A DNA stretch of 64,000 nucleotides from Pristiophorus japonicus (taxonomy: Eukaryota), in the NCBI RefSeq assembly GCF_044704955.1, contig NC_091998.1:4340001-4404000 (forward strand). The letters run 5' to 3'. Each line of letters begins with the position of its first letter. Position 1 is the stretch's first letter. The notes under the pieces were generated by a model. That model worked only from the letters and a program-made list of their open reading frames with translations, had not been told where the DNA came from and made no database searches. Shown here in pieces: positions 1 to 64,000 of the stretch. A program made the translations under genes and the position numbers.

Positions 1-1010
1 CCAAGGACTAGTGCGGGAATCTAGCAGGGGGCAGAAAACATGAAGACAAGAATACACTTTAGATGCTGTGCTGAGTTTTCAAAATGCTCATCGCTTTATT
101 TGGCATTTCAGGCTCTTATAGTCGAGAACTGTATTTTATAAAAACTAAACTTTCCTAGCTGCAATGTGCCTGGCCATCACTGACTGGAGAATCCAAATGT
201 TTCCAGATCTGCTTTGTCCTGTCGGCATTGTGTGGCTCGCGATCAACAGCTGTTAAATATTTATGCCAGGTTTTTTTGTCTCTCATTAACTGCTTTAGGT
301 TCAAAACTGAGACAGTCTACAGTGAAGGTCGAGAATATTTTTTTTCAGCCCACTTCATTGCAGAGTGCGGAAAGCTAGGCCAAGCAGGAACCCACCTGCA
401 TACCTGAACTGTGAGGGACTGTCACAAGGATAAAGACAAACTCAACTCAAAATGACTCGTGCCAGATTTGATGATTTGAGGAAAACAGTTAAACAAAAAG
501 AAACAAGTTAGTTATGAGTGTGGCTGGAGCCAAAGTACAAGTATCAATTGGTGCTCACTTTGAGGGGACAAAGCTAAGGAGTGCTTATTCAGGTTCCCTA
601 TGTTCAGGGAGCCCTGATCACTCCTGCAACACCAATGGAGTATGGACAATTTGAACTCTCTGATTTGCCTACAAGTGTGAAGTTCTGCAGACCATAAAAC
701 AATTTTGTTTTTATGTACTATTCTGAAAATAATTAATTGTGTTTGTCCCTTCATGTCAAAAAATTAACTTTCTCCTCCTCGGGTCCGCCCACTTATTCTG
801 GAGAATTCCAACAAAGAGACTGCCCCAAAATCCGAATTTCTCGAGCTTCACTCCGAGAGGGACTCCTGCCTGGGATTTGCAAGTGGCAGTGGGGAAAAAC
901 ATCAAAAAAAGGAAGATATAAATGGGCAAATAAAGTTGGAGAGGAAATTCAGGGTTCCCACACTCCCAGCATGGTTAGGTGATGGGCAATATTATCTAAG
1001 TCAGTCATGT

Positions 1011-1538
1011 CTTCTCTTCTCTTCGTCAGTCCCCGGAGTCGAGGACGACTTGTTTCCACACTAACATGAGTTCTAAGGTGACTGATGAGTCCAATGCGGG
1101 ATCTACAGACTCTGTCACAGGTGGGGCAGGTGGCGGTTGAAGGGACGTGTGGGTGGGGTGCTTGGTTTGTCGTACGTTCCTTCCGCTGTTTGTACTTGAT
1201 GACCGCATGTTCCCAACGAAGAAAGGCAAAGTGTTCGCGCCTTCCCGAATGCTTTTTATCCACTTTGAGCGGTCTTGGGCTAGGGATTCCTAAGAGTCGG
1301 TGGGGATGTTACATTTTTTAAGAGAGGCATTGAGGGTGTTCTTGAAGCGTTTTCTCTGCTCTCCTGGGGCTCGCGTGCCGTGATGGAGCTCGGAGTAGAG
1401 TGCTTGTTTTGGGAGCCTTGTATCAGGCATGCAGACAACATGGCCTGCCCATCAGTATTGATTGGGCGTGATCAATGCTTCAATGTAGGGAGAATGAGAG
1501 AGAACACTGACATTGGTATGCCTATCCTGTCAAGTCAG
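1011..1538 (-). mobile_element. RTE-clade LINE, 5'-truncated 3' fragment with 18-bp target-site duplication
   Basis: ORF 949..1263(-) contains the RTE C-terminal C2H2 finger CPTCDRVCRSRIGLISHLRTH. A (GAAGA)n-type tail lies at 1011-1024. The identical flank TATCTAAGTCAGTCATGT occurs at 993-1010 and 1539-1556. Confidence 0.88.
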
Positions 1539-1564
1539 TATCTAAGTCAGTCATGTGCCCCAAC

Positions 1565-2962
1565 ACTGCGCAGGCAGCTATTAACGAATATGATTTAATT
1601 GGCATTACGAAGACATGGCTCCAGGGTGACCAAGGCTAGGAACTCAACATCCAGGGGTATTCAACATTCAGGAAGGATAGACAGAAAGGAAAAGGAGGTG
1701 GGGTAGCGTTGCTGGTTAAAGAGGAAATTAACACAATAGTAAGGAAGGACATTAGCTTGGATTATGTGGAATTTGTATGGGTAGAGCTGCGGAATACCAA
1801 AGGGCAGAAAACACGAGTAGGAGCTGTGTACAGACCACCAAACAGTGAGAATGGGGATGGCATCAAACAGGAAATTAGGGATGCATGCAATAAGGGAATA
1901 AGTTATCATGGACAACGTTAATCTACATATAGATTGGGCTAACCAAACTGGTAGCAATACGGTGGAGGAGGATTTCCTGGAGTGTTTTAGGGATGGTTTT
2001 CAAGACGAATATGTCGAGGAACCAACTAGAGAGCTGGCCATCCTAGACTGGTGATGTGTAATGAGAAAGGACTAATTAGCAATCTTGTTGCGTAAGGCCC
2101 CTTAGGAAAGAGTGGCCATAATATGGTAGAATTCTTTATTAAGATGGAGCGTGACACAGTTAATTCAGAGATTAGGGTCCTGAACTTAGGGAAAGGTAAC
2201 TTCGATGGTTTGAGGTGTGAATTGGCTAGAATAGACTGGCAAATGATACTTAAAGAGTTGATGGTGGATAGGCAATGGCAAACATTTAAGGATCACATGG
2301 ATGAACTTCAACAATTGTACATCCCGGTCTGGAGTAAAAATAAAACAGGAAAGGTGGCTCAACCGTGGCTAACAAGGGAAATTAAGGATAGTGTTAAATC
2401 CAAGGAAGAGGCATATAAATTGGCCAGAAAAAGCAACAAACCTGAGGACTGGAAGAAATTTAGAATTCAGCAGAGGAGGACAAAGGATTTAATTAGGAAG
2501 GGGGAAAATAGAGTATGAGAGGAAGCTTGCTGGGAACATACCGACTGGGCCTGTATTCACTGGACTTTAGAGGAATGAGAGGGGATCTCATAGAAACATA
2601 TAAAATACTTACGGGACTGGACAGGTTGGATGCAAGAAGAATGTTCCTGATGTTGGGGAAGTCCAGAACCAGGGGACACAGTCTAAGGATAAGGGGTAGG
2701 CCATTTAGGACTGAGATGAGGAGAAACCTCTTCACTCAGAGAGTTGTTAACCTGTGGAATTCTCTGCCGCAGAGAGTTGTTGATGACAGTTCATTGGATA
2801 TATTCAAGAGGGAGTTAGATATGGCCCTTATGGCTAAAGGGATCAAGGGGTATGGAGTGAAAGCAGTGAAGGGGTATTGAGGTGATGATCAGCCATGATC
2901 TTATTGAATGGTGGTGCAGGCTCGAAGGGCCGAATGGCCTGCTCCTGCACCTATTTTCTATG
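1565..2962 (+). mobile_element. CR1 LINE fragment (APE endonuclease region joined directly to the 3' end; RT core deleted)
   Basis: Endonuclease peptides GGGVALLVKEEIN and VYRPPN are present. At 2540/2541 the sequence jumps from KLAGNI to RLGLYSL. The 3' UTR ends CTATTTTCTATG. There are multiple stops. Confidence 0.9.
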
Positions 2963-3309
2963 ACCCCGATTTGCTGTCCTGGAATCTAAGTATACTTGTT
3001 GGGTACTGGCATTGCTGAATTTGCTCACAAATATTTTCGCAATAGTGCACAGAACGTTTTAAGGCAGCCCGATTGTCTATAAGACCCTACATTTGCAGCT
3101 AAATCAGTGAATTCTGATGGCCCATGCACCAGGGCTCTAATTCACGAGAATATGAAACTTTTGATTTAACTGGTTGCAAGCACAGGCAAGTGGACCAGGA
3201 GAGGCAGCAGGATCCAGTGACGATCCAGTAACAAGCCACCTCTGGTGAGGCAAGAAAGTCACTGCACCCCTAATATTCACACTTAGGTAGAAGTCACTCT
3301 CCTTAACTT

Positions 3310-4088
3310 GCCAACGCCGAGGCCCTAAGCTGTGAAATTCCCGTCCAAAACCTCTCCACCTCTCACTCCTACATTAAGACGCTCCTTAAACCCTTCCTCT
3401 TTCACGTCCTAATATCTCATTATGTGGCTTGGTGTCAAATTTTGTTTGATAGCACACCTGTGAAATGCCTTGGGACCTTTTACTACCTTAAAGACACTGT
3501 ATAAATGCAAGTGGTTGTTGTTACCTCTGGACTTGTCTATTCCAACTCACTTGTGGCTGGCCTCCCATCTTCCACCCTCCATAAACTTGAACGCATCCAA
3601 AACTCGGCTGCCCGTATCCTAACTCGCATCAAGTCCCTTTTATGCATCATCCGCTGACCTACATTGGCTTCCAGTCCAGTAACGCCTCGATTTTAACATT
3701 CTCATCCTTGTTTACAAATCCCTCCATGGCCACACCCCCTCCATGGCCACACCCCCTCCCTATCGCTAACCTCCTAAAACCCTCCAATATCTTTGCTCTC
3801 CTCCAATTCTGAGCTCTTGTGCATCCCCAATTTTCATTGCTCTGCCATTGGTGACCGTGCCTTCAGCTGCCTCGGCCCCAAGCTCTGGAATTCCCTCCCT
3901 AAACCTCTCTGCCTCTTCACCTCTCTCTCCTCCTTTAAGATACTCCATAAACCCTACACGTTTCACCTGCCCTAATATCTCCTTATGTGGCTTGGTGTCA
4001 AATGTTGTTTGATATACACTCCTGTAAAGCGTCTTTGGGCATTTTACAATGTTAACGGCGCTATATAAATGTAAATCGTTTTGTTATT
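3310..4088 (+). mobile_element. Two tandem L2-type LINE 3' fragments
   Basis: Peptides similar to SNSLVAGLPSSTLHKLERIQNSAARIL and GDRAFSCLGPKLWNSLP are present. Two 3' ends of the GCTATATAAATG(C/T)AA-(GTT)n type occur at about 3500-3522 and 4060-4088. Confidence 0.75.
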
Positions 4089-5182
4089 TCGCCACAGTTT
4101 GCATTGTTGTGGAGCTGAAAATAATCTGCAGTGATGCAACTGCACAGTCAAACTGCTCGGAGTAATAAGGACAGGTTAAGAGAAAATGTTGTGGACTTGT
4201 GTCTTAAACAATAAGACCTTCGCTCCTTGTGGTGTTCTTCCCCTTCCCCCATCCGTGTACTGTCTTGTATTATTTCCATCATTTCCATATGTTGCTGTTG
4301 TACAATTATCTCATTCAACCATGTACCCTCCCAGGACTCTGACCATCCCCAGAAAAGTCAATCTTACAAATTCCAGATATGCAACAGCCATTCTCCTGTG
4401 AGATTAAAGCCTTCATTTCACTGAGAGCGTTTGAAAATGATGCGAGAGATGGAGGTAAATACACTCGCTTCCAGTGTAGTGAAAGTAAGGTCAGGTCAGG
4501 CTTGATTTCTACTTTCTATGGTAGACATAATAGAAACATCGATCAGGAGCTTGTATTATTTGATGAAACATTGTGAACTGTGTTTGTTCTCCTCGCACTG
4601 CAAACTCCACAATGCAGTCATTCACAGACTGATGGCATTTACAGTAGGATGGAATGAGGTGGCCTTCCCCCCCAAACGCACCTAAACCATTGTGCTACTT
4701 GTTTTCTCATCCTATTGATCAAGAACCAGACAGACAGATGCTTCCGCACAGAACTCATACCCTGTGTGCAGTATTTTCCTCGGAAATGTCAATACTGGGG
4801 TCAGCCCTGATCTGCTGGAGCAGAGACCAGACCCAAAACTAATTACGCACTATGCTGCACCCTAGGTCTGGGAGCCTTTCCTGGTGCAGGGCATTCACAT
4901 GTACACGTGACACTGTAGGGTAGGGAATTACGATCGGCATTTACTCCGGTACAGACTTGTACAAATTAACTCTGTGCTTTAAAGTGGGTGCTTGTTTTAA
5001 ACTGGTTAATTCCTGCTCTGAAATAGCATCGACAGGAATTTGGTAGTGGGCCGTTATGTTTCTTACAGGAACAGCGCCAATTGGGGTTGCTATCCTGCCC
5101 TTTCCTTTACATCATTAACCCTTAGAATTCCACCATAAAGATAAACCATTGGTGTTCCGGCCACGGACACATTCTGTCACTG

Positions 5183-5526
5183 AGCAGTGCTCCATCTCTC
5201 ATCCCCAGCACAGTGACACCAGCACAGTGATCCCTCTCCTCAGACCCCAGCACAGTGCTCCATCTCTCACCCCCAGCACAGTGACACCAGCACAGTGATC
5301 CCTCTCCTCAGACCCCAGCACAGTGCTCCATCTCTCAGACCCCAGCACAGTGATCCCTCTCCTCAGACCCCAGCACAGTGCGCCATCTCTCAGACCCCAG
5401 CACAGTGCTCCATCTCTCAGACCCCAGCACAGTGATCCCTCTCCTCAGACCCCAGCACAGTGCGCCATCTCTCAGACCCCAGCACAGTGCTCCATCTCTC
5501 AGACCCCAGCACAGTGCTCCCTCTCC
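5183..5526. repeat. Minisatellite with a 27-29-bp unit (CTCAGACCCCAGCACAGTGCTCCATCT and variant ...GTGATCCCTCTC)
   Basis: About 12 directly visible tandem units in two or three variants. The repeat accounts for the repetitive ORFs 5323..5700, 5335..5562 and 5378..5626. Confidence 0.92.
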
Positions 5527-6006
5527 ACATACACCAGAACAATACGCCTCAGAGCCCAGCACACTTTGTACAATGACTTCAATTCAAACTCCAGCCCGTC
5601 AAGACTCATGTTTTCGATGTCCCTAACAATGGAATGTTGGGGAGGATCCCACAGAGTGGAAAAGAAGCTGCAAAACCTGAGTAAGTGGCTCAAAGTGTAG
5701 AGCTCGGCAGATGCCCTGAAGTTCAGCTCTGAACTAGGCATAATTGAGGATCTGATATGGATCAAACGCAATATCTCTTGGTATTAACAGCAGATTATTT
5801 CTTGATGTACTTGCAGTGACAATGACTTGTGAGAATCATCACACATCAAGGAGGCAAAGTTCACCCATAGCTGGCCTCACCAATATACTGATGGAGGATA
5901 TTAATGTGTCTTCAAAAGAATAAAACTCACACTTAAAATGCTATTACTCTCGAATAATCTAATCTTGAGGTTCAGATGACAAAGAGAGAAAAATACTGAC
6001 AGGGAC

Positions 6007-7093
6007 AGAGAACTGGTTGGCAGACAGGAAGCAGAGAGTCGGGGTAAACGGGTCCTTTTCAGAATGGCAGGTAGTGACTAGTGGGGTGCCAGAGGGCTCA
6101 GTGCTGGGACCCCAGCTATTTACAGTTTACATTAATGATTTAGATGAAGGAATTGAGTGTAATATCTCCAAGGTTGCGGATGACACTAAACTGGGTGGCA
6201 GTGTGAGCTGTGAGGAGGATGCTAAGAGGCTGCAGGGTGACTTGGACAGGTTAGGTGAGTGGGCAATGCATGGCAGATGCAGTATAATGTGGATAAATGT
6301 GGCAAAAACACGAAGGAAGAATATTACCTGAATGGCGGCAGATTAGGAAAAGGGGAGGTGCAACGAGACCTGGTTGTCATGGTACATCAGTCTATGAAAG
6401 TTGGCATGCAGGTGCAGCAGGCGGTGAAGAAGGCAGATGGTACGTTGGCCTTCATAACTCGGGGACTTGAGTACAGGAGCAGGGAGGTCTTACTGCAGTT
6501 GTACAGGGCCTTTGTGAGGCCTCACCTAGAATATTGTGTTCAGTTTTGGTCTCCTAATCTGAGGAAGGATGTTCTTGCTATTGAGGGAGAGCAATGAAGG
6601 TTTACCAGACTGATTCCCAGGATGGTAGGACTGACATATGAGGAGAGACTGGATCGATTGGGCCTGTATTCACTGCAGTTTAGAAGGATGAGAGGGGATC
6701 TCATAGAAACGTATAAGATTCTGACGGGACTGGACAGGTTAGAGGCTGGAAGAATGTTCCCGATGTTGGGGAAGTCCAGAACCAGGGGACACAGTCTTAG
6801 GATAAAGGGTAAGCCATTTAGGACTGAGATGAGGAGAAACTTCTTCACTCAGAGAGTTGTTAACCTGTGGAAATCCCTGTCGCAGAGAGTTGTTGATGCC
6901 AACTCATTGGATATATTCAAAAGGAAGTTAGATATGGCCCTTACGGCTAAAGGGATCAAGGGGAGAAAGCAGGAAAGGGGTACTGAGGGAATGATCAGCC
7001 ATGATCTTTTTGAATGGCGGTGCAGGCTCGAAGGGCCAAATGGCCTACTCCTGCACCTATTTTCTATGTTTCTATGTTTCTATTGTTTCTATG
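6007..7093 (+). mobile_element. CR1 LINE, 5'-truncated (RT C-terminal half plus 3' UTR)
   Basis: Motifs SGVPEGSVLGP, VADDTKL and RPHLEYCVQFW are present, followed by a (TTTCTATG)n tail at 7060-7093. Confidence 0.93.
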
Positions 7094-7111
7094 ATGGTTA
7101 TAAACCATTCA

Positions 7112-7708
7112 GGGATCGAAATTCGGTCTTGCTGTTTTTGAGGCAGTGTTACCACCTGAGTGCTGATAGCCCCGGGCGTTAGGCGCAGCCTCAAAGTCCT
7201 AAATTCAGTTTTTACGCCCAAAGATGAGAGAGTAGCGCCCTCGGACAGGAGCTCAGAAGGCTGACTGAATTTCTCCGCCGCCACTCTTGGAAAAAATGGG
7301 AAGTTAAAAAAAGAACCAAAATTTTTCCGATCCACACACACACTTTTCCACTCTTAAACCTAATGAAAATACACAGAAATAAATAAAGAGAAAAGCTTAC
7401 CCTCCTCTCTGGGCAATCTGCCCGAGATCCGCTTTTTAACCACCACTTTTTTCCTGGCTATATGGCCGCCTGTTGGCCGCACAAAGCAAATATCGCGACA
7501 GAGGTTCCAGGGAGGCGTTGCACGCTGGATGACATCACCACGTGGGTGGCGTTAGCTGCCACAAAGTTGCCTCTTGACGCCTCTGCCAAAGAGCCGACTG
7601 AATGTAGGATGGTGTTGACGGCACTTACTGTCGAAGCTCGCCTTTGTCGCCCGTTAACTGCCTCCCGCGCGTGGTAACAGGCGGTGTACAAAATCCAATT
7701 TCAACCCC
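7112..7708. mobile_element. Putative non-autonomous DNA transposon (MITE, Harbinger-like termini)
   Basis: Imperfect terminal inverted repeats GGGATCGAAATT / AATTTCAACCCC enclose a CpG-rich non-coding body. No TSD match was found. Confidence 0.5.
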
Positions 7709-7714
7709 TTCGAC

Positions 7715-8298
7715 TTCTCTCTGGTGGTGCAGACTACTGCCGAGAGCCCCATATCTTCATTATCTCCGAGCTCGACATCGCGGATGCTCTCCTCATCAAT
7801 TTCACAAGCACAACCCTGCACAAACTCCTGTTCCCTACTGAACTCTGCTACCCATATTTTATCGTGTGGTACATCCCACTCACATATCGGCCCACCCCTG
7901 CCAAGCTCGACCAGGCACTCCCCCAAACTCTGGTGATTTGATTTCAATAAAAGTCCCTCCTCGGCCTTTCTCCACCCGACGTCCTCAACCTCCTCCAGCC
8001 CCGCAACCCAGCTTCTCTCCTATTCCGAGTCTAAACTACTGCAGATATCCTCCCAGCCCCAACCTCGATCAAACGTCCTTTAGCTATCATGACCCTGCAC
8101 TTTGAAATTCCCTCGCCAAGACCTTTGCTTCACTCCAGCTCTCCCACCTTCAAAAGCCTCCTCAAATCCTACATTTTTGACCTTGTTCTTTGTCACCACC
8201 CTTAAATTATCTCCCAGTTCCTGCTCTGGGATTGATCTCTCCCTTATGAAGCATTTTGGAATGCTCCACTGCAATAGCAGTGTTATAAAAGCAAGATT
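7715..8298 (+). mobile_element. Old, degenerate L2-like 3' fragment
   Basis: C-rich strand with a motif similar to FKSLLKSYIF, and a 3' end (TATGAAGCATTTTGGAATG...TTATAAAAGCAAG) resembling the L2 ends at 3500 and 4060. Confidence 0.45.
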
Positions 8299-9158
8299 AT
8301 CCGAATCCATCTATTAAATTCAGCCTCATAGCCTCTCCCAGGTATCTGTTATTCTTTATTCAGTAAGCAATGCTGCTGGAACTAGCAACTAAAAAGAAAA
8401 AGAAAGGGCTCAATTTTCCCCAGTGATTTGCGCTGTTTTTTTGGCCTAAATTTAAAATCCAAGCTTCCCCAAAGATTGTGTGCCAGCATAACTCAGTTCG
8501 TTACGATTTTTTTAGGTTCATTTTTTTTTGCGTAACCTGATGTCAGCGCCAGTTTTTCACATTTATGCAAGTTTGGCCAACTTACATTTTTGTTAGGCCA
8601 GCATATGTGACCATTCCCAAAAAACCTTCTGGGCACTTAAGCAAACCAGCGCACATTAAAAAATCGACGCAGAAAAACGCCATTGTTTTTAAGTGAAGTT
8701 TTGGAGGGAGTCAAGAACACATATATATGCATCATGAAGCTTAATATTTTCAAACTTGAGACACAGAAAATGGAAGTCTAATACAATTATTTAATTTTTG
8801 ATTTTTTTTAAGTGCCACGCCACCACTGAACGTCTCAAAACCGGGCTCAAGGGTCGGAGCGTCGGCCGGCAGAATCCGTCCCTTGCCCAGACACAGGGGC
8901 TTGGATCGCGGCTTCAAGAGAAGCCCAGGAGCATGCGGGGGTGTGGATGCCATAATGAAGGCATGAGAAACATTACACAATGCAGCAAGCAGCATCAAAT
9001 GAAGCCCGGGTAGGGCAGGGGTTCCCGATCTAAGCAAGCCTATTGCGCATGCTCAGACCGGGTTTGGTTCATACTAGGGCGTCGACTTTGGGAAGAAAGA
9101 CAACAAAGAAGCTTGTCCTGCCTGCTGATTTGAACTTCTTGCAAAGGTACAATTTAAC

Positions 9159-10347
9159 ATGGGGCCAATATTGACAATACCATACCTCGTGCAAGCCTTC
9201 TGCATGATGGTGCTGCGGAGGAGACAACTGATTCGACGTCATCACATGAGGAACCTCAGAGCACATAGGATGATGGGCAGGAGGCCTTACCCACATTGGG
9301 TATACCGAGACAGGTGTTCATACCTGCACCTGAGTGATGCAGACTGTGTAAGTAGGCTGCGTTTCCACAAAGAAGTTGTAACTGAGATCTGAGAGTTGGT
9401 GAAAGCAGACCTGCAACCTAGAAGCGTCAGTTGAAGTGAAGGTTACAGCTGCACTTTCATTCTATGTATCTGGATCATTCCAGGCCACAACAGGGGATGT
9501 GTGTGCAATTTTTCAACATGCACCAAAATCTGCATTCGGCAAGTGACTACTGCACTATATGCCTGGAGGAATGATTACATAAAGTTCCGCATAACAGCCC
9601 AGGCAATGCATGAAAGGGCCGTGGGCTTCTCCAGGATTACTGGCTTCCCAAAGGTACAGGGCTGCATTGATTGTACCCACATCACCTTGCGAGCACCTTT
9701 GGAGGATTCCGAGATGTACAGGAAAAGGCTTCCACTCCGTTAATGTGCAGCTCGTGTGTGGTGACATGCATCGCATCATGTCAGTTGATGCAAGATACCC
9801 TGGGAGCACCCATGATGTGTTCATCCTACACGAGAGTGCTATATCTGCCATGTTTCAGCAGCAGCCAGAAGAGCAGAGCTGGCTACTGGGAGACAAAGGG
9901 TACGGCCTCGTTACCTGGCTCATGACGCCCCTATGCATAAGCCGGACGGAAGCTGACTGGGAACACAACATGTCGCACATTGCGATGCGCAGCATAATAG
10001 AGAGGACCATTGGCATCTTGAAGCGGCGTTTCCGATGCCTGGACCATTCCGGGGGCTACTTGCTATACTCACCTGAGATTGTCGGTCAGTTCACTGTTGT
10101 GTGCTGCATGCTGCATAACTTAGTCATCATGAGGCAGCAGCAGCTGGTAGTAGAAGACACACCTGAGGTGAGAGTGGCTGATGATGATGAGGAAGATGCA
10201 GATGACGAGGAGGAGGAGGAGGATGAGGAAGCCATGCAACTACCTGAACCCGGAGCACGACGGCGAAGGAGGGTGGGCCGTCGTGCCCCTTTAACAATTG
10301 CTCGAGCCTTGCGCCAGCAGTTCATCCGTGAACGCTTGTCTGCCTGA
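9159..10347 (+). pseudogene. Harbinger DDE transposase (HARBI1-like), disrupted
   Basis: Motifs GFPKVQGCIDCTH, KGFHSVNVQLVC, YPGSTHD, WLLGDKGY and IIERTIGILKRRFRCL are present. There is a stop near 9390, frameshifts near 9430-9500 and 9725, and an acidic C-terminal tract. Confidence 0.92.
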
Positions 10348-10769
10348 AGGCTCAGCGACAACTATTCCACATGGACCATGTTTACTGTTTGGACCTGTTC
10401 CGTAATATTGTGTTGTGTTAATGGAACAAATAATGGAAATGATTCTTTTTTACTTCAAAAAGTTGTGTTAATAATAGAACAAATAATGGAAATGATTCAG
10501 TTATAAATTAAAATATATTTTATTCAAAAGTTTAACAAATACTTGCTTGTACTTAACTTTAATAAAAATATTCTTGTATCAAACTTTAAAGTTTTCAGTT
10601 AAGATCACTTACAAACTTTATCACTTACAAACTTTTAAACTTGTAAATTTACATAACTTATAAAAAACTTTTAATTTGAGAACAGTTACAACAGTAACAG
10701 CAACAATAATAACAACAACAGCAGCAGCAACAAAGAAAGGCTGCACCCATCTCTCCTCCACCTTATTCT

Positions 10770-12450
10770 AAGACCGCCCACTGCACTTGGTCTTGTTGAC
10801 TCCACCCCTGCCCGCAGGCAGTGGTGCAGTGTTTCTCGGGTTGGTACCAAGCTTATTCTATCGAATATCTCGGGTAATGTGCACTTCTTGACGGGGGAGG
10901 GGGGGTAGGTGGTAATATGGAAGGCCCGAATTGGGCCTCTTCAGAGGCTGGTCTGGGGATTGGAGTGGGAGTGGCCGTTGCTTCTGTCAATGGGCTCAAG
11001 GTCTGGGCGTGTTCCCTTATTGCAGCAGCTAACTTTGACATTCCCTTCCTCATGTGCCCTGACAATGTTTCAACTACCTGCAACATTCCCTCGCTCATGT
11101 GCACCAACATTGTATCTGCTCCCTGAGATATTTCCTCTCTTATGTTCCCAGACAGTGTTCCCATTTCTCATGAGAGTGTTGTTACTTCTCCTGACAGTCC
11201 CGATACCTCATCACCCACCCCACTGATAGTGTCCAGGAGTGATCGGGTAAGGTCAATGCTCTCCGCACTCATTGCCACCATCTGCACCTCAGGAGAGCTC
11301 TCCTTCCCCTCCTCACCCTGGGTGTGGCTCGCTGCATCCCATTGGGACCCGCAGCCTCGGACGGTGGGGCCCTGGGTGTGCCTCGCTGCATCCAACTGGG
11401 ATCTGCAGCCTCGGACTGTGGGAAACCATGGAATGTCCCAACACTCGTACCACTCAGGAAAGGGGCTGGCACCTCAATGGGCAGCACCTGCGCCTCCTCC
11501 AGAGTGAGTACAACAGTAGCGGCTTCATCCATCACATCCATTACCTCCACCTCCCCCTCACCCCCATGCTCTTGGTCTGGAAGGTAGGATTGGAAGATGT
11601 TCTCCTCTTCAAGCTCGACCGCATCTGAATCTTCTTCTGCATCGGTTTCAGCCTCGTCAGGGTTGGCCTCAAGTTCTGCAAAATATAACAGAACAGACAA
11701 ATGTTTAGCAGCAGAGGAGGGGCAGGGTGAGTGGCATGATTAGCCTCACACAGCGCAGGCAGCAGGCTGATTTGAAGAACCACGATGATTGATAGTACAT
11801 TGCATCAACTGAAGCGTAGCTGACGGAGATATCCCCATGAACCGAAGCATGGCTAGCCCGCTCAGTACTTAACATTTAGCAAAGCCAGACTGTGGAATTT
11901 GCAGGACTTACCCTCTCCCTCGAGTGTGGGCCCAGCTTGAGCAGTGGTGGTTGGTTTCCAGGCAGGACCCATCAAAGCAGCGACCCTCTCTTCCAAGGGT
12001 GTCAGTGGGTGCAGATTTGCCGAGCCTCCTCTTGTTTAAGTTCTTTCTCTTTTGTTGTGTGCCACCTTCCTCTGCAAAGATGAAAATATAACTTTTTAGA
12101 GAGGGTGTCTTTCTGCTGGGTGGGATATATAAAGATGGTCACATTTACAATTGCAATTCCAGTGAATTAATGAAAATATTACTTACATTAACTACTTGAC
12201 CAAGGTCCTGCCACTTCTTTTTACACTGGCCTCCAGATCTCGGGATGGTCACTATTGCACAGTAATCTTCTGCAAGTTGGTTGCAGCATTCCGTCATTTC
12301 TTTTGGTGAAACTTTTATGTGACCTCTGCTGGTGTCCAGCTCGTGCCATCTGGCCTCAATTACAGTAACCAGTGCCTCCATTTCATCCTGGAAGAAATTC
12401 TTGGTCCTTGAGCTGCGTTGCACCTTGTATTGCAGCTCCGATTTTTCCAA
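10770..12450 (-). pseudogene. Harbinger-associated Myb/SANT-like (trihelix) DNA-binding protein, three exons, disrupted
   Basis: Exon 1 (about 12450-12187) reads RTKNFFQDEMEALV...RSGGQCKKKWQDL and ends at a GTAAGT donor. Exon 2 (12071-11912) reads RKVAHNKRERT*...LTPLEERV and ends at a GTAAGT donor. Exon 3 starts at 11675 after a TTTTGCAG acceptor and is acidic. The 3' end is approximate. Confidence 0.82.
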
Positions 12451-12776
12451 TGAGAATTAAGGTTTTCACACACAACTGGCTCTTTTAAAATGCCCGAATG
12501 CAGACTGGGAGCTGTACTGGACATGCGCGCCCATAACATTCACATCAAAAATGTCCTTTTTTTTTCTTGCGCATGTGCAGAAGGTGGGGGGCATCGTTTT
12601 TTCGGTGCAGACATTAGGCTCCACTCCCTGAAGCTAAAGGACAGGCTGTGTGGCGCCGATTTCAAAAAATAGAACGGGGAAACTTGCTTGGTACTTTTTT
12701 GAAGTAATCGAGGCCAAAGAAAACAGGTGTAACTCTGGCAATATGCTAAAAAAACGGCATTGGGAAAAATGAGCTC

Positions 12777-13323
12777 AAAGACTTGCATTTGTATAGCACC
12801 TTTCATGACTTCCGGATGTCCCAAAGCACTTTATAGCCAATAAAGTACTTTTGGGGTGTAGTCACTGTTTTAGGAAACGCGACAGCCAATTTGCGCACAG
12901 CAAGCTCCCACAAACAGCAATGTGATAATGACCAGATAATCTGGAGTTCAGGACTGGAACATCGGGTCCTTCATTGAAACATCTGTGAACTCTTGTGGAA
13001 GTAAGTCATCCTCTTTCACGGACCGCCGATGATCATGATGATAATGATAATGATGATGCTTTTGTTAAGTTGATTGAGGGATAAATATTGGTGAGGGCAC
13101 TGGGAATAACTCTCTGCTCTTCTTTGAAATAGAGCCACGAGCAGACGGGGCCTCAGTTTAACGTTTCATCCGAAAGATGGCATCTCTGACGACGCAGCGC
13201 TCCTCAGCACTGCACTGGAGTGTCAGCCTAGATTTTGTATGTGCTCAAGTTCCTGGAGAGAGACTTGAACCCACAATCTTCTGACTCAGAGGCGAAGGGG
13301 TTGCTCACTGAGCCACGCTAACA
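12777..13323 (-). mobile_element. tRNA-derived Deu-domain SINE (SacSINE1-like) with L2-like tail
   Basis: A B box (GGGTTCAAGTC on the - strand) lies near 13262-13272, followed by the Deu core GCTGACACTCCAGTGCAG...GAAACGTTAAACTGAGGCCCC. The remainder of the tail, (AAAG)n, lies at 8391-8405 on the other side of the Harbinger. Confidence 0.85.
12944..13058 (+). mobile_element. Short RTE-type 3' end with (GAT)n tail inserted inside the SINE
   Basis: Interrupts the SINE motif CCAGATAATCTG|TTTTGTT. It ends GTGGAAGTAAGTCATCCTC...GATGAT(n), similar to the RTE end at 20120-20171. Confidence 0.65.
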
Positions 13324-14980
13324 TGATACTTAATTCAGCTTGGCCCATTTCTGTCACACACCACAGTGAATATTGTATAAATGAATTTACCAATCAATAC
13401 ATCAATCAGGCCAAAGAAACCGCACAAACACTGATGAACATTATACCCAGTTCTGAAATCTCAGATTATTTTTGAGCCTGTAGTGGTACTGCCACTTCAT
13501 GTTCGCCTATCTATAGCTTGTTGTCAATCCTGACCCAGTGCATATATCAAAGTTTTACTATAATTCCGCAAATGTTGACACCATTGGACCTTCCAAACAC
13601 AGCTTATAACTTATGAGCCAGTCAGCAATCATAACCTATATCGTTTATCTTTCATAATCCAGGCCTTGACTTTGGGACACTTCCTTTATTCCCAGTATGT
13701 TCTGCGGAGGACTATTAAATAGTGGGTGGGGAATTCCTGTAACAATGGAAACTCCCTAGCCCTGTTTCCTGAAGGCAAGGGTGCAGTGATAATAACTTGG
13801 CACAACAACGTTTAGTGCTCATTATAGGGAAATACTCACCAACAAGAACTTATGAATTTATATCAGCCAGTTCGAAGTTAACACAGCACCAATCTTTTGA
13901 TAATTTTGATTCAAAATAAAACTGATCTGGTAAAAAAAAAGCTTGTAACACTAAGGCTGCTATTAAACTGCAATGTTTGAGTTGATGTCATGTGGTTTTG
14001 GATACGCACCAACATGAATGCGGGATATGACTGCAATCTGCTCAATGATCTGACTCCTGAGGGCACAGAAGCTGAGGGGTGTGGGACCATCTTCTGGAGG
14101 TACTTTCTTACTGTTATACCACATGCAGTATAACTTCAGTCGGAGCAAAGCCAAATTTACAAAGAGCCCAAGCAGTCCATTGGACTTCTGACATTTAAGA
14201 TTTTGATTGTGGGTTATTTTAACTGTTGTGAGGGATGCAATACTCTCCCCTGGTATCTGTATGGCCAGTAGCTTCACTCAGTCTGCCAACTGCACCTTGC
14301 ACATTGCTGATATCTGCAGGATAATGGCAGGCGAATAGGTTATGGGGTAAATTTTCTGAGTTCGCATCCCTGGCGCAAGAGCTTTGTGTGATGAAAACAC
14401 ATACTGGGACTCTCAGCACACCCAATTCTAGGCTGACACAATTCTCCATCCATTAGTTTTTATTTAGCTGCCAAAGCATTCCTATGACAAACACACCATT
14501 ATACATCAGTAGATAACATCGATACAATCATTAGTTCAGCTTGAGCAAGTTTAAAATTTGCTGATTACTAAAAACTACAAAACTGAAAGTTCACGTCAAG
14601 AGTCCAGCCAAATACACACAAGAGCACAGTTCAATAATGATATTTCAATCCTTCTCACCAAATGCAATTCTTTATTTTGCACAGCGAAGTCTGACTGGGG
14701 AACTCATCAGTGACAAAATCACAAGTGATTCACAGTCAAGTCCCAAGAGAGGAAATGAAAACTGTATTTCATGGGGAGGTACGGCGTATTCTCACAATCA
14801 CTGAGATTCTCAGGACCAAAAACATTTTCAAGTATTTTTGCTTGTTCTTTGGGAAGGGTGGAAAAACCATCAAGTCCTCCAATGGTGCCACTGTGATGTG
14901 GTTACCAGCCCACATAAATGTAACAACCCAAGGCCTGCTGAGCTATGTCATGGTTAAGTCTTAAATTGAATCATAAAACA

Positions 14981-15448
14981 GAAAGAAAGAAGAAAGAAAG
15001 ACTTAGATTTATATAGCGCCTTTCTCGACCATCGGACGTCCCTTGGCTCTTTACAGCGAATGAAGTACTTTTGGAGTATAGTCACTGTTGTAATGTAGGA
15101 TTTGCGCACAGCAAGATCCCACAAACAGCAATGTGATAATGACCCAGATAATCTGTTTTTGTTATGTTGATTGAGGGATAAATATTGGCCCCAGGACACT
15201 GGGGATAACTCCCCTGCTCTTCTTCAAAATAGTGCCATGGGATCTTTTACATTCAGCTGAGAGAGCAGACGATGGCCTCGGTTTAACGTCTCATCTGAAA
15301 GACGGTACCTCCGACAGTGCAGCGCTCCCTCAGCATTGTACTGGAGTGTCAGCCTAGATTTTTTTGTGCTCAAGTCCCTGGAGTGGGACTTGAACCCACA
15401 ACCTTCTGACTCCGAGGCGAGAATGCTGCCCACTGAACCACAGCTGAC
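14981..15448 (-). mobile_element. Full-length tRNA-derived Deu-domain SINE (SacSINE1-like)
   Basis: A box-like TGGTTCAGTGGG, B box at 15385-15397, Deu core and (CTTT)n tail are present. ACAGAA flanks both ends. Confidence 0.9.
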
Positions 15449-15700
15449 ACAGAAGGAGGCCATTCGGCCCATCGTGCCTGTGCTGACTCTTAGAAAGAGC
15501 GATCCAATTAATCCCACTCCCCCTGCTCTTTCCCCATAGCCCCGCAAATGTTTTCCCTTCAAGTGTTTATCCAATTCTTTTTTGAATGGTATCACTCAAT
15601 CTGATTCTACCACCTTTTCAGGCAGTGCACTCCAGGTCATAACAACTCCCTTAAAAAAATTCTCATCTTGCCTCTGGTTCTTTTGCCAATTGCCTTGTAC
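15449..15700 (-). mobile_element. Old CR1-type 3' fragment
   Basis: Contains GGAGGCCATTCGGCCC from the 3' UTR and the peptide FKKELDKHLKGKHLRGYG. Confidence 0.75.
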
Positions 15701-17014
15701 TTTTAAATTATGCTATATGGTTAAAGGATAATGACTGCTTAACACACATTCATCTGAAGTTCCTCTCTGCTATTTAGCAGAGGTGCTAACCAGCTGAAAA
15801 TAAGTGGGTTAATACATTCACTAAAATAGCAGAAAGAGGAATTTCAAACCAATGTGTTAGCTGTTTGCAAGCTACGATCTATCAGTGTAATCTCGTGGCC
15901 TTAGTATTATAGCCTTTGCTGTTATTTGACTCAGTTGCACGTTGTGTAAGACTGGAGTTATACTGCACTGAGTTAGGGTGAGCCTATCTACCTGAGCTGG
16001 CTTCACATCAATTGCTTTAGTGAGGTGGGAAGTGAAATTACCAACCAAACCGAGTTAAACAGCTCTTGTCAAATCAATGTGCACCCAAAAATGACTTTGT
16101 ATCAAAGCAAAACTAGCAATTGAATTGCACCCAAAGGCATGAGTGGATCACCAAAATGTGTTTAGATGTAGCTGCACAGCTCCTCAAAGAACTGATATAT
16201 CTCTTTAAATTAACTTTGGATCACTGCATGCTTTGATTTTAATTTATACATGTATGAAATATCAGACCATGCCAGCAAGGTGACTAATTCTGCCTCCGGA
16301 TAATGCAGCATTGTTTTTATGATTGCATCTGATGACATAAAAGTCTGCTTTTTTTTGTTGTTTTTCTTTCCCTGCTTAGTGAAAGAATAACTGACTTTAT
16401 AATTCACTCGTGACTTCCCATCTCGAATCAGGAAATTGCAAGATGGGATGTGGCCCTCTTTCACTGGCCCATAAAACACTTGGGCTGCTGCCCTTAAATG
16501 GCAGAGTGTGAAGTGGAGGATCAATGCCATGCTGAGGACTGAGACACACATCACTTAGAGCACCGTGGGGCTGAGAGTTCCCACTTGGCAGCTTGTACGC
16601 TGACTGTGGTTTGAAAGGTCAGCAGCAAAAGGTCATTCATTCAGTATTTTTTTAAAACTGGATAAAGGACTAACTTGAAATTGTAGTAAATCACAAATTA
16701 AAGCGCAGTTTTAATTCTGTAGGTCTAGCTTGCAAATGCAGAACTGCATCAATGGCCGAGCTGCGTAATCCCACAGATTTCACTGCGGATAAATAGCGCT
16801 CTTAAAATAAGATTAAAATAATGATTTAAATACAATAGATTTTGCTATTAGAACAGGCAGCGTTCAAAGTGATTGTTCTTCATTTGTCATTGCTGGGCTG
16901 GGGGGGCAATGGGAGCTTTGGTTTTCCCCCTCCCATTTTTCTTCATTTATGGTAAAATCCCAACGTAGGCCAAGCCGAAGGCATGCAAGGCTTCTGTCTA
17001 AACATGATTTCTAG

Positions 17015-20000
17015 GTAAGTGGAGAAAGTGCATCCACGAGGGCGCTGAGCACTTCGAGTCTCAACGCCTAGCACGTGCAGAGGTCAAGCGCAGACAATGG
17101 AAAGAGCATGCGGCATAGAAACATAGAAAATAGGTGCAGGAGTAGGCCATTCGGCCCGTCGGCTGTGCACCGCCGTTCAATAAGATCATGGCTGATCATT
17201 CCCTCAGTACCTCTTTCCTGCTTTTCCTCCATACCCCTTGATCCCTTTAGCCATAAGGGCCACATCTAACTCCCCCTTGAATATATCCAATGAACTGGCA
17301 TCAACAACTCTCTGCGACAGGGAATTCCACAGGTTAACAACTCTCTGAGTGAAGCAGTTTCTCCTCATCTCAGTCCTAAATGGCCTACCCTTTATCCTAA
17401 GACTGTGTCCCCTGGTTCTGGACTTCCCCAACATCGGGAACAATCTACCTGCATCTAACTTGTCCAGTCCCATCAGAATCTTTCTATGAGATCCCCTCTC
17501 ATCATTCTAAACTCCAATGTATAAAGGCCCAGTTGATCCAGACTCTCCTCATGTGTCAGTCCAGCCATCCCGGGAATCAGCCTGGTGAACCTTCGCTGCA
17601 CTCCCTCAATAGCAAGAACGTCCTTCCTCAGATTAGGAGACTAAAACTGAACACAATATTCCAGGTGAGGCCTCACCAAGGCCCTGTACAACTGCAGTAA
17701 GACCTCCCTGCTCCTATACTCAAATCCCCTAGCTATGAAAGCCAACATACCATTTGCCTTCACCGCCTGCTGTATCTGTATGCCAATTTTCAATGATTGA
17801 TGAACCATGACACCAGGTTTCGTTGCACCTCCCCATTTCCTAATCTGCCACCATTCAAATAATATTCTGTCTTCACGTTTTTGCCCCCAAAGTGGATAAC
17901 CTCACATTTATCCACATTATACTGCATCTGCCATGCATTTGCCCACTCACCTAACCTGTCCAAGTCACCCTGCAGCCTCCTAGCGCCCCCCTCACAGCTT
18001 ATACCACCCAGTTTAGTGTCATCTGCAAACTTCCAAATCATTGAAGTATATTGTAAAGAGCTGGGGTCCCAGCACTGAGCCCTGCGGCACTCCACTAGTC
18101 ATTGCCTGCCATTCTGAAAAGGACCCATTTATCCCGACTCTCTGCTTCCTGTCTGCCAACCAGTTCTCCATCCATGTCAATACATTACCCCCAATACCAT
18201 GTGCTTTGATTTTGCACACTAATCTCTTGTGTGGGACTTTTCAAAAGCCTTTTGAAAGTCCAAATACACCACATCCACTGGTTCTCCCTTGTCCACTCTA
18301 CTAGTTACATCCTCAAAAAATTCCAGAAGATTTGTCAAGCATGATTTCCCCTTCATAAATCCATGCTAACTTGGACCGATCCTGTCACTGCTTTCCAAAT
18401 GCGCTGCTATTTCATCCTTAATAATTGATTCCAACATTTTCCCCACTACTAATGTCAGGCTAACCAGTCTATAATTACCCGCTTTCTCTCTCCCTCCCTT
18501 TTTAAAAAGTGGTGTTACATTCGCTACCCTCCAGTCCATAGGAACTGATCCCGAGTCGATAGACTGTTGGAAAATGATCACCAATGCATCCACTATTTCT
18601 AGGGCCACTTCCTTAAGTACTCTGGGATGCAGACTATCAGGCCCATGGAATTTATCGGCCTTCAATCCCATCAATTTCCCTAACACAATTTCCCACTTAA
18701 TAAGGATATCCTTCAGTTCCTCCTTCTCACTAGACCATCAGTCCCCTAGTACTTCCGGAAAGTTATTTGTGTCTTCCTTCGTGAAGACAGAACCAAAGTA
18801 TTTGTTCAATTGGTCTGCCATTTCTTTGTTCCCCATTATAAATTCACCTGAATCCGACTGCAAGGGACCTACGTTTGTCTTCACTAATCTTTTTCTCTTC
18901 ACATATCTATAGAAACTTTTTGCAGTCAGTTTTTATGTTCCCGGCAAGCTTCTTCTCGTATTCTATTTCCCTCCTCTTAATTAAACCTTTGTCCTCCTCT
19001 GCTGAATTCTAAATTTCTCCCAGTCCTCAGGTTTGCTGCTTTTTCTGGCCAATTTATATGCCTCTTCCTTGGATTTAACACTGTCCTTAATTTCCCTTGT
19101 TAGATACGGTTGAGCCATCTTCTCCGTTTTATTTTTACTCCACACAGGGATGTATAATTGCTGAAGTTCATCCATGTGATCTTTAAATGTTTGCCATTGT
19201 CTATCCACCTTCAACCTTTAAGTATCATTTTCCAGTCTATTCTAGCCAATTCACGCCTCAAACCATCGAAGTTACCTTTCCTTAAGTTCAGGACCCTAGT
19301 TTCTGAACTAACTGTGTCACTCGCCATCCTAATAAAGAATTCTACCATGTTATGGTCACTCTTCCCCAAGGGGTCTCGCACAACAAGATTGCTAATTAGT
19401 CCTTTCTCATTACACATCACCCAGTCTAGGATGGCCAGCTCCTGGTTGGTTCCTCGACATATTGGTCTAGAAAACCATCCCTAATATACTCCAGGAAATC
19501 CTCCTCCACCGCATTGCTACCAGTTTGGTTAGCCCAATTAATAAGTAGATTAAAGTCACCCATGATAACTGCTATACCTTTATTGCATGTATCCCTAATT
19601 TCTTGTTTGATGCTGTCCCCAACCTTACTACTACTGTTTGGTGGTCTGTACACAACTCCCACTAGAGTTTTCCACCCGTTGGTGTTCTGCTGCTCCACCC
19701 ATACCGATTCCACATCATCCAAGCTAATGTCCTTTCTTACTATTGCATTAATTTCCTCTTTAACCAGCAATGCCACCCCGCCTCCTTTTTTCTTTCTGTC
19801 TATCCTTCCTAAATGTTGAATGCCCCTGGATGTTGAGTTCCCATCCTTGGTCACCCTGGAGCCATGTCTCCATGATGCCAATTACATCATATCCGTTAAC
19901 TGCTGTCTGCGCAGTTAATTCGTCCACCTTATTCCGAATACTCCTCGCATAGAGGCACAGAGCCTTCAGGCTTGTCTTTCTAACACACTTTGCCCCTTTA

Positions 20001-20171
20001 GAATTTTGCTGTAATGTGGCAAACCAGTCTCACGCATCCCTTCCGTCAACGACAATCTGTCCCACCTGTGACAGAGTCTCTCATATTGAACTGTTCAGCC
20101 ACCAAAGAACTCACTTCAGGAGTGGAAGGAAGTCTTCCTCGATCTGAGGGACTGCCTATGATGATGATGAT
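17015..20171 (+). mobile_element. RTE 3' fragment split by a CR1 insertion (pieces about 17015-17115 and 20021-20171)
   Basis: The joined reading is WRKCIHEGAEHFESQRLARAEVKRRQWKEHAA|NQSHASLPSTTICPTCDR, followed by a (GAT)n tail. Confidence 0.75.
17114..20013 (-). mobile_element. CR1 LINE, near-complete ORF2 (endonuclease plus RT) and 3' UTR, decayed
   Basis: ORF2 start region KTSLKALCL..RSIRNK, then GDFN, KSDHN, NYRLVSLT, SGVPQGSVLGP and FADD. The (TTTCTATG) tail is at 17114. Flanks are ATGCGGCA and ATGTGGCA. Confidence 0.95.
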
Positions 20172-20499
20172 CTTCATTTGTCCTTGCAGTTTCTGATTGC
20201 AGTGCTTGTTGGAGCCACGTCCAAAGTTGCATCTTTTTCAGTTTATATATGTTCTATTATCCTAATTTTCCAAACTTTTGCAATCTGCTTTCTAACTAGG
20301 AGCAAGAGTTCCTCCAGAAGTCATGTGTTAAGAATATTTACTCCGAACAGAATCTCCAGTCTATTCTATTAGAATGTGCTTTCGACCATTAGAAAGAAAA
20401 GAAATGTATTTGTTAACCCTGAGCCAAATCTTCCCCTTTTGCTAACAACAAAACCCTGGTTACCCCCAAGCACCAGGTGTGTGATCCAAATCATCCATT

Positions 20500-20708
20500 T
20501 GGGGTCATTTTGGAAAGCGTTAAACCGAGGTCCTGTCGAACATCTCAGGTGGATATAAAATATCTCATTTAAAAACGAGCAAGGACGTTCTCTAGGTGTC
20601 CTGGCCACTATTTATCCTTCAACCAATCCCACAAAAACAGATTATCTGCTCACTTTTCTCATTGTTGTTTGTGGGACCTTGCTGTGAGCAAACTGGCTGC
20701 CTTGTTTC
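20500..20708 (+). mobile_element. Degenerate Deu-SINE fragment
   Basis: CGTTAAACCGAGG and GGTGTCCTGGCCACTATTTATCC...AACAGATTATCTG match the SINE core at 14981-15448. Confidence 0.7.
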
Positions 20709-20913
20709 TCTGTTTTTCTTCAATGATGTTGAATCTCTCTCTTTGTGTAGTATTTCTCTCATCACTTTTTCTGGGCCTTACTAGCACCAAACATGGTCAC
20801 ACCATCCTTCTTCTTCACCAATGTTCATAGAAATCTTCACGTATGTTGGCCTGATCTGGCCAGTAAGAATACTTAAGAGTGACCAAAATGGCCTTTCCCT
20901 CTCATTTCCTTTC

Positions 20914-21187
20914 TGTAATGTGTGCCCCTGTGAGTATGCTCACAGGTTGGTAGAGCTGTTGAGTTGTGAGTGGCTTAGCCAGTCACATGATGTTCACAAG
21001 ACTCAATAAAACCCCAGCCAGTTGGGTTCGGGGGATCCACGATGAGGCAGGTAGTTGTGAGCCTGGTGGATGAACTGGTAATGTGCAGTATGATTGTTAA
21101 ACCTTTGTTAATAAACCAACTAGTATTTAATAACAATGTGTTGCTATGAATTCTTATGCAAAGAACCCATGAAGCAAATACATTACA
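20914..21187 (+). mobile_element. Solo LTR (274 bp)
   Basis: Inverted termini TGTAATGT...ACATTACA, internal AATAAA, and flanks CTTTC / CCTTC (5-bp TSD with one mismatch). Confidence 0.7.
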
Positions 21188-21647
21188 CCTTCCCCGGTCT
21201 GTTTGCTGCTTTTCCACAACAACAGATCAGAAACTTATATCTCACCATGTGAAGGATCCTGGGCGAGTATCTCTGTGCCATCACTCTGACTTCCACTGTG
21301 CTACACAGCATTCCCAATATTTTCAATACAATCAGAACCACAGCTAGCCTGTAATGTAGTATCCAATGTCGAACAGGTTTTATTTCACGGCAATTCAACC
21401 AAAGGCCAGCTTTCTTGGTCTAAGTCTCACTGTACTTTTCAGAAGGGCTATTGGTGGCAAACATGAACAACGTGGGCACTGGCTCGGCCCAGTCTTTGAT
21501 GCCACGGTACAGACTGATGCAAATGTAATTGTTCGAATGAGTATCATTTGATTTCACAAGACCAAAAGATAAGAATGGATGTAGAAAGCTCTGTGGCTCA
21601 TTATGACTTCATTCTTCCAGAAAACCAACTCGACTGAATTTACATTA

Positions 21648-22078
21648 CATAGAATCATAGAAATTTACAGCAAAAATGGAGGCCATTTGCCCCATCGTGT
21701 CCGTGCCGGCCAAAAAGCAGCTATCCAGCCTAATCCCACTTTCCAGCTCTTGGTCTGTAGCCCTGTAGGTTACAGCACTTCAAGTGCATATCTAAGTACT
21801 TTTCAAAGGCGATGAGAGTTTCTGCCTCTACCACCCTTTCAGGCATTGAGTTCCAGACCCCCACCACCCTCTGGGTGAATAAAGTTCTCCTCAACTCCTC
21901 TCTAATACTTCTACTAATTACTTTAAATTTATGCCCCCTAGTTATTGATCTTTCTGCTAAGGGAAATAGGTCCTTCCTATCCACTCTATCTAGGCCCCTC
22001 ATAATTTGATGCACCTCAATGAAGTCTCTCCTCAGCCTCCTCTGTTCTAAAGAAAACAACCCCAGCCGATCCAATCTT
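21648..22078 (-). mobile_element. CR1 3' fragment
   Basis: ORF 21730..22074 reads RLGLFSLEQRRLRRDFIEV...FTQRVVGVWNSMP, followed by the 3' UTR. Confidence 0.88.
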
Positions 22079-23258
22079 AAAGTTGTTTCTAAATGGCAGC
22101 TTCGGCAGCAGTGTAGGGGAGGTTCTCTCTGTAACCCTCAATTATATTTTCTTATAATACATTTTCTTCCAGGTCCTGAACTGACTTGATGGCACAGTGC
22201 AGGACTTATGCAGCCACAGACAAAACCCAATCTGGATTCAATAGTCACAAAAACAACTTTGGCAATGACTGAAGATATATTAACCAAGGTTCTTGATGTA
22301 TCAAGCATCAGTATGTCCAAAATGATCAGACTCCCACCAACCTATCTAAACTACAGTGAAAAACACGTCAGTAATTGATCTCTTTTTAGCAACTATTGTA
22401 ATCACAGATATATGGTAATGGATATAAAATAGACTCTAAACTGATGGCATTTTAAATAAAAACAGGCCCATAGTTTATGAAAATATAATCAATTGTCAAA
22501 TATCTCAAGAAAGGGATGATATAAGTGACTTGTGTTGACAGTCTGAATATTAAAATGCTGCACCCATTTCCCATAAGCCACTTTTTCCACATCTGGTGAC
22601 TTTCAGCAGAGAATTTCATGTTGCACATCTGCTCTTTGACAAGTGAACAGTATTATTCAACTTTGTCTAAGCTTATTGCTTCCATTTGTACTTCTTTCAT
22701 TTTATATGCTAAATTGGATACACATTCAAACAGTAAGAACTGCTCGTGTCTTCAGATCCTCTTTCCAAAACGATTCACACAGAGATAAAGGGACCCTCAG
22801 CCCGTAATAAAGATCACTGTTTATATGAGGGCAGAATTTTAATCTTTGCTTTGAAAGGGTCTGGCATTCCAGTACGTTACATTTTTTAGCCATAAAAATA
22901 GTTATCCTCTTTCAAGTCAAAAATTACAAGTTGCTCTGAAGACGCTGGATCACTTTATTAAGTTTCGGTGACATTGGAGAGAGAAGAGTTGTTAATGTGA
23001 AGCTCTGGCGGGAATCCACAATCCCAGCACAAGTCACTGTGCTGCACAGGACACTTGTATCAGATTCCGAAAGCACAGATGGGAAACTTTTCATGAAAAA
23101 GTTTGAAAGTTATTTATATGGGTTGTCAAAATGGTAATGGCTAAAAACGCTATGGAAGGTACACAACATATGGACAAAGACACTGAAATGAGTAAAGGCC
23201 ATTGAACCTATCCCGTGCACTCCATTCTCGGGTGTCATTTAAGAATGTGTATTGGTTT

Positions 23259-23713
23259 GGGGGAGAAATTCGGGAGCGGTACATTTGTGGCACTAACTTT
23301 TAAAAATTGAAAAGATTAGCACCGAGCACAAATGGTTTTCAACTTTAAAAAAATTTGGGGTTTGCACTCCAGGAAGGAAGTGGAGCACTAAATCCAGCAC
23401 TAAATCAAGCGCTTCACTTCCTTCCTGGAGTGCAACAGGAGCAGGCGGGGTAGTAGGTGTGCAACGTGTTCGGAGGCTCCTTCCCTCCATTAGTTCGGGT
23501 CCGGGACAGTACCAAGGCGATGTGCACGACGATGACGTCACGATCTCCAGGCGAAGGAGATTAGGGTGCAACGCCGAAGCGCCACCTCAAACCTCCCGCC
23601 GAATTTAGCGGGAGTCGATCATCTTGCCGCACCCGGTCGGTAAATGGTTAGCGCCCCGTTATCACCCCCCGGAAGCTATAACGAGAGGCACTATGGAGGC
23701 CAATTTCTCGGCC
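23259..23713. mobile_element. Putative MITE (Harbinger-like termini)
   Basis: Imperfect TIRs GGGGGAGAAATT / AATTTCTCGGCC. The CpG-rich body contains an internal inverted pair (GCACTCCAGGAAGGAAGTG / CACTTCCTTCCTGGAGTGC). Confidence 0.5.
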
Positions 23714-25541
23714 ATTATGTCTCAATACATCGCAGAGAATTTACAGCACAGAAACAGGCCATTCGGCCCAACCGGTCTATGTCGGTGTTTATGCTCCACT
23801 TGAGCCTCCTCCCACCACTCTTCATCTCACCCCATCACCATATCCTTCCAAATATATAATTCCTCGATCTCCAAAACCCATGAACCCTCTACTTCTTTTA
23901 GCAGCTAGTCTTACCAGTGTACTGTTATGTCAGTTAAAAAATATCTTTGCTGAAACAATGAGTGGTGACGATTTCATGAGAAGACCTCACCCACAGAATT
24001 ATTATTTTTATCATTTTTGTTATTTCCTGTCAACTTCCATTAATTCCGTTAAAACAATGGGATGATACGGTTCGGCCTGGAGGATTCTGTCAACCTGACA
24101 GTGTGAAGGAAGTTCAAGTAACATCGGTACAAACAGAAAGGAGTGTTAAAGTTAACCATATCCATTGTTTGATTTTAAGAGGTACCAATGGCAAGACTCA
24201 CTTTTTAACTTTTTTAAAGTTAATTGAGAGATAATTTCGCTTTTTAAGTTGTCAGTCTTCATTGATTCACTGCATTTTGCTGTTAGGCTACTGTCAAGTA
24301 CAAAAAAAGAGAAATGCCAACTAAATTGTAGGATTCATATAAATACCAGCAATTGGAGGAAGCTGGGGTTAATGTTACACGTCTGTGTCCTTTTATTGGG
24401 GTTCTGGAGGGTTTTGCTGGACTTCCCGCTAGAAGTCCAAGGAAATTACGGAGTAGTGTGAGAACTGGCTTAACTCATGCACCATATTTGCCTCAGATTT
24501 TTGTACAGGATAATGCCTTTATAATATAAATGGAGGATAAGCCATACTCTTAAGTTCCTCTGGAATGTGTAACTGGAATCGCCCAGCCTAAGTTCTGAGT
24601 GAATTTCCAATTTGTAATTCAATCCATTTTGACTTCAGAAGCCACAGAGGATAGGTCTCTCCAAAAACCACCAAGTTCCAGCCAAAGTCCATTACCCCAG
24701 TGTAAGTGCATCCCTCCCACAGCTGAAGTCCATTACCCCAGCAATCCCTCCGCCAGCTGAAGACCCTTACCCAATTGCAAGAACTTCCTCCCCACCCTCC
24801 CGAATTTTTTAAGGCTGTAACTAGTAGAGTGGACAAGGGAGAACCAGTGGATGTGGTGTATTTGGACTTTCAAACAGCTTTTGACAAGGTCCCACAAAAT
24901 AGATTATTGTGCAAAATTAAAGCACATTGTATTGGGGGTAATGTATTGACGTGGATAGAGAACTGGTTGGCAGACAGGAAGCAAAGAATAGGAAAAAACG
25001 GGTCCTTTTCAGAATGGCAGGCAGTGACTAGTGGGATACCGCAAGGTTCAGTGCTGGGACCCCAGCTATTTACAATATACATTAATGATTTGGACAAAGG
25101 AATTGAATGTAATATCTCCAACTTTGCAGATGACACGAAGCTGGGTGGCAGTGTGAGCTGTGAGGAGGATGCTAAGAGGCTGTAGGGTGACTTGGATAGG
25201 TTAGATGAGTGGGCAAATGCATGGCAGATGCAGTATAATGTAGATAAATGTGAGGTTATCCACTTTGGTGGCAAAAACAGGAAGGCAGAATATTATTTGA
25301 ATGGTGACAGATTAGGAAAAGGGGAGATGCAACGAGACCAGGGTGTCATGGTACATCAGTCATTGAAAGTACAGAAGACGGTGAAGGCAAATGGCATGTT
25401 GGCCTTCATAGCGAGAGGATTTGAGTATAGGAGCAGGGAGGTCTTACTGCAGTTGTACAGGGCCTTGGTGAGGCCTCACCTGGAATATTGTGTACAGTTT
25501 TGGTCTCCTAATCTGAGGAAGGACATTCTTGCTATTGATGG

Positions 25542-25788
25542 TGTCATGTATCTTACATTATTATATATAACTGTATCCTAACATGCTATACATGACTGTA
25601 ATAAGATATGACCTGTAAACACAAGCATATCTTACCACCAGGGGTGCACTTACAAGAGACAGGTATATAAGGACAGGTCTCAGGCAAGTGCAGCATTCCA
25701 GAGCTGTGAAATAAAGGTACAGGCCAGAGTGACCTTGATTTCACTACATGCCTCGTGTGAATCTGTAGTGAGGGGACAGGACTTTACA
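25542..25788 (+). repeat. LTR (U3-R-U5) with TATA box at 25664 and AATAAA at about 25710
   Basis: TGTCATG...TTTACA, near-identical to 30321-30568. Confidence 0.95.
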
Positions 25789-26079
25789 GATGGAGTGTAG
25801 CGAAGGTTCACCAGATTGATTCCTGGGATGGCAGGACTGACATATGAAGAAAGACTGGATTGACTCAGCTTATATTCACTGGAATTTAGAAGAATGAGAG
25901 GAGATCTCATAGAAACATATAAAATTCTGACGGGATTGGACAGGTTAGATGCAGGAAGAATGTTCCCGATGTTGGGGAAGTCCATTCCAGAGCTGTGAAA
26001 TAAAGGTGCAGGTCCAGAGTGACCTTGACTTCACTACATGCCTCGTGTGAGTCTGTACTGAGGGGACAGGACTTTACAG

Positions 26080-26099
26080 TGGCGACGGGTTACGGGATT
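26080..26099 (+). promoter_or_regulatory. Primer-binding site complementary to the tRNA-Ser(GCT) 3' end
   Basis: TGGCGACGGGTTACGGGATT follows the LTR. The expected complement of vertebrate tRNA-Ser(GCT) is TGGCGACGAGGATGGGATT. Confidence 0.75.
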
Positions 26100-26113
26100 A
26101 CAGAATCCACAGA

Positions 26114-29100
26114 ATGGCGAACAACGGATCAGATGAAAAGTACAATGCGAGAGACAATTCGGAGGACTTTATAGAAAGGCTCCAGCAAAGCTTTGTAACC
26201 AAAGACTGGTTAGGCGATGATAAGGTAGTCAAGAGAAGAGCCCATCTCTTGACCAGCTGTGGCTCGAAAACATACGCTTTAATGAAGGATCTGGTGGCAC
26301 CCAAGAAACCAGCAAGCGAGTCATTTGAAGAATTGAGCACACTGGTAAGAGACCACCTGAAGCCAGCGAGCAGCCTACAAATGGCCAGACACAGGTTCTA
26401 CGACTACAGACGCTGTGTGGGCCAGAGCATACCCGACTTCGTGGCGGAACTTCGGAGGTTGGCTAGTTTATGTGAGTTCTCCGATGAACTGAGGAGAGAA
26501 ATGCTGAGAGACATTTTCATTGAAGGAATAAGCCATGCAGGCATATTCCGAGAGCTCATAGAGACCAAGAACCTGACCTTAGAGGCAGCAGCACTGGTTG
26601 CACAGACATTCTTGGTAGGGGAAGAACAACAAGGTTGATTTACAATGCAGGTATGACAACTAACAAAATATCGGAACAAGAAGTTCACAGCACTAAACAA
26701 GCTGCTACCCCCACACACAGACAAAACCGGGAGAGCAGGTTCTCGATAGCAGGCAAAAGACATCAAGGGCCACAGGAACGGCCGTTCACACCTTATCAAC
26801 CCACAATGCGAGCAATCACTACAAACTGAGAGAAGCTCAAGAGAGATCAGCCAGACGCAGCTCATTCTTTGGAAACTTTTTGAACAATGGAACAGGTCTG
26901 TGCTGGAGGTGTGGGGGTGGGCACTCGTCAAGGGGATGTCGATTTCAGCAGGCTGTTTGCAGAAATTGTGAATATACAGGGCATTTGGCCCGCATGTCCA
27001 AAAAAACGGCAGCTCGGCTAGTATACGAATCGGATGGGTCGGAAAGCGGACCAGAAGATGGTGGGGACAGTACCCGGGACACCGGTGTACAGCGGGTCAA
27101 TACAATTAATGGCCGCTGCTCCTACAACAGGACGCCTCCTATAATGATGAGGGTCCTACTCAATGAGATATCTGTCAACATGGAGCTGAATACGGGAGCG
27201 AGTCAATCTCTCATGGGCGCTCAACAATTTGAACAACTGTGGTCGCATAAAAGAGACAGACCAAAACTCACAAGGGTCGACACTACTCTAAGGACCTATA
27301 CCAAAGAAATCGGACCAGTCCTCGGCAGCGCCATGCCCTCTGTCACACACAAAGGGACAGTGAACCGACTTCCCCTGTGGATTGTCCCCGGAGACCCCCC
27401 AGCACTGCTGGGGAGAAGCTGGCTGGCAAAACTAAACTGGAAAAGGGATGATGTCCATGCCATGTCATTAGAGGAACGGACCTCCTGCTCAACAGTTATA
27501 AAGCGATTTGAACATCTCTTTCAGCCAGGTGTGAGCACTTTCAAAGGGCCAAAGTCAAAATCTACATCACACAGGATGCTAGAACGGTCCATCACAAGGC
27601 CAGAGCTGTACCCTATGTGATGAGGAAAATGATTGAACACGAACTAGACAGGCTTCTGCGGGAAGGCATTATATCACCTGTGGAATTTAGCGACTGGGCA
27701 AGTCCCATCATCCCAGTCATGAAGCCTGATGGATCCGTACGAATCTGTGGGGACTACAAATCTACCATAAACAGAGTCTCCCAATAGGACCAGTACTCGC
27801 TGCCCAGAGCGGAGGACTTATTTACCACATTGGCTGGAGGTAAACATTTCTCAAAATTAGACCTCACATCTGCGTATATGACGTAAGAATTGACCGAGGA
27901 ATCCAAGCTACTCACCACCATCAACACACATCGAGGCCTTTTCATGTACAATCGATGCCCATTTGGGATCAGGTCGGCAGCTGCCATATTCCAGCGCAAC
28001 ATGGAGAGTCTGCTCAAGTCCATCCCGGGAACGGTTGTATTTCAAGACGACATACTTATCACGGGCAGGAACACCGACTCCCATCTCCGTAATTTGGAGG
28101 AAGTACTAAAGCGGTTGGATCGGGTAGGCCTACAAGAAATCCAAGTGCCTGTTTCTCGCACCCGAGGTTGAATTTTTGGGCAGAAGGATTGCCACTGATG
28201 GAATCCGCCCAACAGAGTCCAAAACAGAAGCAATTCGTCTGGCACACAGGCCCCGGAATGTCTCAGAACTGCGCGCCTTTCTCGACTACTCAATTACTTT
28301 GGGAACTTTATGCAGAACTTAAGCATGATGCTGGAGCCTCTCCACGTGCTACTGAGAAAGGGGTGCGATGGGTTTTGGGGGGACGCCCAGGAACGCGCCT
28401 TCAATAAGGCACGCAACCTTCTGTGTTTCAACAGTGTTTTGACTTTCTTTGCCCCAGGTAAAAAGCTAGTCCTCACATGCAATCCGTCAGCATATGGGGT
28501 CGGGTGCGTTTTGCAACATTTCAATAGTGCGGGCAAATTACAACCCATAGCTTATGCTTCCAGGTCACTTTCGCGGGCGGAGCGCGGGTCCGGAATGGTC
28601 GAGAAGGAGGCGCTCGCGTGTGTGTACGGTGTCAAAAAGATGCACCAATACCTTTTCGGGGCCAAGTTCGCATTAGAAACCGACCACAAGCCCCTCACGT
28701 CCCTCCTATCCGAGAGCAAGGCAATAAACGCCAACGCCTCGCCGCAAATTCAACGGTGGGCACTTATGCTGGCGTCCTACGACTATACCATAAGGCACAG
28801 ACCAGGCACAGACAACTGTGCCGACGCGCTCAGCAGGCTACCCCTGGCAACCACGGAAGGGTCTGACGAACAGGACTGTGAGATAGTCATGGCAATCAAT
28901 GCCTTTGAGTCCACAGGTTCGCCCATGACAGCTCGCCAAATCAGAGCCTGGACGGCCAGCGACCCCACGTTATCCTTAGTAAAAAGATGTGACCTAACTG
29001 GTGACTGGGCAGAGGCTCGCGATGCCTGCCCCGAGGAATTAAAACCCCTTCACAGGCGCATGCATGTGCTATCACTACAAGCAGACTGCCTGATGTGGGG

Positions 29101-30290
29101 CAGCCGAGTAGTCATGCCTCTGCGAGGCAGAGAGGCATTTGTCTGGGAGCTCCACCGCGAGCACCCGGGGATCATTCTCATGAAGGCCATAGCCAGATCC
29201 CACGTCTGGTGGCCTGGTATTGACACGGACCTGGAGCTCTGCGTCCGAAGGTGCACCATTTGTGCCCAACTCAGCAATGCCTCAGGGAGGCTCTACTGAG
29301 CCCCTGGCCCTGGCCTACCAAACCGTGGTCGCGGGTGCATGTAGACTATACGGGCCCATTCATGGGCAAATTGTTCCTCTTGTTTGTAGATGCATTTTCA
29401 AAGTGGATCGAATGCAACATTTTAAACTCGAGCACAACCTCCACCACTGTGGAGAGCCTCGCAACCATGTTTGCAACGCACAGAATCCCTGACATATTGG
29501 TCACTGACAATGGTCCGTGCTTCACCAGCGCTGAATTCCAAGACTTTACAATTGACCACGGCATAAATCACGTCAAGACGGCACCGTTCAAGCCGGCCTC
29601 CAACGGCCAGGCGGAGAGAGCAATGCAAATCATTAAACAAGGTATGCTTAAAATCCAAGGTCCCACGCTGCAGGATCGCCTGTCACGACCGCTGCTGGCA
29701 TACAGATCTCGTCAGCATTCATTGACTGGGATCCCCCCACGCAACTGTTGATGAAAAGGACTTTAAAAACAAGGCTCTCATTAATCCTCCCAGACATGCA
29801 CGAAACCGTTGAGGCAAAGCGCCGTAAGCTGACTGAGTACCATGACAGAAATTCGAGGGGGTGATGGAATGAGATAGGGGACAAAGTGTTTGTACTAAAC
29901 TATGGTAGGGGTCCCAAATGGCTTGCAGGGACAGTAACGGGCAAGGAAGGAAACAGGCTACTGGTAGTACAAATGGACAATGGCAAAACCTGCTGGAGGC
30001 ATGTAGACCAAGTCAAAAGTAGATTTACCAACAACACTGCGGAACCAGAGGCAGACTACAATGTGGAACTCGCACCACGCCTGGTGGACAGACAGAGGGA
30101 ACAACCTGAGGAAAGGGCAATCCCAACAGACAGCCCAGGCGAGTCAACAACAATCACACCAATCGAAACAGACAGCCCAGGCGAGATACCAGCAATCACA
30201 CCCAAAGAAAAACAGACACCAAGGCAAACAACTGAACCACAACTCAGACGCTCCACGCGAGAGCGTAGACCACCTGCAAGACTGAACCTA
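26114..30290 (+). pseudogene. gag-pol polyprotein (gag, zinc knuckles, protease, RT, RNase H, integrase), multiply disrupted
   Basis: Motifs: CWRCGGGHSSRGC and CRNCEYTGH (knuckles), ELNTGAS (protease Asp mutated), VFQDDIL (RT), EKEALACVYG and ETDHKPL (RNase H), HPG...VWWPG..C..C, VHVDY, TDNG and NGQAER (integrase). Several stops and frameshifts. Confidence 0.93.
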
Positions 30291-30320
30291 CAAAGACAAT
30301 AAGACCTTGGGGGAGGGTGA

Positions 30321-30568
30321 TGTCATGTATCTTACATTATTGTATATAACTGTATCCTAACATGCTATACATGACTGTAATAAGATATAACCTGTAACCA
30401 CCAGCATACCTTACCACCAGGGGTGCACTTGCAAGAGACAGGTATATAAGGACAGGTCTCAGGCAAGTACAGCATTCCAGCGCTGTGAAATAAAGGTGCA
30501 GGTCCAGAGTGACCTTGACTTCACTACATGCCTCATGTGAATCTGTACTGAGGGGACAGGACTTTACA
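30321..30568 (+). repeat. 3' LTR
   Basis: Preceded by the PPT GGGGGAGGGTGA and followed by the GATGG TSD and the CR1 continuation. Confidence 0.95.
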
Positions 30569-31377
30569 GATGGAGTGTAGCGAAGGTTCACCAGACTGAT
30601 TCCTGGGATGGCAGGACTGACATATGAAGAAAGACTGGATTGACTAGGCTTATATTCACTGGAATTTAGAAGAATGAGAGGGGATCTCATAGAAACATAT
30701 AAAATTCTGACGGGATTGGACAGGTTAGATGCAGGAAGAATGTTCCTGATGTTGGGGAAATCCAGACCAGGGGTCACAGCCTAAGGATAAGGGGTAAGCC
30801 ATTTAGGACCGAGATGAGGAGAAACTTCTTCACTCAGAGCATTGTGAACCTGTGGAATTCTCTACCACAGAAAGTTGTTGAGGCCAGTTCATTAGATATA
30901 TTTAAATGGGAGTTAGTTGTGGTCCTTATGGCCAAAGGGATCAAGGGGTATGGAGAGAAAGCAGGAATGGGGTACTGAAGTTGCATGATCAGCCATGATC
31001 ATATTGAATGGTGGTACAGGCTCAAAGGGCTGAATGACCTACTCCTGCATCTATTTTCTATGTTTCTGTGTTTCTTTCTATGTGACAGTGTCGTGACTTC
31101 TGGATTTCATCCACCCCAATGATGTAACACATGCACCGAGCTTGCATGCACCAGGGGGTAGGTAGAACGTGATCCATCTTCTCTGAGTTCCCTCTCTCCC
31201 CTCCAATCCCACCCACCCCAGCCCCGCAACCAAGCTCTCTCTCTGCGCCCCCCCCTCCCCCAGGCTCTCTCCCCCCCCCCCCCACCCCCGCCAAGCTATA
31301 TGTCTCTGCCCACCCCACCCCACCACCCCCCCCCAGCTCTCTCTCCCTGCCTCTTGCTCTCCCCGGTGCCGTGGTAG

Positions 31378-31587
31378 GCTCGGGGCCCGCTCGGCGCTGT
31401 GGGAGGCTCGGGGACTCGGGGCCCTCTCGGCGCTGTGGGAGGCTAGGGGACTCGGGGCCCGCTCGGCGCTGTGGGAGGCTCGGGGACTCGGGGCCCTCTC
31501 GGCGCTGTGGGAGGCTAGGGGACTCGGGGCCCGCTCGGCGCTGTGGGAGGCTAGGGGACTCGGGGCCCTCTCGGCGCTGTGGGAGGT
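31378..31587. repeat. GC-rich 36-bp minisatellite (about 6 copies, 72-bp higher-order alternation)
   Basis: Unit GGGAGGCT(C/A)GGGGACTCGGGGCCC(G/T)CTCGGCGCTGT. The G/T site alternates strictly. Confidence 0.92.
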
Positions 31588-31754
31588 TCAGCGGATGTGT
31601 TCACCTGCTGCTGGATGGATCGGAGGCAATGTGGCGTTGGACACATGGGCAGAAAAGGGTTCGTGAGAATTGCACTGGGGGAGGAGGGGCGGAGTCGGTG
31701 ATATTTGTCCTATCTCTTGCTTCTACGCATGTGTCGGAAGACTTAGTTACTTTG

Positions 31755-31989
31755 TTAAAGCATCCCCATCATGCAACTGTGGAGCTCCTAATCAGACCCT
31801 GGAGCATATCATTGAGCACTGTCCTCAGAGGGAATTTGCAGGCAACCTACAAGATATAGAAACAGAGAAACATAGAAATTTACAGCGCAGAAGGAGGCCA
31901 TTTTGGCCCACGCTGTTACACTGGAAGCTTTGGCCTGGATATCCAACTTGGATATTGACGTTTGATTATTACCATACGAAAGAAGAAGA
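31755..31989 (+). mobile_element. Vingi/Ingi-like LINE 3' end, interrupted by a 50-bp antisense CR1 tail (31858-31907)
   Basis: Peptide SPSCNCGAPNQTLEHIIEHCP (CCHC) continues QDI|HAVTLEALAWISNLDIDV*. The 3' end is CCATACG-AAAGAAGAAGA. Confidence 0.7.
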
Positions 31990-33308
31990 CGACAGCACAG
32001 TGCCACCAGATTGTCTGCCTGTCTAATAACGTTTTTTTAATTCGGCAGTTACAAAACTTTGCTGCTTTTCCTTGAAACTTTCTCCAAGTCTGGGAGTGCA
32101 GTTTGCATGTGACTGACAGCAATATAGTGGCATTGTGGCAGTCAGATGTTGCTGAGGGAAGGGGAGAAGGCCAAAACAGAAATCTAACCAGAAGGCTGGG
32201 TGGTTCCTGTCTCTTCTGGTCCTTCCCTTTCATTTCTTTCTGTCAGAATGTTATTCCCTCATGTCTCCTGCCTGTTGTAGGTCTGCATATTTATACATCT
32301 GAGGTCAAGAATCAGGTCAAGGGTAGCAGAATAAAGTAAAAATACTGAATTCATAGTTCATTAGATGCTGTTTCTGCTCTCATTTATTCTTTAGTTTAAG
32401 TGCGTAACCTATTTCCAAGAAAAACTCAATTTGCTTAACAGGCATAATCACTTACCATGATCCTCAGGGAAAGGCCACTTTGAGTGTTGATGAGGCTGGA
32501 TGTCAGCTTTTTGACTGAAATAAATAGATGTGTAAAAGGTGCCGTGACCTGGCACTGAAAAGTGTACGTAGGCTGGCAGTGCGCCAGTGAGTCACCGTAT
32601 GCTCAGGTCCCAAGTGCACGAGGCCAACCAGAAGACAGGAGAAACAATCTTGGAGACACTTTAGTGGACATCCTACCACAACAGCCTCTCGCAGTTACCT
32701 CTCAAGTCTAATTTTGACTCTGCTTTTGGCCTTGTTTTTAGTTACTTACATTTGGAGAGCAAGCTAAGAGTTTCAGTTCAGTCTCTGAGCCAGATGATGC
32801 CTGGGAGTTATCTGAACTCGGCTCGTGGTTTATAAAATGATCTGAACTTCTGATTTAATGTATACACGGTGATAAATCAAACTTAAACATGTAAAAGTGA
32901 TGTGATTTTGCAAACATTCCCGTTGAATTGCATCTTTATTATACATTATGACACATTCACAGAGAGTCACTCCTGTGTGAAATTGTACTGATGGGACAAA
33001 CAATGAAGTTCGCAGTATCAACAGAAAAGCCATTCAGAGTGCATCTTAATCACCCTGTAAAACGGCACTGTCCTGCAAAAGGTTTCCACTTGTTTTCCTA
33101 AATGAGTTGTGACACTAATTGTTCACCACTTGTTCCTTTTGCCTCCTGTCCGATTCCCTTGTTGAGTTTCCTGAAGACCGGATGCACCTGTCTGAGGATC
33201 ACAGCACGAAGATGACAACTTTTATTTTCAATTTTATTATTGAAAATCAAGAAATGCTTCACTGTTCCAGCTGTCCTCCAATTCTACTGTCCAACATGAA
33301 CTCTTATT

Positions 33309-33605
33309 GGGCCCAAATTTGCCTAGGAGTTGCTGTTTTTTTTTGAGCAACTTGATTTTTCTGGAGTATCTTAAAAATCCCCATTCTGCAAATTTAATTT
33401 GTGCCAGTGTAAGTGAGTTAGTTTTGATTTTTTTTAGTTTAGCTTTTTTTTCAAAAGGGGGCGTTACCAGCCATCTAGGCCTGTTTTGGCCATTTAAGCC
33501 AGTTTGGACAGCTAATCGTTGCTCCAAACTAACTTAGGCCAGCGTATGTGGCCACTTGTGGCCACACAGAAAACCCTTGCGGAGAGTTAAGAAATCAGCG
33601 CAGGT
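33309..33605. mobile_element. Left arm of a Harbinger-related non-autonomous element
   Basis: Begins GGGCCCAAATTTGCC and shares TTAGGCCAGC(G/A)TATGTG and AAA(A/C)CCTT blocks with the Harbinger left end at 8590-8630. Confidence 0.6.
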
Positions 33606-34342
33606 AGCCTCCAAATGACAGTGTTATGATAGGAATGCTAGTTTTTTTTTAAATCCCAAGCAGCGAGACTGGACAGTGTGTAGGTGCTATCAGCCTGATG
33701 AAACTGAGTGTGAGGTTTTTACAAGAATAAAAATGATTTGTAATGAAGACTGAAGTATAGGGGCCACTTAAGCAAGGGGAGGGTTTTCTTTGTAAATAAT
33801 AGATCAAGAGCACCAACATTCTCGCCTAATATATTCGTGTGCAGCATCACACCACATTGGATTTTGGCACCAGAATTGCCCTGACGAGGTTTAGAAATTT
33901 AAAACGTTAGACTTAACAAAAAAAGCATGTCAAAATGTAAACTTAAATTTTGGTGTTCAGCATTGCGTAGTGTGACTTTGATAATTAGTAATATTTTAGA
34001 ATTCTATGCAGTAGTGAGTGAGCTGTAAGATCCTGCACAGAGGAAATTTTTAGTAAAGCTGGCTAGATATTAAAGTACTGGAAAATCTTTGAAGATTCTT
34101 TTCCCCCCGCCCCGATCAAAACTCTTCCCCCCGCCCCCGCCCCCGACCCCCCCGCACCCTACCCACGATCAAAACTCTTCCCACCACCAACCTGTTTGTT
34201 GTAGTCCTCAGCACGGGAAGGCAGTGGCCGGCCTGTGCGGCAGGCCACTCGGCCTGGGACAGAGGCGGGACGTGTTGGGTCCCACGCTGCAGGCATCAGC
34301 ATCGCAATCATGGGAGGAGCTACTGCGCATGCGTGAAAACTC

Positions 34343-37300
34343 TAGAAACATAGAAACATAGAAAATAGGTGCAGGAGTAGGCCATTAGGCTCTTCGAGCC
34401 TGCACCACCATTCAATAAGATCATGGCTGATCATTCCCTCAGTACCCCTTTCCTGCTTTCTCTCCATACCCCTTGATCCCCTTAGCCGTAAGGGCCATAT
34501 CTAACTCCGTCTTGAATATATCCAATGAACTGGCATCAATAACTCTCTGCGGCAGGGAATTCCACAGGTTAACAACTCTCTGAGTGAAGAAGTTTCTCCT
34601 CATCTCAGTCCTAAATGGCCAACCCCTTATCCTAAGACCGTGTCCCCTGTTTCTGGACTTCCCCAACATCGGGAACATTCTACCCGCATCTAACCTGTCC
34701 CGTCTCGTCAGAATCTTATATGTTTCTATGAGATCCCCTCTCATCCTTCTAAACTCCAATGTATAAAGGCCCAGTTGATCCAGTCTCTCCTCATATGTCA
34801 GTCCTGCCATCCCGGGAATCAGTCTGGTGAACCTTTGCTGCATTCCCTCAATAACAAGAACGTCCTTCCTCAGATTAGGAGAACAAAACTGAACACAATA
34901 TTCCAGGTGAGGCCTCACCAAGGCCCTGTACAACTGCAGTAACTGGTGCAAGGGTCAAGGATGTCTCGGAGCGGCTGCAGGGCATTCTGGAGAGGGAGGG
35001 TGAACAGCCAGTTGTCGTGGTACATGTAGGTACCAACGATATAGGTAAGAAGTGGGAAGAGGTCCTACAAGCTGAATTTAGGGAGCTAGGATTTAAATTA
35101 AAAAGTAGGACTGCAAAGGTAGTAATCTCTGGATTGCTACCAGTGCCACATGCTAATCAGAGTAGAGGGAGCAGGATAGTTAGAATAAATACGTGGCTTG
35201 AGCAGTGGTGCAAGAGGGAGGGATTCAAATTCCTGGGACATTGGAACCAGTTCTGGGGGAAGTGGGACCTGTTCAAAAGGGACAGTCTGTACTTGGGCAG
35301 GACTGGAACTGATGTCCTGGGGTAATATTTGCTAATGCAGTTCGGGAGTGTTTAAACTAATATGGCAGGGGGATGGGAACCTATGCAGCAAAACAGGGCG
35401 AAGTAATATGGAGTCAGAAACAGATGGTAGAAAGGTAAAAAGCAGTAGTGGAAGGCCGAGTAAACAAAGGCAAGAAAGAAAAAGGGCCACACGACATCAT
35501 AATTCTAAAAGGACAAAGGGTGTTAAAAAAACAAGCCTGAAGGCTTTGTGTCTTAATGCAAGGAGTATCCGTAATAAGGTGGATGAATTAACTGTGCAAA
35601 TAGATGTTAACAGATATGATGTGATTGGGATTACAGAGACGTGGCTCCAGGATGATCAGGGCTGGGAACTCAACATCCAAGGGTATTCAACATTCAGGAA
35701 GAATAGAATAAAAGGAAAAGGAGGTGGGGTATCATTGCTGGTTAAAGAGGAGATTAATGCAATAGTTAGGAAGGCTTGGATGATGTGGGATTTATATGGA
35801 TAGAGCTGCAGAACACCAAAGGGCAAAAAACGTTAGTGGGAGTTGTGTACAGACCTCCAAACAGTAGTAGTGATGTTGGGGAGGGCATCAAACAGGAAAT
35901 TAGGGGTGTGTGCAATAAAGGTGCAGCAGTTATCATGGGTGACTTTAATATGCACATAGATTGGGCTAAACAAACTGGAAGCAATACGGTGGAGGAGGAT
36001 TTCCTGGAGTGCATAAGGGATGGTTTTCTAGACCAATATGTCGAGGAACCAACTAGGGGGGAGGCCATCTTAGACTGGGTGTTGTGTAATGAGAGAGGAT
36101 TAATTAGCAATCTCGTTGTGCGATGCCCCTTGGGGAAGAGTGACCATAATATGGTGGAATTCTGCATTAGGATGGAGAATGAAACAGTTGATTCAGAGAC
36201 CATGGTCCAGAACTTAAAGAAGGCTAACTTTGAAGGTATGAGGCGTGAATTGGCTAGGATAGATTGGCGAATGATACTTAAGGGGTTGACTGTGGATGGG
36301 TAATGGCAGACATTTAGAGACCGCATGGATGAACTACAACAATTGTACATCCCTGTCTGGCGTAAAAAATAAAACAGGGAAAGTGGCTATCAAGGGAAAT
36401 CAGGGATAGTATTAAAGCCAAGAAAGTGGCATACAAATTGGTCAGAAATAGCAACGAACCCGGGGACTGGGAGAAATTTAGAACTCAGCAGAGGAGGACA
36501 AAGGTTTTGATTAGGGCAGGGAAAATAGAGTACGAGAGGAAGCTTGCAGGGAACATTAAAACGGGCTGCTAAAGCATCTATAGATATGTAAAGAGAAAAA
36601 GGTTAGTAACGACAAACGTAGGTCCCCTGCAAACGTAGGTTCCCTGTTATGACTTCCCAGGGGAAGTCATAACAGGGAACAAAGAAATGGCGGACCAATT
36701 GAACAAGTACTTTGGTTTGGTATTCACTAAGGAGGACACAAACAACCTTCCGGATATAAAAGGGGTCAGAGGGTCTAGTAAGAAGGAGGAACTGAGGGAA
36801 ATCCTTATTAGTCGGGAAATTGTGTTGGGGAAATTGATGGGATTGAAGGCCGATAAATTCCCAGGGCCTGATGGTCTGCATCCTAGAGTACTTAAGGAGG
36901 TGGCCTTGGAAATAGCGGATGCATTGACAGTCATTTTCCAACATTCCATCTGCCTTGCATTTGCCCACTCACCTAACCTGTCCAAGTCATCCTGCAGCCT
37001 CCTTGCATCCCCCTCACAGCTCACACCGCCACCCAGTTTAGTGTCATCTGCAAACTTGGAGATATTACACTCAATTCCTTCATCCAAATCATTGATGTAT
37101 ATTGTAAAGAGCTGGGGTCCCAACACTGAGCCCTGCGGCACTCCACTAGTCACTGCCTGCCATTTTGAAAAGGACCTGTTTATCCCGACTCTCTGCTTCC
37201 TGTCTACCAACTAGTTCTCTGTCCACGTCAGTATATTACCCCCAATACCATGCGCTTTGATTTTGCACACCAATCTCTTGTGTGGGACCTTGTCAAAAGC

Positions 37301-38682
37301 CTTTTGAAAGTCCAAATACATCACATCCACTGGTTCTCCCTTGTCCACTCTACTAGTTACATCCTCAAAAAATTCCAGAAGATTTGTCAAGCATGATTTC
37401 CCTTTCATAAATCCATGCTGACTTGGTCCAATCCTGTCACTGCTTTCCAATTGCGCTGCTATTTCATCCTTAGTAATTGATTCCAACATTTTCCCCACTA
37501 CTGATGTCAGGCTAACCAGTCTATAATACCCGCTTTCTCTCTTCCTCCCTTTTTAAAAAGTGGTGTTACATTAGCCCCTCCAGTCTATAGGAACTGATTC
37601 AGAGTCGATAGACTGTTGGAAAATGATTACCAATGCAACTACTATTTCTAGAGCCACTTCCTTAAGTACTCTGGGATGCAGACTATCAGGCCCCGGGGAT
37701 TTATTGGCCTTCAATCCCATCAATTTCCCTAACACAATTTCCCATCTAATAAGGATATCCTTCAGTTCCTTCTTCTCACTAGACTCTCGGTCCCCTAGTA
37801 CTTCCAGAAGGTTATTTGTGTCTTCCTTTGTGAAGACAGAACCAAAGTATTTGTTCAATTGGTCTGCCATTTCTTTGTTCCCCATTGTAAATTCAACTGA
37901 ATCCGACTGCAAGGCACCTACGTTTGTCTTCACTAATCTTTTTCTCTTCACATATCTATAGAAGCTTTTGCAGTCAGTTTTTATGTTCCCGGCAAGCTTC
38001 TTCATGTACTCTATTTTCCCCCTCTTAATTAAACCTTTGTCCTCCTCTGCTGAGTTCTAAATTTCTCCTAGTCTTAAGGTTTGTTGCTTTTTCTGGCCAA
38101 TTTATATGCCTCTTCCTTGGATTTAACACTATCCTTAATTTCTCTTGTTAGCCACGGTTGAGCCATCTTCCCCGTTTTATTTTTACTCCAGACAGGGATG
38201 TACAATTGCTGAAGGTCATCCATGTGATCTTTAAATGTTTGCCATTGCCTATCTACCGTCAACCCTTTAAGTATCATTTGCCAGTCTATTCTAGCCAATT
38301 CACGCCTCATACCATCGAAGTTACCTTTCCTTAAGTTCAGGACCCTAGTTTCTGAATTAACTGTGTCACTCTCCATCTTAATACAGAATTCTACCATATT
38401 ATGGTCACTCTTCCCCAAGGGGACTCGCACAACAAGATTACTAATTGGTCCTTTCTCATTGCACATCACCCAGCCTAGGATGGCCAGCTCTCTAGTTGGT
38501 TCCTCGACATACTGGTCTGGAAAACCATCCCTAATACACTCCAGGAAATCCTCCTCTACCGCATTGCTACCAGTTTGGTTATCCCCATCAAGATGTAGAT
38601 TAAAGTCACCCATGATAACTGCTGTACCTTTATTGCACACATCCCTAATTTCTTGTTTGATGCTGTCCCCAACCTCACTACT
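34343..38682 (-). mobile_element. CR1 on the - strand (34343-34942 plus 36947-38682) containing an inverted foreign CR1 segment
   Basis: The (CATAGAAA)n tail is at 34343 and the endonuclease/RT region runs from 38682 to 36947. ACTC occurs at both outer junctions, inside a MITE-like host sequence. Confidence 0.88.
34943..36949 (+). mobile_element. CR1 internal segment: ORF1 C-terminus (SGNH/GDSL esterase-like) plus ORF2 endonuclease region
   Basis: ORF1 motifs GARVKDV, VHVGTNDIG and VVISGLLPVP, then ORF2 motifs LCLNARSIRNK, GITETWL and KSDHN. There is no 3' tail. Confidence 0.9.
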
Positions 38683-38892
38683 CCACTATGCATGCGGACA
38701 GCTGCCGGCACTGTTTTCGGCGCTGGGCTGTAGCTCCGCCCCCCCACTCCATAAGAAACGCCGCACCAGGACCCAGGACATACAGCAGAGTGGCCAGAAT
38801 TGTTATTAAGTTTTTGGCGCCGTTTTGAGCGCACAAATTCAGTGCATCTCGGGAGAGTGTGTCGGATAAAGGGGTTGGGGAAATTTGGGCCT
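38683..38892. mobile_element. Right arm of a Harbinger-related MITE (continues 34100-34342)
   Basis: Ends GGAAATTTGGGCC, the reverse complement of the 33309 terminus. The GCGCATGCG motif is continuous across the CR1. Confidence 0.55.
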
Positions 38893-38894
38893 TC

Positions 38895-39226
38895 TGTTTC
38901 CCTGGTGCCCTGGCCAATATTTATCCCTTAATCAACATAACAAAAAAAAACAGATTATCTGGTCATTATCACGTTACTGTTTGTGGGAGCTTGCTGTGTG
39001 CAAATTGGCTGCTGCGTTTCCCACATTACAACAGTGACTACACTCCAAAAGTAATTCCTTGGCTGTAAAGTGTTTTGAGACGTCCGGTGACAGGAAAGAC
39101 GCTATATAAATGCAAGTCCCTTTCTTTCTACATTACTACAGTGACCACACTTCAAAAAGTACTTCATTGTCTGTAAAGCACTTTGGGATGTCCGCTGGTC
39201 GTGAAAGGCGCTGTAGAAATGCAACC
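38895..39226 (+). mobile_element. Deu-SINE 3' half with a duplicated tail segment
   Basis: CCTGGCCAATATTTATCCC...AACAGATTATCTGG...GCTATATAAATGCAAGTC, followed by a second CATTAC(A/T)ACAGTGAC...AAATGCAA copy. Confidence 0.8.
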
Positions 39227-39524
39227 GTTTATTTATAATACTCATAATTCTTGAGGTCCTTACTCAATATCTATATACTCCAAATATATAACTGCAGTCA
39301 CCACTTTAGGGTAAGGACAAATATTGAACTGCATCTATACAAATACAATTGTCACACAAAACCTGCCCTTTTTATCTCCTAGTTAAAACAACAGTCTCGG
39401 CAATAAAGAGACCACTCAGACTCTTGGAACTAATGCAACAATCTATGCTTGTGGGCTGCACAGAGCCCAGGCTATAGTTTGGGAACCCTTGCTCTATAGT
39501 ACCCTCCTGGACCTGGGACAGAAT

Positions 39525-40172
39525 AGCTGTCTATTGGCCTTGGAAGGAGCGCAGCACAGATTCTGCAGAATGTTATCAGGGCTCCAATGGTTAGATTATG
39601 AGGAGAGAGTACATAAACTAGGTTTATATTCCCTGGAATGTAGAAGGTAAAAGGATGATTTGATTGACGTTTTTAGGATTTTGAAAGGAATTGATAAGGT
39701 AGATAGAAACTTTCGCTGCTGGTGGGGGAGCCTGGGACAAGGGGACATCATGTTAAAATCAGAACCAGGCCATTCAGGAGAGAATTTAGGAAATACTTGC
39801 TCCCACAAAAAATAGTCATTGCTAGCTCAATTAATAATTTTAAATCCAAGATAAATAGATTTTTGCTCGAAATGCGTATAAAAGGATATGGAGCCAAAGT
39901 GGGTGGATAGAGTTTAGCCAGTTAGCAGGGAAATCAGGAAACACCTTTTTACACAAAGAGCAGTGGACATCTGGGCTTCTCTATCCAAAAAAGCTATGGA
40001 TGCTGAGACAATTGGAGCTTTCAAGACTGAGACTGACAGATTTTTATTAGTTAAGGCTGTCAAAGGATGTTGATGAAAGGTGGGTAAATGGAGTTCGGGT
40101 ACAGATCAGCCATAATCTCATTGAATGATGGAACAGACTCAAGGGGCTGAATGGCCTATTCCTGTTCCTATT
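39525..40172 (+). mobile_element. Two old CR1 3' fragments in tandem
   Basis: Peptides similar to TRGHHVKIRTRPFR and FKSKINRFL, and the 3' UTR GATCAGCCAT...GAATGGCCTATTCCTGTTCCT. Confidence 0.72.
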
Positions 40173-41574
40173 AGAAGTTCTAATAGAATTGCATTGATGC
40201 GTTCTAGTGGGTTGGTAACAAATTGAAGCATTTCTTATTGCAACAGGCTTGGGTAAAATGCACCATTTTGTCTCGCACTGTGGGTTGGCTGCTTTTCAAT
40301 TGTCAGTGTCTGTCTGCGTGGACGTACCCATGATGTATGGTTCAGAGAGAACAAGGAAGGCCGAGGGCAACAGGAAGTACTCAGTCCTGTTACTGTGCTA
40401 TTGTATGGGTGACATGTTTAATTTAGAGCCAGAGAATCATTGCTAAAAATATAATGCAGCTCATTGCTGGTAAAAAAAAATTTTCATGGGCAAGATTCCA
40501 AAAGGATTAATTTTGCAACAATTCTTGCAGGGTTTTCATTGAGGTCGTCCAAATCCTGTCAGAATTTTTGAGGGAGGTGGGGTTGGATAAGTGCATGTTG
40601 CGTTATATTAGCAGTAAGTGGTATAAATAATTATAGGTGTATCGGGGATTAATCCTCTGTTACCTTAATGCAAGAAAAATGTCAAGACTTAATACTTTGA
40701 GCAGTTAATGATCTGAGCCACACCGCCAGAGATGTTTATACACGGTCTAGCCTCCAGCATAGTCAATGTGCAAGGCTAACCTGCTTCTGTCTAGCCACCA
40801 CCTCAAGGAGAGGCACCAACCATTTCCTTTGCTGCAGACAAACCATACATCCAACTAATTCACAATATTTAATGTATAAAGCCTATCGGATTAGAGCAAA
40901 TAGGTGGTTTGCACAAAAAGAACAAAGTAACACAATTATTGTGCAAGGAGGCCATGATCTCATTGAATGGTGGAACAGGCTCGAGGGGCTGAATGGCCTC
41001 CTCCTGTTCCTATATTCTTAATATTGCCTTAATGCTGCAGCATGCAAGTAAGGTATGGGCAGTATTTGAGTGATGGAGTAAGCAGTGAGCTGCTGCTCTG
41101 AAGTCTGCCAGTAGTGCTATGGAGTGGTGGAAGCCTTAGCTTTGTGTACATGCATTCAATACACACGTGGGCCAGTGCTTGCAGCCGAGTGACTCTGACC
41201 AGCTTCCTCCGAGTGATGGGACAATCACCTCTTTTCATTTGGGAAAAATTGCTGCACTGGCAAGTGTTTAAAATCTTTTTAAAAGTAGCTGGTTTTGGCA
41301 GTGGATGGAGTGTCTGAAAGATTAAGCTGGAGCAGCGTGCATAAATGGTATTCGGGGTCTTACGATGTCAATCGGACCCCAACGATTTTAACTGGGGCCT
41401 GGGACCGGAAGCTGCCACACTTACCCTCAAGAGGCCTGTTAATGTTACCCATTATCTGCAAGTGTTGCTGCGGTCAGCCACAGCCTCCCCTTTCCGCCCT
41501 CCCGAAGTCCCATCGCCAAGCACAAGATCAGCGGGGGCTCATCCACATGATGTAAATGAGGCTGTCACTGCAGT

Positions 41575-41815
41575 ATGAGAAGATGAAGATACGGTTTTTT
41601 ACACAGCAAGTTGTTGTGATCAGGAACGCGCTGCCTGAAAGGGCAGTGGAAGCAGAGTCAATAGTAACTTTCAAAAGGGAATTGGATATAAAGTCGAAAA
41701 AGAAAAATTTGCCAGGCAAAGGGGAAAGAGCAGGGGAGTGGGACTAATTGGATCGCTCTTTCAAAGAGCCGGCACAGGCATGATGAGCCGAATGGCCTCC
41801 TGCTGTGCTGTAGGA
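41575..41815 (+). mobile_element. CR1 3' fragment
   Basis: Peptide FFTQQVVVIRNALPERAVEAESIVTFKRELD followed by the 3' UTR GAATGGCCTCC. Confidence 0.75.
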
Positions 41816-42547
41816 TTCGATGAATATCGGATGGAGTTATTGTCATAAGTTTGGGCCTGTGCTAACAACACAACTCCCGATGCCCGACTGTGAAACTTAC
41901 CATTCTTTGCCTGTTGCCCTTTACTAATAATGTACCATAGCACTGAAATTGAAGGACTGCATTCGGAGAGATTTGGCTGGGCTCGCCTCCATGCTCAGTA
42001 TGCCAACGTGTGCTCCTCCCAGGGAGTGGAGTCTTGTCGTTCTGGGGCTTATAGTCAATGCTGTCTCTAACACTAACCACTGGGAAGCTGATGTTTCTGA
42101 ACTCAACAGTGAGAGTTTGGCGAAAGGTCTGCTCCTAGTCAATCTGATGTTTGCTTAAAAAAACAGCCTCTGCAGAGTGATGAAAGAGCAGTGATGTGTG
42201 CTGAAAGATGCAAGACCTACAGTGTATTCTAGTGCCCACGAGTCCCAACGACAGCCCGGAAAACATATACTGCACATTGGCCATATGCTGTCAAATATGA
42301 TGGAGGTTGACACAGAGTGTTTATACAAGGTTTCTAAGCAGTAAAGATGCATCAATGTGGGAAACAAATCAAGCATGTAAGTGCTCTGTGTATCAGCCTG
42401 TGCCGTTTCAACAGACAATGTTAGTGAGATGTTTTTCTATGTTCCACACATCTGGAAATTTCTGTGTGATGTCAACTTACGTCTTGGGATCAAATTCCCC
42501 TCTCCGCTAGTTAAAAACGGGTATTAACCCATTAGGCTTAAGTGGGT

Positions 42548-43433
42548 TATAGAATCAGAGAATGGTTACAGCCCGTCGAGCCCGTGCCGGCTCTCTGCAA
42601 GAGCACCTCAGCTAGTCCCACTCCCCCGCCCTTTCCCCGTAGCCCTGCAATTTTTTTTCCTTCAGGTACTTATCTAACTCCCTTTTGAAAGCTGCAATTG
42701 AGTCTGCCTCCACCTTTCAGGCAGCGCATTCCAGATCCTAACCACTCGCTGCGTAAAAAAATGTTTTTCCTCATGTCGCCTTTGGTTCTTTTGCCAATCG
42801 CCTTGAATCTATGTCCTCTTCTTGACCCTTCCGCCAATGGGAACAGTTTCTCTCTATCTACTCTGTCCAGACCCCTCATGATTTTGAACACCTCGATCAA
42901 ATCTCCTTTCAATCATCTCTGTTCCAAGGAGAACAACCCCAGCTTCTCCAGTCTATCCATATAACTGAAGTCCCTCATCCCTGAAATCATTCTTGTAAAT
43001 CTTTTCTGCACCCTCTCTAAGGCCTTTACATCCTCTCTAAAGTGCGGCACTCAGAATTGGACACAATACTCCAGTTGAGGCTGAACTAGTGTTTTATAAA
43101 GGTTCATCATAATATCCACGCTTTTGTTCTCTATACCTCTATTTATAAAGCCCAGGGATCCTGCTTTCTCAGCCTGCCCTGCCACCTTCAACAATATGTG
43201 CACATATACCCTCAGGTCTCTCTGTTCATGCACCCCCTTTAGAATTGTACCCTTTAGTTCTCTCCTTGCCTATCCTTGTTCTTGCTACCAAAATGTATCA
43301 TTTCGCACTTTTCTGCGTTAAATTTCATCTTCCACGTGTCCGCCTATTCCACCAGCCTGTCCATATCCTCTTGAAGTCTATCATTCTCCTCCTCATTGTT
43401 CACTATACTTCCAAGTTTTGTGTCAGCTGCAAG
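42548..43433 (-). mobile_element. CR1 3' part (RT C-terminus plus UTR), degenerate
   Basis: Peptides SKLAADTKLG, LYKTLVQPQLEYCVQF and KGDLIEVFKIMRG. Confidence 0.85.
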
Positions 43434-45006
43434 CTTCGAAATAGCAGCTCTGTTATAATATTGGGGAGAGGAATGTAAATGTTTGGACTTGAATGGCATT
43501 GTAACCGGGGCCTGAACAGGGAATCTGGCGCATGTGCCTTTCAGAGGCAGCATGGTTAATCTTACCCATTATCTCTAAGTCATGTTGTTGCAATTCTCGC
43601 CCCCTCCTCCCCCCGCCTCCTCGTCAGGTCCCATCGCCAGGCCCAAAGCCAGTGGGAGCTCCCCACCTTATGTAAATGAAGCTGATGCTGCAATATTGGA
43701 TGGAGTTAGTGCCATGAAGGTTGGACGGGTGCTAACATCAGGCCTCCTGCCTAACACCCAATTGAGAAACATCATTCACAGTAATTTCTCCCCTAAACAG
43801 AGTAAACATTACTTGGGAATTGTTGCAAGGCTGCACCACACCGAAGGGGTTTTTATTTATGTTCTAAATCACAAGAGCAAAGCTGGAGCAGTTTGCATGG
43901 CTGAATTTGTTTAGCACCTGGGATATGCTCCCAAACACTTGAAGCCTGGATCTGCCTCTTGGGCAGAGTTTAGATGGAGTGGTACTTCTGCTCGCCCCAA
44001 GCCTGACCCACTCTCTTGGTCCAGGCACATGAGAGATACACAGTGGGCTCCGGGTAAGATTCCTGCTGTCAAGAGGGAGCCCATCACTGCCAGCCAGGAA
44101 ACGCCAATGGTATTAGAGCAGGTACATCACGGAAGATCGGACGATGGACTCAAAGGCTAAGCACAGCCCCGAATATCAGAACAAAGCCTCCCACTGAAGG
44201 CCTTGTTTGAAACCGAAGCCAAAGCCTTCTGGGAGCAGTCTGGAGGGAGAGTTGGTCACTAAAAGGCTCTTTCCCTCCATTCCTGCCCGCCTGTACATAG
44301 CAACTCTGGGGATCGGTGATAAGTGTGGCAGAAAGGTGGGTGGAGAATGGGTGGGCAACGATGCGTCACATATCAAACAATATGCAGGATTTCTCACTGC
44401 AACCATCACTTCCTGTCAGCTGAGCTGATGAGAACCTAGCTCAGGAACATCATGGCAGGTAGAGGTTTTCTCTGTGCACTACATATAGTGACACTATAAA
44501 CTCCTTCTTAATACGCAGGCTTATGATTTTGTTACACATGGTGTGCAGAGGAAACCTTCAATCCAATGTTAGATACTCTTTTCCCTCAACAACTCTCAAC
44601 TTTCTATGAAACCCAATTGGTCTAACACTTGAGTTCTGCTCCTAAATCTGGGAAGGCTCTTCTGACACCTCTCTCACAGTCCTGGTCAGGAGAGAGAAAA
44701 AGATTTGCTATCTTATCCGCGCCAAGGCTTCAACTACTCTCTCCATTGCAAGTTGTCTTGTCTTTCCCTGTTTTATCAATACTAGTATGGTCTGTGCCAT
44801 TCTGAACTTCCTGTTTTGTTGCTTCTAAGTTCCATTACCTCATCCTACACACTCTTGCTTTTCCCACAGCACTATTGTATTGAAATCAACACACATGGCA
44901 CTGCCTCCTACTCTAACTTGTTGTTTCCTAGAACTCAAACGTTATGAAACTCCTTACTTCATTCCCTCTTTCTACAATCTTCAAACGTCCTGGTGTGGCT
45001 TGTCAC

Positions 45007-45270
45007 TGTTATGTATGTTAATGTATGTACTGTAACACTAGACCACTGAATGTACCTTCACACTGTATACATCATACCTGTACCACCAGAGGGTGCTACT
45101 GGTGGAGACCTAAGGGTCACCTGCACACTGCATGTAACCAAGTATAAGAGCGAGCTAACCTCATTGTGTCCTCACTCAAGGAGCTGCAATAAACGGACTA
45201 AGGTTACTACAATTCAAGTACAATACCCTTACCTCGTGGAGTTGCTATTAGAGTGCTTGCATACACTACA
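45007..45270 (+). mobile_element. Gypsy solo LTR (264 bp)
   Basis: TGTTATGTA...CTACA with a perfect GTCAC TSD (45002-45006 and 45271-45275), TATAA and AATAAA. The CCACCAGAGGG motif is shared with the other Gypsy LTRs. Confidence 0.9.
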
Positions 45271-45539
45271 GTCACCTCGCTCAATCTTGGTGATTTCTGA
45301 ACTCTGGGTCTCCTTGGTCTCCCCTTATATAAAAAAATGCTCACATTAATGGTCGATATGAATTCCCAATGGTAAAGGTTCGTAAAGGTCCACAATGTAA
45401 CATGTTTTATAAAAAAGCAAAGGTGGAATTCTTCCCCTGTGATCCTGTCCGAAATCGATTGGGATCGCAGCAGGGAATGTAGGAAAATTCAGGCGGTCAG
45501 ATTTACCTCTGACTCACCACCTGACCGAGAATTCCCTCC

Positions 45540-47672
45540 TCTTGCCCTCACTGGACAATCAGCCTCAACACCAGCATCACCAGGCACACCAGCAGCACCA
45601 ACAACAACACCAACCTTCTCCGCAATCACCTGATGCTGCACTGGACACAAAGTATCAGCACCTGATCACATTGCTGCCCAGGACACCAGGGGTGGCCGCA
45701 CCATGGCCAGATTTACTTCACTTGACATTGTATATCCTAGCTGCCACATGATGCGCCAGGTTGGAACCACCCCACACCAACATCATACAGCATCCCTACA
45801 ATGCCCAAGCCATTCCTTTCATACTCATCACCATTGTGGGGGGTACCGTTATGTCTCACTATTCACTGCAACTCACGAAGCCACTTCAAAAGGTGCACAC
45901 AAAAGTGCCAAGAAGACAAAGTGCTGAAAATAAAGATTTCAATATTTGACAACACATTAACAGAAACTTTACATGAACAGTGGCAAAAACACTCAAGTAC
46001 CTACCCTTGTGTGTTGTTAGTTTGTATGATTACACTAGGATGAGGGTGAGTGTGAGGAGTGGCGAGTGAGATAGGGATGTTATAATGTAGATAGAGAGAG
46101 GGATGGGTTGCAGAGAGCAAAATTCACCAGAACCCACCCTGTGTTTGGGCTAATTCGAAAGGAAATTAAATTTGGGACTATCTACCGAAAAGTTTGGAAC
46201 TCTAAAGTGCTTATGGAAGAAACTACGAACTTTAATCAAGTTATGAACTTTTACAAAACAAATTCAAGCCTGTGGGCGGACCTAGGGAACAAAGAAAGTC
46301 CACTTGATTATTGGAACTGTCTGGGTGTGAGGACTGAGGTAACTTGTCTGGAAGAATGAGTATTTGGAAATCTTCCTCCACAAGAGACATTACCATCACA
46401 GTATCACCCAGAGATAGCTCCCCATCAACATGGGTCTAGACAAACTATTTTCAGCATGTACATCACAAAGAGGCCCAATCCAGCCTGTATGCGAAAGACT
46501 AAGCACAAAAGGACATTGCAATTACCAAACTAATATTTCCATTAGGAAACAGTTTTTCGAAGATCAACCCACCCAAGACATATCAACTTTAACGAACCCG
46601 ACAAAATATTACAAAGAAGAACCAAGCCCGCCAAAATTATATAAAGGATTGTGAACAGATTGGGCGGCAAGATTAGAACACTGAAATCGTATAACTGCCC
46701 CTGTTTTCAACAGAGGTTAGTGGGGGAGAGAGGTGGTCGCTACAACCTCATCAAGACAAGGAGAGAAACCAACGTGACAGTTGTAAAACTAACTTCTCCA
46801 GCCTCGAAGTCTTGAAGTCCTGAAGGAAGGAAGAACATCACCATCTACCATTAACTATCAAAAGGATTGGTAAGCATAAGTCCCTGCCTGCCCTGGAGTC
46901 TAACCTAGCTAGAATTAGGTATTGGGAGGTGAGAGGTATAATTTTACTGCAACCCCCTTTGAAGGTGTAGGTGTATGGTACTTTATTAGAGTGATTATAA
47001 GTTTGACCTTGTAACTTTCCTTGTATTGTTCTTTATTAGAGTGATTTTAAGTTTGGCCGTGTATTTTCTTACTAGAGTAATAAGCCTGTATTACCTTGAC
47101 TGGAATGAAACCAAAGTTCTTTGCATCAAACCAGCGTCCTCTGCATTTTTGTCACACCCCTCAAATAAATCGAGAGTACAGAACCCAAGGGAGGGGGAGC
47201 GATTTGAAACATTCAAGTTGGTCAGAAGGGAACCTGGCCCCCTCATAGAGACCACAACACACCCCAAACACCGCCCCCGCTTACAGGGTGGAGGGGCAAG
47301 GTAAGTTGGTGTAAGGATGTGCAGGAATAGGCAAAGTGATGGGGATGTGATGAGTGACACAGCAGGATGAGATTGCGTGTGGCTTTGCAGTAACATTTTG
47401 TGATCTACAGAAATCATTAAAAGGTTTGCACCACTGCAGTCTGGTCCTCCTGATGACATCCCTGCTTGTGCCCTCCTGTGCAATGTGCAACTAGGCTGTG
47501 TTGGTCTCCTGGGGAGGTCTCTTCTGCCCATTGGAAGGGGAGAGAACCTCCATGCGTGCTGTAACACCATCCATAAGTTGTGTGGGAGGCCAGGATGGAG
47601 ACAGCAGTGGGGTTAGGACCCGCCACCGACGTCACCCGCCTCAGTCCCGCCTCGGTAGGGGAAATCGCGGCC
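45540..47672. mobile_element. Degenerate, internally deleted Harbinger-like remnant with a Myb/SANT exon (47395-47575, - strand)
   Basis: The minus frame DGVTARMEVL...A*LHIAQEGTSRDVIRRTRLQWCKPFNDF resembles a Myb/SANT domain. A TIR-like end GGGGAAATCGCGGCC is present. Boundaries are uncertain. Confidence 0.5.
46109..47285 (+). mobile_element. Long solo LTR (1177 bp, ERV- or Gypsy-type)
   Basis: TG...TTACA with a perfect 4-bp GGGT TSD (46105-46108 and 47286-47289), AATAAA near 47165, and no coding capacity. Confidence 0.62.
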
Positions 47673-49897
47673 ATTGTGTTTGGAGAGGTAAGCACTCTTG
47701 TGTATAATGCTCTATATATCGTAGATCAATTCTTTCCTCCTTTTCCACTTTATTTACTTGTGGTGTTGGTGAGTTAACACCCTATATACGGACACAGACT
47801 ATTTAGCCCCGAGTGCAATTACTTCCCAACTCACTCAAAATACGTAATACCCCTTCTTTCCTTTGTTTTTCCATAATACTTGTCCGATAGAGGGAGAAAT
47901 GCCCCGATTTAATGTGCAAATGGTCCAGCAACTTATAGTGAGGAAGAGATACCCCGTGAGTTGCAAATCATCACGTTGCTGGACATTAGCATCGCAAAAT
48001 CAGCAGCTCGCCCTCAAACTCCCCGTGAATTTTGTAAAGTTGCTGCATTTGCACATTAATTATCAATTAAACTCGCCGCAGAAAGTTAGGGCTGATACTT
48101 AACAGCACAAGTATCTTTTTAGTAAGAAGATTTGAGTTCCTGCAATGCCACTCAACCTCTCCGGCCCAGAAAGGAAACAATTGAAACTGTGGAGTCTCAT
48201 TCCTGCATTTAGTACATTGTTGTTAAAGATTTTTTAAACTATAAATGTTCTTACTTTTCCTTTCTGTCTCTTTTTTCTCTCTCTCGCTTTATCCAATCTT
48301 TCTTTCCCTCTCATTATTTCTCTTTCTGTACCAGCTTTGACTCTAATTCACCGTATTTCCTTCTCCATCGTTCCTCTGTTTCTTTCTCAATCTTTAAATC
48401 TCGTGGATTAAGGAGATACACTGTTGGTCCCCTCATTCACTAAGTCGCCACGCTGTTATCAGTTCGTACTTTGAGCGAGTTATCGGGCAATAAATTTTCG
48501 AGCTGAAGGGCAGGGGCAGATCCACCATGGGGCGGATGGGGCTCCAGCCCCATGCCCACCAAATAACATAGACCCACCAAATAAATGTAGGAAAACATTT
48601 ATAAGGCCTCTTTTATGTATGCAATAAAGGTACAAACTGAGTACTGCTTAACTGAACAAGGAACAACCTTGGCTCTGCTTTATTACGGCCCAAAGCGCCT
48701 GACTCACAAAATGGCTGGCCTTTTAATGACACCATCTGTTGGCTACAAACAACATGTACATACATGACAATACCCTCCTCGGAGATCTTATCACAGTCTT
48801 TCACAGGTTGAGACGGTCCGGTGCTTTATGCTCCCGGGTTGACCGTCTCAGTTTGATTCCGGACTTAGGTGAATGTACGGAGTCTGTTGTGGCTGGTGGC
48901 TGGATGGCTGACTTGTTGGGGGTGGCAGTGGGCATGTCAGGAATTGCAAGTCCATTTTTATTGAACAAGTCCGTGATGGAAATTCCGTGTTCACTGATGA
49001 CCCTCGGGTCCACTGAAGGCTGCTGGTAGGTTGGTTGGTCGGCGACAGTTTCTTCGTCCGACTGCTCTGGCCTGTCTGTGTGCCTCAGCTTTGTCTGATC
49101 CATGTGTTTCCTGCAAGTTTGCCCATTCTTGAGCTTAATAACAAATACTCTGTTGCCCTCCTTGGCCATGACCGCACCAGCGATCCAGTTGGGACCCTGA
49201 CCATAATTCAACACATATACAGGATCATTAACAGAAATATCGCGTGACACAGTTGCGCGATCGTGGTATCCTTGTTGACTCTGTCTTCTGTATTCAACAT
49301 GATTACTTAAAGCCGGGTGTACAAGAGATAACTTGGTCTGAAGACTTCTTTTCATCATGAATTCAGCAGGCAAGACCCCTGTGAACGTGTGGGGTCTTGT
49401 CCTGTAACTCAGCAGTATGCAAGACAAGCGGGTCTACAGTGACCCTTGGGTTACCCTCCTCATGCTTTGCTTGATAATTTGTACTACAAGTTCTGCTTGC
49501 CAATTGGTTGTAGGCTTGAACAGTGCTGACCTTACATATTTTATGCCGTTAAATTTTACAAACTCCTGAAACTCCTGACTGGTGAAGCACCACCCATTGT
49601 CGCTCACCACTATGTCAGGCAGATCATGTGTCGTGAACATGACATTGAGATTCTCCATGGTTGCCGTGGATGTACTGGATGACATGATTATGCATTCTAT
49701 CCACTTTGAATAAGCATCCACCACCACTAAAAACATCATGCCCAGGAAGGGACCTGCAAAATCTACATGGATCCTGGAACAAGGTTTGGATGGCCATGAC
49801 CACAGACTCAGTGGCAATTCCACTGTTGTTTTGCTGAGCTGCATGCAGGTGTTGCATCAATTCCTGGCCACCATATGTGGGACCTGATGATGGCCTT

Positions 49898-52800
49898 TAT
49901 TGTGTTCCTAACACAGATGAGGCTGCACACAGGGAGGTTAAAGTAACAGTGACCTCAGTCTTTAATAAGACACTCCAGAGTGAGGAACAGGCCTTAGGGG
50001 CCGGCTTATATACAGTGCTCCCAAGGGATGCTGGGATCCCTTGGGACTTCAGGGGATGAGCTCCCTGGTGGCGGAATATGGGAGTGCATGCTTTACAGAT
50101 ACAACATCACTACTACGCCAAAGTCAAAGTGAAAACTATTTACAAGGTGAGGCAGTTGGGAGCCTTTCTTTCCCTGGTGGATCGCCTTGGCACAAATGTC
50201 TGTTCTGGTGTGTTGGCTGTGCCCTCGCTGGGCTGGCGTATTGTTGGCCTTGCAGGGCTGCTAGGTGAGCCTGGCCTTGCTGGGCTTTTGGGCGTGATGG
50301 GTTCGATTTCCTGGTCCGGCGTGGTGTCATTGATCCTTTGGGTGTGTGTTGTGGGCTCGATAAAGGTGGTGTCTGCTGTGGGTTGTTCAGGGCAGTCTGT
50401 GAACTGCAGCCCCGCTTTCTGCAAATTTGTCCAGTGTCTAGTTTGACTACAAACACCCGACTCCCTTCTTTAGCTATCACTGTACCCGCGATCCACTTGG
50501 GACCATGTCCATAGTTTAGCACATACACAGGGTCTGGAGATCAATTTCCCGTGACACAGTGGCGCGACCAAATTTGTTGCTGCCGCTTGCTCTCTACCTG
50601 ATCATGCAGGTTGGGGTGGACCAGCGAGAGTCTGGTTTTAAGTGTCTTTTTCATGAGTAGCTCAGTCGGGGGCACCCCTGTGAGCAAGTGGGGTCTCGTG
50701 CGGTAGCTGAGCAGTACTCGGGATAGGCGGGTTTGGAGTGAGCCTTCTGTGACTCGTTTAAGGCTCTGTTTGATGGTTTGTACTGCCCGCTCTGCCTGCC
50801 CAATGGAGGCTGGTTTAAACGGGGCCGAGATGACATGTTTGATCCCATTGCGGGTCATGAATTCTTTAAATTCGGCACTGGTGAAACATGGCCCGTTGTC
50901 ACTGACCAGTATGACAGACAGGCCGTGGGTGGCAAACATGGCCCTCAGGCTTTCAATGGTGGCGGTGGCGGTGCTTCCCGACATTATTTCACATTCAATC
51001 CATTTTGAAAAAGCATCCACCACCACCAGGAACATTTTACTGAGAAACGGGCCAGCATAGTTGACATGGATCCTCTACCATGGTCTGGAGGGCCAGGACC
51101 ACAAACTTAGTGGTGCCTCTCTGGGCGCGTTGCTCAACTGAGCACATACGCTGCATTGCGGTACACAGGACTCTAAGTCAGAGTCGATACCGGGCCACCA
51201 CACGTGGGATCTGGCTATCGCATTCATCATTACTATACCCGGGTGTGTACTGTGGAGATCCGAGATGAACTTTTTTGGTAGCACTATGCGGTTACCCCAC
51301 AACAGGCAGTCTGCCTGAATGGACAGCTCGTCCTTTCACTGCTGGAACGGCTTGATTGACTCTTGCATTTCAACGAGGATACTGGCCCTGCTCCCATGCA
51401 GTACACAGTTTTTTACTAGGGACAGCAGAGGATCTTGGCTGGTCCAAGTCCTAATCTGGCAGGCAGTGACAGGTAATTTATCATTTTCAAACGCTTCCAT
51501 GGCCATCACAAGTCTGCGGGCTGTGCCACCATCAACAAGTTTGCAGGCTGCGCCATTTCCACCCCCGTGGTGGGCAACGGTAGCCGACTGAGAGCATCCG
51601 CACAGTTCTCGGTGCTGGCCTATGGCGGATGGTATAGTTATATGCTGATAGCGCGAGTGCCCAACTTTGTATGCGGGCTGCGGCATTAGTATTTATCCCC
51701 TTGTTTTCAGCGAACAGGGGTGTGAGGGGCTTATGATCGGTTTCCAGCTCAAATTTGAGGCCAAACAGGTACTGATGCATTTTCTTTACCCCGAACACAC
51801 ACGCTAATGCTTCTTTCTCAATCATGCTGTAGGCTCTCTCGGCCTTAGACAAGCTCCTGGAAGCATAGGCAAAAACGAAGGGCGGTAAGAGAAGGGATAA
51901 CCAGCCGTGGATAACCAAGGAAATAAAAGAGAGTATCAAATTAAAAACCAATGCGTATAAGGTGGCCAAGGTTAGTGGGAAACTAGAAGATTGGGAAAAT
52001 TTTAAACGACAGCAAAGAATGACTAAGAAAGCAATAAAGAAAAGAAAGATAGATTACGAAAGTAAACTTGCGCAAAACATAAAAAGATAGTAAAAGCTTT
52101 TACCCTTATATAAAATGGAAAAGAGTGACTAAAGTAAATGTTGGTCCCTTAGAAGATGAGAAGGGGGATTTAATAATGGGAAATGTGGAAATGGCTGAGA
52201 CCTTAAACAAATTATTTTGCTTCGGTCTTCACAGTGGAAGACACAAATACCATGCCAAAAATTGCTGGTCACGGGAATGTAGGAAGGGAGGACCTTGAGA
52301 CAATCACTATCACTAGGGAGGTAGTGCTGGACAGGCTACAGGATCTCAAGGTAGACAAGTCCCCTGGTCCTGATGAAATGCATCCCAGGGTATTAAAAGA
52401 GATGGCAGAAGTTATAGCAGATGCATTCATTATAATCAACTAAAATTCTCTGGACTCTGGGGAGGTACCATTGAATTGGAAAGCAGCTAATGTAACGCCT
52501 CTGTTTAAAAAAGGGGGCAGACAAAAGGCAGGTAACTATAGGCCGGTTAGTTTAACATCTGTAGTGGGGAAAATGCTTGAAGCTATCATTAAGGAAGAAA
52601 TAGCGGGACATCTCGATAGGAATAGTGCAATCAAGCAGACGCAACATGAATTCATGAAGGGGAAATCATGTTTAACTAATTTACTGGAATTCTTTGATGA
52701 TATAACGAGCATGGTGGATAGAGGTGTACCGATGGATGTGGTGTATTTAGATTTCCAAAAGGCATTCGATAAGGTGCCACACAAAAGGTTACTGCAGAAG

Positions 52801-55800
52801 ATAAAGGTACGCGGAGTCAGAGGAAATGCATTAGCATGGATAGAGAATTGGCTGGCTAACAGAAAGCAGAGAGTCGGGATAAATGGGTCCTTTTCGGGTT
52901 GGAAATTGGTGGTTAGTGGTGTGCCACAGGGATCGGTGCTGGGACCACAACTGTTTACAATATACATAGATGACCTGGAAGAGGGGACAGAGTGTAGTGT
53001 AACAAAATTTGCAGATGACACAAAGATTAGTGGGAAAGCGGGTTGTGTAGAGGACACAGAGAGGCTGCAAAGAGATTTAGATAGGTTAAGCGAATGGGCT
53101 AAGGTTTGGCAGATGGAATACAGTGTCAGAAAATGTGAGGTCATCCACATTGGAAAAAAAAACAGTGAAAGGGAATATTATTTGAATGGGGAGAAATTAC
53201 AACATGCTGCGGTGCAGAGGGACCTGGGGGTCCTTGTGCATGAATCCCCAAAAGTTAGTTTGCAGGTGCAGCAGGTAATCAGGAAGGCGAATGGAATGTT
53301 GGCCTTCATTGCGAGAGGGATGGAGTACAAAAGCAGGGAGGTCCTGCTGCAACTGTACAGGGTATTGGTGAGGCCGCACCTGGAGTACTGCGTGCAGTTT
53401 TGGTTACCTTACTTAAGGAAGGATATACTAGCTTTGGAGGGGGTACAGAGACGATTCACTAGGCTGATTCCAGAGATGAGGGGGTTACCTTATGATGATA
53501 GATTGAATAGACTGGGTCTTTACACGTTGGAGTTCAGAAGGATGAGGGGTGATCTTATAGAAAACATTTAAAATAATGAAAGAGATAGACAGGATGTTTC
53601 CACTGGTCAGGGAGACTAGAACAGCCTCATAATGCGGGGGAGCCAATTTAAAACCGAGTTGAGAAGGAATTTCTTCTCCCAGAGGGTTGTGAATCTGTGG
53701 AATTCTCTGCCCAAGGAAGCAGTTGAGGCTAGCTCATTGAATATATTCAAATCATAGACAGATAGATTTTTAACCAATAAGGGAATTAAGGGTTATGGGG
53801 AGCGGGCGGGTAAGTGGAGCTGAGTCCACGGCCAGATCAGCCATGATCTTGTTGAATGGCGGAGCAGGCTCAAGGGGCAAGATGGCCCACTCCTGTTCCT
53901 AATTCTTATGTTCTTATGTTGCAACTTCCGCGCAACGTTAGCTTGTTGTAATACACACCAGACTCCGTACGACGACACGTTATATGCTAGCACAAGTCTT
54001 TTACACAAGTTATACAATACAAGCAGCTTGTTGGAGCATAAAATGTTTCTGGCTTTCTCAAAAGCAATTACTTGTTTTTTTGCCGATACCCAGTTCTCAC
54101 CTTTGCGCAATAACACATGTAAGGGTTCTAAAAGGGTGCTTAACCCCGATGGGAAGTTATTCAAATAGTTGAGGAATCCCAGGAACGACCTCAGCTCCAT
54201 GACGTTCTGTGGCCTGGGGGCGTTCCTGATAGCCTCTGCCTTGGCGTCTGTGGGCCGAATGTCATCCGCCGCGATCTTTCTCCCCAAAAACTCCACTTCT
54301 GTTGCCATGAAGACGCATTTCGACCTCTTCAGCCGCAGTCCTACGCGATCCAATCGCTGGAAGACCTCCTCCAGGTTTTGTAGGTGCTCGACGGTGTCCT
54401 GACCCGTGACCAATATGTCATCCTGAAAGACCACGGTGTGTGGTACCGACTTGAGTAGGCTCTCCATGTTTCTCTGGAAGATCGCTGCAGCCCACCGATT
54501 TCTAAACGGGCATCTGTTGTAGTTGAACAGTCCCTTGTGCGTGTTGATGCAGGTGAGGCCCTTCGAAGACTCCTCCAGCTCCTGCGTCATGTAGGTCGAA
54601 GTCAGGTCGAGCTTGGTGAACATCTTGCCTCCTGCCAGCGTTGCAAATAGGTCATCTGCCTTAGGTAGTGGGTATTGGTCCTGTAGTGAGAAACGATTAA
54701 TAGTTACTTTATAATCGCCACAAATCCTGACCGTACCATCACTTTTGAGTACTGGAACAATCGGGCTGGCCCACTCGCTGAATTCCACTGGGGAGATGAT
54801 GCCCTCGCGTTGCAGCCTGTCCAGCTTGATTTCCACTCTCTCCCTTATCATGAGAGATACCGCTCGCGCCTTGTGGTGAATGGGTCGTGCCTCTGGGACC
54901 ATATGGATCCACACATTCGCGCCGGAAAAGTTTCCAATGCCTGGCTCAAAAAGGGAAGGAAATTTGTTCAGAACCTGGGTACATGAGGCCTCATCGACAT
55001 GTGATAGCACTCGGATGTCATCCCAGTTCCAGACAGCTCCTTCCAAGCAGTGTGGGGCCATCACCCGGGACAATCCAGAGTGGCAGTTCGTGCACCGTGC
55101 CCTCATAGGTGACATTGACCATGGCGCTGCCCATGACAGTGATAAGCTCTTTGGTGTATGTTCTCAGTTTCGTGTGGATGGGGCTCAGGGCTGGTCTGAG
55201 TGCCTTGTTGCACCACAGACTCTCAAACATCTTTTTACTCATGATGGATTGGCTAGTGCCAGTGTCCAGTTCCATGGCCATGGGTAAGCCATTCAGTTGT
55301 ACGTTTAGCATTATAGGTGGACATTTTGTCGAAAATGTGTTCACCCCATGTACTTCAGCATCTGCCTCCTCTCTCTGAGGCTCATAATTACTTTGATCCA
55401 CCATGGACTAATCTTCCTCTGCCACGTTGCGGTTAGCAGGTTTTGCAGAGCTTGCAGCTTGTTTGCAAGCTCAATGGTGGTGCCCCATTGTTCCACAGCT
55501 CTTGCAAACATATCCTTTGAAGCGGCATGATTAGGCTGAATGGAAGCCTCCACAACTCCAACAAGGTGTGAATTGCCTTGCATTCATCCTTTGTTGAGCA
55601 CTCTGAGTCATCTGGGTCACCTGAGGCCTGCTGGCAGTTGCAGACTCATGGGTTCTGCCCTCTACATTTCTGCTCGCAAACACAGTTCCAGTTAATTTAT
55701 GAACATTGCTAGCACTTGTGTGCTGAGAGATTTGTTTGGTGTTATCACTGGTGTACATAAACACATGTGCTATCGCAATGGCCTTACTGAGGGTCGGTGT

Positions 55801-56503
55801 CTCTACAGTCAAAAGTTTCCGTAAGGATAGTGTCGTGGCCAATGCCCAGTACAAAAAAGTCTCTGAGCATTTGCTCCAGGTAGCCATCAAACTCACAATG
55901 TCCTGCAAGTCGCCTTAGCTCAGTGACGTAGCTCGCCACTTCCTGACCTTCAGATCGCTGGCACGTGTAGAACCGATACTTCACCATCAGCACGCTCTCC
56001 CTCGGGTTAAGATGCTCCCGAACCATTGTACACAGCTCCTGATAAGACTTATCTGTGGGTTTCACCAGAGCCAGAAGATTCTTCATGAGGCTGCAGGTCG
56101 GTGCCCCGCAGACTGTGAGGAGGACCGCTCTCCTTTTTGCAGCGCTTCCTTCTCCGTCCAGCTTGTTGGCTACAAAGTACTGGTCTAGCCGTTCGACATA
56201 GGCTTCCCAGTCCTCACCCTCCGAGAACTTCTCCAGTATGCCCATAGTTGTTTGCTGCATCCTTGCGTTGGATTCGTATTCTCGTCACCAGTTATTGTGT
56301 TCCTAACACAGATGAGGCTGCACACAGGGAGGTTAAAGTAACAGTGACCTCAGTCTTTAATAAGACACCCCAGAGTGAGGAACAGGCCTTAGGGGCCGGC
56401 TTATATACAGTGCTCCCAAGGGATGTTGTGATCCCTTGGGACTTCAGGGGATGAGGTCCCTGGTGGCGGAACATGGGAGTGCTTGCTTTACAGATACACA
56501 ACA
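49898..56503 (-). mobile_element. Nested Gypsy element B inserted in the integrase zinc-finger region of A
   Basis: LTRs at 49898-50106 and 56293-56503, perfect GCCTT TSD and PBS TGGTGACGAG. gag starts at 56260, followed by LDTG protease, VFQDDIL RT (ORF 53793..55115) and integrase (50541..51035). Confidence 0.94.
51871..53920 (+). mobile_element. CR1 insertion in the RNase H region of element B, with a 366-codon open RT stretch (52471..53571)
   Basis: Motifs [33 protein letters not shown] and KFADDTK, and a (TTCTTATG)2 tail. It splits the host KLQ|AYASRSL with loss of a few bases and no TSD. Confidence 0.94.
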
Positions 56504-58143
56504 GCCTTCATCATCACTATACCAGGATGTGTGATGTGTAACTCACGCACAAACTTCTGACTCCCTTTCTTAGGCATTACAACTAGATTGCCCCACCATA
56601 TGCAATCTGCTTGAATAGACAGTTCGTCCTTGCGATGAATGTATGGTTTGGCCTCCTCGCACATTTGCTTAGGTATGGCAGACCAATCCCCTTTGAGGAT
56701 GCAACCCTTTATCACTGATAATATCGGGTCCTGGCTGGTCCAGGTCTTAACTTGTTGAACCATGACAGGGGTACCTTCACTCTCAAAAGCATCCATGATT
56801 AACATTAAATCTGCTGGTTGTGGCGTTTCCACCTCCGGTGTGGGCAACGGCAACTGGCTCAAAGCATCGACACAATTCTCTGTGCCAGGTCTGTGGTGAA
56901 TGACATAATCACAGGCAGATAATGTCAGCGCCCACCTTTGGATGCAGGATGAAGCGTTGGTATTGATACCTTTGCTCTCGGAAAACAATGAAATGAGTGG
57001 CTTTTGATCGGTCTCTAATTCAAACCTCAGACCGAACAGGTATTGCTGCATCTTTTTAACAGCATTCACACACGCTAAAGCTTCTTTTTCTACCATACTG
57101 TAGGCTCTTTCTGCTTTTGACAAACTTTTGGATACATACATGACAGGTTGAAGTTTTCCCGACTCATTGGCTTTTTGTAACACGCGACCAATTCCATATG
57201 ATGATGCGTCACAGGCCAAAACTAAACATTTACGTGGGTCATCATGTACCAGCAGCTTGTTCGAGCAAAGCAGATTGGTGGCTTTCTTGAAAACTCTGTC
57301 TTGCAATGCGCCCCACACCCAGTTGTTGCCTTTTCTCAATAGCATGTGCAGGTGCTCAATTTAGGTAGGAAGTTATCAATGTAGTTGAGTAGACCCAGGA
57401 ACGAACACAGCTCCGTTGCGTTTTGCGGCTTGGGTGCATTCTTGATGGCTTTGGTTTTCATGTCAGTAGGTCTGATGCCATCAGCGGCGATTTTCCTCCC
57501 GAGGAATTCGACCTCCGGTGCCATGAAGATGCACTTCGATCGTTTAAGTCTGAGTCCCACTCTGTTCAAACGCAGTAGAACCTCTTCCAGGTTGTTCAGA
57601 TGTTCCTTGGAGTCACAACCGGTGATCAGGATGTTATCTTGGAACACGACAGTTCTGGGAACGGACTTCAGTAGACTTTCCATATTCCTCCAGAATATTG
57701 CTGCAGCCGAGCGAATTCCAAACGGGCACCTGTAGTAAATAAACAGCCCTTTGTGCGTGTTAATGCACGTAAGTCTCTTCGACGCCTCGACCAACTCCTG
57801 TGTCATATAGGCCGACGTCAAGTCCAGATTTGTGAACGACTTCCCTCCGGCTAATGTCGGAAACAAGTCATCAGCCTTCGGTAACGGGTACTGATCTTGT
57901 TTCAAAACCCTGTTGATTGTAGCCTTGTAGTCTCCACAGATTCTGACTGTGCCATCACTTTTCAGCACAGGAACAATGGGGTTGGCCCATTCATTAAATT
58001 CGACCGGTGATATGATCCCTTCACACTGGAGCCTGTCTAATTCAATTTCAACCTTCTCCCTCATCATATACAGCACTGCCCGTGCTTTATGATGAACAGG
58101 TCTTGCACCTGAGTCCACGTGGATCTGCACCTTGGCTCCCGTG

Positions 58144-61100
58144 TGTTATGTCTTCAGATGCTCTAATAATGACTCCACGAGGCAACGTGTTGTGCTTGAA
58201 CTGTAGTGACCTTAGTCCATTTAATGTAACTCCAGAGTGAGGATCACACCCGGTGGCCTGCCTTTTATAATAGGCCTGGCACACCTGTATGGGTAACCTA
58301 CAAGTCTCCCACTGCAGTGCTCTCTGGTGGCACACCTTGTAATAGTACAAGCAGTAACCATATAGGATACATGACATCACTCTCCCCCAAGTCTTGGGTG
58401 CAAATCACCTTTGCATTGACTGTGCTTTGGGTTAGACTGGTTGACCCTTGGACGGTCGTTTCTATCTTGGGTGAGTAGGTGGTGTTTCGTTGGCAGTAGA
58501 GTTGCTGGTGGTTTCTGTTTGTGCGGCCATGACCACTCCATTCTCTCCCCCCACCGCCCCCCCCCCCCCCACGTTGGCTCATTACATTCAAAAAAACATT
58601 TGCATTTACAGTATTGCATTTGTGGTACCGTGGTGAGGCAAGTACATTTTAATGGTGAGGTACATGCTTGGAATATACTTGGAGTCAGTGCTGGGGACAG
58701 CACCGGTGCATGAGGACAAACTAGTTCCAGAACTGCTGGATGGTGTCCAGGTAGTCTGGTGGTGGTACAGTACCCAGTGCTGGCAGTGGGAGCCCCGGTT
58801 GGCTCAAGTTGCCTGCTCTCGGGGCTTTTACCGTTGCTTCTAGCGTTGGGCAGGTTCACAGATGCCTGTGACCTCCCTGTCCTCTCCTTGCACCCTGGGT
58901 CACTACTGCTCCCTGAGGGGCAGTCATCCAGCAGTGCACAGGGAACTGCTGACTCGCTAGGCTGGGTGTTGTTAGGTTTGGGATCCTGGCTGGTCCCAAT
59001 CCCAATTGGGAGAACTGTTGCGGGTGACCCTTCATTCCCGGGTGTAGCCTTGGTGGCGATAGGGTCTAGGGGCTGTGCCTTAGCGCGGTTTGCTCTTTCA
59101 GGCTTGTGGCGGTTGGTGCCATCGGGTGCCTGAGAGGTGGAGCTGATCGGAGGCAGGGTATCGATACCGTGGCCATTGCCCTCCTGAGATCGCTTGCTCT
59201 GCAGCTTGTATATATTAGCTGCTTGTGGCCACACTCCGTGGTGCATCACTCTGGTCTCAGGGACACAGGCTACAGCATTGGGTAACTCGCTGGACCTGTG
59301 TGCTCCCGATGGGTGTTTGCCTGCTGCATTGACTGTATGTAGTTGAAATCCTACATCACACAATATTTCATTACTTATTGTAAATAACCTGTAGCTCCGA
59401 TCGCCATCGTGCGACTTTTCCTTGCTTCTTGCATGTACACAACTCAGATCATCAATTACACATTTTGCGTCTAACTCACAGTTGCTGTTACATTGTTTGA
59501 GAGTGTGGAACTGTCCTTTTAAGTGTGGTGATGTGGGCCTCCTTTAAGAGAGCCTTGCTATCTTTACCCCAATCCTCTTCTTCGCTTGATGTCACGTGTT
59601 GCTCCATCAGCATTGCACGTCGTTGTCCGGCGGCCGACATCTTTTTCTTCAGTGCCTCACTTCGTGGTTTGGGCACCATCTTTCTTCCCTCCACAATGTC
59701 GACTGCTGTGCCTCTGTCTCTGAGCGCGGGGGATGTCGATCGCTGGAGGGATGAAATCTTCCCAGCTCCAATGGATCTTCTCCATCCACTTTCTTCCGAG
59801 TAGCGTGGGTCCATCACCTGCAACAGTCCATAGTGGTAACTTGTGCATCGCGCCATCATGGAGTACCTTAACATTCACACTACCAACAACTGGGATAAGT
59901 TCATTGGTGTAGCTGCGCAGCTTTGCCTGAACCGGGACCAACTTGGTTCGTTCAGCCTGATTGTCCCATAGCCTCTCAAAAGGCTTCTTGATACATTACT
60001 GACTGGCTCGCCCCCGTGTCCACTTCCATGAAGACTAGAATGCCGTTTATCTCGAGTTCCATCCTCAATGGGGAACATTCTGTGGTGCAGGTAAACATAC
60101 CATATACCTCATCGTGGGGCTGAGCTGCCTCTCTGACTACCTCTTCATAATCTACGCTGGATTCATGGCCCTCTGCAGACTCTTCATCAACACAGTGAGT
60201 CATATTTCTTTTACACATTCACTGGAGGTGGACCTTTGTGTTGCAGCCTTTACACACATAGTCTTTAAAACGGCCCTGGTGAGCCCTATGATTCCCTGCG
60301 CATCGCCAGCATGGAGCTACTCGGTTCGCCCCCCTCGGCGGACTCTGAGTTAAGGGACTCGGGGGCCTGTTCCCTCTCCCCTGTGAAGATTCACGTTCTA
60401 CAGTCCAGCCTCTAAAAGGCGCCACGGTGTTCACACTTGCTGGGTTTGAGTCCTGAGGATGAGTCATCTGCCTGGAGCCGCAGGTCGAGGTCATGAATGA
60501 TTAGCTCAGGGAGATGGCCTTCTGCAGTGTGACTGTGGTATCCGCAGATAGTAGCTTATGAAGAAGGCCCTCATGGTCGATTTCGATGACAAAGATATCC
60601 CGCAGCGCTTCATGAGGTGGTCGCCAAAATCACACTGTGCCGCCAGTCTCCTGATGTCTGCAGCTTATTTTGCGATTTCCTGGCCTTCGGGCCATCGATG
60701 TGTATAAAACCGAAGTCTGGCTGTGAGGATGCTCTCTTTGGGCTTGAATTGTTCTTGGATCAGCGTTTTAAGCTCCTTGTACGTCTTGGTTGTTGTCTTC
60801 GCTGGTGCCAGCAAGTCCCTGACGAGGCCATAGACGATTGGCCCACAACTGGTTAGCAGGATAGCTCTGCGCTTATCAGCCAGTGTGGATTGTCGCCTGC
60901 CAGGTCGTTTGCTGTTGAGAAATGGTTGAGCCACTCCACAAAGGTTTCCCAATCATCACATCGGCGAACTGCTGCAATGTACCAAAGTTAGCCATTTTCG
61001 CGAGAAGGTCCGTAATCTCGTCGTCAATCGTTATGTCTTCAGATGCTCTGATAATGACTCCACGAGACAATGTGTTGTGCTTGAACTGTAGTGACCTTAG

Positions 61101-61257
61101 TCCATTTAATGTAACTCCAGAGTGAGATCACACCTGGTAGCCTGCCTTTTATACTAGGCCTGGCACACCTCTACAGGTAACCGACAAGTCTCCCAGAACA
61201 GTGCCCTCTGGTGGCACACCTTGCAGTACAAGCAGTAAGCATGTAGGATACATGACA
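58144..61257 (-). mobile_element. Nested element C: 3.1-kb non-autonomous LTR element encoding only gag and protease
   Basis: LTRs at 58144-58376 and 61029-61257, TSD CCGTG/CCATG, PBS TGACGACGAG and PPT GGGGGAGAGTGA. gag starts at 60995, with CWRCAGNH and EVDTGASQS motifs. No RT, RNase H or integrase motifs were seen in 58390-59750. Confidence 0.88.
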
Positions 61258-61809
61258 CCATGAAGTTGCCGATACCCAGTTCGAACAGCGAGAGGAACTT
61301 GCTCAATACTTGGGCACATGTATCTTCCTCCGATGACAATGCCTTTATGTCGTTCCAGTCGCATCTGATTTTCTCCAACCAGCTCCTGCCGAGCAGCGTT
61401 GGGCCATTGCCTGGAACAATCCACAGCAGTAACTCGTGAACCGCACCGTTATACGACACATTAATATTTGCACTGCCAATCACCTTTAGCAGTTTTTTGG
61501 TGTACGTGCGCAGCTTGGCATTAACAGGGTTCAGCCTGGGCCTCACAGTCTTAGTATCCCACAGCTTATTAAATGTACTCTTGTTCATGATCGATTGACT
61601 CGCCCCTGTGTCCAGTTCCATCGCTACCAATATCCCGTTAAACTTCACATCAATCAAAATTGGTTTACTCTTGGTTATGTAAAGAGTATAGTCCATACAC
61701 TTCCTCCTCTGGCATCTCGGATTGCGTATCCGATGATTTCCCCCACAATGTCAACACGGAGAAGTCTGATACGTTCCCGCTGGCGGACTTTGGGCAGCCA
61801 CACACAGGT

Positions 61810-61924
61810 TTCGCGAACGCAGCCGGATAGGTCCTGCCACGTGCTGCTCTGCCGAACACCAAATCATTCGCGAACGCAGCCGGATAGGTCCTGCCATGTG
61901 CTGCTCTGCCGAACGCCAAATCAA
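61810..61924. repeat. 57-bp tandem duplication within gag of element A
   Basis: TCGCGAACGCAGCCGGATAGGTCCTGCCA(C/T)GTGCTGCTCTGCCGAAC(A/G)CCAAATCA occurs twice and is in frame (FGRAAHGRTYPAAFA / FGRAARGRTYPAAFA). Confidence 0.85.
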
Positions 61925-64000
61925 TCGCATTTACAGTGTTTGCCGAAGTTCGGTTCTTCATCGATATTTGCTTTAAACTCCTGTCCGTCGTCATACATGA
62001 TTGAGCGATCTGGATGGCCCTTTTTAAATCCAACTCCTCCACCGCCAGAAGTTTGCGCAGAATCACCTCGTGGTTGATACCGATAACAAAGAAATCCCAC
62101 AGCATGTCTGCCAACACTGTCCCGAATTTGCGCGGTCCCGCTAGACGTCTCAGGTCTCAGGTCGGCAACGAATTCCGCCGCGCTCTGGCCCTCCGACCGA
62201 ACGTGTGTATAAAAGCTGTATCTCGAGATGATGATGCCGTCGTCTGGCTTGAGGTGCTCCCGTACCAATGTACACAACTCCTCGTACGTTTTCTCTGTTG
62301 GATCACTAGGCATGAGTAGATTCTTTATCAGACCGTAGATCTTTGAACCGCACACAGTGAGGAACACGGCCCGGTGTCGATCTGCATCGTCGACCCCCTT
62401 CATTTTGTTGGCCACGAAATACTGGTTCAAATGGCTCACAATGTCTGCCCAATCTTCTCCCTCCACAAATCGCTCTAAAAATCCAATCATGCTCATTTTG
62501 CAAACAAAGGTTTTTGTATTCGCGTCGCCAAATGTTATGTATTTGTTTAACTGAACAAAGTACAACCTTGGCTCTGCTTTATTACGGCCCAAAGTGCCTG
62601 ACTCACAAAATGGCTGGCCTTTTATACCAGAGCAGCACCATGTGCGTGCTGCTCAGTGGCCTCCAACAATGACACCATCTGGTGGCTACAAACAGCATGT
62701 ACATACATGACAGTCTCCCAAATAGGCTGAATAGGAATCTAGAATTGCAATGTTACTAGAACCAGATTATGTACCTACTTGATACAGAATATATGCTTTC
62801 ATTGTTCAATATATTGGCCTATGTTTTCATACTCAGAATCAGAATCATATATGTAATGTAATGAACATGAACAAACAGAACTTTCGGCCCATTTGGACCA
62901 GTTTGCCGCAGGCCTATCAGGCCCTTAATCCGGCCCTGCTGAAAGGTGAGGGTAAAGTCTGACTCACGGGGCTTGCAGCAAGATGCCTCGCTCCAGCAAA
63001 TTCTGGGCCCAGGTCAGGAATTCCCAAATATCAATAAAGTTTATTGTAACTTAATGCAGGAAGAAAAGCTCCTTTCAAGTGATGACACTTCTGGTTGAAT
63101 TTTCTTTTGCCTACGGTGTTCGATCCCTGGCAGCAGGTAATTGTCAGGAGTGGCTGGGACCATTAAAACTGAGCTGCAATGATTCAGAACATGGTCTCAG
63201 TGCAACAGGGGATGTTTAAATCCCTGCTGATTCTTACTAACAAGTGTGGACGCACAGACACTGAGTATAAAATACCAAACTGACCATTTGAAGTGCAGAT
63301 GGTTGACGTGTAGGCTGACTAACTGTCCTTTCTAAAAACATAAACTGACGGCTGTAACCCAGGTCTCTGGTTTCACAAATCACTTCTAGTTTACGTTTCT
63401 TACACAAGTGCAAATATTTGACACATTTGGCCTCTGATTGGCCCCAATGTATAACTGGAGTGTAATTTATAAACTATGCACGATTAAGTCAAACAAATGC
63501 AAAAAAAATCCACAAGAAACAATGTTTTGCAATGCAGGTTTATACAAAAGAGTTACAGAAAACCACTAGCTTTCAAAATGAACTCTGGCAAACCAAACAC
63601 ATGATTAAAGGATAACAGTGCACTGACAAGGTTTATAACAGTTGCTCTCCCTAAGATATATCATTTGAACTGCTTCTATTTGCAATGTACAACTGAGGTT
63701 AACTCACTGTTGAAATTCCATTCATTTCAATCTATTTTGAATAATTTTGTCAAGCTTAGAAGTTCCAGTGAAGCTGTTGACAGCTCGAAGTGTAGGTCAG
63801 TGACAGCACTGTTAGACTAGATACATACCCGGCATTTCCAAATTCAATAATCTTTACTTGTGTGAAATGCCGTTGGCTTCTCAGGAGAAATGGACAATGG
63901 CTGCACTCCCTAAAACTTGTGCTAAATATTAGCACCTGAACTAAATTCAACAACTCCGGGTGCTGTGAGCACAAACTGCAATAAACTTTGGTTTAAACTG

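What the first reader, a model, noticed from the sequence alone, without database searches (positions are those of the whole stretch)
25537..30770. Gypsy element whose 5' end carries a copy of its own 3' flank, joined at the predicted transcription start (possible read-through transduction written back into the parent locus)
Seen in sequence: the order is CR1a - GATGG - [U3-R-U5] - X - [R-U5] - PBS - gag/pol - PPT - [U3-R-U5] - X - rest of CR1. X is the 196-bp CR1 flank (25789-25984 versus 30569-30764). Both X copies share private disabling changes (GAGTGTAGCGA and GGATTGACT) and differ at about 6 positions by eye, so X was copied from this locus at roughly the age of the insertion (LTR-LTR about 5%). 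The partial LTR begins at CATTCC through a 2-bp CA microhomology. In the full LTR that A (25695) lies 31 nt downstream of the first T of TATATAA (25664), at an Inr-like position and therefore the expected U3/R boundary. Established: retroviral read-through transcripts can be transduced when minus-strand strong-stop DNA (R-U5) jumps to non-R sequence, producing U3-R-U5-flank-R-U5. Inference: such a cDNA recombined with its own source locus and replaced the 5' LTR. A DNA-level alternative (SDSA overrun, or tandem duplication followed by LTR-LTR deletion) would not predict a breakpoint at the transcription start.
Basis: partly seen in the sequence, partly recalled or inferred. Interest (0 to 1): 0.78.

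Follow-up and report, generated by a model that had tools for sequence, protein, structure and literature searches.

The report
LTR patched with neighbour's flank, twice
An old jumping gene in a shark-like genome carries, at its front end, a 290-base copy of its own back end plus adjacent DNA, joined at the predicted start of transcription; a second copy elsewhere shows the same join with a donor 75 kb away, so this is most likely a local DNA-repair scar rather than an RNA copy written back.

Summary
The structure is as described: CR1-GATGG-LTR-X-[R-U5]-PBS-gag/pol-PPT-LTR-X-rest of CR1. X copies differ at 6 of 196 bases, full LTRs at 13 of 248, and the join overlaps the predicted +1. The LTR-X junction occurs only here; no read check was obtained. 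A search around the predicted start found a second locus of the same build: LTR-1.39 kb flank-[R-U5], joined at LTR columns 150-156 (here 153-154). Its donor is a solo LTR 75 kb away that shares a private base with the copy. Both donors are the nearest family LTR seen. That fits break repair by one-sided copying from a nearby LTR, and fits poorly a cDNA made in a particle, which could target any of 1741+ LTRs. The start-site link is only suggestive: 2 of 5 junction loci near +1 versus 0 of 24 elsewhere (p 0.025; 0.14 without this locus), and the start is predicted, not mapped. Verdict: likely a repair-mediated duplication primed by LTR homology (0.58); RT-made compound cDNA remains possible (0.25).

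The parts
24800..25541 (+). 5' part of the host CR1-type LINE
   Evidence: RVT_1 hit in 24727-25182; colinear with other copies in the window
25537..25541 (+). Target-site duplication GATGG, left copy
   Evidence: middle T private against 28 CR1 copies for X, 1 of 18 for this copy
25542..25788 (+). Full LTR L1 (U3 likely from the original 5' LTR, R-U5 likely copied from the 3' LTR)
   Evidence: TG...CA ends
25664..25715 (+). TATA box (25664), predicted +1 (A25695, LTR column 154) and AATAAA (25710-25715)
   Evidence: sequence; TATA-to-A spacing 31 nt in 120 of 132 own-type and 17 of 21 longer-U3 relatives in hand; start not mapped
25789..25984 (+). X1, the duplicated 196-bp CR1 flank
   Evidence: 6 of 196 differences to X2; best genomic match X2
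25983..25984 (+). CA microhomology at the new join (LTR columns 153-154); a 6-nt TCCAGA match lies beside it
25983..26078 (+). Partial LTR L2 (R-U5), likely the remainder of the original 5' LTR
26079..30320 (+). Internal region: PBS-like start (label recalled), gag-like ORF, pol broken into pieces in the order RT - RNase H - integrase, PPT-like 30309-30320
   Evidence: ORFs; Pfam RVT_1, RT_RNaseH, Integrase_H2C2, rve
30321..30568 (+). Full 3' LTR L3, likely donor
30569..30764 (+). X2, the original flank
   Evidence: continues without a break into the rest of the CR1
30765..31080 (+). Rest of the CR1 with its 3' end

Best explanation
The extra LTR-flank block is most likely a DNA-repair scar: a break near the predicted transcription start of the 5' LTR was likely repaired by copying from the element's own 3' LTR, running 196 bases into the flank, and rejoining through a short microhomology. 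Inferred steps: (1) a break at or near LTR column 150-154; (2) the left end (U3) invades the nearest homologous LTR; (3) synthesis copies R-U5 and overruns into the donor's flank; (4) the new strand is joined to the right end (R-U5 onward) by microhomology instead of re-annealing at R-U5. Shown: the products at two loci, the donors, their distances (4.8 kb and 75 kb) and the join positions. Whether the start site itself attracts the break (about 0.35 of the 0.58) or the position is chance (about 0.23) is open.
For: Second locus of identical build, G000:C3:194168238-194172200 (minus): internal part-PPT-LTR-1389 bp Y-[R-U5 from column 150]-unrelated flank. Y's donor is a solo LTR with its own TSD (CTATT/CTATC) and the same flank, 75 kb away, inverted, 97% identical. 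Donor and copied LTR share G at column 154, seen in 0 of 58 other LTRs and absent from the partial LTR. The donor is the only other LTR of this family in 167 kb; random integration that close has chance 2.5e-5. Size and distance of the window's copy (about 290 bp, under 5 kb) fall in the range of repair-mediated duplications (PMC2671141, Results part 1). The family shows another such event: an 85-bp copy of flank 600 bp away inserted at column 47/53 of an LTR (L322). Short microhomologies lie at both joins. No dispersed daughter copies.
Against: Both joins overlap or abut the predicted +1, which an RNA 5' end explains at base resolution and diffuse promoter breakage does not. Among 29 loci with an internal LTR junction, the LTR-flank-partial type is 2 of 5 at columns 149-159 and 0 of 24 elsewhere (p 0.025; 0.14 without this locus; with columns 149-165, 0.089 and 0.29). 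The copy is as old as the insertion within error, when the element was most likely intact and transcribed. The model needs the new strand to ignore 96 bp of homology at the right end. The second locus has lost its 5' half, so a compound 5' LTR cannot be excluded there.
Confidence: 0.58

Rival explanations
1. Read-through transduction: reverse transcriptase joined R-U5 strong-stop DNA to a read-through RNA, making U3-R-U5-flank-R-U5; the cDNA then recombined into its source element (window) and into, or integrated near, a neighbour (C3 locus).
For: Both joins include or abut the predicted +1; the C3 copy has exactly the 3' end such a cDNA would have; event as old as the insertion; cDNA recombination into existing elements is documented in fission yeast (PMC11042837, passages); retroviral 3' transduction is cited in PMC5131818 (passages).
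Against: No reason for a particle-made cDNA to return to its source among 1741+ LTRs or to land 75 kb away (2.5e-5); no dispersed copy with this junction; no element with two compound LTRs among 362 loci with an LTR hit, a set enriched for odd junctions; no splicing in Y, where the 222-bp gap is in the donor, not the copy.
Confidence: 0.25
2. An R-terminated cDNA from some other family member was captured at a break beside a resident solo LTR (L1); its 3' LTR recombined with L1 and copied X. No return to source is needed.
For: Explains the +1 join in the window without proximity. L2 has G at column 221 where L1 and L3 have A, and 5 of 16 two-LTR elements chosen for that G carry it in both LTRs.
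Against: 11 of those 16 carry G in the 5' LTR only, so 5'-G/3'-A is common; the G/G elements are not a clade and the window's internal region does not group with them. It cannot explain the C3 locus, where R-U5 is followed by host DNA, not a PBS.
Confidence: 0.07
3. Two steps: tandem duplication of R-U5...X, then LTR-LTR deletion of the first copy.
For: Gives the same end product in the window; small tandem duplications occur in this family (L023, L411).
Against: Two events; does not apply to the C3 locus (inverted, 75 kb).
Confidence: 0.05
4. Assembly or haplotype artefact.
For: No read-level support was obtained; CR1 and LTR are both high-copy.
Against: Repeated blocks differ by 3-5% with private changes in each copy; the join is a novel microhomology junction; an independent locus has the same join position.
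Confidence: 0.05

Closest known systems
Repair-mediated duplications, Pace et al. 2009 (PMC2671141; abstract and Results part 1 of 3 read)
   Same: Short copy (up to 619 bp) of DNA within 5 kb inserted into a transposable element, with microhomology at the join, attributed to SDSA-type repair.
   Different: Here the left join is long LTR-LTR homology rather than microhomology, the copy runs from the donor LTR into its flank, one donor is 75 kb away, and both right joins lie at the predicted start site. The part read does not describe this.
[quoted passage not shown]
   Same: Predicted product U3-R-U5-flank-R-U5 with the join at the R start.
   Different: That route gives two compound LTRs at a new, unlinked site (recalled); here one end is compound and donor and copy are neighbours.
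Integrase-independent cDNA insertion at existing elements, Tf1/Tf2 (PMC11042837, passages); tandem LTR structures in plants (PMC11899658, passages)
   Same: cDNA or recombination builds three-LTR structures at an existing element.
   Different: Those share a complete central LTR between two internal regions; the passages read show no host flank between LTR pieces and no partial R-U5.
LTR-mediated retrocopies, Tan et al. 2016 (PMC5131818, passages)
   Same: Host sequence joined to LTR-element sequence by short microsimilarity.
   Different: Captured mRNA replaces internal sequence; here own or neighbouring genomic flank sits between two LTR pieces.

Membership tests
Ty3/Gypsy LTR retrotransposon | pol order RT - RNase H - integrase | tested here: met
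Ty3/Gypsy LTR retrotransposon | TG...CA LTRs with 5-bp TSD | tested here: met
Ty3/Gypsy LTR retrotransposon | gag/protease domains; clade placement by RT tree | tested here: inconclusive
   no Pfam hit at E 0.001 for the two upstream ORFs; no tree with named references made
Repair-mediated duplication | insertion of 50 bp or more into a repeat, copied from one proximal donor (<5 kb) | tested here: met
   about 290 bp, 4.8 kb; the C3 case exceeds the distance (75 kb) and size (1.5 kb)
Repair-mediated duplication | microhomology, filler or deletion at the join; no poly(A) | tested here: met
Repair-mediated duplication | empty orthologous site in a related genome | not testable with these tools
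   no relatives held
Read-through transduction by strong-stop mis-transfer | join at the RNA 5' end | tested here: inconclusive
   join overlaps TATA+31 position; start not mapped
Read-through transduction by strong-stop mis-transfer | both LTRs compound | tested here: not met
   window: only the 5' end; C3: 5' half lost, not testable
Read-through transduction by strong-stop mis-transfer | copy integrated at a new unlinked site | tested here: not met

The most novel reading that the evidence does not exclude
LTR-retrotransposon reverse transcription can act locally in the germline nucleus: read-through RNA is copied with the strong-stop jump landing in the flank, and the compound cDNA is written back into the source element or the nearest family member, leaving LTR-flank-R-U5 scars joined at +1. 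Two loci in one genome would be the first fossils of it.
Probability: 0.2. Interest if true: 0.8.

Novelty: new variant of a known kind. Interest (0 to 1): 0.5.

Why it matters
High-copy LTR families give thousands of identical templates on which repair scars can be mapped to the base. If LTR-flank-R-U5 scars really pile up at +1, they would record either base-precise germline breakage at a promoter or a local cDNA write-back route that is not described for vertebrate LTR elements; one census of a public genome can tell these apart. Either route also moves host flank into the transcribed R-U5 boundary of an element. If the joins are scattered, it is an ordinary repair duplication.

Tried and rejected
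Reads: no RNA holder listed. Contigs of 4 runs laid on 25300-26400 were about 60-nt repeat fragments; only 32 of about 49,000 pieces were shown and none bridged a junction, which proves nothing. The join therefore stays unconfirmed by reads and the start site unmapped.

Donor-subfamily idea from the G at column 221: internal-region tree of 34 rows is star-like and G/G elements do not group (elements without two full LTRs or with internal length outside 3.8-4.6 kb were left out, 33 of 40 kept).

L335 (C2:37334 kb; internal region - 332-bp CR1 piece - LTR from column 150) first looked like a third proximal templated copy; rejected because other CR1 copies match at 99% and the neighbour only at 96%. 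L188 (LTR from column 156 inside another Gypsy) has no upstream LTR or donor within 5 kb. An apparent duplication beside the C3 locus was just young CR1 copies.

General enrichment of foreign junctions at the start site: not seen; such junctions occur from column 38 to 198. Two patterns were off by one column and served only as lists of candidates. Coverage was partial: 100 of 125 listed, 100 of 174, 31 of 31, 74 of 74, 48 of 48, 100 of 542 (C1, C2, start of C3). In each, the first 30 loci were checked by BLAST and further ones picked by eye. A random foreign flank passes these patterns with probability 0.22-0.57, times the share of copies with an exact core.

Shared private changes between L1 and L3 that would date the event after insertion: none against 58 LTRs.

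Literature: searches listed nothing whose title or abstract start describes this structure; classic retrovirology papers are mostly outside the library, so absence from print is not shown. PMC12789967 (passages) had nothing on transduction. No supplements were read.

Full report
Observation. The window lies at G000:C22:4340001-4404000 of a 5.9-Gb genome. The order CR1a-GATGG-L1-X1-L2(R-U5)-internal region-L3-X2-rest of CR1 is in the sequence. L1/L3 differ at 13 of 248, L1/L2 at 5 of 96, L2/L3 at 3 of 96, X1/X2 at 6 of 196. The internal region has RT, RNase H and integrase hits in Ty3/Gypsy order, in broken pieces. L2 starts through a CA overlap at LTR columns 153-154; column 154 (A25695) is 31 nt after TATATAAG and 15 nt before AATAAA. 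That spacing holds in 120 of 132 own-type and 17 of 21 longer-U3 related LTR contexts in hand, so it is a good predicted start, but it is not mapped. X1 matches X2 best (97% against 96%), and the LTR-GATGG junction has only the two matches in this locus.

Age. Pairs that date the insertion differ at 10 of 248 sites, the copied R-U5+X block at 12 of 292: the copy is as old as the insertion within wide error. L1 and L3 share no private change against 58 family LTRs. The family is large (1741 candidates, a lower bound) and star-like.

Is the join at CATTCC recurrent? A pattern for CATTCC behind non-LTR letters gave 25 hits; only this locus has foreign DNA upstream, and 4 are small deletions ending at CATTCC. 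So there is no visible population of R-starting or doubly compound copies. A wider pattern for columns 149-158 gave 31 hits, one of which is a second case. At G000:C3:194168238-194172200 (minus) lie part of the internal region, PPT, a full LTR, 1389 bp of unrelated DNA (Y), then R-U5 from column 150, ending at the normal LTR end inside another Gypsy-like sequence. Y occurs once more at 97% identity, directly behind a solo LTR with TSD CTATT/CTATC, 75 kb away and inverted. Donor and copied LTR share G at column 154, seen in 0 of 58 other LTRs and not in the partial LTR; Y differs at 23 of 1170 aligned sites, and the donor lacks 222 bp that the copy has. The join can be read as a 7-nt microhomology (columns 150-156, if the donor later lost 7 bp) or as a short filler before column 150; I could not polarise it. 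The 5' half of that element is lost, and the donor is the only other LTR of this family in the 167 kb scanned.

Controls. Equivalent patterns for columns 53-62 (74 hits), 191-200 (48 hits) and 104-158 (542 hits, 100 listed) gave CR1 insertions, deletions, inversions, an internal tandem repeat and one 85-bp copy of nearby flank (L322), but no LTR-flank-partial LTR. Of 29 distinct loci with an internal LTR junction, hand de-duplicated, the type is 2 of 5 at columns 149-159 and 0 of 24 elsewhere: one-sided Fisher p 0.025 with this locus, 0.14 without; for columns 149-165, 0.089 and 0.29. This locus was picked partly for its start-site join, so the fair figure is the weaker one. The start-site link is suggestive, not established.

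Mechanism. Both loci can be written as one event: [R-U5 + flank] of a nearby LTR inserted at the R start of another LTR. The left join is invisible (homologous U3); the right join has short microhomology (CA with a TCCAGA match beside it, share of chance pairs 1.4%). What must be explained is proximity and position. Proximity favours a chromosomal template: a particle-made cDNA has ends homologous to every family copy, and integration within 75 kb has chance 2.5e-5. One-sided invasion of the nearest homologous LTR, overrun into its flank and microhomology joining (inference, from established SDSA/end-joining models) gives both products, and the window's copy falls within the size and distance range of repair-mediated duplications (PMC2671141, abstract and Results part 1). 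Position favours an RNA end, or a break tied to the promoter; breaks are enriched around start sites, though not described at base precision in the passages read (PMC6316733). Against the repair model, the new strand must bypass 96 bp of homology at the right end. I put repair at 0.58, RT-made compound cDNA acting locally at 0.25, capture of a foreign R-terminated cDNA at 0.07 (the G at column 221 did not support it), two-step duplication/deletion at 0.05 and artefact at 0.05. These are judgements, not computed values.

Relation to what is known. It works like a repair-mediated duplication primed by LTR homology and meets the two features testable here. It resembles retroviral read-through transduction in the shape of one end but fails 'both ends compound' and 'new unlinked site'. 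cDNA recombination into resident elements exists in fission yeast (PMC11042837, passages), giving tandem elements with a whole central LTR. My paper searches (listings only) and the scan's index showed no description of LTR-own-flank-R-U5 with a start-site join; the library lacks most classic retrovirology.

Limits. No read confirmation (uninformative); no RNA evidence; pattern searches see only part of the cases; two loci only.

Verdict. A real and unusual structure, now seen twice with the same join position and a near donor. Most likely a variant of repair-mediated duplication; a cheap genome-wide census would decide whether the start site matters and whether RNA is involved. Interest 0.5.

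Noticed in passing
L332 / G000:C3:194168238-194172200 and L354 / G000:C3:194092513-194093935: Second LTR-flank-R-U5 locus and its donor solo LTR 75 kb away; the element's internal region also has a 279-bp tandem duplication.
   Followed up: yes
L322 (G000:C6:74797 kb): 3' LTR interrupted at column 47/53 by an 85-bp, 98% identical copy of flank 600 bp downstream: a plain repair-mediated duplication.
   Followed up: partly
L419 (G000:C1:299201 kb): 5' LTR of a related subfamily: columns 1-60, then an inverted LTR copy (98% to the 3' LTR), then resumes at column 159.
   Followed up: partly
L401 (G000:C1:225970 kb): Inverted copy of LTR columns 129-248 plus the first 81 internal bases inserted inside the same element's internal region.
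   Followed up: no
L335 (G000:C2:37334 kb): PPT and U3 replaced by a tail-less 332-bp piece of a young CR1, joined to the LTR at column 150-151.
   Followed up: partly
L061-L080: 11 of 16 two-LTR elements chosen for G at column 221 carry it in the 5' LTR only, 5 in both; recurrent mutation or LTRs unequal at integration was not resolved.
   Followed up: partly
listings: Recurrent identical small deletions between short repeats (ACAGG-ACAGG removing the TATA box; CAG-CAG around the predicted start) in many unlinked LTRs.
   Followed up: no
window 49513-58114 (minus): Pieces of other, 65-70% related Gypsy-like internal regions.
   Followed up: no
window 31343-31625: GC-rich 36-bp tandem repeat, about six copies, just beyond the CR1 end.
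   Followed up: no
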